Source of the DNA: Eledone cirrhosa
Lineage: Eukaryota
Direction of reading: 5' to 3'
DNA length: 64,000 nucleotides
Assembly (NCBI GenBank): GCA_964016885.1
Contig: OZ024745.1
Coordinates: 42,842,001-42,906,000 of the forward strand
In this document: positions 1 through 64,000 of the stretch, in pieces
How the letters are laid out: each line of letters begins with the position of its first letter
Position numbering within the stretch: the stretch's first letter is position 1
The notes under the pieces: model-generated
Told to the model about the DNA's origin: nothing
The model's database searches: none
What the model saw: the letters and a program-made list of their open reading frames with translations, nothing else
Translations under genes and position numbers: made by a program

Positions 1-1082
1 CTGGCCATCACAATTTGCAAAAATTCAAAAGCAACTTCAATTGTCATCTCCTCTCTCCTTGAATTATGTTCTCTTTGCCTTTTCCTTCTCCCATCTACAT
101 TTTAGTGGCTTTATTCTCTTGTTGAGGTGAGCAAAGAAAAAAAAAATAGTGATGTCGACTTTATCTTCAGACTTCCGATAAAATAAATATCAGTAAAGTA
201 GTCGTGTGAAATGGCAAGGGCCGTAACTCTATGCGTCAAAGCATGGCGTCCGACCCTCTACCGATACTGCTAATTCATAATGGCTTAATATTTTGTCGGG
301 TAAATGGAATTCATTGAACAACACCTTCACAATATATTACAGGTACTTATTTGATCAATCTCTGAAGACTGAAAATTAAAACCAACTTCGGTGACACTCG
401 AAGTTAAATATGGTAAGACATTTAGTTCATTGTCTAATCATTCTTACTGAATATGTGTATGAATAACGTTAATTTCAGATAAACGATTAACACACACGTG
501 CAGCAAGATCGATCATAAGCTACTGCACATGGATGAGCGAAATAATAAATGAAAGTCCCACTGGCATTTGCTACTAGCAGACCTCTCTGGCCATAACTTA
601 TCAGCCTATAAACCTTGTCACATTGAGAGCAGTCATCTTTCACCAATTCACTGACGCTGTAAGGGTTTTATTACTTTGATTTCACCTGTTCATTCTGGCG
701 TCAAATCTGCACAGTTTCATAACCTTTTAAGTAGCCGTTTCTTGTCAACATCTGCTCGTCCTCTTTACAAAACTTTAAAAATTAGCTCATCCTTTAACGG
801 AACTTGAAAGTTATCACCTCCATTTTTACTATTTCTATCCAACAAATAATCAAACGTTTATATAGAAATAACAGCGCCGACGATGGCGTCGCTAGACAAC
901 AACAACGATAATGATGGCGTCGCTAGACAACAACAACGATAATGATAATGATTACCATCGTCGCCATTACCGTCGTCGCCGTCATTATCATCGCTATAGT
1001 CATCGTTGTCGCTAAGACCTCCATCGCCGTTGTCGCCGTGGGCTCTTTCTATAACCATATTTTTCGATTTCACTTTTTTTTT

Positions 1083-1132
<50 letters not shown>

Positions 1133-1219
1133 ATGACAGGGTGCTTGTGTTTCTCTCTCTCTCACTTGGATTTCGTTACTTCTGTAACTGTATGCAGATA
1201 GATAGATATGACAGATAGG

Positions 1220-1321
<102 letters not shown>

Positions 1322-1581
1322 ACCGGCCACACTCTATTTCGTTATAGAAAGTATGAAACGAGGAACTCACGTAAGTACGCTAGTAACCAACAAGTAGGGC
1401 AGAAAACAAATATGGAGCGACGGGTGGGTTGGCTGAGCGGTCAGAGGTGAAACAGGAACAATGAACGGAGCGGAATAAATCATTTATCGATGGCAAAACT
1501 AAACATTGCTTACTGAGGTGTGAAGCGATGGACGACCACATGTGAAGGATGGAGAATCAATCGTTGAAAGGATACATACAG

Positions 1582-1623
<42 letters not shown>

Positions 1624-1625
1624 TA

Positions 1626-1656
<31 letters not shown>

Positions 1657-1675
1657 GTGTGTGTATATATATATA

Positions 1676-1754
<79 letters not shown>

Positions 1755-1759
<5 letters not shown>

Positions 1760-1911
1760 GAAGAAACTGTGGTAAGGAACCAGGTGGACCATAACGCACC
1801 AAAGTACTCAATACTTAGGGTAGTAGAGTGGGTAATAGGAACGAGTAGGACCCCGACGGCTGAGCTCAAGCCGTTTCGACGGCTAATTCTGCCGTCGGGG
1901 TCCTACTCGTT

Positions 1912-1916
<5 letters not shown>
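1755..1916 (-). mobile_element. Short (TA)n-flanked non-coding element with terminal fold-back and the 3' half of a hammerhead (Penelope-type remnant)
   Basis: Related copy at 60350-60508. 26-bp inverted arms at 1835-1860 and 1891-1916. Minus strand reads gccgtc-GAAA-cggc..gccg-TC. Confidence 0.6.
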
Positions 1917-2001
<85 letters not shown>

Positions 2002-2046
2002 CAAATAAAATACAGAGTTACTAACTCATATTGATACATATATTTC

Positions 2047-2120
<74 letters not shown>

Positions 2121-2408
2121 CAGACATACATAAATATATACATACATTCATACATACATAATACACACATACATAAATATATGTGTGTGCGCATACGTAA
2201 AGGAGAGTTCGAATTAAACCCTTGCTCAACGTGTTAGAGTGTTTCAGCTGTTGTCTTGACAACAAAGTAATATTTCCTTATGACAATGATGTAGAAACTG
2301 TTTGGTTAGCCAAACTCCTAAAATGTCCAACAGCCATTGGTTATATATTGCTACTGTTTGTTGATTTTATGACCCCTCAATAAACCTTAACTGATCGATC
2401 ATTGTAAA

Positions 2409-2545
2409 ATAATTGTTTCTACTTTTGGCACAAGGCCAGCAATCACCCAGTACATTACTGGTACTTTATTTTATCGACCCCGTAAGGATGAAAGGCAAAG
2501 TTAACCTCGGCGGGATTTGAACTCAGACCGTAAAGGGACACAGGA
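2409..2545 (-). mobile_element. tRNA-derived SINE (family A), partial
   Basis: Family core GCCTTTCATCCTTACGGGGTCGATAAAATAAAGTACCAG, B-box GAGTTCAAATCCC and ATT tail on the minus strand. Confidence 0.85.
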
Positions 2546-2609
2546 AAAAAGGTGATTGCGAGCATCTTGGAGGTTAGATTAATTAATAGTACAATGGCTG
2601 CTGATTTAA

Positions 2610-2800
2610 AACACAAGGCCTTTCGGGGAAGGGGGCTCGGTTAAATTGAGCCCGGTGCATTACTGGTACTTTATTTTATCGACCCCGTAAGAATAAAAGG
2701 CAAAGCTTAACCTCGGCGGAATTTGAATTTAGAACGTAAAGGGACGTAACTCGATGCCGCAAAGGATGTTGTCCGACGTTCTACCGATACTGTCAATCCA
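2610..2800 (-). mobile_element. SINE family A copy
   Basis: Same core and head as 2986-3209, reverse orientation. Confidence 0.8.
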
Positions 2801-2834
2801 ATGTTTTGCGACATAGAGTTACTGTCTTTTGTGT

Positions 2835-2977
2835 TCTGACTCAAATTCTGCCGCTGTTAGCTTTTACTTTTCGTCCTTACGGGCTTGATAAAGTAGCAGT
2901 AACGCACAGGGGCTATTTAATCGACTTCCCCTCCACCATATTTGCTGGCCTTATGCCTAAATCAGAAATCAATATTC
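2835..2977 (+). mobile_element. SINE family A, 3' half
   Basis: Degenerate core, ending ggccttatgcctaaatcagaaatcaatatt. Confidence 0.75.
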
Positions 2978-2985
2978 AGGAAATA

Positions 2986-3209
2986 GGGTGGTGGGTTTGT
3001 AGTATTGGGAGAGCGTCGGACAACATGCTTGGCTGCATAGAGTTATGGCCCTTTACGTTCTGAGTTCAAATCCCACCGAGGTTAGCTTTGCTTTTCATCC
3101 TTACGGGGTCGATAAAATAAAGTACCAGTAACGCACTGGGATCGATTTAATCGACTTACCCCTCCTCCAAAAGTGTTGGCCTTGTGCCTAAATCAGAATC
3201 CATTATTAT
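2986..3209 (+). mobile_element. SINE family A, near full length (core resembles the Meta-domain type of SINE; family name from memory, unverified)
   Basis: tRNA-like head with B-box gagttcaaatccc (3062-3074), conserved core, 3' end ccttgtgcctaaatcagaatcc-attattat. More than 15 related copies in the window. Confidence 0.88.
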
Positions 3210-4263
3210 CCGCTTCATCAGACCAGTTCTATACCAATTATATTGAGAGAGCGAGACATAACAACGATTAAGGGTCCCTTACATTTTCTTTCCTTATATT
3301 TAAGAAACTTCATCAGAAGTTCTTATAATGAAGTAGTTATATATGTATTTGAATTACAGATTTCATAAAACATGTTTTTAGTCAAATTTAAAGTTTTTTC
3401 ATGTCCCTTATGTTTGTAAATTTATCCCTTCAAGTTTTGAGATCACTTAAACTTTTCCTTTTTCCTTCTCATATATTCTGTTATTCCTCGTACTGTTACA
3501 TCAATTATCCTGCACAATCTTCTCCCACTTACTTTTCAACAATATCAACTCTTTTCTCGTGTATTCCGTGATTATATTAGATGACGAAGTCCTAAAGTAC
3601 TTTATTTTATCAACCTCGGAATGATGAAAGACAAAGTTGATCAAGGTGAGATTTGAACTTGGTATACTTACATTAAACATTCCAGATTGTCCGTTATATG
3701 CTGTGTTGTGCATAAAATAATCGTTTAACTAAGTAACCACGTTGCCAAACAAAGTACTGGTATGTGAATTAGACTAGCTATTCTATGGCTTGTGTTTGAT
3801 ATAAGTAGCTATAAGCTAACAATCTCTCCGTGGACAAAAAATAAAGGTACTCGTTCTCTGATGTAGAAATGAAACTAGTAAGATCAGTCCTAATATGTTT
3901 CTTCTCATGGTGATAAATAAAAGTGTACATGAATTTGTGTAAAGTTTGCTGCGAGGTTTATAATTTATAATAATGTAGATATACCTACATTTTCTAGAAC
4001 AATACTTCTTTCGAACCCAACGCACACGGTTAAAATGCAAATCCCTTTCACCGAATTATATTCTTCCTCAAAAAAATATGTGTTATCGACCACCCTAGTC
4101 ATACTACCATCTTGAACTTAAACTTGCTGTCTGTTGAGGTCTCTGAGTCAGAGGTAGAGTCAGTTCGTACAAATACAAAGTGAAATTCAAACATCTAAAT
4201 AAAAATTATAAAAATAATAATAATAATAATAAAATTAATGTCGATGGTGATTGATTATGATGA

Positions 4264-4422
4264 CTTCTAATTTTGGCTCAAGACCATCAATTTTGGGGGC
4301 AGGAGCAAATTTAATTAAATCTACCCCAGTACTTGACTGGTACTTTATTTGGTCGACTCCGGGAGGATGGAAGGATGAAAGGCAGAAAGGCAAAGTTAAT
4401 CTCGGTCAAACTTGAACTCAGA
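4264..4422 (-). mobile_element. SINE family A, diverged
   Basis: actggtactttatttggtcgactccgggaggatg...ttgaactcag. Confidence 0.7.
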
Positions 4423-4767
4423 ATTTATCTTACATATCTTAAAACACCTTAAACCACTCGGCCCACTGATTCCACCATCCAGCGATCTTAGAATTGAACA
4501 AAAAGCAGCTAAGCTGTAAATTAAAGAATTATATTATAAAGAAAAAGTAAAAAAAAAGTTGTAAACATGATTTTATGTTCTTATCATAATATTAAGACAT
4601 ATCTAATGACTTGAATCAACTAACATCGCAATAAAGATAAACGAAAACTAAAGGACGAAATGTGTTTAGAATTTTCACACACACACACACACACACATAC
4701 ATACACACATATATCTATATTTACCTACATATGCTATATATACATATATATATATACACATATATAT

Positions 4768-4813
<46 letters not shown>

Positions 4814-4864
4814 ATGAATATACATATATATTCACATATATATAATATACATACGCATATACAC

Positions 4865-4975
<111 letters not shown>

Positions 4976-5361
4976 TGGTGGTCATTAGATGCGTCTTAAT
5001 CAGAAAGTAAGACAACTTTATACAAATTAAATCATTCCGGGCAATTTCTTTGCTTGTTTAGTTCTGCATGAAAACAACAGTTAAGACAACAATGTCATAA
5101 CATCTCTATTGAATGGTTTAATTGTCTCCCCTTCTACCTCCACTTGTCTTTCTCTCGCCCTCTCTTTGTCTTCAGACAAATATTGCCACCGTATACTTCA
5201 CTTTCTGTGTCATCCACCATTTCAGCCGTATATAATATTTTAGCGCGCCTTTCCAAGGCGTTATTATTGTCGCTATGACAACCGCTGTCACTTTATTACA
5301 GTCCCTACGATGAATGTCATCACCATCCTCCATGCCTCCCCCCCTCTCTCTCTCTCTCTAT

Positions 5362-5496
<135 letters not shown>

Positions 5497-5553
5497 CATG
5501 CACTTTTTTTCTTCACTAACGCCGTTTTGCTTTCATTCCCTTACTTTTTATAT

Positions 5554-5653
<100 letters not shown>

Positions 5654-6519
5654 AAGAGAGAGAGATAGAGAGAGGACAAGAAGAAGAGAGAGAGAGAGAG
5701 ATAAATAGGTAGGTAGATAGATAGATATCTTTCGCTGTCTCACAAGCTGTTCTCTTTTTATCACTTATGCCCGCCATTACCTCCAACATTTTTCTTACAC
5801 CTCCTCTTCATTCCTAATTCACCCCCCTTCAGTCATCCCAACACTCCCTATCTCTCTATCTATCTCTCTCTCTATCTATCTATCTCTTTCGCTATATATC
5901 ACTCTCTTTCTTTCTCTCTCTCTCTCTCTATCTATCTATCTATATCTTTCGTTATATATCACTCTTTCCCACTCTCTCTCTCTCTTTCTAGTTATCTATC
6001 TAACTATCTCTCTTTATCTTTCTCTCTCTCTATCTATCTATCTATCTCTTTCGTTATATATCACTCTCTTTCTCTCTCTCTCTTTCTCTCTATCTATCTC
6101 TCTCTCTTTCTATCTATCTATCTATCTATCTAACTATCTCTCTTTCGCTATATATCACTCTCTTTCTCTCTCGACACCTCCCTTCGTTTTACTACCCTTT
6201 TCACATCCTGTTACTAGCGCCCTACTACTGTCTCTACATCCCACCTCTTACCACTACTCTCTCCTCCTACAAATAAGCCCCCTTCACCTCCGCCGCCGCC
6301 GCCACCACCACCACTGCTGCATCCCCCACCTTATATCACTACACTGTCCATCTCCTCCTACCTACACTCCCCTCTTCAGCACCATAACAAGCCGATTACA
6401 ATTCAACCCTGACTGTGATTGTTATCCCGGCCTTGCTGTTACTTTTATAGTCACACCTATTGTGGAGTGAACCTCTTCAGCCGACCACTTCCCCGTCTAA
6501 AGCTAAACTAGACAGTGGG

Positions 6520-6900
6520 GGGGGGCAGTGCTTGTGGCGGTAGCGGTGGTGGCGGCGGTGGTAGTGGTGGTGATGGGGGCGGTGGTGGTGGCAGCAGTGG
6601 TGGTGGTGGTGGTGGTGGCGGCAGCGGCGGCGGCGGCGGTGCTGCTGGTGGCGGCGACGGATAGCGACGGCGCATGGCGGCGGCGGATGGCGGCGGAGGA
6701 TGGCGACGGCGGATGGCGGCGGATGGCGACGGCGGATGGCGGCGGCGGATGGCGGCAGCGGATGGCGGCGGCGGATGGCGGCGGCGGATGGCGGCGGCGG
6801 ATGGCGGCGGCGGATGGCGCCGGCAGATGGCGACGGCGGATGGCGGCGGCGGAGGGCGACGGCGGTCGTTGGCGGCGGAGAATGGAGGCGGCGGTGGTGT
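6520..6900. repeat. GC-rich (GGC)n/GGAT minisatellite
   Basis: Repeating ggcggcggat / ggcggcggcggat units. Confidence 0.9.
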
Positions 6901-7169
6901 GTGACGGTGAAGGAAAACAATGGTAATCATAGTGATTATTGTTATTGTTGTTTGGCGACACATCAGTATCAGTCGTGTTCCAACAAACAATAGGTCGAAG
7001 GAAGGATTGGCTGCTCTTTCTAGCGGCTTTCAGTAATCACATTGAGGCGCCGTCGCTGAATCGTGAGGATAGTAATCATAGCGGCGGTGTGGTGGGGAGT
7101 TGGCGCTGCTGATGGGGGTGTAATCAAGATAATAGTGGTGATGGTGATGGTGTATGCAGCTGGTGAGGT

Positions 7170-10100
7170 TGTAGTGGTGGTAGTATAGTGGTAGTGACGG
7201 TGGTGGGTGTAGTAGTGGTAGTGACGGTGGTGGGTGTAGTAGTGGTAGTGGTGGTGGTGGGTGTAGTAGTGGTAGTGACGGTGGTGGGTGTAGTAGTGGT
7301 AGTGATGGTGGTGGGTGTAGTAGGGGTAGTGACGGTGGTGGGTGTAGTAGTGGTAGTGACGGTGGTGGGTGTAGTAGGGGTAGTGACGGTGGTGGGTGTA
7401 GTAGTGGTAGTGACGGTGGTGGGTGTAGTAGTGGTAGTGATGGTGTTGGGTGTAGTAGTGGTAGTGATAGTGGTGGGTGTAGTAGTGGTAGTGACGGTGG
7501 TGGGTGTAGTAGGGGTAGTGACGGTGGTGGGTGTAGTAGTGGTAGTGACGGTGGTGGGTGTAGTAGTGGTAGTGATGGTGGTGGGTGTAGTAGTGGTAGT
7601 GACGGTGGTGGGTGTAGTAGGGGTAGTGACGGTGGTGGGTGTAGTAGTGGTAGTGACGGTGGTGGGTGTAGTAGGGGTAGTGACGGTGGTGGGTGTAGTA
7701 GTGGTAGTGACGGTGGTGGGTGTAGTAGTGGTAGTGACGGTGGTGGGTGTAGTAGTGGTAGTGATAGTGGTGGGTGTAGTAGTGGTAGTGACGGTGGTGG
7801 GTGTAGTAGGGGTAGTGACGGTGGTGGGTGTAGTAGTGGTAGTGACGGTGGTGGGTGTAGTAGTGGTAGTGATGGTGGTGGGTGTAGTAGTGGTAGTGAC
7901 GGTGGTGGGTGTAGTAGTGGTAGTGACGGTGGTGGGTGTAGTAGTGGTAGTGATGGTGGTGGGTGTAGTAGGGGTAGTGACGGTGGTGGGTGTAGTAGTG
8001 GTAGTGACGGTGGTGGGTGTAGTAGTGGTAGTGATAGTGGTGGGTGTAATAGTGGTAGTGACGGTGGTGGGTGTAGTAGTGGTAGTGATGGTGGTGGGTG
8101 TAGTAGTGGTAGTGACGGTGGTGGGTGTAGTAGTGGTAGTGATGGTGGTGGGTGTAGTAGAGGTAGTGATGGTGGTGGGTGTAGTAGTGGTAGTGATGGT
8201 GGTGGGTGTAGTAGTGGTAGTGATGGTGGTGGGTGTAGTAGTGGTAGTGATGGTGGTGGGTGTAGTAGTGGTAGTGATGGTGGTGGGTGTATAGTGGTAG
8301 TGATGGTGGTGGGTGTAGTAGTGGTAGTGATGGTGGTGGGTGTAGTAGTGGTAGTGATGGTGGTGGGTGTATAGTGGTAGTGATGGTGGTGGGTGTATAG
8401 TGGTAGTGATAGTGGTGGGTGTAGTAGTGGTAGTGATGGTGGTGGGTGTAGTAGTGGTAGTGATGGTGGTGGGTGTATAGTGATAGTGGTGGGTGTAGTA
8501 GTGGTAGTGATGGTGGTGGGTGTAGTAGTGGTAGTGGTGGTGGTGGGTGTAGTAGAGGTAGTGATGGTGGTGGGTGTAGTAGTGGTAGTGATGGTGGTGG
8601 GTGTAGTAGTGGTAGTGACAGTGGTGGGTGTAGTAGTGGTAGTGACGGTGGTGGGTGTAGTAGTGGTAGTGGTGGTGGTGGGTGTAGTAGTGGTAGTGAT
8701 AGTGGTGGGTGTAGTAGTGGTAGTGATGGTGGTGGGTGTAGTAGTGGTAGTGACGGTGGTGGGTGTAGTAGGGGTAGTGATAGTGGTGGGTGTAGTAGTG
8801 GTAGTGATAGTGGTGGGTGTAGTAGTGGTAGTGATGGTGGTGGGTGTAGTAGTGGTAGTGATGGTGGTGGGTGTAGTAGTGGTAGTGACGGTGGTGGGTG
8901 TAGTAGGGGTAGTGATAGTGGTGGGTGTAGTAGTGGTAGTGATAGTGGTGGGTGTAGTAGTGGTAGTGACGGTGGTGGGTGTAGTAGAGGTAGTGACGGT
9001 GGTGGGTGTAGTAGTGGTAGTGATGGTGGTGGGTGTAGTAGTGGTAGTGACAGTGGTGGGTGTAGTAGTGGTAGTGATGGTGGTGGGTGTAGTAGTGGTA
9101 GTGATAGTGGTGGGTGTAGTAGTGGTAGTGGTGGTGGTGGGTGTAGCAGTGGTAGTGATGGTGGTAGGTGTAGTAGAGGTAGTGATGGTGGTGGGTGTAG
9201 TAGGGGTAGTGATGGTGGTGGGTGTAGCAGTGGTAGTGATGGTGGTGGGTGTAGTAGTGGTAGTGATGGTGGTGGGTGTAGTAGTGGTAGTGACGGTGGT
9301 GGGTGTAGTAGTGGTAGTGACGGTGGTGGGTGTAGTAGTGGTAGTGACGGTGGTGGGTGTAGTAGTGGTAGTGATGGTGGTGGGTGTAGTAGTGGTAGTG
9401 ATGGTGGTGGGTGTAGTAGTGGTAGTGACAGTGGTAGGTGTAGTAGTGGTAGTGACGGTGGTGGGTGTAGTAGTGGTAGTGATGGTGGTGGGTGTAGTAG
9501 TGGTAGTGACGGTGGTGGGTGTAGTAGTGGTAGTGACGGTGGTGGGTGTAGTAGTGGTAGTGATAGTGGTGGGTGTAGTAGGGGTAGTGATGGTGGTGGG
9601 TGTAGTAGTGGTAGTGATAGTGGTGGGTGTAGTAGTGGTTGTGATAGTGGTGGGTGTAGTAGTGGTAGTGATAGTGGTGGGTGTAGTAGTGGTAGTGATA
9701 GTGGTGGGTGTAGTAGTGGTAGTGACGGTGGTGGGTGTAGTAGAGGTAGTGACGGTGGTGGGTGTAGTAGGGGTAGTGATAGTGGTGGGTGTAGTAGTAG
9801 TAGTGACGGTGGTGGGTGTAGTAGTGGTAGTGATGGTGGTGGGTGTAGTAGTGGTAGTGACGTGGTGGGTGTAGTAGGGGTAGTGATAGTGGTGGGTGTA
9901 GTAGTGGTAGTGACGTGGTGGGTGTAGTAGGGGTAGTGATAGTGGTGGGTGTAGTAGGAGTAGTGATAGTGGTGGGTGTAGTAGTGGTAGTGACGGTGGT
10001 GGGTGTAGTAGGGGTAGTGATAGTGGTGGGTGTAGTAGTGGTAGTGACGTGGTGGGTGTAGTAGGGGTAGTGATAGTGGTGGGTGTAGTAGTGGTAGTGA

Positions 10101-12050
10101 CGGTGGTGGGTGTAGTAGAGGTAGTGACGGTGGTGGGTGTAGTAGTGGTAGAGATGGTGGTGGGTGTAGTAGTGGTAGTGATGGTGGTGGGTGTAGCAGT
10201 GGTAGTATTAGTGGTGGGTGTAGTAGAGGTAGTGACAGTGGTGGGTGTAGCAGTGGTAGTGATGGTGGTGGGTGTAGTAGAGGTAGTGATGGTGGTGGGT
10301 GTAGTAGTGGTACTGACGGTGGTGGGTGTAGTAGTGGTAGTGATGGTGGTGGGTGTAGTAGTGGTAGTGACAGTGGTGGGTGTAGTAGTGGTAGTGATGG
10401 TGGTGGGTGTAGTAGTGGTAGTGATGGTGGTGGGTGTAGTAGAGGTAGTGATGGTGGTGGGTGTAGTAGTGGTAGTGTTGGTGGTGGGTGTAGTAGTGGT
10501 AGTGATAGTGGTGGGTGTAGTAGTGGTAGTGATGGTGGTGGGTGTAGTAGTGGTAGTGACAGTGGTGGGTGTAGTGGTGGTAGTGATGGTGGTGGGTGTA
10601 GTAGTGGTAGTGACAGTGGTGGGTGTAGTACTGGTAGTGACGGTGGTGGGTGTAGTAGTGGTAGTGATGGTGGTGGGTGTAGTAGTGGTAGTGACAGTGG
10701 TGGGTGTAGTAGTGGTAGTGATGGTGGTGGGTGTAGTAGTGGTAGTGACGGTGGTGGGTGTAGTAGTGGTAGTGATGGTGGTGTGTGTAGTAGTGGTAGT
10801 GACAGTGGTGGGTGTAGTAGTGGTAGTGACGGTGGTGGGTGTAGTAGTGGTAGTGATGGTGGTGGGTGTAGTAGTGGTAGTGATGGTGGTGGGTGTAGTA
10901 GAGGTAGTGATGGTGGTGGGTGTAGTAGTGGTAGTGATGGTGGTGGGTGTAGTAGTGGTAGTGATCGTGGTGGGTGTAGTAGTGGTAGTGACGGTGGTGG
11001 GTGTAGTAGTGGTAGTGATAGTGGTGGGTGTAGTAGAGGTAGTGATGGTGGTGGGTGCAGTAGTGGTAGTGACGGTGGTGGGTGTAGTAGTGGTAGTGAT
11101 CGTGGTGGGTGTAGTAGTGGTAGTGATAGTGGTGGGTGTAGTAGTGGTAGTGACGGTGGTGGGTGTAGTAGTGGTAGGGATGGTGGTGGGTGTAGCAGTG
11201 GTAGTGATGGTGGTGGGTGTAGTAGAGGTAGTGATGGTGGTGGGTGTAGTAGAGGTAGTGATAGTGGTGGGTGTAGTAGTGGTAGTGATGGTGGTGGGTG
11301 TAGTAGTGGTAGTGGTGGTGGTGGGTGTAGTAGTGGTAGTGACAGTGGTGGGTGTAGTAGTGGTAGTGATAGTGGTGGGTGTAGTAGTGGTAGTGATAGT
11401 GGTGGGTGTAGTAGGGGTAGTGATAGTGGTGGGTGTAGTAGTGGTAGTGATGGTGGTGGGTGTAGTAGTGGTAGTGGTGGTGGTGGGTGTAGTAGTGGTA
11501 GTGACAGTGGTGGGTGTAGTAGTGGTAGTGATAGTGGTGGGTGTAGTAGTGGTAGTGATAGTGGTGGGTGTAGTAGGGGTAGTGATAGTGGTTGGTGTAG
11601 TAGTGGTAGTGACGGTGGTGGGTGTAGTAGTGGTAGTGATGGTGGTGGGTGTAGTAGTGGTAGTGATGGTGGTGGGTGTAGTAGTGGTAGTGATGGCGGT
11701 GGGTGTAGTAGAGGTAGTGATGGTGGTGGGTGTAGTAGTGGTAGTGACAGTGGTGGGTGTAGTAGTGGTAGTGATGGTGGTGGGTGTAGTAGTGGTAGTG
11801 ATAGTGGTGGGTGTAGTAGTGGTAGTGACAGTGGTGGGTGTAGTAGTGGTAGTGATGGTGGTGGGTGTAGTAGTGGTAGTGATGGTGGTGGGTGTAGTAG
11901 AGGTAGTGATGGTGGTGGGTGTAGCAGTGGTAGTGATAGTGGTGGGTGTAGTAGTGGTAGTGATGGTGGTGGGTGTAGTAGTGGTAGTGACGGTGGTGGG
12001 TGTAGTAGTGGTAGTGATGGTGGTGGGTGTAGTAGTGGTAGTGACGGTGA
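7170..12050. repeat. ~4.9-kb minisatellite, 27-bp unit GTAGTAGTGGTAGTGA(C/T)GGTGGTGGGT
   Basis: Directly visible tandem array of about 180 units. Minus frame reads TTTTPTT(I/V)T. Confidence 0.97.
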
Positions 12051-12309
12051 TGGATGGTGGAATCATGGTAGTGATGGTGGGGTTTGGTGGTGGTAAGTAG
12101 AAGTGGCAGTGACTGGATTAAGGGGTGTGCTCCGTAGTAGCAGTGGTGATAGTGGGAGTAATATAGAGGAGCAATATTTTATGATCGTAACACGTGCTGA
12201 CATGTAGAAGAGAGCGATAGTAATTTATGTGGAGAGGGAGAGGGATGACAGGGAAAATATGTATGTGCTTGTGTGTATCATTATATATAATGTATATACA
12301 TACATATAT

Positions 12310-12790
12310 GGTTGCTGCTAACTCGTTTTCGAGTACGGCCACTACTTTACATCCATGTAGGAGAACCCCTACCGATGCTGGGCCCATGGTACCATGTGAC
12401 GACAAGTGCAGAGATCTCCAGATATAAAGCAATGCCTGTGCCGTGAAGCTTTTATAGTGAACAAAGGCACTGCACAAAGCCAGTTCCACTCTCTTAACCA
12501 AGATATTTACCAAAAAGAAGAACAAGTCAACATCATTGGATACCATCACGGTTTCAGGTGTTATGTCAGTTTTCCTTCTCCTAGAATTCTGCCTTGACAA
12601 AAGCTAAGGGGTCATCTCTCTCGGTGCTACTGGTAACATGTATCCCAGTACAACCTGTCTCATGGTCGGGTCGTTGGCGACTAAACTGGCAACCCCACCA
12701 AGGTTTCTTGGTGAGGAGGGTGACTTTGGACAACCTGCAGGACTAAAAACAAAACCTGTCAAAGGGCAAAGGAGCTCTTAAGAGTCAATG
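12310..12790. mobile_element. Probable non-autonomous retroposon inserted in/tailed by (ACAT)n
   Basis: Higher-GC island bounded by acatacat and (acat)n. Contains ctaggagaaggaaaact (minus), reminiscent of RTE UTRs from memory. Confidence 0.35.
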
Positions 12791-13282
12791 ACATACATAT
12801 ATACAAACATACATACACACATACATACATACATACATACATACATACATACATACATACATACATACATACATACATACATACATACATACATACATGT
12901 ATGCATACATGCACACATGCACACACATAAATATATGCCTGTGTGAGTAGATGTATGTGTATAAAAATTGTTTGACTTTAGAAGCATTGGGAAAATTTGA
13001 AATGCGTTAGTCCCAAAGAAAAGGACCATGATAATAGTGAAAAACATGAATAACAGCTGAGAAAATTGGGTAAAGTACCACTGGATTTAAAAAAAATTGG
13101 ACTGGGAGTGAGTCGGGTGAGTGCATCAACCACTACTCTAAAGCAACTGAGAACTGTTGCGTAAACAGTAACTTAGGTGGGCACGACTTCATCAAACGGA
13201 ATGTTTCAAGTAAACAAAGTTGGTGATATGATAGACCGAAGGACGTTGGATATTGATTGTCCAAAGTTACCCTGTAAAATTC

Positions 13283-13357
13283 CGTCTGATGAAGAGGTGC
13301 CAGGATAAATTACTATTAAGTAACAATTGGAAGGTTCCCCTTGAAATGTGCATAACG
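13283..13357 (+). ncRNA. Degenerate Penelope-type type I hammerhead ribozyme
   Basis: cgt-CTGATGA-stem II-GAAA-tgtgca-TA-acg. Near-palindromic short stem III. Diverged inverted partial copy at ~13155-13205. Confidence 0.5.
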
Positions 13358-13454
13358 TTTGGTTATTCAAAAAAAATTATATAATAAAGATACCTACACG
13401 CTACAAATGTATTGAGAACTTTTTTAACTGTGGTTATCCCCCGGCACAACTCGG

Positions 13455-13500
<46 letters not shown>

Positions 13501-13507
13501 ATGTGTG

Positions 13508-13603
<96 letters not shown>

Positions 13604-13798
13604 CAAATGGAAGTTTAGTAAAATCGAATTTTCGGCTGTAGCCAAGATAACGAAATACAATTAGGAATATGCAGCCAACCACTCGATGAGGCTGTGCTCA
13701 GAGTAATAACATACGTTAGATAGCAGGGCAAATTGAAAACTGTGGCAGGCAAGCCTAGCCACGACTCCGAAGCAACGAAAAATCTTTCAGGTTATGTA

Positions 13799-13828
<30 letters not shown>

Positions 13829-13833
<5 letters not shown>

Positions 13834-14573
13834 GAAAGGTACAGAAAGTATTGTAGCAAGAAGCCAACAGTATTCCATAATATATAAGTGACTATAGCGT
13901 CAAAATGGGAAAATAGTTAACATAAGATGTGGGAAAAATAATTCAAACTCAATTCAAAAAGAATCAGCATATAGATTTAACCAACAGAATTTATTGAAAT
14001 CCAGGGAAAAATCAATAGAGTGTAACTCATGATAAAACAAAGTTTAAAATACTCATCCTTCAATTTGGGACAACTACAAATGCTCTGTATAGTCTTGAAA
14101 AAGACTATTTCACGTAAACTTTCAGTGGAGATGGTCACGGTTGGAATACGATCATCAGCAGAGCTCAACACGATAGCCAAATTCTCACTGATTAATATGC
14201 CAAAAAGGGAATTTAAAAGCAGGCTAGTTTAACTTCATGCGTGATTATGAAAATAAAACGCACATGTGGAAAAACAGGGCTGGTGACGTCAGAATGAGAC
14301 GAATGTTTGTTTACATGAAACAACAGTCAAAAACATTTGGAAAAAAACTCTACAATAAGGAGTTCAGCAAAAAGCAATATTATCGCGGTTTTTTTTTTTT
14401 AATTACCGGGATTAGACACAAATAATTTAAGCACTCTAGGAAAGAAATCCGAGTATAAATATATAAATGAAAGGTATAGAAAGTATTGTAGCAAGAAGCC
14501 AACAGTATTCCATAATATATAAGTGACTATAGCGTCAAAATGGGAAAATAGTTAACGTAAGATGTGGGAAAAA
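13829..14573 (-). mobile_element. Hammerhead-containing ~635-bp repeat unit, about 1.2 copies
   Basis: Reverse-complement homolog of 58723-60305. 13831-13938 recurs at 14466-14573. Flanked by (TA)n and (TC)n(TA)n. Confidence 0.85.
14082..14164 (-). ncRNA. Type I hammerhead ribozyme
   Basis: Minus: gctctg-CTGATGA-t cgta...tacg t-GAAA-tagtctt(tttc)aagacta-TA-cagagc. Confidence 0.75.
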
Positions 14574-14649
<76 letters not shown>

Positions 14650-14654
<5 letters not shown>

Positions 14655-14903
14655 TTCAAAATATTAACAAACATAGAACTTCTTGTGATCAAGTATATTT
14701 TATTATACATATTCAGAGGTACTGAGCTAACTTCAACAGTACGTCCTCATCAGATAAAATAAGATGATGCATGACATACCCTGACATAGTAGATGGTTAA
14801 TTGAATTAATATTAATAACTCCGGAAAACCATTACTGTTGAGTGCTTCCAATCTATTGTAAAACTCATCTTTGATTTATTCATTGAAACTTGTTTAACCT
14901 TTA
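14650..14903 (-). mobile_element. Penelope-like 3' remnant with degenerate hammerhead (14697-14760)
   Basis: attttat-CTGATGA-stem II (gtactg/cagtac)-GAAt..TA-ataaaat. Upstream peptide EFYNRLEALNSNGF resembles a Penelope GIY-YIG C-terminus. Related piece at 56568-56640. Confidence 0.5.
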
Positions 14904-14906
14904 AAT

Positions 14907-14976
<70 letters not shown>

Positions 14977-14977
<1 letters not shown>

Positions 14978-16274
14978 TAGCAGTTTAGTCCGGCGTTGCT
15001 CGGGTTTGTTCATTTGCTATAAAAAGTTACATACAGGTAAACGGGGCTTGAAAGCGAATAAGCTTATCAATTAAGTGCATAAAGCAGTTGAACCGTTTAT
15101 TAAAAGTTACGAACCAATTAGCATTTGGGACAATCAATGATGGGTTAATAATCTTCCAATAGCGAATTTAGCAGACCAAAATTGCAAGATGGTGGCCCTG
15201 ATGCCGCTGGGTGTCAGATATGTCCGCCATGGGTGACCCTACCAGGAAATAGTTTTCCACAGACGGCATAGCTCCAACACCTCCAACACCTGCACCAACA
15301 TCTATAGCACCTCTTTGTAGACGATATTGCGTGTCATCCCTTGAGGAGTGTAAGCAAAAAGTCCATTCCTGCTCCCTACGCGGGAACGGGCAACATAAAG
15401 TTGGCCATGGGAGAAGCATGGCTCCCCCAAATGGATGCCCGACACCGACAATGTTTGCCCTTGTCACTTGTTAATGGACATGGCAAAACATGGTCTCACC
15501 GGGAATTAGGATCGCCGGAAATCGAACGGGATATCTGACGCCGAGGGGAAACGGTTCATCCTTGGCAGTGTATTCGGCAGAATTGCCAGAAGTACAACAC
15601 TATGGATGTTGTCATATTAATATTTAACCAATGAAAGTCGTAAAAAATAAATAATTTAAACATTCCGATTCATATGTCTTTAGCATTAATCTGTTATATG
15701 AAGTGTTATTTTGCGGGTTGTTATTTGCAATAAGCCGATTTAATATACCCCAGAAAAGCCGTATGTCAATACGGAACTCCAATGACTCCCCCAGCAGTTA
15801 AATTATAGAGAGAGGGAAGGGCGACGGAGAGAGTAAAGCTACGAAACTATAGGGAGGTGTGTTAAACCTCAAAGCATGAAGAGAGTAAAGCAGTTAAATT
15901 ATAGAGAGGAGGGATGATCTATTATAGAGAGAGGGAAGAGCGACGGAGAGAGCGTTATGACTATCGTTGTATAAAATGACGTGTTGCTTAGTTTTCAAAG
16001 TTTATGTCGCGTTCCTGAACGAAGTTTTGTCGCAGCTGGGTAGTAGAGAGAGTGAATAAGCGTATAAGAGAAAGGGTTACAGCATGTATTTAGTTTTATC
16101 GATTTTTTTCATAGAAGCAGGGAATTTTTGGCAAAGTTTATTACGCGTTGACCATCGTTGGTAAATTTGGAGCACATTGGGGAAAATATCATCAAAATCG
16201 GTAGAGAAATGTGGAAATGCATAAAAATCATACACACACACAGACAGACATCTTCCGTTTTATATATATAGAGA
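14977..16274 (-). mobile_element. Non-autonomous Helitron
   Basis: Minus strand starts TC(TC)TATATATATAAAA and ends cccgagcaacgccgg hairpin + CTAG|T. Shares its 5' part with 23470-23655. Confidence 0.85.
15302..15580 (-). pseudogene. Helitron Pif1-family helicase C-terminal remnant
   Basis: DIPFDFRRS*FPVRPCFAMSINK*QGQTL...CFSHGQLYVARSRVG...NIVYKEVL*, with two in-frame stops. Confidence 0.88.
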
Positions 16275-16744
16275 TAGCAAACTTGTAAAGAAAACAATAT
16301 ATGTGGGACGAATAAACAAAAGCATCTAACTTCCTCATCAGCCATTCCCTGGAGAATGCAATTTCGTGGTAAGGCTAGCATTGAAGTGCTTAAATGTTAT
16401 TGTAAACATTACAGTATTAAATATATTGAAAATACGTAAATATTGCATTAAAATAGTAATAAGATTGTATGAAAGCGAGCTTTGCAAGCATTTTACTGAT
16501 GTCACATTTTTTTAACCAGTTGAAAACTTACAAATTCTATAAGAACACCAATTACCGTTTCTTTGAATAAGAGTCTAAATACATAAATACATGTGTGAGT
16601 GTATGTGTGTATGTATGGATTCCTTATGGAGTCTTGGGGGCCTCGTAATGACATACAGCATTTCTAAGACTGGCGGAACCCATCCTCTTCACAGATATGA
16701 TCGTAACCGATTTTTTTTTTACAGAATAGGAAGAAATGAGAAAG

Positions 16745-16910
16745 CGATGCAGGAGAACTGACCCCAGTACTGAACTGGTACTATTTTTACCTCGAAAGGA
16801 TGAAAGGCAAAGTTGACCTCGAAAGGATGAAAGGTAAAGTTGACCTCATCGTATAGAGAGCCAGAACGAATGCCGCAAAGTATTCTATCCGACTCGCTGA
16901 GTCTGCCAAA
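16745..16910 (-). mobile_element. SINE family A with internal tandem duplication
   Basis: acctcgaaaggatgaaagg(c/t)aaagttg occurs twice. Confidence 0.75.
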
Positions 16911-18084
16911 TCGCTGTGTGTGTACTTCTTGAAAGTTCAAGACAGTTAAAGACATTACCTATCAAAATATAATCAAGGTAAATGTTATGTAATCTATAAC
17001 CTAAGATAGCAATATAGTTTCAATGCTAGGTGAAGCCATTTCATTTTTCTTTCATCGAGAATGCTCGGGGTGGGGACAAGAACATTAACTATACTGCCAA
17101 TTGTTTTCTTCCTATGCAATTCAGAGCCTTTCTGTCTAGACAAAATAAAAATCAATATTCTGAAAATACTTTCAAGAAAATAATTTCCTGAATACATTAT
17201 TTATTTATTTATTTACTAAGCTATGAATGAAAAAAGATACGATTTTTACATGCTAAAATAATGTGTGGATGTAAACACTAAAAGTACAGATAAGAGTGCA
17301 CAGCATTTGTTCTTTGTATCAACATCCCATACTTAGTTTAAATTATATGTAGTTCTAGAATATTTATTTGTAAAAATGTTTCTCAAAACATTTTCTGTGT
17401 ATATTTTGAATATTGTATGGAAATGTTTTCTGGAAATATATTCTAAAAATACATCATTCTATTAATACGAAACTGGAACGTTTTCTGGCAATATTTTCGA
17501 CAAATTACTTCTGAGAAACATGTCTGAAATGCCTGTTAGAAATATCATCTCAAAATATTTCTATAGTTGTTGTTGCTGTTGTTGTTGTTTACATCCAGTC
17601 AAACTAAACAAGTCGGTAATATGATGCGATATATCTAGGACTACATTTTGTAATGTGCCCTTTCCTTTTTAAGACAATACTGGATGATTTGTAAAAATTT
17701 TGGTTGTAGAAGCTCTCTCTTTGGCTCGTATTTTGTAGAATGTTTTAATGTTGCAAAGATTTTTGAAAGAATTTTCTAGAATATTTTTCTAATAAATATT
17801 TCAGCAAAATTTTCTAAATTTTATTCAAGCATTTTTTTTTTTTTTTTTTCTGAAAACAATTTTACTTTAAAATGACCTGCACCTTAGACTAAGATTCTTG
17901 TTTTAATCGGATGAGGTATAGGTCACCAATAACATTTTTCAGGTTCTTCTTAAACTGATTTCGATCAATGCAATAGGGATGCAACTTTGCAGGGACATAT
18001 TTAAAGTTCTAAAGGGTTACAATACCGATTCCACCTCACGATTTTTATTCCTTATTGAAGCAAGCTATCCTATTTTATTTACCT

Positions 18085-19390
18085 TACTACTCCGACCACC
18101 ACCATCACAGTCACAATTGCTACCACTATCATAATCACAACACCATTGCCACTATCATAATCACAACTACCACCTCTGTCATAACTACTGCCACCACCAC
18201 TATTTCTATCACAGTTACAGCTACCACTCCAATACCTCCACCACTGCTGCCACCATCCCATCACAACTACCACCAACATCGCCACCACCATCAGTGTCAC
18301 AACTACCACCACCACCACCACCACCACCAACTACTACTATCACCACCGCCGCTACCATAACAGTCAGAACTACCACCACTATCACAATGACCATCATACA
18401 GTCACAACTACTACCACCACCACCACCGTTGTCACAGTCACAACTACCACCACCACCACCACCACAGTCACAACTATAACCACTACTGCCGCCACCATAA
18501 CAGTCAGAACTACTACCACCACCACCACCACCACCACAGTCACAACTACTACCACCACCACAGTCACAACTATAACCACTACTGCCGCCACCATAACAGT
18601 CAGAACTACTACCACCACCACCACCACCACCACAGTCACAACTACTACCACCACCACAGTCACAACTATAACCACTACTGCCGCCACCATAACAGTCAGA
18701 ACTACCACCACGACCACCACAGTCACAACCACTACCACCACAACCATCACTATTGCAACCACTACCACCACCACCACCACCACCACCACCACCACCACCA
18801 CCACAGTCACAGCTACAACCACTACCACCACCACCATCACTATTGCAACCACCACCAACACCACCACCACCACCACCACCACAGTCACAACTACAACCAC
18901 TACAACCACCACCACCACTATTGCAACCACCACCAACACCACCACCACCACCACCACCACAGTCACAGCTACAACCACTACCACCACCACCACCACCACC
19001 ACCACCACAGTCACAGCTACAACCACTACCACCACCCCCACCACCACCACAGTCACAACTACAACCACTACCACCATCACCATCACTATTGCAACCACCA
19101 CCACCACCACAGTCACAACTACAACCACTACCACCACCACCACCACCACCACAGTCACAACTACAACCACTACCACCATCACCATCACTATTGCAACCAC
19201 CACCACCACCACAGTCACAACTACAACCACTACAACCACCACCATCACTATTGCAACCACCACCACCACCACAGTCACAACTACAACCACTACCACCATC
19301 GCCAACACCACCACCACCACCACCACCATCACCACCACCACCACCACCACCATCACCATTACTATTGCAACTACCACCGCCAACACCATT
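18085..19390. repeat. (ACC/ACA/ACT)-built compound minisatellite
   Basis: accaccacagtcacaactac-type units with higher-order repetition. Confidence 0.92.
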
Positions 19391-20062
19391 AGTACTTCCG
19401 CTCCCGACGAGCTGTCGTTATAAATGTTCGTGTCAGCTTGTCTTATAAGACATTTACATCGCTAGTAAATGTAGCCCTCGTTAAACTGTTATAGCGTTCC
19501 ATGTGGGTGTGTTTGCACTGATGTTTCACGGCCACACATGTCCGTTTGTTGATGACAGTATATATTACCCCGGAATTGCATTCAATATTTTCGCAGTTTT
19601 CTCTTTGTTTTTTATGTCTTTTTGTCAGATAATTGTTTGTTTTATTTTCTGCAACCGTGGTCTGATTGAATCTCCTCAAAATATAAAATGTCCTCAAAGT
19701 ATAAAAAAAAAACAACATCGGAAAGCAATGCCATCTTTATAAGGATTTGTACGGAATATTTCATGCATTAAACACTGTTTATTCAAATTTGATTCTCTCT
19801 CCCTCTCTCCCTCTCTATATATCCCTGTCACCCACTTCACACGGATTCTTCTCTCCTTTTCATTTCTATGTATTTTCCTTTTTAATTTTTTTCGTCTTAT
19901 AGGTATGGGGTGTGTCGTTCAAAGAAATACTCGGAGAGAGAGAGAAATATTCCGTATAAATTCACTGCAAGAGAAAGATGAGGGTGGGACTTATATTTTC
20001 AAAAGACGATAAAAGAACAGAATTTAGATTGGAAATCTAATTGTATAAAGTACCTACCTGGC

Positions 20063-20210
20063 TGTAGACACAACATGACCGAATGGTTAAGAAATTTGCT
20101 TACCAATCATTAGGTCCCGGGTTCGATTCTAAGTGTCTCGGGTCGACCTATGATTTGTGAGTGGATTTAGGTAGACGAAAACTGTTTAGAAACCAGTCAA
20201 ATGAACTGTA
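20063..20210 (+). mobile_element. tRNA-derived SINE (family B), internally deleted
   Basis: A-box-like tgaccgaatgg, B-box ggttcgattc, tail gtgagtggatttaggtagacgaaaactg. Related to 38448-38615. Confidence 0.7.
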
Positions 20211-20240
20211 TGTGTAATTCGTATAATATATACACATACA

Positions 20241-20460
20241 CAGTGGCGGACTGGCCAGGTTGCCCAATGGCAAGTGGGCCCACGGTAGCATCGCAAGGGC
20301 CACAGTAGCATTGCAGGGCCCACTGTAGTATTTTAGGGGCCAATGCTTTGCTTTCAAAAAATACCTGAAGTCTAAGAGAAAGAATAAAAAAATTTTTAAA
20401 ATAAATAAAACAATTTAGCTAAGCATTTGGTCAACCAATTCACCAGGGAATTAATAGAAA
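20241..20460 (+). mobile_element. Left end of hAT-type DNA transposon
   Basis: TIR CAGTGGCGGACTGG, subterminal GGGCC(C)AC repeats, preceded by CACATACA. Confidence 0.7.
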
Positions 20461-20559
20461 CCAAAATATACGATAGTGCAAATAGCTGTAATTAGTGGTT
20501 GTACATTCTACTAAATCTAAAGCTTAGTGTATTCATTCATGCATACAAAAACATGCATA

Positions 20560-22190
<1,631 letters not shown>

Positions 22191-23638
22191 CTAGCAGAAG
22201 TGCCCGGCGTTTCTCGAAGTTTAATTGCTTTAAAGTACTTTTAATGATTCCACTCAATTATGAATATTGAGGCATTGAAAGTAAATACGGGTAAGTTTGA
22301 AAATATACAACAATAGCATCTACTCACCACATGTCAGACCGGCAAGACTGCAGTGGTGCTGAATAGAGGAGTCACAACACCTCTATGTAGACCACATTTT
22401 TTGTTCTGCCTTTGGGAGCAAGTATGAATAAGTTCTGCTTGCATCCCACTCTTGAGCATGCGACGTATAATTGGCCGTTTGGGTGGCATGACCGTAGATT
22501 CAAAGAATGTGTTTGGTAGCGAAAATTTTCAAATGAACTTTGAATTAGTTTAAAGTGAGGACCGAACACGTAAATATTTATGCAGGTAATGGAGCATGAA
22601 AGGGGGAGTAGCCAAAACTTTCAATTGAACGGTGAGTAAATGGAAAGTGAGTACTAAGTAAGATCTATGAAGAATGCACGTCAAATAATAGGTCAAACCT
22701 GGAAGCCAAGCCTGTCTGAGTTATAGCACAAAAGAGCGTAAACAGGGGCGTTATTTTGGAGCACACTGGAAAATAAATCATCGAAATCGGACGTTCGTGA
22801 AAAAAGTTTTCTCATTAATTTTTTGTCTCATATTGAGAAAAACAAAGAAAGAAAATTACAAAAAGGACAACAATAAAATATAATGTCTTTGTTGAGAATC
22901 ATGTAAATAAATGCTTAAGCGTCGTTTGTTGTTTTATAAATTCATCTGTTGCTTTTGAATATTTGTTATTTGATGTAAAATGTAAGTGTGTAAAATGTAA
23001 CGTTGAGAGAGCAGTATGTATTTAGTGTTATCGGCTTTTTAAATTTTGATATTTGATGTATGACGAACGAAGAGGGGGAATGGCCGATTATAGAGAGAGA
23101 GAAGTTTTGTCGTTGTTCTAAACTGAAATGGAGACGAAGGCAGTAACCTTTTAAAGAGAGTTGCAGAGGAGATTGAGGGTAGTGAGAGGAATGAAGCGTG
23201 TAAGAGAGAGGGTTATCAAAGTTTGTGTCGCGTTCCTTCAAAAGAAGTTTTGTCGTTGTTCTAAACTGTAATTGTTTCTACTTTTGGCACAAGGCCACCA
23301 ATTATCAGTACATTACTGGTACTTTATTTTATCGACCTCGTAAGGATGAAAGGCAAAGTTAACCTCGGCGGGATATGGTGATAGGTTAGTAGACGGAGGC
23401 AGTAACCTTTTAAAGAGAGTTGCCGAGGAGATTGAGGGTACTGAGAAGAATGAAGCGTGTAAGAGAGAGGGTTACAGCATGTATTTAGTTTTATCGATTT
23501 TTTTTCATAGAGGCAAAAATAATTACGCGTTGACCTGCCCTGGTAAATTTGGAGCACATTGGAAAAAAATCATCAAAATCGGTAAAGAAATGTGGAAATG
23601 CATAAAAATCATACACACACACAGACAGACATCTACCG

Positions 23639-23655
<17 letters not shown>
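22191..23655 (-). mobile_element. Non-autonomous Helitron with helicase tip, internal duplication and nested SINE (23268-23375)
   Basis: CTAG end with hairpin at 22191. GQLYVACSRVG...KNVVYIEVL at 22372-22480. 5' part matches 16080-16270. Confidence 0.82.
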
Positions 23656-23669
<14 letters not shown>

Positions 23670-24123
23670 CCCGGCAATAATTAAGCCCAAAGTATTTTTA
23701 TGAGTGTATAACTCTATATTTTATTTGAATTTCGGTTCCTAGAATTGTGAGCTAACAAGTTGGGTGAATTAATTTAGGCTATTATTTCTAGCCGTTTTAC
23801 AATCCACCCACGCAACTTGAAACGACGAACTCACAAGGTATTTCATTACCTCGTGTTTATTTACTTTACCTACTCTGATAGGTGTTTATTGCATATAATC
23901 TTATCTCCCGCTGAGGACTGCCTCCGGTTTATCTGTTACAAACACAACTTTTCAGGGTGAAACAGATTAATCTCTAATCTGTCCGGGAGATAATAGTTAT
24001 TGAAACGGTCAGTACATTTTAATCTATCTTGTATTTTCCGTTTGATTCTGTGTTTATATTCGTCTAACCAACATGGTCTTACTACCCTTGTAATTCTAAA
24101 CACACAATTTACTGTGTTTATTC

Positions 24124-24126
<3 letters not shown>
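23670..24126 (+). mobile_element. (TA)n-flanked non-coding element carrying a hammerhead ribozyme
   Basis: Unique ~455-bp segment between two (TA)n tracts that contains the fold at 23901-23993. Confidence 0.6.
23901..23993 (+). ncRNA. Type I hammerhead ribozyme, GUC cleavage site after 23983
   Basis: Stem I ttatctcccg/cgggagataa (10 bp), CTGAGGA, irregular stem II, GAAA (23959-62), stem III cagatta/taatctg (7 bp), then TC. Confidence 0.85.
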
Positions 24127-24191
<65 letters not shown>

Positions 24192-24195
<4 letters not shown>

Positions 24196-24500
24196 GTTTC
24201 TTCTCTTGGAACAAGGCCAGAAATTACTCAGTACATTACTGGTACTTTATTTTATCGACCCCGTAAGGATGAAAGGCAAAGTTAACCTCGACGGGATTTG
24301 AACTCAGACCGTAATAGGACATAACTATGCTAGAAAGCATGGCGTCAAACCCTTTACCGATACTGCTAATATATAATAATAATAATAATTGTTTCTACTT
24401 TTGGCACAAGGCCAGCAATTACCCAGTACATTACTGGTACTTTATTTTATCGACCCCGTAAGGATGAAAGGGAAAGTTGACCTCGGCGGGATTTGAACTC

Positions 24501-24501
<1 letters not shown>
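24192..24501 (-). mobile_element. Two tandem SINE family A copies (24192-24368, 24375-24501)
   Basis: Core and B-box in both. Second copy has (AAT)n on both sides. Confidence 0.88.
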
Positions 24502-24551
<50 letters not shown>

Positions 24552-24825
24552 TAAAGTGGGAGGTAAAAAGGATTTGGAACTGCCATGAAGTCAAAGTGGT
24601 CCCGATTGTCATAGGCGCACTAGGTACTATCTCAAAATGTTTCCAGGGATGGTTAAAGAAAATTGGCCCCGCCACGCTTTTTGGAACGCTTCAAAAGGCA
24701 TGCTTGCTGGGAACGGCAAGAACCCTCCGATACGTCCTGAATATCTGAGGCTGCAGGTAGTGGCTTGATATTCATTGCAACAAACTTTCCAGTTAACTAA
24801 CATCAATGACTGAGACTCAAAGAAC
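24552..24825 (+). mobile_element. 5'-truncated R4/Dong-clade non-LTR retrotransposon (copy 1)
   Basis: LKWEVKRIW...VPIVIGALGTI...LQKACLLGTARTLRYVLNI*, short 3' UTR, (AAT)n on both sides. Confidence 0.85.
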
Positions 24826-24875
<50 letters not shown>

Positions 24876-24876
<1 letters not shown>

Positions 24877-25749
24877 CAAATACGTGACTGATAGTAGGGA
24901 GCCAATACTCAGAATTGTACTGAAGGAGAGGACAATAGACCAGCGGATGTTCAAGGAGGAAATAACAACAAGGAGAAAGAGAAACCTTCATGAAAAATCC
25001 CTTCATAGTACCTTCTTTGAGAAAACTGAATTCAGAGATCCACAGACATGGAACTGGTTGAAAAGAGGAGACCTTAAAAAGGCTACAGAAGGAATGCTAA
25101 TGGCTACGCAAGAGCGGGCCCTCAAAACGAAGTGGCTGAAACACCATATTTACAAGGAGGAGGCTAGCCCACTGTGTAGGATCTGTGGAGAGAGGGGAGA
25201 CTGTGGCTCACATTGTATCCGAGTGTAAACACCTAACCCAGACTAACTATAAAGGCTGGAGACATGATGTGATGGGCAGGGTGATCCACTGGCACCTATG
25301 CAAAGTAAACAATTTACCACATTCTGAGAAGTGGTATGAGCATAAGCCAGAGTCGGTGATAGAAAACGATCAGATGAAGGTGCTGTGGGATTTTAGGATA
25401 CAGACGGACAAGAAACTGGAACACAATAGACCTGACCTGGTGGTTTGGGACAAGGAAAAAAGATCGTGCCTGATTGTGGATGTAGCCTGCCCATTCGACA
25501 CAAGAGTGCAAGAGAAGGAGAGGGAGAAAATTAACCGATACCAGGACTTAAAGTGGGAGGTAAAAAGGATTTGGAACTGCCGTGAAGTCAAAGTGGTCCC
25601 TATTGTCATAGGCGCACTAGGTACTATCTGAAAGAGTTTCCAAGAACACTCTCATACGTCCTAAATATCTGAGGCTGCTGGTAGTGGCTTGATATTCATT
25701 TCAACAAACTTTCCAGTTAAATAACATCAATGACTGAGACTCAAAGAAC
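24876..25749 (+). mobile_element. 5'-truncated R4/Dong-clade element (copy 2): CCHC motif + restriction-like endonuclease, disrupted
   Basis: CRICGE/ETVAHIVSEC, RHD, LWDFRIQTD, RPDLVV..IVDVACPFD..EKINRYQDL. Frameshift near 25190, stop and deletion near 25630. Same 3' end as copy 1. Confidence 0.9.
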
Positions 25750-25808
<59 letters not shown>

Positions 25809-26069
25809 TTTCTTTATTAACCACAAGGGTTTACATAAAGTAGACATTAAGGACAGTGCAGGACAATGCAGGACAGTACAAATGGGCATTTCTGCGTGTA
25901 AAAAAAACAAAAACAGAGGATGTAACAAAAATAACAATGAAAATAACAATGAAAAATTCCCCAATAGGGGGGAGACTTCGGAGGGACATTTGTGGAGAAA
26001 GCCCAGTAAAAAGCCACAATGACCCTGACCACCAAGGCAAGTGCCCTCTCCCAGTTTTCCACCTTTAGT

Positions 26070-29000
26070 TTACAGATATATACTCAGAGTCGGCCCATTC
26101 ACTCGGGCCATTCTTGCTTCTCTCACCCATCTTTCAACAAAATGCTGGGAAGAGAGCACTTCCTTCTCTACTCTGATTTTCCTTTTCAAATGAAATTTGA
26201 AAAAGTCAATCAGAGCATCACCGAAGAGGTAAGTGCTCGTCTTCAGCCCTTTCAAACGTGTCCACCATACTATCTCTTTCGCCATGGCCACCAGACAGAT
26301 AAAAACTGCCTGCCCTTCCCGGCTAAAGGAGGAGGGCGGGGCAATCCTCACGATAGACTCAGATGATAGCTGGATCCGTCCTAAACGCGACAGCAGGTGT
26401 TCGACATAAACCCACAAGTCAGCAATTTTCGGACACTGGACGAGTGCGTGCAGGACGGTTTCGTCGCCCTGCGCGCATCTCGGACATGCCCGGCTGACGG
26501 CACCTCCATGCCTGTAGAGTTTATCCCGAACTGGCAAGGCTCCTCGGTAGCACTGCCAGGCCAGAGATTTCTGGAAGTTGTCCATAGGCCCTGGCCCGAA
26601 AGTTCTTCCGAAGAGATTGGCTAGTTGATTTTCGTCGACGCCTAGAGTTTCCCCAAGTACGTCGTCGCTCTTCCCCTCCACTAATCCTCTATAGAACGCT
26701 GAGGTGGAGTTTCCACCGATCACATTGCCCGATTGGTCGAGGGCTGTGAGCGCCTGAAGACATTCCAGTCTCCAGGCGCTCCCTCTCGGTCTTCGCTTGA
26801 CCCAGGACTGCAGCTCCGTCAAGGAAACGAGCTGGGGAAAAACGCGTCTAGCAAACGGCGACCACACCTGATCACCGTCGAGGAAGAGGTGGAGATGTCG
26901 TAGCCTGAGCGCGTGCCTGCGCATCATCAGCCACGGCATGCCCAGCCCTCCACGTAGCGGGTGTTGACAACAGATGGACCGCCTGACCATCGGAGCACGT
27001 CCCATCCACAAAAAGCGAAAGAGCAAACGCTCCAGCGCAGTCAGGCGAGGCTTAGGACAAGGTACGACGGTTAGGCGGTAGCAGATGACAGACGCGATGT
27101 ACGCGTTAGCCACCTCCGCTCGACCTTTCAGGGATAGCTTCCTCTCCGCCCATTTCTGGGTGAGAGAAGCCACCCTGCTCGTCACCTCGTCCCAGTTTTT
27201 GTCCGTCTGGAGGTCCGGACCGAACCAGACCCCTAGCAATTTAACCGGTCCGTCCGTCCAGCGCCCGACGACGCTGTTGGACGGCATGGACCTGCCTCTC
27301 CAGGTGCCGAGCTGCAGGCCCACTGACTTTTCCTGGTTGATCATTGCTCCTGTCACCGCTTCGTATTCTCTTAGTGTAGTGCCGATCGCCTCGATGTGTT
27401 TGGCGTTCGACACCACTACGGTGACATCGTCCGCATATGCTGACACGGATCTTCCGCATCCTAGTTCGCGCGGGACTCCCCTCAACGTCTCCAGTTTGTG
27501 CAGTAATGGCTCGAGAGTCAATACGTACAAGAGGGACGAGAGGGGACATCCTTGGCGGACCGAGCGCATGATGTTGAACGGTTCCGACAGGTGACCGTTT
27601 ACTCTCACCACAGAGCAGATGTCGCTGTGCATGGCAGCGATCCAGCCTCTGAAGACGGGCCCAAAGCCAGCCGCCCTCAGGACTGCCGCTAGGTAACGAT
27701 GGTCGACCCTATCGAAAGCTTTCGACTGATCTAAATTGATCAAGGACCCACCCGTGCCAGGTTCCCTAGCTACCCTCTCTACGATGTATCGCATGAGGTG
27801 GAGGTTGTCGTGGATGGATCTGTCGGGAATGGCGCATGTCTGCGCCTCTCCCATCAGACCACCAACGACAAGCGCCAACCTCTTTGCTAGCACCTTGGCC
27901 AAAATCTTAAACTCTGTGTTTAGCAGAGTTATGGGCCGGAAATTGTCTATGTTATCCCCCTTGTTCGGATCCTTTCTCAGCAGTGCCACTGCTCCTCGGC
28001 TCACAGAACTGGGAATTCTCCCGTTCTGTTGCCAGTTGCAGTAGACGTCCGCCAAGAGGCCTCCGAACAAGTCTGGCATCTGTACGTAAAGTTCATAGGG
28101 CAGACCATCCAAACCAGGCGATTTACCCCTTGTGCAGCCAGTCATTGCCTCCCGTACTTCAGCGGCTGTTATCGGCTTTTCGCAACACTTCGCCTCAGTG
28201 GCCGAGAGCCGCGGCAGTCCGTCGAGGTAGACACTAAAGTCCATCCCTCTACCCGGCCCCCCGCTGCCCCCGAACAGCTGAGCGAAGTGTCGCTGAAAAG
28301 CTTCACACATTTGCCCGGGATCGAGTAGCATGCGCCCGTCGTGGTCCACCAAAGACCGGATCGTGGCTTTGTTGCCACGACGCGCCTCCGCCACTCGGGC
28401 CCATTGAACGGCTTTCGTCCCCTCGTGTCTGAGAGCACGCACCCTAGCTCTGACAACGCAGCCTTCGTGCTTTGCATTGAAGAATTGGTCAAGGGCCAAT
28501 TTCGCCGCAAGCACGTCGGTCGCAATGCCTTTGCTAAGCGCCTCGTCTAATTTTCTAACTAGTTCTCCCTCTGCTCTATTTTTCTCTATTGCTAAAGCCT
28601 TACTAAACCTAATCGATTCTATTCTAATCGCTCTTTTCAGAGCAAACCACCACTTGTTGTTGACGATGGCCCCCGTCAACGCCCGCTTAACTAGTTCGCT
28701 AATCCGGTCTCTGTAGGCCTTGCGCGCTGGTAAGGACGCGTTTAGCTTCCAGTAGCCGGGTCCTCGTCTATGAAGCCTATCTAAGTCAAGCACACAGGTC
28801 ACGAATTTGTGGTCCGTGTAGCTGACTATCTTGAATTGTGGACAGCCTATGCTAGACCTATCTATTTCCCTACAAAATACTCTATCTAGATATGATCTGG
28901 ATGACCCTATGCGGTTTGTCCAAGTCCACATTGGCACATTCGGGAAATCCAATCGGTACCTGTCAGACAGTTCAAAACGCCTGAGCAGGTTGGTGAGGCT

Positions 29001-29489
29001 CTTGCACCCTCCACCCCTATCCGCTAATCCCACACAGTCCCAGCGTGCATCTAAGATCCCGTTCCAGTCGCCCACTAACACTAAAGAGCGGGACGTTCCA
29101 AGAAAGGTCTCCAGACGCCGGAAGAAATCAGGCCGCCCTGCTCCTGTCGGGGCATAGACGGCCACTAGCCTGAAAGCTTGCCCGTCTCCGCTGGTCACGT
29201 CCAGCACCACCAGCTTACCCTCTGGGTCCAGGAAGATGGCCCGTATGGCGAGATCCAAACCTCTCCGAAAAAGCACAGCAACTCCTCCACCCGATCCAGG
29301 ACGGCTGGGAGATGCGTACACATCGTAGCCGCCGAAGATCGGTACGAAGGCCCGTGCTTCGGAGATTCTGGTCTCGCTGATGGCCACTACATCTATGTTT
29401 AGTGACCTGAGGTCGTTGAGCAGGTGACCCTGCTTCCATGACGACCCCAAGCCACGCGCATTTATGCTGCCTATTCTGAGTGAGGTCAT
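26070..29489 (-). CDS. ORF2: apurinic-like endonuclease + reverse transcriptase + C-terminal zinc-binding motif, 1139 aa
   Basis: APE motifs (SINARGL, ISETR, VYAP, GDWN, YLDRVF, TDH), RT motifs (SPGLDG, FRPITLLN, DQSKAFDRV, RQGCPLS, YADD), CPRC..ETVLHALVQC. Confidence 0.96.
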   Translation of the reverse strand: MTSLRIGSINARGLGSSWKQGHLLNDLRSLNIDVVAISETRISEARAFVPIFGGYDVYASPSRPGSGGGVAVLFRRGLDLAIRAIFLDPEGKLVVLDVTSGDGQAFRLVAVYAPTGAGRPDFFRRLETFLGTSRSLVLVGDWNGILDARWDCVGLADRGGGCKSLTNLLRRFELSDRYRLDFPNVPMWTWTNRIGSSRSYLDRVFCREIDRSSIGCPQFKIVSYTDHKFVTCVLDLDRLHRRGPGYWKLNASLPARKAYRDRISELVKRALTGAIVNNKWWFALKRAIRIESIRFSKALAIEKNRAEGELVRKLDEALSKGIATDVLAAKLALDQFFNAKHEGCVVRARVRALRHEGTKAVQWARVAEARRGNKATIRSLVDHDGRMLLDPGQMCEAFQRHFAQLFGGSGGPGRGMDFSVYLDGLPRLSATEAKCCEKPITAAEVREAMTGCTRGKSPGLDGLPYELYVQMPDLFGGLLADVYCNWQQNGRIPSSVSRGAVALLRKDPNKGDNIDNFRPITLLNTEFKILAKVLAKRLALVVGGLMGEAQTCAIPDRSIHDNLHLMRYIVERVAREPGTGGSLINLDQSKAFDRVDHRYLAAVLRAAGFGPVFRGWIAAMHSDICSVVRVNGHLSEPFNIMRSVRQGCPLSSLLYVLTLEPLLHKLETLRGVPRELGCGRSVSAYADDVTVVVSNAKHIEAIGTTLREYEAVTGAMINQEKSVGLQLGTWRGRSMPSNSVVGRWTDGPVKLLGVWFGPDLQTDKNWDEVTSRVASLTQKWAERKLSLKGRAEVANAYIASVICYRLTVVPCPKPRLTALERLLFRFLWMGRAPMVRRSICCQHPLRGGLGMPWLMMRRHALRLRHLHLFLDGDQVWSPFARRVFPQLVSLTELQSWVKRRPRGSAWRLECLQALTALDQSGNVIGGNSTSAFYRGLVEGKSDDVLGETLGVDENQLANLFGRTFGPGPMDNFQKSLAWQCYRGALPVRDKLYRHGGAVSRACPRCAQGDETVLHALVQCPKIADLWVYVEHLLSRLGRIQLSSESIVRIAPPSSFSREGQAVFICLVAMAKEIVWWTRLKGLKTSTYLFGDALIDFFKFHLKRKIRVEKEVLSSQHFVERWVREARMARVNGPTLSIYL

Positions 29490-29524
29490 GTTTAAAATAG
29501 AGTGGAAAAGATGGGAAAGACCAC

Positions 29525-31620
29525 TTACCGTACTTTTGGTAGAGGAGGGATGGTTTTTACATCCCTTTTCACTTGATCGTCTGGTGAAGGGACCGTTGAA
29601 TCGTCCCTTCGGCTGGTCGTCGGCTCTTCTAAGAGAATGTCTGAGTATACTCTTCGATTGATGGTTCCTCCTAGGTCCCTGAAATCACCAACTGCGTTGG
29701 GGAATTTCGTTTTAATGTTTGTGTATTGTTTCTGTGCTATTTTTAGCAGTCTTATGTTAGTTGGCGTTTTGATTGGTGCTGGTATTATGTAGTCCTGTTG
29801 TGAAATGTCTGTGTTCAATTATGTAAGTCATTAGTTTCTTGTTGTGTGTATTTATTGCCGTGCATTTGTTTTTCTGGGGGTGGGGTGTGGTTCTGCTATT
29901 TTCTTGTCGTTGTTGCTGGGTGTGTGTGTTTTGTTGTTGTGTTTGCGATGTTGGTGCTTGTGGTGGTGGTGTTGAAGGTGTTGTTGGCGGTGGGGTTGTC
30001 GCCGGTGGTGATGGTGGTGCTAGTGTGGGTGGTGATGGTGTTGGTGTTGTTGCTGCTGTGGGTCTCTTTGCAGTAGACTTTACCCTTTTCTCATTTCTTT
30101 CCTCCCTTTTCAAAGGCGACGATGCGCTGCTTCTGCGTTTGTGCCTTCTTGCGACCTTTTGCCATCCCTCTCCCACCTCACACTCCATGTCTGATTCTGT
30201 GAGGTCGGGGAGGGGTACCAGCTCCACTCTTTCACTTGTTGTTGTTGGTGATGTTTGCACTGGAGTCTCTGTTGCAGCTGCATTTGGTATTGCTGTTGTT
30301 GTTGTTAATATTTCCACTGCTGCTGCTGTTTTTGATTTCCGTGGCGTGGGTATGGGTGCCACGGACCTATCGTTCCTGGTTGCCGCTTGTCCTGTTGCTG
30401 GTAGCCGTGGAGCCGGATTCGGAAGGAGGGGGGTTTTCTCCTTTCTCAGGGTCTTCTCGTTGCAGAAGGCCCTGAGGTGAGTCTTCGATCCACAGCGAAA
30501 GCATTTCGGGCGTTTGCCCTCAACACTTATGGGCAGTTGAGTGCCGTTATCGAAGTCTATCACATCCGGGATAGCTTCGATGCACTCCTGGTTGGTTTGG
30601 ATTAGCATCTCAATGGAGGAGCCGACCCAATCTTCTCTTACTTTTTTCTGTACTTGGAGTACAGTTGTTTTGTCCTCGATTCCGATTAGGACAGACGCGG
30701 CCAGCCAAGAAGGGGTCATTCCGGGGGGGGACGTGGGTCAGTTTGACCCTCACAATTTTTTGCCCGCAGTAGGAGGGCACCAACACCATTTCCTCGCTCC
30801 TTAGGGTCACTACTGATTGGGCCTTTGCCTCCTGGGGTGTGGCAAAAAGTACGTCTACGGTGGCATATTTTTTGCCTCGGGTGATGTGCGTTTTCCGCTG
30901 CCACACAGACCCCAAGGCTTTTTGTATTTGGGCCTCTGTGGCTCTTTCCACCCTACGGGATTTTGTACTTACTGTACGGTACGTGACCGTACAGTGCTCT
31001 TGGGTTTTGAAAAATTTTTCCGCTGCCTTGCAGATTGCTCGGTGTCCGTTCTTTGTCACCATCTTCTTCGCTTCCTCTAATTCCTCATTTGTTATGAGGA
31101 TTGTTTCCAAGTTTTTCGCAATACCTGCAAATGAGATTGGTTTTTCTCTGCTGTTGTTGTTGTCGTCAGAGCTGCTGGTACTTTTGTTGTTGCTGCAGGT
31201 ACTACGACTACTGCCTCCGCCGCTGTTGCTGTGGTTGTTGTTGGTGTTGCTGCTGCTAATGCTGTTGTTGTTTATGCTGCTGGTGATGCTGTTGCGGCTG
31301 CTACTGTTGTTTTCATTGTCACTGTTGCTGTTGTTATTACGGCTGCTACTGCTATTATTCCTGACGTCAGACGAATGAACTGGGTTTTCGTATTTCCCGC
31401 ACACCTGTTTCGTCGCTGTCGTCGTCGTCGTAGAGAAACCTTGCACGCTTTGCACGAGACTTTTCTTTTCTTTCGTCACTTGCGAAAGAGAAGGGAGGGA
31501 GAGAGACACATTTAAAGAAGGGAGGGAGAGAGACAATCTTCTCTCTGCTGTAGTGATGATTGAGGAAGAAGAAGACGGAATGAGTGGGAGTGACGTATGA
31601 AATTTCTTTTTCGTAGCCAT
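29525..31620 (-). CDS. ORF1 (gag-like nucleic-acid-binding protein), split by one or two frameshifts
   Basis: ORFs 30610-31620, 29757-30719 and 29525-29818 overlap. CFRCGSKTHLRAFC (CX2CX4HX4C). First shift at the G8 run 30723-30730. Confidence 0.75.
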
Positions 31621-31929
31621 GTTGTTTTTTGTTTAAAATGAAATTTTGGGTACAAAACCCCAATAACTGGTTATTTAACCCCGAAGGGCCAAATAACAGA
31701 CAGAAAGACCCCTCTCACGAGGAGGAGGGTGTCTTTATCAACAATTTGGTTCAAGTTTTAAACAATTTACAATTGTTTTAACGGTTAAAAATTACTATAC
31801 CTTACAGAGCCGAGCCTCCGTCAACCATGGCATTCAATAATAATAATAATAATAATAATAATAACTTTGAAGACTAAAATCCAAAGAGGGCTCGATCAGG
31901 ATAAATAATATATAAGAACCGTAGAGCAA

Positions 31930-32049
31930 ATATTTATTAAAATAACAGATTAAAGTTTAAGCAAAGAATCGCTGCTTTCACCCTTAACGGGATCTTCCGT
32001 TAAGGGTGAAAGCAGCGATTCTTTGCCTAAACTTTAATCTGTTATTTTA

Positions 32050-32057
<8 letters not shown>
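31930..32057. repeat. Palindrome: 61-bp arms, 6-nt loop, 1 mismatch
   Basis: Arms 31930-31990 and 31997-32057, abutting (TA)n. Confidence 0.93.
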
Positions 32058-32118
<61 letters not shown>

Positions 32119-32209
32119 TATATACTTACACACGAACTACTGACCAAATAATGTTTGGTATCAATGGGTTAAAGACATGTTAAATCAATTAATGGTGAAG
32201 GTGGTGTAT

Positions 32210-32283
<74 letters not shown>

Positions 32284-32299
32284 GAGTGAGTGTGAAAGG

Positions 32300-32493
32300 C
32301 CAAAGGTCATTATTGAACGTCTCTGGATTTCGCCAAATAGAAAATATTTTTTTATTAGAGAAGGTAAGATATTTTTCCGCAAAAATTTGATTGCACTGTT
32401 TTGTTTCCAATTATTTGAAAACGTTATTCATTCATTATAAAACTTAAATGATAGCAGTCTGGCAACCAATATTTTTAGACCTAGTCCGCCACT
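32300..32493 (+). mobile_element. Second copy of hAT-type right end
   Basis: Homologous to 34784-35006, ending ctagtccgccacta. Confidence 0.7.
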
Positions 32494-32507
32494 AAATATA
32501 TATATAT

Positions 32508-33152
32508 GTGAATAAAATTAGTCCTTCATCAGTGATCTTCCAACCTTCATTGGTATTTCTTCGCTTTAAAGATCATATACCTCTGGTTGGTGCGAGAAAT
32601 AACTAAAAAAAGTTATTGGGACATGTAAACAAACATAGATGGTAATGCAACGGAAAGAGAGAAAGAGAAGAGACAAGTCCGTGATTTCTATGAACTTAAG
32701 TTCTGTGAAATCATAGACGAGAGATAAAGACTATCCGACCTGGGTGAGATGTGAGCGAGAAAAGGATTTCACGCAGGTCAAACGGGAGGAAGTGAGAGAG
32801 GGGGAGTAGCAGAGAGTGAGTGAGTGAAAGTGCGAGGAAGGGGCCAGCTGAGAGAGAGTGACTGGCTATACCTCAGGTTGGTGCGAATACTAACTAAAAA
32901 AAAGTTATTGGGACACGTAAATAATGGTGAACTTAAGTTCATAGATATCACGGACTTGTTTCTTCTCTTCCTCTCTTTCCGTTGCATTACCATCTATGTT
33001 TGTTTACATGTCTCGCTCGCTTCACCCTATTTTACGTGTCCCAATAACTTTCTTTAGTTATTGCTGGCACCAACCAGAGGTGTATGATCTTTAAAGCGAA
33101 GAAATACCAATGAAGGTTCGAGGATCACTGATGAAGGACTAATTTTATTCAT
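32508..33152. repeat. Imperfect inverted repeat (~200-bp arms), Penelope-like fold-back
   Basis: 32508-32704 is the reverse complement of ~32929-33152. Arms contain CTGATGAaggac. (TA)n flanks. Confidence 0.85.
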
Positions 33153-33186
33153 ATGTAACCCATTTGCAACCACGCAGCACGCCATT

Positions 33187-33233
<47 letters not shown>

Positions 33234-33253
33234 AACTTTAATCTGTTATTTTA

Positions 33254-33284
<31 letters not shown>

Positions 33285-34332
33285 ATGAAAAATTGAACAG
33301 GGACAGAACAGAGAGGCAGTACAATAAATGTTTATTAAATTCACGCTCAGGAGAGTGGGGGGTAGGTGGGGGACGACGTTTCGGACATAAGCCCTTCTTC
33401 AGGTGAGAAGTGTGTGGGAACAGAGTTCAAAAGGTGTGTAGGGGAGTGGTGGAGAGACATATAGCGAAAGGAAACGGTGCGAATGAAAAATTAACAAATA
33501 AAGACAAAAAATATAATAAATAAAAATAAAGCATGATCAAAATACAAGGAAGGAGAAAATTTGAAAATAAAGGCATGATCAAAATAAACTGAAATTAAAA
33601 GGGGGGTAAACAGGTGGTGGAAGGGTGTGGGGTGAGTAGGGGTGGTGGCGGGTGGAGTGGGGAGAGGGAGACGGGGTGTCCGAGCGGGGAGGGCTGAAGG
33701 TGGTGTTTGTGGTTAGGTGTGCGTGTGTGTGTGTGTGTGTATGTGAAAGTGAGGGTTGGGGGAAGAACGGGGTTGTATGTTCAGGAAGGTGTGTGTGGGG
33801 GGTGTTTTTGTGGGTCGGAGTGTCTGTGCGTGTGTGGATAGGGGGTGGGGGAGAGGAACCAGGAGGCTGAGGGTGTAAATATGTGGTGGGAAGCACGTGT
33901 GTGTGGTTTAAGCGTGTTGTGGGTGTGGGTGGCGTGTGGATTTTAAAAAAAAAATTGGGGGAGGGGGTGAGTTATGTAGGTGATGGTGTAAGAGGATGGT
34001 TGAAAAGTTGGTAATTTCCACGGATGTTTGGAGATTTGGTTAGAAGTCAATTTCGCGTGTGGGTAATCCAAGAAGCGGTGGTCGGAAGAGAAGAGATGTG
34101 GGGTGCGCGCAATGCCAATCATTGTAAGTTTGAATCTGACATGCAAAAACATATATATATATATGAATAAAGTAACCCCAAATCATAGTAGATTCAAATA
34201 TCACAGAGAGAATGAGAGATAGGGGGGGGGGTGAGGTGGAACAGAAATAAAACGTGGATTACAGGTTAAAATGTAGTCTAGATAGATGAGAAACAAAACA
34301 AGGATGTAGTTTATGGAACACCCAAATGATTT

Positions 34333-34783
34333 AGAAGTCGACCTTAAGTAGGAGCAATAACATTAAGAAAGACATGAACGACCCCACATCATTTTGTTTT
34401 GAAAATTTTGAAAGTAGGTTTATAAGTATGAATTTTCATAAGATTTTCGTAGTTGTCTCTTTAGCCTAGCGGTAGGTACTAGAGCCGGTGAAGATACGGG
34501 CCCTGGGTTCAATCCTGGTCAAGGGGTGCATGTAACCTTTTTTCATTTTACAACCAATAGAAAAAAACTGAAAAAGCTTACTGGGAACCCTACTCCCGAC
34601 CAGGATCGAACTTCAGACGAGGATCACCACCGTCTATGATTCCTCCACCTAGGTCACCGAGACAGCTACAAAAGTATAATGAAAATTGATAATTATAAAC
34701 CTACTTTCAAAATCAAAGTTAAAAAGATGTAGTGTCATTCATGGCTTTCCTAGAGCTATTAGTAATACTTAGGGTCGACTTCT
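34333..34783. repeat. Degenerate inverted repeat with a tRNA-like cassette in each arm
   Basis: agaagtcgacc..ggtcgacttct ends, attttgaaagtaggtttataa and its reverse complement, A/B boxes in both arms. Confidence 0.75.
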
Positions 34784-35006
34784 GGTCATTATTGAAAGTC
34801 TCTGGATTTCACAAAATACATAACATATTTTATTGGAGAAGGTAAAATATTTTTCCGCAAAAATTTGATTGCACTGTTTTGTTTTCAATTATGTATTTTT
34901 CGAAAATGTTATTTATTCATTATAAAAATTAAATGATAATATTCTGTATGTAGGTGGGGCCCCTTCATCTCCTGGTAACCAATAGTTTAGACCCAGTCCG
35001 CCACTG
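34784..35006 (+). mobile_element. Right end of hAT-type DNA transposon
   Basis: Ends CCAGTCCGCCACTG, followed by CACATACA. Subterminal ggggcccc. Confidence 0.72.
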
Positions 35007-35186
35007 CACATACACACACACACTATATTGTTTGCTTTGATGCTTCGGCTTACTTTTCGCATACATACATGTGTGTGTATGTGTGTATGTATGTGTGTGT
35101 GTGTGTGTGCGCGTCTGTGTTTGTGTATGTAGGGCTTTGAGGAAGCAACATCAATAATCAAATATATATATATATATATATATATG

Positions 35187-35638
35187 TTGGTAAACGGAAT
35201 AGAAAATGCTGACAAATTGTTCACAGTTGAAAAATGGTTTAATTAGGAATAAAAGAGTATTAGTAATTGTATGGGTTAGTATTCAGTTGTGGTTTTAAGT
35301 TTTTAAGTTTTTACGGGTTGCGCATTTCTAAATGCTTTTCAAAAATAATTTTGAGATAGAGTGTCCGTGTTGTTTTTAAGTTTTTACGGGTTGCGCATTT
35401 CTAAATGCTTTTCAAAAATAATTTTGAGATAGAGTGTCCGTGTTGTAGCAAACAACACGGACACTCTATCTCAAAATTATTTTTGAAAAGCATTTAGAAA
35501 TGCGCAACCGGTAAAAACTTAAAAACTTAAAACCACAACTGAATTCTAACCCATACAATTACTAATACTCTTTTATTCCTAATTAAACCATTTTTCAACT
35601 GTGAACAATTTGTCAGCATTTTCTATTCCGTTTACCAA
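35187..35638. repeat. Near-perfect inverted repeat (~190-bp arms) with a ~72-bp tandem duplication in the left arm
   Basis: Directly visible. Centre ~35445-35453, (TA)n flanks. Confidence 0.92.
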
Positions 35639-35673
35639 TATATAATAACTTGTGTGTTACACCTCTATTCTTT

Positions 35674-35746
<73 letters not shown>

Positions 35747-36135
35747 TAGGTAATACAACATTAAGTACATGATTTTTTTGATTTTTTAAGTTTTAGAGCC
35801 ATGCGAGAAGGAATTACACAAACGTTAAATATAATTTCATTTATTTTCCAGCTGTCAAATTTGGTTTATTAGTGGTTTTTATTTATGAATAAACTATTTT
35901 ACATCAGACGATACAACATTGTAAATAGTACTTCAAGATAACAATAAACTGTTTGCTTCATTTTGTCACATTCATAAATATATACAAAGATGAATATCTT
36001 GATTTAATGGAAATGAGAATATCGTTTGACATTAGTACGTTAGATGGAATCTGTGTGGAAACTCGTCGAATATATAAGAAATATTAGATACCTCACATTC
36101 TTATTAGCTCTATACTGACGTTAAAATTAATTGAA

Positions 36136-36252
36136 TAAATAATAATTGTTTCTACTTTAGGCACAAGGCCAGCAATTATCCAGTGCATTACTGGTACTTT
36201 ATTTTATCGACCCCGTAAGGATGAAAGGCAAAGTCAATCTCGGCGGGATTTA
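36136..36252 (-). mobile_element. SINE family A, 5'-truncated, AAT on both sides
   Basis: Core plus tail ccttgtgcctaaagtagaaacaattatt (minus). Confidence 0.85.
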
Positions 36253-36944
36253 AATAATAATAAATATATTTTTTAACTATCTCGGCAAAACATGTTTCGG
36301 TTGCATATAAACGCGTTCATTTTTTTTTTTTTTTTTTTTCCATAGTACATTCCGATTGCTTTATATTTAACCCCTCGGACCTGGCCAATATTTATAGTAA
36401 AACATGAGAACATGCCCCTAAAAAAGCAATGCAATAAGTACTTATGAACTACTGGTGTTCTTTTAATAGCTTATTCTCTGTCCCAAATTCATAGCATTGT
36501 ATCAATGTTTAATATTACAACCCAGTTCAAACTGCACTAGGTTCTGCTTTATCTTTCATCTTTTTGGGGGGTCGATAAAATAAACTATCCGTTGATTATT
36601 GGATCGATCTAATTAAATATATTTTTCCCGTTAGTGTGTGGCATAGCGCTTATGTCAGAAATTATTTAAACATAATAACAAATGCAAATTTAATTATTTC
36701 TTGATAGATTTAATATATTTTGTTAATTTCGCTATTTTAAAACTATTGTTTCGTAATAAATTTTCTGATTTCTTTTTGATTTTTTTTTTTTTTTCTTAAA
36801 TTTTTTTTTTTCTATCTGCATAGTCAAATAGTCAAACTAATCACCAATCCCTTTTACATTTCATTGCAGACTATTAGCACAGGGTTAATTTTGTCATTCT
36901 AGCCTACTTGTTAACATATTCATTTTTTCGCGTTGTAAGGGCTT

Positions 36945-37120
36945 TCGATTGGCAGAATATAGCGTAGGACATATGTTTAGTAGTATTTATTCCGGCTCTT
37001 TAAGTTATGAGTTCAAATCCCACCAAGGTTAGCATTGTCATTCATCTTTCTGGGGTCAATAAAATAAAGTACCAGTAATCAATTTTCCCCTCCCCTAAAA
37101 TTACTAGCCTTGTACTGATA
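36945..37120 (+). mobile_element. SINE family A, diverged
   Basis: gagttcaaatcccacc..tcatctttctggggtcaataaaataaagtaccag. Confidence 0.75.
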
Positions 37121-37914
37121 TTTAGCATGTTTAAAGCTACGAACTTATGTAGATGTTGTTTTTAAACAGAAGAGAAAAAGGAAAACAAAGCAAGGGAAGA
37201 TGGGCTCAGTTTAAAAATGAACTTATGTACAGACAAAATACACTTCAGATATATTCTGGTTTTGTTTTTTGCTTTTTCTTGAAGGAATTGATCCTATTTA
37301 TAATGCTCTACGGCTAAACTACCGGTTCATACCTGTATTGTGAGTTGAAACTCGCTGCAGATATTTCCTTGTTTTTCATGGAATATCGTTTTATTCCATT
37401 TCCTCTAACTCTCTGAAGTACAAGTAGATGTTGCCTCGTGAGGTTAGTTGATGGAATTACAAAGGCGTTATATCAGACACATGATAGTGAGGGAGAGCGC
37501 TAAAAGAGCCAGTTCAACTCACGGGGCTCATTCTTGTTGGTGGCAAACTTCGTCCTGGCCGCAGTAATTTGTGATGCACTAGCTTTGTATTACATTTTAT
37601 ATCAGATAAAGAGTCACTTGAATGCCAAGCTATCAATTGTGTCTTGGCCATAGATTATCTGCGACAGGTGCAAGCTTAAAGCTGGTGGGTTTTATATCTT
37701 GGTAGAGCTTTCCTTTACCGTTAGTAATATTTATTGTTGAATAGAAATATTACAATGACGAAAATATTTTTAAAGAAAGATTTAAATAATAAGCAGGATG
37801 AGAAACGAAAAAGAAAAAGAAGGGGAGAAAAATAAAATAATGAAAAAAGAGGAACGGGGAAGTATGGGGACAAAGTTTAAACGCTTGGCTGCTCAGTATA
37901 TCTCAACTGGGCCT

Positions 37915-38150
37915 CGCGGACAAGATGGTGGTAATAGCCACAGAGGACATCCAGTGACACCGGCTGCAGCAGCAATTCCACTTCACGAGGCTCCTTCGTC
38001 AGGTGATTTTCCCTCCTCCTGAAGACACGGTAGTTTTCTACGGTGAATGGCACGAAAAGGAAACAGACATTCAAGTCCTGGTATTTGGATATCTTCTGCT
38101 CCTCTGTGTTACAGGCGGTGGTGCCCGGGTTTGTGGCCGAAGCAACTATT
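37915..38150 (-). pseudogene. CRE-clade non-LTR retrotransposon endonuclease C-terminal remnant
   Basis: PGTTACNTEEQKISKYQDL..FLFVPFTVEN..TKEPREVELLLQPVSL matches the K..KY..L..F.P.A.ET / L.QR.S pattern. Confidence 0.6.
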
Positions 38151-38447
38151 TATTTATTTATTATTTATGAATCATCGACTAGCAACCATTCAAGAATTCA
38201 AGGAAAACATGAATTGTATCGATCTCACCCGTCTCGGTGTGTATGTGAAGGCAATAGGCACACACCCTTTCTCCATACCAAACCAATAAACATTTTAAGA
38301 AATAATAAAAAGAACCGTAAAACGATTTAGTTGACACAGTCTTCTTCAAAAATATTTGTGACACTGCCAAAATAGAAATCATTATTTATTAAAATGGCTT
38401 TTACGTTGGCATAAAGCCATTAATTTTGTAAGAGAAGTGCTACACGG

Positions 38448-38615
38448 CGTAGACGCAGCACGGCCAAATAGTTAAGAATTTTGCTTCGCAAGCATTGGTC
38501 CCGTATTCAATACCACTATGTAGTGTCTTGGACAAGTGTCATTTATCATAGCCTCGGGGGCGATCTTTGCCTTGTGAGGGAAATTGGGTTAATGGAAACA
38601 TTTTGGAAGTCTGTC
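38448..38615 (+). mobile_element. SINE family B (CORE-like)
   Basis: tRNA-like head, then gtcttggacaagtgtcattt and gccttgtgagggaaattggg. Confidence 0.65.
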
Positions 38616-39095
38616 AGTTTGACTTTACCTGCAATTATGGGATGAGAAGAATTCTCCTACGGTCAGGTGATTAACCTTGGTTCATGGCAGCTAGACGGAA
38701 ATTGAACTCAGATCACAAAGAATTAAAACAGTTACCACGAGGCATTTCATCTGGCGCTTTAACAATTCCTCTAATCCTACACAGATAGGTGGTTTACCAA
38801 TACCAAAATAATCCAAGTTAAATTTGACCTCGGCAAGATTTGAACTCATAGCAAAGAGAACACGAATGAAAACCGCAATGCATTATATCCAATGCTCTAT
38901 CGATTCTGCAAGTCCACCGCATTATTAATAATAAAAGGAATTGGGAGAGTGAAGTGGGGAAAAAGGAGATAGAAAACAATAAATGACTCTAGTATTTGTG
39001 ATTGAGTCCGAATGAGTAGAGAAGCGTAGTAAAACATATACGTGAATGATCATCTTTTGTAACGGTCAGTTTACAAAAGATGCAGTGAAGCGTTG

Positions 39096-39126
<31 letters not shown>

Positions 39127-39299
39127 ATTATGCTGGACTTTCCGAAGTCAGTGACGTGTTGGCGGAGACGAGAATCGGTGAACGATGATTAACAGACGGT
39201 GATTGAAGAATATCAAAAGAATTCGGCTTGCACTAAAACACGAAATGGCTTTTATTTCGGTCTGTTTTTTCTGGTTGCCGTTGTTTTTGTTGTTACTGT

Positions 39300-39625
39300 T
39301 GTTGGAGGCATTGAAGTTGGTGTTTGTGTTGGTGTCGTCGTTGTTGTTGTTGTTGCTGCTGCTCTATAGCGGTATTGTTTGTGGTGGTGGTGGTGGTGGT
39401 GGTGGTGGTGTATTGTTGTTGGTGGTGGTGGTGGTGGTGTGGAGATGTATTGGTAGTAGTGTATTATTGTTGTTGGTGGTGGTGTGGTGGAGATGTGTTG
39501 GTAGTGGTGTGTTGGTAGTGGTGTGTTATTGTTGTTGTTGTAGGTGGTGGTGTGGTGGTGTATTGGTAGTGGTGTATTCTTGTTGGTGGTGGTGGTGGTG
39601 TGGTGGAGATGTGTTGGTAGTGGTG

Positions 39626-39659
<34 letters not shown>

Positions 39660-40196
39660 GGTGGTGGTGGTGGTGGTGGTGGTGGTGTGTTGGTAGTGGT
39701 GTATTGTTGTTGTTGGTGATGGTGGTGGTGGTGGAGTGTTGGTAGTGGTGTATTGTTGTTGGTGGTGGTGGTGTGTTGGTAGTGGTGTATTGTTGTTGGT
39801 GGTGGTGGTGGTGGTGGTGGTGTGTTGGTAGTGGTGTATTGTTGTTATTGGTGATGGTGTGGTGGTGGTGTGTTGGTAGTGGTGTATTGTTGTTGTTGGT
39901 GGTGGTGGTGGTGGTGGTGGAGTGTTGGTAGTGGTGTATTGTTGGTGGTGGTGGTGGTGGTGGTGTGTTGGTAGTGGTGTATTGTTGTTATTGGTGATGG
40001 TGTGGTGGTGGTGTGTTGGTAGTGGTGTATTGTTGTTGTTGGTGGTGGTGGTGGTGGAGTGTTGGTAGTGGTGTATTGTTGGTGGTGGTGGTGGTGTGTT
40101 GGTAGTGGTGTATTGTTGTTGGTGGTGGTGGTGGTGGAGTGTTGGTAGTGGTGTATTGTTGGTGGTGGTGGTGGTGGTGGTGTGTTGGTAGTGGTG

Positions 40197-40228
<32 letters not shown>

Positions 40229-40660
40229 TGTTGGTAGTGGTGTATTGTTGTTGGTGGTGGTAGTGGCGGAGTGTTGGTAGTGGTGTATTGTTGTTGGTGG
40301 TGGTGGTGGTGGTGGTGGTGTGGTGGTGGAGATGTGTTGGTAGTAGCGTACTGTTGTTGTTGGTGGTGGTGGTGGTGGTGTGTTGTTGGTAGTGGTGTAT
40401 TGTTGTTGGTGGTGGTGGTGGTGATGTGGTGGTGGAGATGTGTTGGTAGTAGCGTATTGTTGTTGGTGGTGGTGGTGGTGGTGTTGGTGGTGGTGTGTTG
40501 TTGGTAGTGGTGCATTGTTGTTGACGGTGGAGGTGGTGATGTGGTGGTGGAGATGTGTTGGTAGTAGCGTATTGTTGTTGGTGGTGGTGGTGGTGTGTTG
40601 TTGGTAGTGGTGTATTGTTGTTGACGGTGGAGGTGGTGATGTGGTAATGCGGTGGTGGTT
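39300..40660. repeat. (GGT/GTT)-built compound minisatellite
   Basis: gtgttggtagtggtgtattgtt(gtt)n(ggt)n units. Confidence 0.92.
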
Positions 40661-40871
40661 TTGTTGCCTTGTCTTGATGTCTTCTAATATCCCAACAATC
40701 AATCGTTTTTAAGTTCTCAACAATTTGTTAAGTATCCGAAAACAGAGAATCACCTTCGTACGCGCGTTCGATTAACCTACGTTGGACTTTAGCGTTCCTG
40801 TCGTTCTTCTTTTTTCCTTTCTTTCTCCTTCTTTCTTCTTTCATTTTTATTTTGTTTCGTTGTATATATGT

Positions 40872-40916
<45 letters not shown>

Positions 40917-40990
40917 CTGTCTGTTTCATATACTTGTTATATATAAAGAAATATATGAATCATACACACATTCTATATATATATATACAC

Positions 40991-41021
<31 letters not shown>

Positions 41022-41023
41022 CA

Positions 41024-41092
<69 letters not shown>

Positions 41093-41293
41093 ACACAAAT
41101 ATATACTTATACACATATATATATACACATATATATATACATATATATATATATACATATTAATACATATATATATACACAAATATATACTTATACACAT
41201 ATATATATACACATATATATATACATATATATACACATATATACATATGTATAATCACATATATATACATATACATATATATATATAATCACA

Positions 41294-41335
<42 letters not shown>

Positions 41336-41476
41336 CACATATATAGAGATATATTTATTTATATATATATGCACACATACACACGCACACACACACACAT
41401 ATATATAAACATATGTATGCATATATACATACACGTCCCTCTATGTGTGTGTGTGGTTGTGTGTGTGTGTGTGTGT

Positions 41477-41606
<130 letters not shown>

Positions 41607-41871
41607 TGTGGTGTCTGGGGTATAGTGAATAGAATGAAGGGTAGAATAAAGGTGGGAGACAAGGGCAGACTGCGCTAATGGTTTGTGTTTTTAAGCGTAA
41701 GGATGTTCTAGATAAATGTTGTTTTGTGTTGTATTTATTTGATGATGTTGTCCTTTCTTCTTTTTTTTTTGTGATTGTTGTTCTTGTTCATTTTGCAGCC
41801 TTTCTTTTTCTTCTTTTTTATGTTTCTTTCTTTTCTATTGGAATCCCCGGATATTAGTCCCGTGGTCAGCA

Positions 41872-41884
41872 GTTGCCTGGCAAC
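41872..41884. promoter_or_regulatory. Candidate RFX X-box GTTGCC-T-GGCAAC
   Basis: Perfect palindrome in a non-repetitive CpG-containing island (41835-42000). ggaatcccc (NF-kB-like) about 30 bp upstream. Confidence 0.35.
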
Positions 41885-42083
41885 GGTCTTCGTATACACA
41901 TTTCTTCGAATTTTGTTACGCATCGCATACAGCAGAAGAGCAACGCGCCATTCTTGTGGAACCTAAACACTCGCAAAGTCTTCAACTAAGCATCATCTAG
42001 CATCGTATTCTTTTCTCTCTGTTTTGCTTTTTCTTCTTTTCTTCCTTTCGTTTTATTTCACCTCTTTCGCTTTCTTCACACAC

Positions 42084-42177
<94 letters not shown>

Positions 42178-42196
42178 TTATATGTATGTATGTATG

Positions 42197-42255
<59 letters not shown>

Positions 42256-42339
42256 ACACACAAATATAGATTCAGCGAGAATCGTATTTCGGCGGATAGG
42301 AAAGGCGAAACGAAACGCATATATATATATGTGTGTGTG

Positions 42340-42379
<40 letters not shown>

Positions 42380-42959
42380 TGTTCATTCATTTATCTATTT
42401 ATGTTTGTACTCGTATATTTATAATGTTTTTGTTGTTTGGGGGGGGGGGGGGGGGGGTAACGGAGTCTGCAGAAGTCGACGACGACGACATTGGATGACG
42501 GCTGTTGCAATGAATTGAAAGAACCACAAAATGGGAAATACAAAATTCTATGTCAAGAGAATTCACATTATCATTATTATTATTATCATTATTATTATTA
42601 CCATCATTTTTATTTTTTGTTTTGTTTGTTTATTATTTATTAACTGCACTGTTCTTTTTATTGTTGCTTTTGGGGATGGGGTTCTTTGGGGGGGGGGTGT
42701 ATTTTATTTCTATTTTAAAAAGAACTTTTTACTGAAAAAATATTAGCTGTTTCAATAGAAGAAGAAAAAAATATATGATTGCAGACAAAAAAAATATGTC
42801 GAACGGAAATGGTTAAGAAATTCTTTAAAACAAACAACATAAATATATATTTTGTCCTTTCTTTTCTTCTTTTTTTTAAATAGAGATGTTGACATGTTAA
42901 CAATCATGCAGATTTCTTTAAGTCGCTTTGAAGTGATATCCATCAATTTTTCACTACTC

Positions 42960-43046
<87 letters not shown>

Positions 43047-44129
43047 CTCTCTCTCGTCTCTTTCAACTTTCTCTCAACCTCATTTTTTAGCATTTTATTT
43101 ATTTATTTATCTATTATCATCATCATCATCATCATCATCATTATTATTATATTTGTTTGTCTCTCTATCAACGAAGCGATAATTTTCGATTTTTTTTTTT
43201 TTTTTTTCTCGTTCTCGAAATCATTCCTTTAAATTTCGTTTCTTATATCTATTAATATTCAATGAAAAATATAGCTACTTATTTTTATTCGTGTTTCTTT
43301 TGGTCTGTATGTTATTTTTTTTTCATGTTGTTTTGGCCTTGTGCCAATGGAAGAAAATACAACTATTATTATAGTTTTCGTTTATTATTCAATGACGATA
43401 ATACCTATAGCGGTTGTTACTGCTGCTGCTGTTCTACCCTCAGCTCAATATGCCTCGTTTTCAAAACGCAGCTTTAAAACTATCATCGTTAAGCATTGTG
43501 GATAATTTTCTCGGAATTTGACAATGTGACACGCATAAATAACTGCCATTTATGTATATAAGTAGATATGTGTATGCAAATATATATATATATATATATA
43601 TATATTCACACATATGTACATACACACACATAAGTATGTATGTACGTATGTATGTATGTACGTACGTACGTATGTATGTACGTATGTATGTATGTATGTA
43701 TGTGTATTTTATATGCATGTGTGCGTATTTATGTGAAGCATCGTAATTTTGTAGCCATGTTTTACAAAAAGGAAGCATGAAATCAAAAGAGTATGCTATA
43801 AGTATTGCTTTCAGATAACGCAGTAAAAATGTTTTGAAGATGTATTTTAAAATAGTTAATTTAAAAATTAATGTTTTGTGCATTATGAATGCTTTACCTA
43901 GAAAATCTTAGATCATTAGCAGAATGATAATTATCGTTACAATCAAAGCAATAGTGTCTCTATAAATGTATCCATCTGGTGTTTGGGGTAATCATCTTAA
44001 TATTTAATATAATGATGCGTGTAATTAATTACTTGATTGAAACATTTCGAATATATTTTAGCGACCTCTTATAGCATATTATATATGATTAGCAGCAGAT
44101 ATTTTATCTATATCGATTTGTCTTTCGAA

Positions 44130-44400
44130 TGTGCGAGGCTTAGTGGTTAGTGTGCTTGGTTCACGATAGTTAAGTCGTGAGTTCGGCTCCTGGTGACGTG
44201 TTGTGTCCTTCAGTAAAACACTTTATTTCATCTTGCTCCAGTTCCCTCAGCTGGCAAAAAATAGTTTCATCTGTGGTTCAATGGACCAGCCTTATCACAT
44301 ATCACACATTGTGTCATGCTGAATCTCCCCTAGAATTACGTTGAGGGTGCACGTGTCTGTGGAATGTTCAACCACTTTCTCGTTAATTTCACGAGATGGC
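44130..44400 (+). mobile_element. tRNA-derived CORE-like SINE
   Basis: aggcttagtgg A-box, gagttcggctcc B-box, gttgtgtccttcagtaaaacacttt core. Related minus-strand piece ~50270-50430. Confidence 0.7.
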
Positions 44401-45164
44401 TGTTCTGATGATGGGAGGTTCAACAGAACAATTTGTATTTCAACGAATAAAAGCAGGACGACCCGAGTGTTTAGGGAGCTACTCGTAAGATAAAACAAGT
44501 TATTCATATATTAGACAGTCTTCTAATGTGTCGTCAGCTCAAATATATTATATATCTGGGAAGGAAATGTAATTCTATATCGCCTTGGTGTAGATTTACA
44601 TGATTTTCTTCTGGGAAAATTACCTTGGATGGTCTAACGATCTGGTAAGGAGGAATATGTATATTTCATATGATTAAGACTACATAATTGGAAATTGGTT
44701 CTTCAAGTGTTCCGATAATATCATGAACAGAACTACCTACTAATTGTGTTATAGTGTAAGTGGCTGAGTATTCACTCACAAGACATGGATCGACCCGAGA
44801 CTATGGTAAATGGCACTTTCCAAAGATTACACACTGTAGGATCGAACCTTGGATTGCGTCAACACTTATTGGGCTAAATGTAAAATCACAGGACTGTAAT
44901 ATAGTCAAATTCAAAATAATTAGCAGCAACGTTGGTAACATATTAAATATAAGAAGTCCACCATCAATTGCAGTTGATTTGAAGTTATTAAAACAAATGG
45001 ATGGATGGAAGTCCATGATGGAGTCATAGGAGTGCCATCTTGACTTGGGTACTTTAAACCTAGAGGAGCCTATCCCCTCACCAAATCAGAACAGCTGATT
45101 TCTTCCAGAGAAGGCGAGAGAGTGATCGATAGAAAGTGAGGAAGAGATATAGAGGAAGAATCCA

Positions 45165-45305
45165 TTGCTGGACTGATACTTTATTTATCGACCTAGAAAA
45201 GATGAAAAGCAAAGTTGACGGGATTTGAACTCAGGGTGAAGAAGGCCCGAATGAATACCGAATAGCATTCTATCGGATATTCTAACGACCCTACCAATTC
45301 GCCGT
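45165..45305 (-). mobile_element. SINE family A, diverged
   Basis: actgatactttatttatcgacc..gatgaaaagcaaagttgac..gatttgaactcag. Confidence 0.75.
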
Positions 45306-45399
45306 ACCATGGCACATGAAAAAATGTTATTGCTCTATTATTACTAAAAGAACAAACTTAAGGCATAATTAAAAATCAGTTTTCCTTGATTTTGAACAA

Positions 45400-45681
45400 C
45401 TCATTTGATGGTTCTGTGAAAAGCTCCAATGCATATGTGTTAGATATAAGAAAAGACTAAATGAAATTGTATCCATTTTTAAGGTTAATTCCTGTTCCAA
45501 AAATTACTACTGAAAAAAGTTGTGAAAAAGCTCTTTCGATGTCGGCATTAATATAGCCAAAGTTGTTTTGCTATTGCAACAGATGCAGCCTCAAATCTTT
45601 ATGGCATCCATATTCTCTCTATACGTTAACTAGATTAGATGATCCAAACTTGATTCTCATAAAATGCATTTGCTGCTCTCG

Positions 45682-45716
<35 letters not shown>

Positions 45717-45791
45717 CATTTAGCATGATCCGATGTTGATGAAGAATTACTTTCTAACATTGACTATTAGTTAAAGAGAAACTTACAACTG
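45400..45791 (+). pseudogene. hAT-family transposase remnant
   Basis: TDAASNLYG / SLYTLTRLDDPNLILIKCICCS[(CT)n]LHLA*SDVDEELLSNIDY / RETYNW, matching the DGAS..G and CxCHSLHL motifs. Confidence 0.7.
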
Positions 45792-46010
45792 AAGATCGCA
45801 AGCTGTTGAAGTATCGACCAATTTCCGATAGGTTTATTATCGAACCTTTAGCGGCGGAGACTTCTAGTGTTTTTGGTCCACATACCACCGCCTTAGTCAC
45901 TGCTATCGGGGCAGAGTTGGCCATCTGCAGCAGTGAGTGCGTGTGTTGTAATGGCTATTTCAACGCATCTCCCTCACTATCCTCCGATGCAACGGTTTCT
46001 CCATTCTGTT
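45790..46010 (+). pseudogene. CRE-clade endonuclease C-terminal remnant
   Basis: EDRKLLKYRPISDRFIIEPLAAETSSVFG.. / WLFQRISLTILRCNGFSIL. Confidence 0.7.
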
Positions 46011-47041
46011 CGCTGGGACCAAGAGGCAGCTTGTGTCTGGGGTTCTACGCGCCAGAGAGCTTTCTCCTACACTGTCTGGTCTCATATCAGTGAGGTCCCA
46101 ATAGGTTATTGGTTGTTGTAGTCTCAGTGAATAATATAAAAACTATTGATTTTAAACACCAGACCTCATGATTGTGAAACGAACTCTTAACATGCCTACA
46201 CCCACATAAAAATAACAACTTACCACAATGTACATGAGTACATATATGTGCCATAGTGATATATACACTGTGCAGCTAAGACCTGCGGAGTTTTTCTTGC
46301 TGATACAATATCTACATTTGTTAAGATAGCAGGGAATAGATTCCAGAGTATTTTACTATTTCTTGCAGGTCAATCGACCATGTACAAGCAGCTCTTTCAG
46401 TAGTGGATAAGTGAAGAACATAATTGACAATGATTAAATTGTGATCAGATTTTTGAAGTTGATATGCTACCGCCTTCCTTCCACTGGTCTTAGGTAAGTC
46501 ATTTATCCAATAACCGTTTCTATGGTTACTGTTCGTTTTTAAATAGCCATCGAATTAACGTAAAAATCGTATTCTGAAATCAATACTTGCCCAGACCAAG
46601 ATAGTCTCCCCAACTGAAATATTAAACCCCTCTAATGACGTCTGAACTCCCAATTTCTGTTAGAATGATGAGTACCAGCATTATGAGATCCAACGAAACG
46701 GTAAAATAAATAATAAACTATTGAATTGTTTCTTTATTTTTCATATTTTCTTTTATATTTTTAAATTCTTTTGATGTTTTCCCGTTCCTTGATCTATTTT
46801 GATGTTTACAAGCTTGTTAATCGACGGAATCTTTTCAACATTATTTAATCGTGACGCTTCTCTGCAACACCAAAACAAAATGTATTCTTCTCTACATTCA
46901 CTTCATTTTTAGCTAGTGTATAATCTTTGCTAGTCATTTCCAGTCTATTTTGCACAACTCCTGTATAAAAAATACGAAGCCAAACCTTGTCTACAGAGAT
47001 GTTATATATATTGGTGACAAATTACCTTATGTAGGATATTG

Positions 47042-47108
<67 letters not shown>

Positions 47109-47472
47109 AATATAATTTCAGCGAGATCGAATTTCGGCAGTGGTCGAAAACAAAGCGAACGCAATTTCCTAGATATGCGGCAAGCGCTACATGGACTAAA
47201 AAAATACCAGAGCAATAAACATAGGTTATAGAGGCCAAACAAACTGAGAATGGTGGTCAAGAAGCCATCAGCCACCTAAGCCAAAAAAACGAAGCAAGCT
47301 AAACAGGTCAAACAAAAGAATATTTACCTGGACCCCTGGAATTGATTGTATAATCCAAAACCACACGTGTATTACCCTGCAAGGGAGGTAACCCCAGTTT
47401 TTGGCGGTGAATTCAGCATGTGTAAAATTAATGCAAGAATTGCAAAAACTGCACAAATCGAATTAAGCTCTC

Positions 47473-47596
<124 letters not shown>

Positions 47597-47689
47597 TAAG
47601 CCTCCCTCATTCCCAATTTTATACTTTTCCTTTTTAATTAAGGACTATCGTCCGAAACGTAAAATAGTTTCATTTATTTCGTTAGTATA

Positions 47690-48450
47690 TCATCAAATCT
47701 CTATTAAGATTAGAAGAAAACATTTATCTTTGATGGAAAATTGTACAGACAAACAAAAGGAACGGCTATTGGCACAAAAGTATCGCCTTCCTATGCTAAT
47801 CCTGTAGTGGAATTCTTCGAAGAACTGTATGACAGAAAAGAAACGACATTTGGTCAAAGTTTTAAAGAATATGTTAACGAACAATGGAAATGCTTTTTCG
47901 GTAACTGCTTTGTTTTTGTTGAACAAACCAAAAGGCGAACTACAAACATTTCACATTTAAACGCTCTCCGCCCATCCATAAATTCACAGCAGAAACCAAT
48001 GAGAAAGAACTACCATATTTGGACATACTCATAAAACCATCTAACAACAAATTTACAAAAATTCATATACACAATTGAACTTTTATTCATGCTATACCTC
48101 ACACACTAAACTGAATATTCTATACTGCATGGCAAGACGAATATGTGTGATAGAGATGGATCCAGAATTTATGGAAAATTCGTTTTGATGAACTGAGAGA
48201 GTTTCTTAAACAACAAAAATATCCCTTGAATTTAATAGATGGGCGGAATTTAAAAGGCAAAGGAACTGGATATATCTAAACTTAGGTCTCCGAGACAAAA
48301 AAGTTGAGGAAGTTATTCTGTTTGCTAACATTTATGACCAAAGAGTACCAAAGCTATTTCCCATCATTAAGGCAAGCCTGCCAATTCTATTCCAAAGCTC
48401 AGAAATTAAAGATCTAATGAAAGAAACCTCAATTATCAACAGCAAACGCT
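47690..48450 (+). pseudogene. Penelope-like element reverse transcriptase remnant
   Basis: YRQTKGTAIGTKVSPSYAN, LNALRPSI, SCYTSHTKLNILYCMARRIC, with many frameshifts. Hammerhead half ggac-tatc-gtcc-GAAAcgTA at 47642-47661. Confidence 0.85.
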
Positions 48451-48802
48451 AAATCAAAGAGCAAAAAAAAAAAATCAATTCGCAAGGGCAATATTTTATG
48501 TCAGAAAATAATTTCAAATTTTCCATTAAAACTTTTATTAACAGCCGATATATTAAAACACATGGGGCCTTAAATATTCAGTGTTTCCAGAAGAACTTTT
48601 CAGTCACCAGGCGAGATAGAATTGAACACAAAGAAATCCTCCCAAGGACCAATACCGCCAACATAGAATCTACACAATACAGGCATCAAGTGTCATGGTT
48701 CAGATATATAGTGTGCATGTCTAAGTGTATCTGCCATGTAGGATAGCTTATGTTCAGCTATACCATGGTCGTCGTAAGTCCACTGCCTTACACCATAATA
48801 AT

Positions 48803-48969
48803 TGTTTCTACTTTTTGCCCAGTGCATTACTGGTACTTTATTTTATCGACCCCGTAAGGATGAAAGGCAAAGTTAACATCGGCAGGATTTGAACTCAGAA
48901 TGGCAAGGGCCGTAACTCTATGCGTCAAAGCATGGTGTCCGACCCTCTACCGATACTGCCAATCCTCCA
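48803..48969 (-). mobile_element. SINE family A with 18-bp target-site duplication
   Basis: gccttacaccataataat at 48785-48802 and 48970-48987. Confidence 0.9.
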
Positions 48970-49014
48970 GCCTTACACCATAATAATGTTTCTAACATAG
49001 ACAAGAGTAAGAAG

Positions 49015-49425
49015 CTTGGAAGAATTGTATCGACCTCAGTCTAAGACTGGTACTTTACTTTATCGACTCGGGAAGGATGTATGTTGACTTCGGCGGAATT
49101 TGAACTCAGAACATAAACAGCGAGAGCAAAGTCACTTTGTTCCACATTTGAACCGTTTCTTGCCATTATTATTTGTTTTTTTTTTGTTCTGGTTCTTCGC
49201 GTTCAAAATCCCGCCGGGGTCAACTTTGCTTTTCATCCTTCTGGAGTCGATATAATCGACTCTCCCCTCTTCCCTCAAATTGTTGGCCTTGTGCTCTTGC
49301 TAGAAAAAAATATTATTATCATCATTAACCTTAAAATATAGTCCCAGTAACGCACTGGGGTCGATTTAATCGACTTTTTCGTCCAAATTGTTAGCCTTGT
49401 GCCTAAATCAGAAAGCCAATATTAA
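49015..49425. mobile_element. Cluster of three SINE family A fragments in both orientations
   Basis: Cores at ~49045-49110 (-) and ~49200-49320 (+), tail at ~49340-49425 (+). Confidence 0.75.
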
Positions 49426-50025
49426 AGACATGAGAACAAACAAGAACAAAAAAAAACAAGAATAATTTTATTTCCCTTCCACTATTCTAACAGCGATACT
49501 TATTTTAAAGCAATCTTCCATTTTCATAAGGAGTGACAGAAAAATCACCTTCACTAACTTAACGAGTTGTCTCTTATTCTTTGTTATTGTTGTTGTTATT
49601 CTTGTTGTTATTCTTGTTGTTGTTGTTGATCACGTGGCAGTTTATTGAAGTAAATATCATTTTGGAAACATTTTTTTTTTCTTTAACTTATCATCTAAAT
49701 ATTTCTATTCACACTTAAAATCATTTTTAAAGAAATATTTCTATACTTTAAAAAAGGTAAAAGATAAAACGAAAAGAAGAGAGATGGTATTTTTTTTCTG
49801 CTTTTTACTTTTTGTTTCCTTTTTGTTGTTGTTTCTAATTTTCCTATACAGAAATTGTTCACTCACACTTATCTCGTTTTTCTTTATTTTTCTTTCTGAA
49901 TTATAATTTTCGATTTTAAATAATTCGTTTTGGTTGAAGGCATACATATGTGTATGTGTGTACACATATATACATACACATACATATATGTATATATATC
50001 CTCACATATATAAATATTTATATAA

Positions 50026-50092
<67 letters not shown>

Positions 50093-50514
50093 TCTTTATA
50101 TAAGTGTCTATATATACATATATATATATATACACGCACATATATATGTGTGTGTGTATACACGCACACACATATATATATATATATATACACACACACA
50201 TATTTAAACATACATATATGTATATAAATATTTATACATGAGTAAAAAACGTAAATGGTTCTGCATCGGTTTCGGCGATGAGTATGCAGGCTGTTTGATT
50301 AACTGAACTGCCTACTCGTTGAATTACCATGTTAATGGCTGAGTATTCCACAAATATAAAAGCACTTTACGAAATTACAAGACAGAATCAGCGTGACACG
50401 ATGTGTGACAAGGCTGGCCCTTTGAAATACGGTCTCTCCAGACAGTTTCTGTCTACCCAATCTCACTACACCACTTGGATCAGTCCGAAGCTATTTTAAG
50501 GGGTACTTTCTGTA

Positions 50515-50673
<159 letters not shown>

Positions 50674-50713
50674 ACAAGATCAGATTATATATATATATTT
50701 ATTACAAGAACAG

Positions 50714-50754
<41 letters not shown>

Positions 50755-50878
50755 GCACACACAAACACACACACAAACACACATATGTTCTTACGGCTCA
50801 CAGAATATAAGAAACTTTTGCAAGCGTGCGTGTTGTTTATGAGTGCCTGTACACACAACCACATATACATATAAAAGC

Positions 50879-50931
<53 letters not shown>

Positions 50932-51491
50932 TGAAGTGTGTATTCTTTTTTTTTTTTTACACTTTATAGATACATAGCATCTAACTCTTCATTATTGCTG
51001 TGGTTGCTGATGTTTTATGTTTTACCATATTTGACGTCCTGTCTTGTCATTTTTTTATGTATTTTGTTTGTATGGGGCGGGTTCTCTATGTTTGTATGTT
51101 ATTCGTTTTGTTTTGTTTTTGATTTTTGTTTTTCTTTTTGTCTACTATGACAAATCCCTTATCTCTCTATACGTCGTCAACATCTACTGGAATGTTCTAC
51201 TTTTATTCCACCTCTATCGCTATTTTTCTATTTCTATCGGTACATCTGCCAATGTTCAATATTGACGCTTGCAAATAACTGACATTTTAGACTATTTTAC
51301 AATATTTTCTTCTTCCTTCAATCATTTTCCGCACCCCTTCACACCTCCCTTTTATTCTCCTTCCAAATCATTCTACAAATGTCTTCCATTTTCCTTTTTG
51401 CTGTTGCTTTTGCTTTGCTTTCTTTCATTTTTTCTTTTCAAATTTACTTCTATTCGATCTTTCTCTACTCTCCCTCTTTTTCTCTCTCACA

Positions 51492-51567
<76 letters not shown>

Positions 51568-51672
51568 CACAAACACACACACGCACACACAGCTTCTCTC
51601 TCTCTCACACATTCACTCGCTATCTCTCGATCTCTCGCTCGCTATCTCTCACACACACACATCCCCACCCCC

Positions 51673-51720
<48 letters not shown>

Positions 51721-51921
51721 TCGTTCACTCTCTCACTCTCACCTTCTTTCACGTTCTCTATCTATCTATCTAGTCAATCTTCATCTTTCTCCATTCTGTC
51801 TCCATTCTGTTTCCCTTGTATTGGTTAGAGTTCTTTGTTTCGTATATTAAATAATTTCACCTTTACCCTGTTTTTTTTCTGTGTTTTTACCCAAATTTCC
51901 CGTTTCCTTGTATATCGAACT

Positions 51922-54900
51922 TTATCATCGTCATCATCATCTTCAACATCATCATCATCAACAACAACATCATCTTCAGCATCATCTTCATCTTCAACAT
52001 CATCTTCTACATCATCATCTTCAACATCATCATTATCAACAACATCATCATCATCATCATCATCATCAGCGTCATCATCAACATCATCATCAACTTCATC
52101 ATCCACAAGATTATCATCATCATCAAGGTCATCATCATCACCACCAGAAGCAATCACCATTATTACAATCACCATCATTACAATCACCATCATTACAACC
52201 ACCATCAATACAATCACCATCATTACAACCACCATCATTACAACCACCATCATTACAATCACCATCATTACAATCACCATCAATACAACCTCCATCAATA
52301 CAATCACCATCATTACAACCACCATCATTACAATCACCATCATTACAATCACCATCATTACAACCACCATCAATACAATCACCATCAATACAATCACCAT
52401 CATTACAATCACCATCATTACAATCACCATCATTACAATCACCATCAATGCAACCTCCATCAATACAATCACCATCATTACAACCACCATCATTACAACC
52501 ACCATCATTACAATCACCATCATTACAATCACCATCATTACAATCACCATCATTACAATCACCATCATTACAATCACCATCAATACAACCTCCATCAATA
52601 CAATCACCATCATTACAACCACCATCATTACAATCACCATCAATACAATCACCATCATTACAATCACCATCATTACAATCACCATCATTACAACCACCAT
52701 CATTACAATCACCATCATTACAATCACCATCATTACAATCACCATCATTACAACCACCATCAATACAACCACCATCAATACAACCACCATCATTACAATC
52801 ACCATCATTATAATCACCATCATTACAACCACCATCATTACAATCACCATCAATACAATCACCATCATTACAATCACCATCATTACAACCACCATCATTA
52901 CAACCACCATCATTACAATCACCATCAATACAACCACCATCAATACAATCACCATCATTACAATCACCATCATTACAATCACCATCATTACAACCACCAT
53001 CATTACAACCACCATCATTACAATCACCATCAATACAACCACCATCAATACAATCACCATCAATACAATCACCATCATTACAATCACCATCATTACAATC
53101 ACCATCATTACAACCACCATCATTACAATCACCATCATTACAATCACCATCATTACAACCACCATCAATACAACCACCATCATTACAATCACCATCAATA
53201 CAACCACCATCAATACAATCACCATCATTACAATCACCATCATTACAACCACCATCATTACAACCACCATCATTACAACCACCATCATTACAACCACCAT
53301 CAATACAATCACCATCATTACAACAACCATCAATACAACCACCATCATTACAATCACCATCAATACAACCACCATCATTACAATCACCATCAATACAATC
53401 ACCATCAATACAATCACCATCATTACAATCACCATCATTACAACCACCATCATTACAATCACCATCAATACAACCACCATCAATACAATCACCATCATTA
53501 CAATCACCATCATTACAACCACCATCATTACAACCACCATCATTACAACCACCATCATTACAACCACCATCATTACAACCACCATCAATACAATCACCAT
53601 CATTACAACCACCATCATTACAATCACCATCATTACAACCACCATCATTACAACCACCATCATTACAATCACCATCATTACAACCACCATCAATACAACC
53701 ACCATCATTACAACCACCATCATTACAATCACCATCAATACAACCACCATCATTACAATCACCATCAATACAATCACCATCATTACAATCACCATCATTA
53801 CAACCACCATCATTACAACCACCATCATTACAACCACCATCATTACAATCACCATCAATACAATCACCATCATTATAATCACCATCATTACAATCACCAT
53901 CATTACAATCACTATCATTACAATCACCATCATTACAATCACCATCATTACAATCACCATCATTACAATCACCATCAATACAATCACCATCATTACAATC
54001 ACCATCATTACAACCACCATCATTACAATCACCATCATTACAATCACCATCAATACAACCACCATCATTACAACCACCATCATTACAACCACCATCATTA
54101 CAATCACCATCATTACAACCACCATCATTACAATCACCATCAATACAATCACCATCATTACAATCACCATCAATACAATCACCATCATTACAATCACCAT
54201 CATTACAACCACCATCAATACAATCACCATCATTACAATCACCATCATTACAACCACCATCATTACAACCACCATCATTACAATCACCATCAATACAACC
54301 ACCATCATTACAACCACCATCATTACAATCGCCATCATTACAATCACTATCATTACAACCACCATCATTACAACCACCATCATTACAATCACCATCATTA
54401 CAACCACAATCATTACAACCACCATCATTACAATCATCATTACAATCACCATCATTACAATTACCATCATTACAATTACCATCATTACAATCACCATCAT
54501 TACAACCACCATCATTACAATCACCATCATTACAATCATCATTACAATTACCATCATTACAATCACCATCATTACAATCACCATCATTACAATCACCATC
54601 ATTACAATCATCATTACAATCACCATCATTACAATCATCATTACAATCACCATCATTACAATCACCATCATTACAATCACCATCATTACAATCACCATCA
54701 TTACAATCATCATTACAATCACCATCATTACAATCATCATTACAATCACCATCATTACAATCATCATTACAATCACCATCATTACAATCACCATCATTAC
54801 AACCACCATCATTACAATCACCATCATTACAATCATCATTACAATTACCATCATTACAATCACCATCATTACAATCACCATCATTACAATCACCATCATT

Positions 54901-56455
54901 ACAATCATCATTACAATCACCATCATTACAATCACCATCATTACAATCATCATTACAATTACCATCATTACAATTACCATCATTACAATCACCATCATTA
55001 CAATCACCATCATTACAATCACCATCATTACAATCATCATTACAATCACCATCATTACAATCACCATCATTACAATCATCATTACAACCACCATCATTAC
55101 AATCACCATCAATACAACCACCATCATTACAACCACCATCATTACAACCACCATCATTACAACCACCATCATTACAATCACTATCATTACAACCACCATC
55201 ATTACAACCACCATCATTACAATCACCATCATTACAATCATCATTACAACTACCATCATTACAATCACCATCATTACAATCACCATCATTACAATCACCA
55301 TCATTACAATCATCATTACAATCACCATCATTACAATCATCATTACAATCACCATCATTACAATCATCATTACGATCACCATCATTACAATCACCATCAT
55401 TACAACCACCATCATTACAATCACCATCATTACAATCATCATTACAATTACCATCATTACAATCACCATCATTACAATCACCATCATTACAATCACCATC
55501 ATTACAATCATCATTACAATCACCATCATTACAATCACCATCATTACAATCATCATTACAACCACCATCATTACAATCACCATCAATACAACCACCATCA
55601 TTACAACCACCATCATTACAACCACCATCATTACAATCACTATCATTACAACCACCATCATTACAACCACCATCATTACAATCACCATCATTACAATTAC
55701 CATCATTACAATTACCATCATTACAACCACCATCATTACAATCACCATCATTACAATCACTATCATTACAACCACCATCATTACAACCACCATCATTACA
55801 ATCACCATCATTACAATTACCATCATTACAACCACCATCATTACAACCACCATCATTACAATCATCATTACAATCACCATCATTACAACCACCATCATTA
55901 CAACCACCATCATTACAATTACCATCATTACAATCACCATCATTACAACCACCATCATTACAACCACCATCATTACAATTACCATCATTACAACCACCAT
56001 CATTACAATTACCATCATTACAACCACCATCATTACAATCACTATCATTACAACCACCATCATTACAACCACCATCATTACAATCACCATCATTACAACC
56101 ACCATCATTACAATTACCATCATTACAATGACCATCATTACAATTACCATCATTACAACCACCATCATTACAATCACTATCATTACAACCACCATCATTA
56201 CAACCACCATCATTACAATCACCATCATTACAATCACCATCATTACAACCACCATCATTACAATCACCATCATTACAATCACCATCATTACAATCACCAT
56301 CATTACAATCACCATCATTACAACCACCATCATTACAACCACCATCATTACAATTACCATCATTACAATCACCATCATTACAACCACCATCATTACAACC
56401 ACCATCATTAATCACCATCATTACAACCACCATCATTATAATCACCATCATTACA
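51922..56455. repeat. ~4.5-kb array: degenerate (TCA)n followed by a 15-bp unit ACAA(T/C)CACCATCA(T/A)T, with 12-bp variants after ~54430
   Basis: Directly visible. Confidence 0.97.
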
Positions 56456-56803
56456 TATAGTATATGTATGAGTGAATATATATGTATACATATATATAAG
56501 AGTAAATATATATATATATATACTTATAGTATATATATGAGTGAATATATATGTATACATATAGTATATCCTCATCAGATAAAATATATAAATTGATGTA
56601 TGACATACCTCAACTGTGCTGATGGTTCAATTCCAGTCTTGGCATATAGTATATGTATATATGAGTGAATATATATATATACATATAGTACATATTGAAT
56701 ATGTACTATATGTATATATTTAAATCAGTTATAAACTTTTAAGCTTGTTGGAATCCACACAAATTATATATAACTTCTGCATATGTACATATAGTATATA
56801 TTT

Positions 56804-57380
56804 CTAGGGCGGGTAAAATTCCCGAGATCCATGGACGAGTTCTCTCCAACGGTCTCTGTCCCTCATTATCGCTGCCATGTCCTGCGTCTCCAACAGACCA
56901 GTGTCTGTCCTTAGGGCATCAACATACGTTAACTTTGGTCTTCCCCTTCCAGTGTGTCCATGTAGGGGCTCCCACAGGAGCACTGAGTGCAATGTCAACT
57001 CTGGATGTCGGTGAGCATGTCCAGCCAACCTCAGTCTCCTCTGTGTCACTTTTGAGCTGACTTTTGGGAGGCTTCCGTACAGCTCTGAGTTTTTCATCCT
57101 CAGTGTATACTGATTAATATTCAGAGCCATCCTCAGCATTCTCGTGTAGCACCCATCCACCATCTGAGTGAGTTTCTTGGTCAGTGTCCAAGTCTCAGAC
57201 ACGTACAGCAGCACAGACTCTACTGCAGCAATGAAGAGGCGGATTTTCAGGTCTTTACGAAGGTCCGACTTCCACACGATCTGAAGCTGTGGCACGCCCT
57301 CAGGCTTTGCTCTTCCTCTCAACCACATCATCTTCCGTATTCCCAATCTTTGCTCCCAAATACAGGAAGTCCTCAACCAA
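56804..57380 (-). mobile_element. 5'-truncated RTE-clade LINE (3' end of ORF)
   Basis: [50 protein letters not shown]. Confidence 0.85.
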
Positions 57381-57453
57381 TACTATATGAATGTATGAGT
57401 GAATATATATATATATCATCATCATCACCGTTTAAAGTCTATCTTCCACGCTA

Positions 57454-57560
<107 letters not shown>

Positions 57561-57665
57561 GTGTGTGTGTGTATGTGTATATATATATATATATGTATAT
57601 TTATATGTGTATATATATATGTGTACATATATATATATGTATATTTATATGTGTGTGTGTGTGTT

Positions 57666-57747
<82 letters not shown>

Positions 57748-57766
57748 TAGATAGATATATATATAC

Positions 57767-57903
<137 letters not shown>

Positions 57904-58014
57904 TATATACACACACATATATATAAATATACACAAATATATGATCGCAGGGCTGTATGCTTGGTTTCTTTTAAGAAAGAAATCATATATATGAAACAGT
58001 GATATATACATATA

Positions 58015-58117
<103 letters not shown>

Positions 58118-58553
58118 GTGTATATTATATGAAATAAAGTAAAAAAGAAATCATGAAATAATAACATGTAAAGCCGTCTTCATTCCAATAAGTAATCCAT
58201 CATTTTCAGAGGGAAAAAATAATTTTAAAACACTCAATAGAAGAAAATAAGCAATAGAAATATATTTTCTTTTTTAAACAAAAAAAAGAACCAAGACAAA
58301 CAATGACAAAAAAAAGATTGAATTTAAGTAAAACGCCACAATAATTCAAAACTTATTCGAGTGCAAGTAACTATGACAACTCAGGCTTCACTGAACGCCG
58401 ATCATCAACGTTCACTCAAACAGAGCTACGTCAACGTTATGACTACACTGGCGCATAGATTTCGTCAACACCGAAATCTCTATACATACCGTTACAACTG
58501 ATAGGCGCCGCGCACAGACGCACGTATATACGTCGTTCATATACATTCATATA

Positions 58554-58627
<74 letters not shown>

Positions 58628-58644
58628 TGTATTATATATATATG

Positions 58645-58715
<71 letters not shown>

Positions 58716-59344
58716 TGTATATATTCCAACCATGACCATCCCCACTGAAAGTTTCGTGAAATAGTCTTTTTTAAGACTATACAGAGCATTTGTAGATTTT
58801 CCAAATTGAAGGATGAGTATTTTAAACTCTATTTTATTCTGAGTTAAGGCTTTATTGACTTTTCCCTGGATTTCACCAAATTCTGTGGATGAATCTATGT
58901 CCTGATTCTTTTTGAATTGAGTTTGAATTATTTTCCCACATCTTACGTTAACTATTTTTCCATTTTGACGCTATAGTCACTTATATATCATGAAATACTG
59001 TTGGCTTCTTGCTCACAATAATTTCTATACTTTTCATTTATATTTTTATACTTGGATTTCTTTTCTAGAGTGCTTAAAATTATTTGTGACTAATCCTGGT
59101 CTTTTTTTTAAAAAAAACGCGATAATATTGCTTTTTTGCTGAACTCCTTATATTGTAGAGTTTTTTGTCGGAATATTTTTGACTGTTGTTTCATGTAAAC
59201 AGACATTCGTCTCATTCTGACGTCACCAGCCCTGTCTACATGTGCGTTTATTTTCATAATTACGCATCATGTTGAACTAGCCTGCTTTTAAATTCCCTTT
59301 TTGGCATATTATAAACAGTGGTGCTTTGGTTATCGTGTCTTTGA

Positions 59345-59425
59345 GCTCTACTGATGATCGATTCCAACCGTGACCATCCCCACTGAAAGTTTCGTGAAAT
59401 AGTCTTTTTTAAGACTATACAGAGC
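59345..59425 (+). ncRNA. Type I hammerhead ribozyme (one stem I mismatch)
   Basis: gctcta-CTGATGA...GAAA-tagtctt(tttt)aagacta-TA-cagagc. Confidence 0.65.
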
Positions 59426-59969
59426 ATTTGTAGTTTTTCCAAATTGAAGGATGAGTATTTTAAACTTTATTTTATTCTGAGTTAAGGCTTTATTGACTTT
59501 TCCTTGGATTTCACCAAATTCTGATGTCCTGATTCTTTTTGAATTGAGTTTGAATTATTTTCTCACATCTTACGTTAACTATTTTTCCATTTTGACGCTA
59601 TAGTCACTTATATATTATGAAATAGTGTTGGCTTCTTGCTCACAATAATTTCTATACTTTTCATTTATATTTATACTCGGATTTCTTTTCTAGAGTGCTT
59701 AAAATTATTTGTGACTAATCCCGGTCTTTTTTTAAAAAAAAACGCGATAATATTGCTTTTTTGCTGAACTCCTTATATTGTAGAGTTTTTTGTCGGAATG
59801 TTTTTGACTGTTGTTTCATGTAAACAGACATTCGTTTCATTCTGACGTCACCAGCCCTGTCTACATGTGCGTTTATTTTCATAATTACGCATCATGTTGA
59901 ACTAGCCTGCTTTTAAATTCCCTTTTTGGCATATTATAAACAGTGGCACTGATGTTATCGTGTCTTTGA

Positions 59970-60050
59970 GCTCTGCTGATGATCGATTCCAACCGTGACC
60001 ATCCCCACTGAAAGTTTCGTGAAATAGTCTTTTTTAAGACTATACAGAGC
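59970..60050 (+). ncRNA. Type I hammerhead ribozyme, AUA site after 60044
   Basis: gctctg/cagagc stem I, CTGATGA, cga..tcg stem II, GAAA, 7-bp stem III. Confidence 0.75.
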
Positions 60051-60349
60051 ATTTGTAGTTTTTCCAAATTGAAGGATGAGTATTTTAAACTTTATTTTAT
60101 TCTGAGTTAAGGCTTTATTGATTTTTCCCTGGATTTCACCAAATTCTGTGGATGAATCTATGTCCTGATTCTTTTTGATTTGAGTTTGAATTATTTTCCC
60201 ACATCTTACGTTAACTATTTTCCCATTTTGACGTTATAGTCACTTATATATTATGAAATACTGTTGGCTTCTTGCTCACAATAATTTCTATACTTTTCAT
60301 TTATATAAATATATATATATGTATTACATACATATATATATATATATAA

Positions 60350-60504
60350 CAAAGGAAGTGGGGTAAGGAACCAGGTGGACCATAACGCACCAGAGTACTC
60401 AATACTTAGGGTAGTAGAGTGGGAAATAGGAAAAAGCATGACCCCCGACGGCAGAGCTCAAGCCGTTTCGACGGCTATTTCTGGAAGTCGGGGTCATACT
60501 TTTT

Positions 60505-60508
<4 letters not shown>
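60350..60508 (-). mobile_element. Second copy of the 1755-1916 fold-back element
   Basis: ggtaaggaaccaggtggaccataacgcacc.. shared. Third partial copy at 61137-61194 (+). Confidence 0.8.
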
Positions 60509-60572
<64 letters not shown>

Positions 60573-60694
60573 ATATAGAAATGGCTTCTACAGGACTAGA
60601 ACTGTTATGTATTGAGTACCTTACTTACTGTGGTTACCCCCGATTGAACCCGGGATAAACTTATCTTATATATATATAACATAAAAATATGTAT

Positions 60695-60728
<34 letters not shown>

Positions 60729-60744
60729 CAATATATATATATAT

Positions 60745-61003
60745 GTCCTGGGTATGACATTAAACTACATCCAGTGGCAAGGCTCCAGTTCGGGAGTTCA
60801 GGAGATGTGAGGAATGTGGAGTTACCCCTTAGTTGTCATGACTCCCAGGTTTGCCCTGGCCCGGGGTGGTAGTACCTGTTAGGGCTCCATTTATGGGTTA
60901 AATAACTACCTTATTCGAGTGGCGCCGGTAAGGTATTGTCAGCCATTGAAAAGAAATATGGAGAGTCGATCTAACAGCATCTCGGGAATTTTACCCGCCT
61001 TAG
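60745..61003 (+). mobile_element. Short non-autonomous element ending in the RTE 3' tip
   Basis: Last 25 nt atctcgggaattttacccgccttag match the reverse complement of 56804-56828. (TA)n flanks. Confidence 0.6.
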
Positions 61004-61023
61004 ATATATATATATGTAATACA

Positions 61024-61064
<41 letters not shown>

Positions 61065-61215
61065 CATATATAGATATGTGTTATACATACATATATGTTG
61101 TGTATGTGTAATATATATATAAACATACATATATATCGGATCTAGCTGTCGAAATGGCCGGAGCTCAGCCGTCGGCGTCCTCATTTTTTTCCTATGTATA
61201 CTGTATATATATATG

Positions 61216-61282
<67 letters not shown>

Positions 61283-61315
61283 TACATGTGTGTGTGCGTG
61301 TGTGTGTAGTGCATA

Positions 61316-61350
<35 letters not shown>

Positions 61351-61670
61351 TTTATTTAAATATGATAAAATTATAAGGGTCTAGATCGATATCCAGTGAT
61401 TTCGATCTTGTTTTTTACAATTTGCTCAACAAATTCATTTGGAACATACGCAGAGGAGTAATTGTAATACAACATCCCAGCCAGAGACCTAAAGCTATGA
61501 AAACAATGTAATTATTATATTGACGGATTAACATATAAAAAACGTTAAAGTACTCAGAATTTCATCAATTGAAAGAGCCAGTATCCTCCTACTTTAGCAC
61601 ACAAACATCCTCCGGGCTACAAGTATTCACATCTAAGCTGGTATATATATATAAATATATATATATATAT

Positions 61671-63235
61671 CATCATCATCATTTTACGTCCGCTTTTCCC
61701 TGCTTGCAAGGGTTGGAATGGTCCTATTCAGCACAGCATCTCTCCACTTGTCACGGTCCTTCGTCATCTCCTCCGTGAGTTTCAGCGATCTGAGGTCTGC
61801 TCTCACCACCTCCGTCCATGTTTTTCGTGGTCTACCTCTACTGCGTTTTCCTTCTACTGGGATTTCTTGGCATTTCTTTACCCAGCGGTCATCCTCCATG
61901 CGCATCACATGTCCATACCATCTCAGCCTTCTCTCCTGCACACCACAACTTATCCCTCTTATATCCAGTTTTTTTCTCAACTCGTTTATGCTTGTTCACG
62001 CACATTAACATTGCACATCCAACGGACCATACTTGCTTCATTTCTCTCCAGCCGTCGCATATCCTCTGCAGTTGCTGCCCATGTCTCACTACCATGCAAC
62101 ATCGCGCATCTCACACAGGCATCATATAACCGTCCTTTCGTACGCAGGAAGAAATCCTTCTTTGTCAACAGAGGAAGCAGCTCCCTAAACTTCTTCCAAC
62201 CCGTCCTTATTCTAGATACTATGGCCTCGGAACACCCATGCTTATCTGATCACCTAGGTACCGGAAGCTACCAACCCCTTCTATAGAACCCATCTGCATT
62301 GAAAAGATGTGTCTATCACTGCGATTACTACTGCCAATTTTCCCTGTACATCTACTGCATACGTAGTTTTCACTACCTGTTAGTTTGCATGCTATCCCAC
62401 TACATCTCTTGTGTGCCCAAGATCTGCATTGCGTACATGTTATGGAATTTATGCCAGTTCCTTTCCTACATATTGAACATGGCCATTTCCCTGATGGAAT
62501 CGGAGTATTGTCCTCTCTTCTACTTATCAATACTTTTGTCTTAGTTATGTTCACTCTCAGTCCTCTTTATTTCAACTGCCGTTTTCTTTGCCAGAATTTA
62601 TTCTCTAGCTCCTCTACTGATTCTGCTATAAGAACCAGATCATCAGCATAGAGAAGTTCCCATGGGCATCCAGTCTTAAACTCCTCTGTTATGGCTTGGA
62701 GGACTATAATGAACAAGAGTGGGCTGAGAACCGAACCCTGATGTACACCTACTTGTATCTGGAATTATTCACGAAACTCCATTCCTACTCTCACTTTACT
62801 AACAGCACCCCTGTACATAGCTTGCACTGTCCTCACAAGCCATTCCTCTACACCTAGTTTCCTTAGGGACCACCAGATGACAGATCAGAGTACCCTATCA
62901 AAGGACTTCTCTAGGTCAACAAAAGCTAAGTATAGTGCTAAGTATATTCTTCTCTAAGAACCTCTCTTGTAGTTGCCTCACTAAGAAGAGGGCATCTGTT
63001 GTACTTTTCCGGGGCACAAAACCAAACTGCATCTCATCTAGTTTGACCCTTTCTCTAATCAGTTGCGCTAATATCCTTTCTGCCACTTTCATAACCTGAT
63101 CCATCAGCTTTATGCTCCTATAATTGCTCCTCTCCAGAGCATCCCCTTTACCTTTGTAGCAATTTATGAGAATAGTGCTGCACCAGTCTTTGGGTATGAC
63201 ACCACCATATATAGCTTGATTGATGATGCGTGCAA

Positions 63236-63237
<2 letters not shown>
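61671..63237 (-). mobile_element. 5'-truncated, frameshifted RTE-clade LINE
   Basis: YKGKGDALERSNYRSIKL, QFGFVP..STTDA, GVHQGSVLSPLLF, LLYADDL, LHGSETW, RRLRWYGHV, RGRPRKTW, (GAT)n tail. Confidence 0.92.
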
Positions 63238-63282
<45 letters not shown>

Positions 63283-63333
63283 GGTTTAGGCACAAGGCCA
63301 ACAATTTCAGGGGAGAGGAAAGTCGATTTGTAT

Positions 63334-63507
<174 letters not shown>

Positions 63508-63619
63508 CGTGTACAGATATGTGTTTATACGAATGACCATAGGATTTGCCCCTAGAAAGTCTCCCCACTCCATACCACCGATTTCGTCTAAGCGAAGGGC
63601 TAAGGCCGATAAACCTTGG

Positions 63620-63727
63620 CACCAGTGATATAAAGTGTCTTACTCAAGGACACAGCTCACCAGGCATTCCGATAATCGAACTCACAACCTTACAATTGTA
63701 AACCCAACGCTCTAAACACTAAGCTAT
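63620..63727 (-). mobile_element. CORE-like SINE head
   Basis: Minus: tagcttagtg..gagttcgatt..gtgtccttgagtaagacacttt. Confidence 0.7.
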
Positions 63728-64000
63728 GAACTTATTAAATTTATTTATTTAGAGAGGAGGAGAGGGGATGGAGGGGGAGAAAGTATAGAGAGAGGGGGGA
63801 GAGGGGGAGAATTGAAGTCAGGACAAGACAACGAACGGAAACAAAACAAAACGAAAAGCATTTTTTTAATGGGGAACCTTTAAAATCTTTTTTTTTTTTA
63901 ATATACAAACGAAGGACACAGAACTCCATGATCATCGGCTGTTGAGACGGACTTGGGCAATTTCGACCCCTACCAACGGTACTACTGCTTCATCCGGAAT

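Follow-up and report, generated by a model that had tools for sequence, protein, structure and literature searches.

The abundant SINE of this octopod-like genome (3.0 Gb) is likely copied by the ORF2 protein (ORF2p) of L1/Tx1-like LINEs that insert into (ATT)n, its RNA being selected by a 3'-terminal hairpin and primed on the target sequence ATTAT. We give this reading as a whole a probability of about 0.72. Mobilisation of the SINE by Tx1-like elements is very probable, and, if it is granted, recognition through the hairpin is probable as well. The Tx1-like partner is assigned because two independent signatures agree, namely the shared 3' end and the same ATTAT insertion site. The SINE is among the most abundant repeats of the genome, and the analysis thereby names its likely engine. 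The window, that is, the whole analysed stretch of 64,000 nucleotides, contains both partners, and its elements are collected in Table 1.

The SINE is a dispersed, non-coding element of ~200-230 bp, with a long and a short type and with 5'-truncated copies. In 800 kb of DNA sampled at even spacing it takes up 3%, and genome-wide the short type by itself accounts for 106,210 exact 32-base ends (reversed control, 0). The copy starting at 2985 has a B box at 3064; the A-box pattern used gave no match in this copy, and ARAGORN and Rfam found no tRNA in the SINE. Its junction lies 22 nt after the closing C of the hairpin, and no duplication was recognisable at the flanks of this older copy. At locus L060 four short SINE 3' halves form a tandem array, each with the same tail and a duplication-like sequence. 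We take the SINE to resemble the octopus OK family and the Meta domain. The octopus tRNA-derived SINEs OK, OR1 and OR2 were reportedly described by Ohshima and Okada in 1994.

The LINE of the window has the architecture of an ORF1 plus an ORF2 with apurinic-type endonuclease, reverse transcriptase and C-terminal zinc motif. Among solved structures its ORF2 is closest to human L1 ORF2p (E 6e-52), with R2 proteins at 9e-22 or weaker, and a search with the reverse transcriptase region gave a protein of Argonauta hians (73%) as the best named match, which points to an octopod host. The label Tx1 did not occur among the ORF2 matches in this search, in a cluster look-up or in a whole-ORF2 homolog search (three unnamed matches), and we infer the clade name. 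Target-specific or microsatellite insertion is typical of Tx1 elements according to passages of PMC4494074.

The LINE subfamily of the window is young: there are 925 candidates in the genome, and the 40 that were scored are near-identical. All 30 retrieved copies share one 3' end followed by (ATT)n, and none of the 30 carries poly(A) there. Among 20 loci taken whole, every full-length copy (17 of 17) has (ATT)n also at the 5' side, as does one of the three truncated copies at its 5' end. Since (ATT)n stands on both sides of full-length copies, this LINE is a microsatellite-targeting element. Tx1-like copies are often inserted in the tails of other Tx1-like copies, of SINEs or of Dong-like elements of opposite polarity. 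A sister Tx1-like lineage, D, is inserted in (ATCT)n at both ends and has the same 3' motif; at its loci L098, L104, L138, L325, L363 and L373 the target has been switched and the tail hairpin kept.

Table 1. Elements of the window and their coordinates
Feature	Positions	Strand
Two SINE copies: 2593-2791 long type, 2408-2540 short type	2408-2791	-
SINE copy immediately 5' of the copy at 2985, which adjoins its tail	2801-2976	+
Long-type SINE: tRNA-like head, B box 3064-3072, central body, 3' terminal signal	2985-3201	+
SINE terminal signal: predicted hairpin GGC-[CTTGT]-GCC (3178-3188), 6-nt linker, AGAA-type end	3178-3201	+
ATTATTAT, target-type sequence past the junction of the SINE at 2985	3202-3209	+
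Short-type SINE, 5'-truncated, flanked by ATT runs on both sides	24390-24501	-
Dong/R4-like 3' fragment ending in (AAT)n; polarity opposite to the LINE, which lies in its tail	24850-25749	+
(ATT)n run at the 3' side of the LINE, made up of target and any added repeat	25750-25806	-
Full-length Tx1-like LINE (L1 superfamily), 6,029 bp, young subfamily	25807-31835	-
LINE terminal signal: predicted hairpin AACC-[CTTGT]-GGTT (loop 25823-25827) inside an extended stem; AATAAA 25813-25818	25807-25847	-
Intact ORF2: endonuclease, reverse transcriptase, zf-RVT	26070-29489	-
ORF1, two frames in the window copy, single frame in relatives L311 and L312	29757-31620	-
5' UTR hairpin GGGT-[TTTGT]-ACCC, ~30 nt upstream of the ORF1 start	31648-31660	-
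(ATT)n run 5' of the LINE	31836-31864	-
SINE (48803-48970) between perfect 17-bp duplications, each starting ATTAT; terminal hairpin deleted	48786-48987	-
Two degraded SINE copies with tails at 49287 and 49395	49187-49424	+

All five SINE and LINE tail strings quoted in the original prediction were found in their places, and the spaced 3' motif which it proposed for both elements was borne out by counting. The pattern CCTTRTG-N8-AGAA has 12 matches in the window with at most one mismatch against 2.1 expected, and 0 of 100 shuffles reached as many; 11 of these matches are SINE-like or due to chance, and one is the constant LINE end (25810-25828). Exact Tx1-type ends number 19,994 genome-wide (reversed control, 0). 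Further LINE families were found by mining ORF2 C-termini (44,774 zf-RVT candidates, of which 150 were scored and 30 retrieved), and Tx1-like families that are 50-100% identical in this part of ORF2 have the same terminal motif below diverged upstream UTRs. The motif is therefore conserved among Tx1 copies, as had been supposed. In the DNA of one sequencing run no variant above 5% was seen within the terminal motif, which was not counted as evidence.

The shared signal had been described as a spaced primary motif. The common end stands, and a predicted hairpin plus target microhomology is the better description of it. The 7-mer consists of the closing C-G pair and the CTTGT loop of a predicted hairpin of 3-4 bp, and the spacer differs between SINE and LINE because it contains the 3' arm of the stem and, in LINEs only, AATAAA; the SINE linker is free of this hexamer. 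Across Tx1-like families 60-100% alike the predicted hairpin is preserved, with compensatory changes. In 15 chosen ends, anchored on the loop, the three inner stem pairs are standard in 45 of 45 cells and the fourth pair is present in 7 of 15. Double changes were seen at two pairs: family A has A-U in place of the G-C of the others, and the C-G of the LINEs is G-C in the SINE. This suggests covariation amounting to about two independent events, in rows that were chosen and anchored on the loop. The junction follows the closing C after 22 nt in both SINE and LINE, and after 23 in family B.

Of 11 LINE ends that were folded, 10 are predicted to form the hairpin, with pair probabilities of 0.54-0.90 in a context of 20-250 nt. 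Whole-RNA folds of the SINE prefer other pairings; here the median pair probability of the hairpin is 0.02-0.03, and it exceeds 0.5 in 9 of 106 copies. Within the SINE tail, conservation is nevertheless highest in the hairpin and in AGAAA and lowest in the linker, at 0.98 and 0.97 versus 0.89 in the short type and at 0.91 and 0.93 versus 0.72 in the long type.

The insertion signature was evaluated at 259 SINE ends, 91 of which have duplications scoring at least 10, against 3.8 for shuffled pairing. The 73 non-repetitive duplications have a median length of 16 bp, and 65 of them have offset 0 from the junction. The first five bases of the pre-existing (upstream) target copy are exactly ATTAT in 55 of 72 cases and differ from it by at most one mismatch in 69 of 72, the background being 0.3%. 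Because the duplications at the junction start with ATTAT, most SINE copies are without a tail of their own, and the ATT run is chiefly the insertion target rather than a shared element-encoded tail. The ATT tail that SINE and LINE were said to have in common has thus to be reinterpreted: the SINE junction does lie at ATTAT on the same strand and in the same phase as the LINE junction, and this target-site comparison lends independent support to the pairing, but the repeat is mostly target. The polarity of ATT is ruled out as a diagnostic of the partner, since sense-strand (ATT)n ends occur in a CR1-like family as well. Also ruled out is a relaxed, poly(A)-dependent pair of the L1/Alu type, as poly(A) is absent both from the 30 LINE ends retrieved and from the 12 commonest SINE junction hexamers.

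Targeting by the SINE is looser than targeting by the LINE, and the two are not identical. LINE 5' ends lie in long (ATT)n runs, whereas SINEs need bare ATTAT only; 11 of 65 SINEs lie at three or more ATT units, with a background of 530 of 4,792 sites (11%). Longer pairing of the LINE RNA with the target is presumably the reason. Among truncated Tx1 copies 10 of 33 have a duplication against a null of 8.5, which is indistinguishable from the repeat null, and some truncated Tx1-C copies lie at short ATTAT sites (L252, L261). As for the LINE-head patterns, 5 of 37 matches of A5 were not LINE heads, and B5b, which matched unrelated DNA, was left out. Short-type SINE ends followed by ATTAT number 122,531 genome-wide, those with TATCTAT nearby 669, and 91 of 100 listed ends of the latter kind still start with ATTAT. 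The (ATCT)n sister lineage carries almost no SINEs despite the same hairpin.

How do other LINE clades compare as candidate partners? Dong/R4-like, RTE-like, Hero-like, Penelope-like and CR1-like families are present; these clade names we assume from protein motifs. LINE families were sampled rather than catalogued, over ~1.9 Mb of the 3 Gb. Against a junction-anchored profile of the SINE tail, nine Tx1-like ends score 6.9-18.8 bits. For none of the nine do more than 4 of 1,381 ATTATT-anchored nulls (top 0.3%) or more than 47 of 45,821 random nulls score as high. All nine non-Tx1 ends (among them CR1-like, two Dong/R4, three RTE and two Hero-like ends) score below zero, from -6 to -18 bits, and four further endonuclease-bearing families, traced to their ends where these were found, gave no SINE-tail match. 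A longer match in another clade was thus sought and not found among the sampled families. Families C and D outscore family A, that of the window. The match is short, about 22 nt, as the original prediction itself had warned: in unanchored local alignment of the long SINE type with the window family 64 of 200 shuffles were as good, and under unanchored scanning 12-bit profile hits arise in unrelated DNA. In the 800 kb of evenly spaced DNA every L1-like match belongs to the group already sampled; of the Tx1 matches, the four weakest are degraded or of D type. A duplication starting with ATTAT was found in one of 35 CR1-like copies against a null of 0.8. Loci L191-L250 belong to a young CR1-like family with a 945-aa frame, ~0.8% divergence, a stem-loop of its own and an element-encoded (ATT)n tail.

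The relative ages of the elements refine the choice of partner. The LINE subfamily of the window stands at 0-0.5% from its majority sequence, while the older Tx1-like ends A, B and C and the short SINE types, picked by exact tail, all stand at about 2-3%; in this comparison both the Tx1 subfamilies and the SINE types of matching age were selected by exact tails. Unselected SINEs are 6% and 14% from the majority sequence, and 0 of 96 in a random sample are within 2%. SINEs are nested inside Tx1 and CR1-like copies, and Tx1 copies inside SINE tails. Given the equal distance of 2-3% and the mutual nesting, the activities of older Tx1 subfamilies and short SINEs overlap. The main drivers are therefore likely to be older ATT-targeting subfamilies and not the youngest one, which lies in the window and is ruled out as the main driver by its age. 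The proposal that the Tx1 family of the window or a relative mobilises the SINE is supported by tails and targets as far as Tx1-like elements are concerned, and it is the relative, an older sister subfamily, that fits better in age.

The proposed mechanism can be outlined as follows. Pol III would read the SINE through into its own 3' duplication, so that the RNA would have AUUAU after its AGAAAC end and no tail of its own. ORF2p would bind the CUUGU loop on the stem of 3-4 bp, and the sequence of this stem, by analogy with L2 elements, would be free to vary. The endonuclease would nick the ATAAT strand, the AUUAU of the RNA would anneal to the nicked target and prime reverse transcription, and a second nick ~16 bp away would produce the duplication. 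The LINE may retain AATAAA in its linker as a polyadenylation signal, of which the SINE would have no need. More tentatively, and at slightly less than even odds, we may be dealing with an animal lineage of the L1 superfamily that has a stringent two-part RNA address, made up of a CUUGU hairpin placed 16 nt before the end and a target-matching AUUAU. The second part would be taken from the previous insertion site, and the tailless SINE would supply both. If the SINE does need both parts, this would be why the (ATCT)n lineage does not carry it.

An alternative that we consider unlikely is relaxed mobilisation by Tx1-like elements: the target-pairing 3' AUUAU, perhaps with ribosome proximity, would suffice, and the motif would be a relic or a primary signal with another role, for instance in 3' end processing of the LINE beside AATAAA. 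It would agree with the weak SINE hairpin in full folds, with the window SINE at 48786-48987, which has a clean 17-bp duplication although its hairpin is deleted, and with the scarcity of SINEs in the (ATCT)n lineage, where the target repeat alone could explain the choice of partner; SINEU/Tx1-Mar, as presented in sections of PMC4494074, has moreover been published as a Tx1 pair whose tails are not alike. The SINE, however, has no AATAAA, and its subfamilies, although they differ in the linker, retain the loop, the exact 22-nt register and a stem that has been re-paired; loss of the hairpin is rare (2 of 190 SINE ends). Much less probable is that the true partner is a family of the L1 superfamily outside the sample, less strict in its ATTAT target and closer to the SINE in its tail, the sampled families sharing the motif by descent. 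The looser targeting of the SINE and the small share of the zf-RVT candidates that was scored and retrieved leave some room for such a family, while the evenly spaced DNA, whose L1-like matches all belong to the sampled group, and the truncated Tx1-C copies at short ATTAT sites argue against it.

The young CR1-like family, or a Dong/R4 family on the same microsatellite, has been largely refuted as the mobiliser, and its chances are very small, even though the CR1-like family has numerous young copies (0.8%) with (ATT)n at their ends, Dong-like elements occupy the same microsatellite, and CR1 partners are common among mollusc SINEs in the parts of PMC4758252 and PMC4824008 that concern them. 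Their tails have no similarity to that of the SINE (-12 to -18 bits), CR1-like insertions have the ATTAT-starting duplication in the single case given above, and the Dong-like polarity is opposite. Chance or convergence at AT-rich ends is the least credible explanation of the resemblance: shortness of the match and the 12-bit unanchored hits can be cited for it, but the terminal register is exact in every Tx1-like family and coincides with an independent signature of target and duplication. Copying of the SINE by Tx1-like ORF2p with hairpin recognition thus remains the preferred reading.

A look-alike of the SINE tail was found at the other end of the LINE. In an older subfamily of the A lineage (ORF2 92-97% alike) a hairpin in the 5' UTR scores 22.9 bits against the SINE-tail profile, more than every LINE 3' end. 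This motif has 1,147 exact copies genome-wide; all 10 copies checked lie 145-146 nt past the ATT run and head, and nine of them precede an ORF1 match. In other families hairpins with different loops occupy the same place of the 5' UTR. The look-alike may be a captured SINE tail, a second binding site or a chance product on a shared scaffold. The more specific idea, in which this near-perfect copy connects the SINE with the LINE at either end, whether as a second hairpin bound by ORF2p or as a SINE tail captured by the coeval subfamily, seems to us rather improbable. Look-ups for this 5' UTR feature gave nothing relevant. The hairpin is seen at L311:230-270 and also at L312-L315 and L331-L340, and that of the window LINE (31648-31660, minus strand) is a compensated variant. 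Between families whose ORF2 is nearly identical, 5' UTRs have been swapped. A candidate separate SINE family, 'X', was rejected, as 'X' is the Tx1 5' UTR. An element at L316:7500-7945 (minus strand), lying in an ATT run, shares the first ~50 nt of the 'X' 5' UTR, beyond which it consists of unrelated AT-rich sequence and gave no ORF match; possibly it is a non-autonomous derivative.

It remains to compare this pair with known systems. Stringent L1-clade pairs are known from maize, sorghum and Chlamydomonas (sections of PMC3472496). In maize LINE1-1_ZM with ZmSINE2/3 and Chlamydomonas L1-1_CR with SINEX-3_CR, as far as excerpts of PMC3472496 and PMC3747384 describe them, an L1-superfamily LINE is combined with a tRNA-type SINE, and a conserved 3' end, a predicted hairpin, a conserved loop and compensatory stems occur, all as here. 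Those plant and algal pairs share ~50-80 nt, whereas the animal pair shares ~22 nt; the animal host, the lack of a poly(A)/poly(T) tail and the microsatellite target are further differences. Table 1 of PMC3747384 contains no animal tail pair of the L1 or Tx1 clade.

The crocodilian SINEU was assigned to Tx1-Mar by the shared target (Kojima 2015, PMC4494074, in the sections on this pair). As here, the preference of the SINE is weaker than that of the LINE, and tandem insertion, overlapping ages and sequence shared between the SINE and LINE 5' regions occur. SINEU has an snRNA head and a poly(A) tail, and those sections report no similarity to the LINE 3' end; the present SINE, by contrast, has a tRNA-like head, lacks a tail of its own and shares its 3' signal with the LINE, and the target here is a microsatellite. 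Kibi and Koshi are Tx1-type LINEs in simple repeats, as here, with the targets (TC)n and (TTC)n in place of (ATT)n and, in the sister lineage, (ATCT)n, and no SINE partner is mentioned for them in the relevant passages of PMC4494074. The model for the mechanism is provided by UnaL2/UnaSINE and zebrafish ZfL2-1/ZfL2-2, where, according to portions of PMC4176376, the loop is specifically read and the stem is needed but exchangeable. Those elements belong to the L2 clade and have longer stems and an element-encoded repeat tail, and their recognition was shown by assay; here it is predicted only.

On the SINE side, the octopus OK/OR1/OR2 families and MetaSINEs (PMC4824008, in part) have a tRNA-like head, a central domain and a cephalopod host, as here, the likeness being one of description; the partner LINEs of MetaSINEs are stated there as unknown. 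Octopus repeat studies report abundant SINEs and L1-Tx1, with no partner given in the sections concerned (PMC13282606, PMC8967140). Further background on SINEs and LINEs is found in parts of PMC3531059, PMC5786205 and PMC7245038. A published description of this SINE-LINE pair was not found in the open literature; Repbase and the 1994 octopus SINE paper may contain it. A shared-tail SINE partnership for L1/Tx1-like LINEs in animals was not found described there either. If this one is true, animals would join plants and algae in having stringent 3' recognition within the L1 superfamily; this bears on the proposal, made in a section of PMC3472496, that mammalian L1 recognises poly(A) alone because of a derived loss. 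The signal of ~22 nt, with natural ATT and ATCT variants that separate the hairpin from the target, makes the choice of template and the choice of target separately testable.

Several other features of the region deserve mention. In the window (24200-31864) and at loci L062, L068, L073 and L078, (ATT)n/(AAT)n runs serve as landing sites in which Tx1-like elements, Dong-like elements and SINEs have inserted in chains, some of them head-to-tail Tx1 arrays. Degenerate, trinucleotide-based tandem arrays of several kilobases occupy 7020-12178 and 51825-56596 of the window and produce long low-complexity open frames. RTE-like 3' fragments of two families lie at 56804-57382 (minus strand) and 61573-63332.

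Follow-up and report, generated by a model that had tools for sequence, protein, structure and literature searches.

The window, a 64,000-nucleotide stretch of Eledone cirrhosa contig OZ024745.1 (assembly GCA_964016885.1, positions 42,842,001 to 42,906,000), contains a short non-coding unit that is set between (TA)n runs and carries a predicted type I hammerhead ribozyme on its plus strand. The features of this locus are given below in window coordinates.

23644..23668, no strand, (TA)n target repeat on the left
23669..23696, minus strand, short piece (28 bp) of the unit's tail region, set in inverted orientation at the 5' junction; as the reverse complement it matches the subfamily majority
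23692..24126, plus strand, body of the non-coding unit (0.9 of the 486-bp period; GC 0.35; 94% identical to the subfamily majority)
23882..23900, plus strand, 5'-flank strand of the predicted pseudoknot duplex, with a private G-to-A change at 23888
23901..23910, plus strand, stem I 5' strand (10 bp here, 8 bp in the subfamily majority)
23911..23917, plus strand, core C3-A9, CUGAGGA
23913..23924, plus strand, predicted competing hairpin GAGG/CCUC that would hide the core (23913-16 with 23921-24)
23918..23919, plus strand, insert of 2 nt (CU) between A9 and G10.1
23920..23923, plus strand, stem II 5' strand, GCCU
23927..23945, plus strand, loop II strand of the predicted pseudoknot duplex, with a private A-to-T change at 23928
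23955..23958, plus strand, stem II 3' strand, GGGU here versus GGGC in the family (C11.1-to-U at 23958)
23959..23962, plus strand, core G12-A15.1, GAAA
23963..23981, plus strand, stem III of 7 bp (23963-23969/23975-23981) with a 5-nt loop free to vary between subfamilies
23982..23983, plus strand, U16.1 and C17; GUC is 23981-23983, and the cut is predicted 3' of 23983 from the hammerhead consensus
23984..23993, plus strand, stem I 3' strand
24127..24192, no strand, (TA)n at the family's usual proximal 3' end

Past this last TA run the window holds SINE copies (24193-24500), fragments of an (AAT)n-flanked LINE (24552-25800) and a minus-strand ORF of 1203 aa for an endonuclease and reverse transcriptase (26070-29684). 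A near-identical duplicate of 23845-24551, comprising part of the window copy and the SINEs that follow it, lies on another contig (L017/L045). It shares the private changes of the window copy and begins after an (AAT)n run beside a LINE.

All of the motif elements named in an earlier, sequence-only reading of the window (stem I, CUGAGGA, GAAA, stem III and GUC) were found in place. The window copy has every nucleotide of the conserved core (C3, U4, G5, A6, G8, A9, G12, A13, A14, A15.1, U16.1 and H17); stems I and III close on that core and stem I is open, which is the type I arrangement. A descriptor scan of the window returned three matches, and 100 dinucleotide shuffles of the window, scanned on both strands, gave two loose matches in total and none with a stem I of at least 6 and a stem III of at least 4. 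The strands run in ordinary type I order and are not scrambled in the manner of type-SGC, and stem III, at 7 bp, is not the very short palindromic stem of a minimal, dimer-type Penelope hammerhead. The proposed type I hammerhead was supported, with a stable stem III that distinguishes it from the minimal Penelope hammerheads. The 10-bp length reported for stem I holds for this copy and not for the subfamily majority, which has 8 bp; a C-to-T change at 23902 adds the extra length. Rfam returned nothing at gathering level for the window hammerhead and no hammerhead family at E ≤ 10, likely because of the long loop II, and the sole match of covariance model R1, searched within the window, was the hammerhead at 23901..23993. 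As had been noted from the sequence, there is no credible ORF (inside the element, no ATG ORF of at least 25 aa apart from one of 25 aa on the minus strand) and no relationship to the window's other hammerhead family, with which blastn gave no significant match (best E, 0.12). Judged from its sequence, the element is a real hammerhead motif with a predicted cut site.

The same reading had called the element an orphan, a description that did not survive a search of the 3.0-Gb genome: 1199 candidates came up, and the 40 that were scored contained 53 matches to the element. A pattern of GAAA, stem III and GUC had 155 matches genome-wide and a pattern just 3' of the cut site had 685, with no match in either control. 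Exact-core patterns gave 614 matches with a 0-1-nt insert (control, 0), 135 with a 2-nt insert (control, 0) and 123 with a 3-5-nt insert (control, 2); among the first 100 matches listed per pattern, family membership was assigned by eye to 89, 100 and 96 with 1, 2 and 3 inserted nucleotides, respectively. More than 800 exact-core relatives of the unit are present genome-wide. The majority sequences of subfamily A, to which the window copy belongs (29 copies), and subfamily B (51 copies) are identical at 43 of 48 positions of the core and stems, versus 206 of 314 outside (p 7e-4), and two of the five motif differences represent an alignment shift.

Across the relatives, G, U, C and A all occur at N7, and in 26 rows one stem I pair appears as C-G (10 rows), U-G (6) or U-A (7). 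Some amplified subfamilies have lost loop III or carry it inverted (UCCC to GGGA) but retain stem III (L141, L157, L159, L162-L164, L149, L168), a change that probably arose by template switching at the hairpin, and a related family carries a U3-A8 swap in the core of most of 30 copies. Within the close family alone covariation is thin, with two pairs changed on both sides and 102 of 500 shuffles scoring as high. The conservation of core and stems relative to the flanks, the exchange at the stem I pair, the loop III change and the U3-A8 swap argue for selection on the motif. Outside the ribozyme, at window 23725-23840, the subfamily majorities contain conserved short blocks (TTTCGGCTCC, GAGCT and CACGAGGT), which could be promoter or protein-binding sites.

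The relatives also redefine stem II, which had been read as long and irregular. It consists of 4 bp (23920-23/23955-58) placed after the 2-nt insert, and the remainder is a 31-nt loop. The layout of the relatives is CUGAGGA-CU-GCCU ... GGGC-GAAA, and a single long stem II spanning the 41 nt was ruled out by their GCCY/GGGC pairing. The 4 bp are retained across the family, with 98% of cells paired. The window copy has G-U at 10.1-11.1 instead of G-C, and the pairing probability predicted for its stem II is about 0; of 30 aligned loci, 26 have C at position 11.1, three have T (L029, the window copy and its duplicate L017) and one has A. The insert between A9 and G10.1 measures 1, 2 or 3 nt depending on the subfamily, and its letters vary in the same way (U, A, CU, AA, UA, AAU and AAA). 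On a tree of 92 exact-core copies, for which flanks were untrimmed, bootstrap was rough and three 1-nt rows fetched later were left out, insert length changes just twice, which suggests that the longer inserts were inherited and amplified. Apparent inserts of 3 and 5 nt at A9 were also seen at L212 and L213.

Loop II residues 23927-45 are complementary to the 5' flank at 23882-900, with 17 of 19 pairs in the subfamily majority and 15 of 19 in the window copy, and predicted duplex energies are -19.7 kcal/mol for majority A, -18.4 for majority B and -10.2 for the window copy. The pairing was first spotted by eye and tested afterwards. In a 28-row alignment that brought in other long-loop hammerheads and the window's second family, 11 of 18 duplex pairs change on both sides. 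The whole-structure covariation score was 0.341, versus 0.164 for shuffled and 0.07-0.12 for slid controls, although relatedness inflates such scores. In an alignment-free swap test, the cognate flank was the best partner in 8 of 10 representatives (mean, -18.8 versus -10.1; permutation p 1e-5). This test included the related L209 and L210, used L202 in preference to L201 and 14158 in preference to 59976 (better-pairing copies, selected after scores were known), and left out L207, L211, L242 and the short-stem-III families. The strand downstream of stem I, tried as an alternative partner of loop II, was best in 0 of 10. Some minimum-energy folds pair loop II with the GAAA/stem III strand, for which no compensatory change was seen; this pairing was kept as a misfold only. 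Shuffling matched 23 of the 28 rows at most 7 times in 500; the weak five are L201, L212, L213, window 59976 and the window copy, whose duplex was equalled by 39 of 500 shuffles. Collectively, these comparisons predict a loop II:5'-flank pairing that covaries across about nine diverged families.

At its proximal end the duplex lies against stem I, with a gap of 0-3 nt in most rows, and its start is 0-4 nt past stem II. The linker back to stem II is mostly 3-10 nt for 15-21 pairs and often 5-6 nt for 17-20 pairs. Most families have mismatches in the middle of the duplex, and a GU/AC step in its distal helix hardly varies; in one subfamily the distal helix reaches 12 bp with just a 2x2 loop. By A-form geometry 19 pairs span roughly 53 Å and 5 nt roughly 36 Å, a borderline fit that calls for opening of the distal helix or for a bend at the weak middle of the duplex. 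Before the 3' half of the transcript has been synthesized, the duplex is also what the transcript is predicted to form. Among 30 rows of short-stem-III families, many of them related, 3 attained z ≤ -2 for the long duplex and 16 for a short proximal pairing, with the cognate flank preferred in 2 of 8 cases when that short pairing was put through a cross-family swap test.

Several other hammerhead families were encountered alongside. The window's second type I family (14082-14164, minus strand, and 58726-60305, plus strand) has a tandem period of about 625 bp, U-U at the base of stem II and an AUA triplet; its sequence is unrelated to the unit at 23901..23993, and it apparently shares the flank:loop II pairing and has end motifs that resemble those of the unit. 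L201-L213 and L251-L280 represent about eight other diverged type I families with long loops, and most copies of the L206 family (681 candidates) have the U3-A8 core. In L221-L249 (925 matches) stem III is minimal and palindromic, the long loop II contains a hairpin, and a short pseudoknot may lie beside stem I.

The window copy differs from the majority at four motif positions (23888, 23902, 23928 and 23958). The core-hiding hairpin has a predicted probability of 0.94 in the window copy and 0.89 in the subfamily majority, and in the free-energy minimum of 23895-24000 stem I forms and the hammerhead does not. The nested active fold lies 6.2 kcal/mol above the ensemble in the window copy, versus 2.1 in the subfamily majority and 0.7-0.9 in two sister majorities; giving the window copy the majority letter at 11.1 brings this value to 2.9, and restoring 23928 as well brings it to 2.1. 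By active-fold energy the window copy ranks 23rd among 26 foldable 2-nt copies. Single 1-nt copies scatter likewise (median, 4.0), which shows that the active-fold prediction is noisy, and folding models ignore pseudoknots, so the earlier claim of monomer cleavage is lowered and not refuted. The U at 11.1, the two changes in the duplex and the 6.2 kcal/mol climb to the active fold nevertheless make efficient cleavage of the window copy as a monomer doubtful in these models, and its single hammerhead makes monomer release impossible. Comparison with its relatives at the nucleotide level indicates that the window copy is a decayed single copy and a poor example of its family.

The unit is short, non-coding and low in GC (0.35), with one type I hammerhead per period of 486 bp in subfamily A and 449-474 bp in the others. 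The 3' ends fall mainly at two places, a TA stretch within the unit and a site 78 bp beyond it (90 of 113 B/G segments); the distal ends run into TA in 30 of 37 cases, and the window copy terminates at the proximal site. Both orientations are present at 47 of 85 mapped loci. Of 157 segments, 29 exceed one unit in length. Copies run on from the end of one unit into the start of the next, uninterrupted by foreign sequence, for as much as 887 bp. Sister subfamilies include tandems that hold two or three hammerheads (L084, L184, L215 and L219), and no two-hammerhead tandem was found among 30 loci of the window copy's own subfamily or in the window copy. Partial tandems, inverted 5'-truncated arms, a tail at one end and (TA)n targets are described for Penelope elements (Craig et al., PMC8557442), and the anatomy of the unit agrees on each point. 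None of 30 matches selected by sequence 3' of the cut site starts at that site, and in a sample biased to loci picked via the ribozyme only 1 of 195 segments starts within 1 nt of it, with no pile-up of 5' ends. On these counts the templates would have had an intact junction, as circles or as uncut multimers; the lack of such ends fits circles and also a ribozyme that rarely cuts.

No ORF attached to the unit was found at 100 larger loci, near which Penelope remnants vary in position and strand. The unit had no homology to the one Neptune family compared, and a Neptune element beside L071, considered as an autonomous parent, proved to be a neighbour without homology to the unit. A Neptune-type Penelope family (L111-L140) is young and abundant (15327 candidates), with frames of 777 aa, a minimal hammerhead with U3-A8, two alternative 3' ends about 30 bp apart and last few letters similar to those of the unit. 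At L181 (2325-7022) a different Penelope-type ORF is enclosed by an inverted structure of 4.7 kb, each arm of which contains the unit, as if the element with this ORF had carried it along. By these characters the unit would count as a non-LTR retrozyme, and it is likely to have been moved by Penelope-type proteins.

Metazoan non-LTR retrozymes are likewise non-coding and low in GC, with one type I hammerhead per period, and likewise occur as dimers, trimers and many monomers beside autonomous Penelope elements (PMC7229834; 10.64898/2026.07.22.740005). At 449-486 bp, the unit is larger than the 170-400 nt RNAs of PMC7229834 and within the 51-972 bp of Li, Clavereau and Pollet 2026. The accessible parts of these two papers make no mention of a 7-bp stem III, a 31-nt loop II, 1-3 extra core nucleotides or a 15-21-bp flank pseudoknot, and inverted arms and a tail of clear Penelope type further set the unit apart from the retrozymes described there. 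The minimal hammerheads of Penelope pseudo-LTRs (Cervera and de la Peña 2014, PMC4209133) are likewise type I, with an extra nucleotide between 9 and 10.1 and G10.1-C11.1, and share the U3-A8 variant with families related to the unit; according to the sections consulted, their stem III is tiny and palindromic and they carry a single extra nucleotide, in contrast to the stable stem III and 1-3 extra nucleotides of the unit. A10 of CChMVd is also one extra nucleotide at this site (PMC1636495). Within the literature searched, neither an insert of 2-3 nt nor a long flank:loop II pairing was found described; Lünse et al. 2017, De la Peña and Flores 2001, Miller and Silver 1991 and the supplement to the 2020 retrozyme paper may hold longer inserts or similar pseudoknots.

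The tertiary contact predicted for the unit is a covarying loop II:5'-flank pairing, weakened in the window copy, and not the canonical loop-loop contact. Studies of the hammerhead of satRPV, a satellite of cereal/barley yellow dwarf virus, reportedly found that an alternative tertiary structure attenuates cleavage and that a double hammerhead is required. The satRPV hammerhead has a loop 1-loop 2 pseudoknot (PMC7936874), in a plant satellite RNA unlike the unit. In the pseudoknotted hammerheads of Perreault et al. 2011 (PMC3088659), which span all three types, loop II likewise pairs beside stem I in place of the loop-loop contact; the tested example reported there has 6 bp and is activating, whereas the pairing of the unit comprises two segments with 15-21 pairs in all. 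The stem-length analyses of that paper, according to the text consulted, excluded the highly repetitive type I hammerheads. Type-SGC and other scrambled hammerheads (Eckert et al. 2023, PMC10085705) also have extra pseudoknots around the core, but the strands of the unit are in ordinary type I order.

The interpretation that we judge somewhat more probable than not is a decayed type I hammerhead of a non-coding repeat of about 450-490 bp, likely a retrozyme spread by Penelope-type reverse transcriptase, with the loop II:flank pairing likely acting as a brake. Under this interpretation, tandem loci would be transcribed, cut at successive hammerheads and closed to circles, and a Penelope-type protein would prime at TA-rich sites and copy through the rejoined cut site. 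The duplex would form first during transcription. Its proximal 6-7 bp may dock stems I and II as in known hammerhead pseudoknots, and the full duplex of 15-21 bp would strain stem II because the linker back is mostly 3-10 nt. The brake would possibly be released by the 3' half of a neighbouring unit, and the window copy, with one hammerhead, would be a dead end with weak activity. An extension of this model, tentative and on the unlikely side, is that the long duplex serves as a steric lock throughout a superfamily of animal retrozymes. It would keep the 5' half off its own 3' half, so that a lone circle stays uncut, and in a multimer the 3' half of the neighbour would dock and cut. Counting against the favoured interpretation, cleavage was found in 1 of 9 predicted retrozymes (Li et al. 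2026, 10.64898/2026.07.22.740005).

We favour the full duplex as a brake and regard a purely activating scaffold as nearly as likely. Known loop II pseudoknots activate, with rates raised 20- to over 100-fold in the cases reported (Perreault 2011, PMC3088659), and the weak middle of the duplex could hinge. The same element can accordingly be read with the whole duplex as a scaffold, in which two hinged helices hold stems I and II, the core tolerates the 2-3 extra nucleotides and intact copies cut well as monomers. The tight junctions with stems I and II, the mid-duplex mismatches, the near-invariant distal step and the shorter pairing at the same place in 16 of 30 short-stem-III rows all suit this reading. 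Linkers of 5-6 nt for 17-20 pairs and the subfamily with the 12-bp distal helix and 2x2 loop do not, and across families the short pairing tested weakly (2 of 8), leaving the scaffold possible although short of even probability. A different objection concerns the circles, which are unneeded if an autonomous Penelope element supplied the unit as a solo or partial pseudo-LTR and linear, uncleaved transcripts were the template. The insertion anatomy is that of Penelope elements, Li et al. 2026 (10.64898/2026.07.22.740005) derive retrozymes from pseudo-LTRs, and at L181 the unit occupies inverted arms around a Penelope-type ORF; the wraps of up to 887 bp from unit end to unit start without foreign sequence and the variable place and strand of nearby Penelope remnants speak against such an origin, which we regard as unlikely.

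The inserts raise the question of whether subfamilies with 2-3 extra nucleotides, including that of the window copy, are catalytically dead passengers of Penelope proteins. The precedents found in the literature searched have only 1-nt inserts, and the subfamily majority is predicted to hide its core in the hairpin. However, the 2- and 3-nt inserts mark whole amplified clades on the 92-row tree, and core and stems are kept while flanks diverge and insert letters vary, so that dead passengers appear quite improbable. We consider it very improbable that the original view holds, namely an orphan hammerhead whose window copy itself cuts well as a monomer. The full set of conserved core letters, the 10-bp stem I and the 7-bp stem III are present and the G-U at 10.1-11.1 remains a pair, but the relatives are many, four motif changes are private to this copy and its active fold is uphill.

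A hammerhead in an animal repeat is ordinary; the long pseudoknot and the 2-3-nt inserts are what is unusual against the literature examined. The amplified subfamilies with 2- and 3-nt inserts at A9 constitute natural tests of core tolerance, and hammerheads of this kind are missed by the usual descriptors and by Rfam, while the flank:loop II pairing and the hammerhead together are beyond standard folding programs. The insertion anatomy directly supports the mobility of retrozymes via Penelope proteins. The hammerhead in animal circles seems free to form and would then be blocked otherwise than by self-pairing, according to the text consulted of Cervera and de la Peña 2020 (PMC7229834), and a pseudoknot of 15-21 pairs across about nine diverged families offers a direct test of that circle-blocking point. 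If the steric-lock proposal is true, it would account for the escape from self-cleavage of animal retrozyme circles that have a stable stem III, and would show a hammerhead core accepting two or three extra nucleotides at A9.
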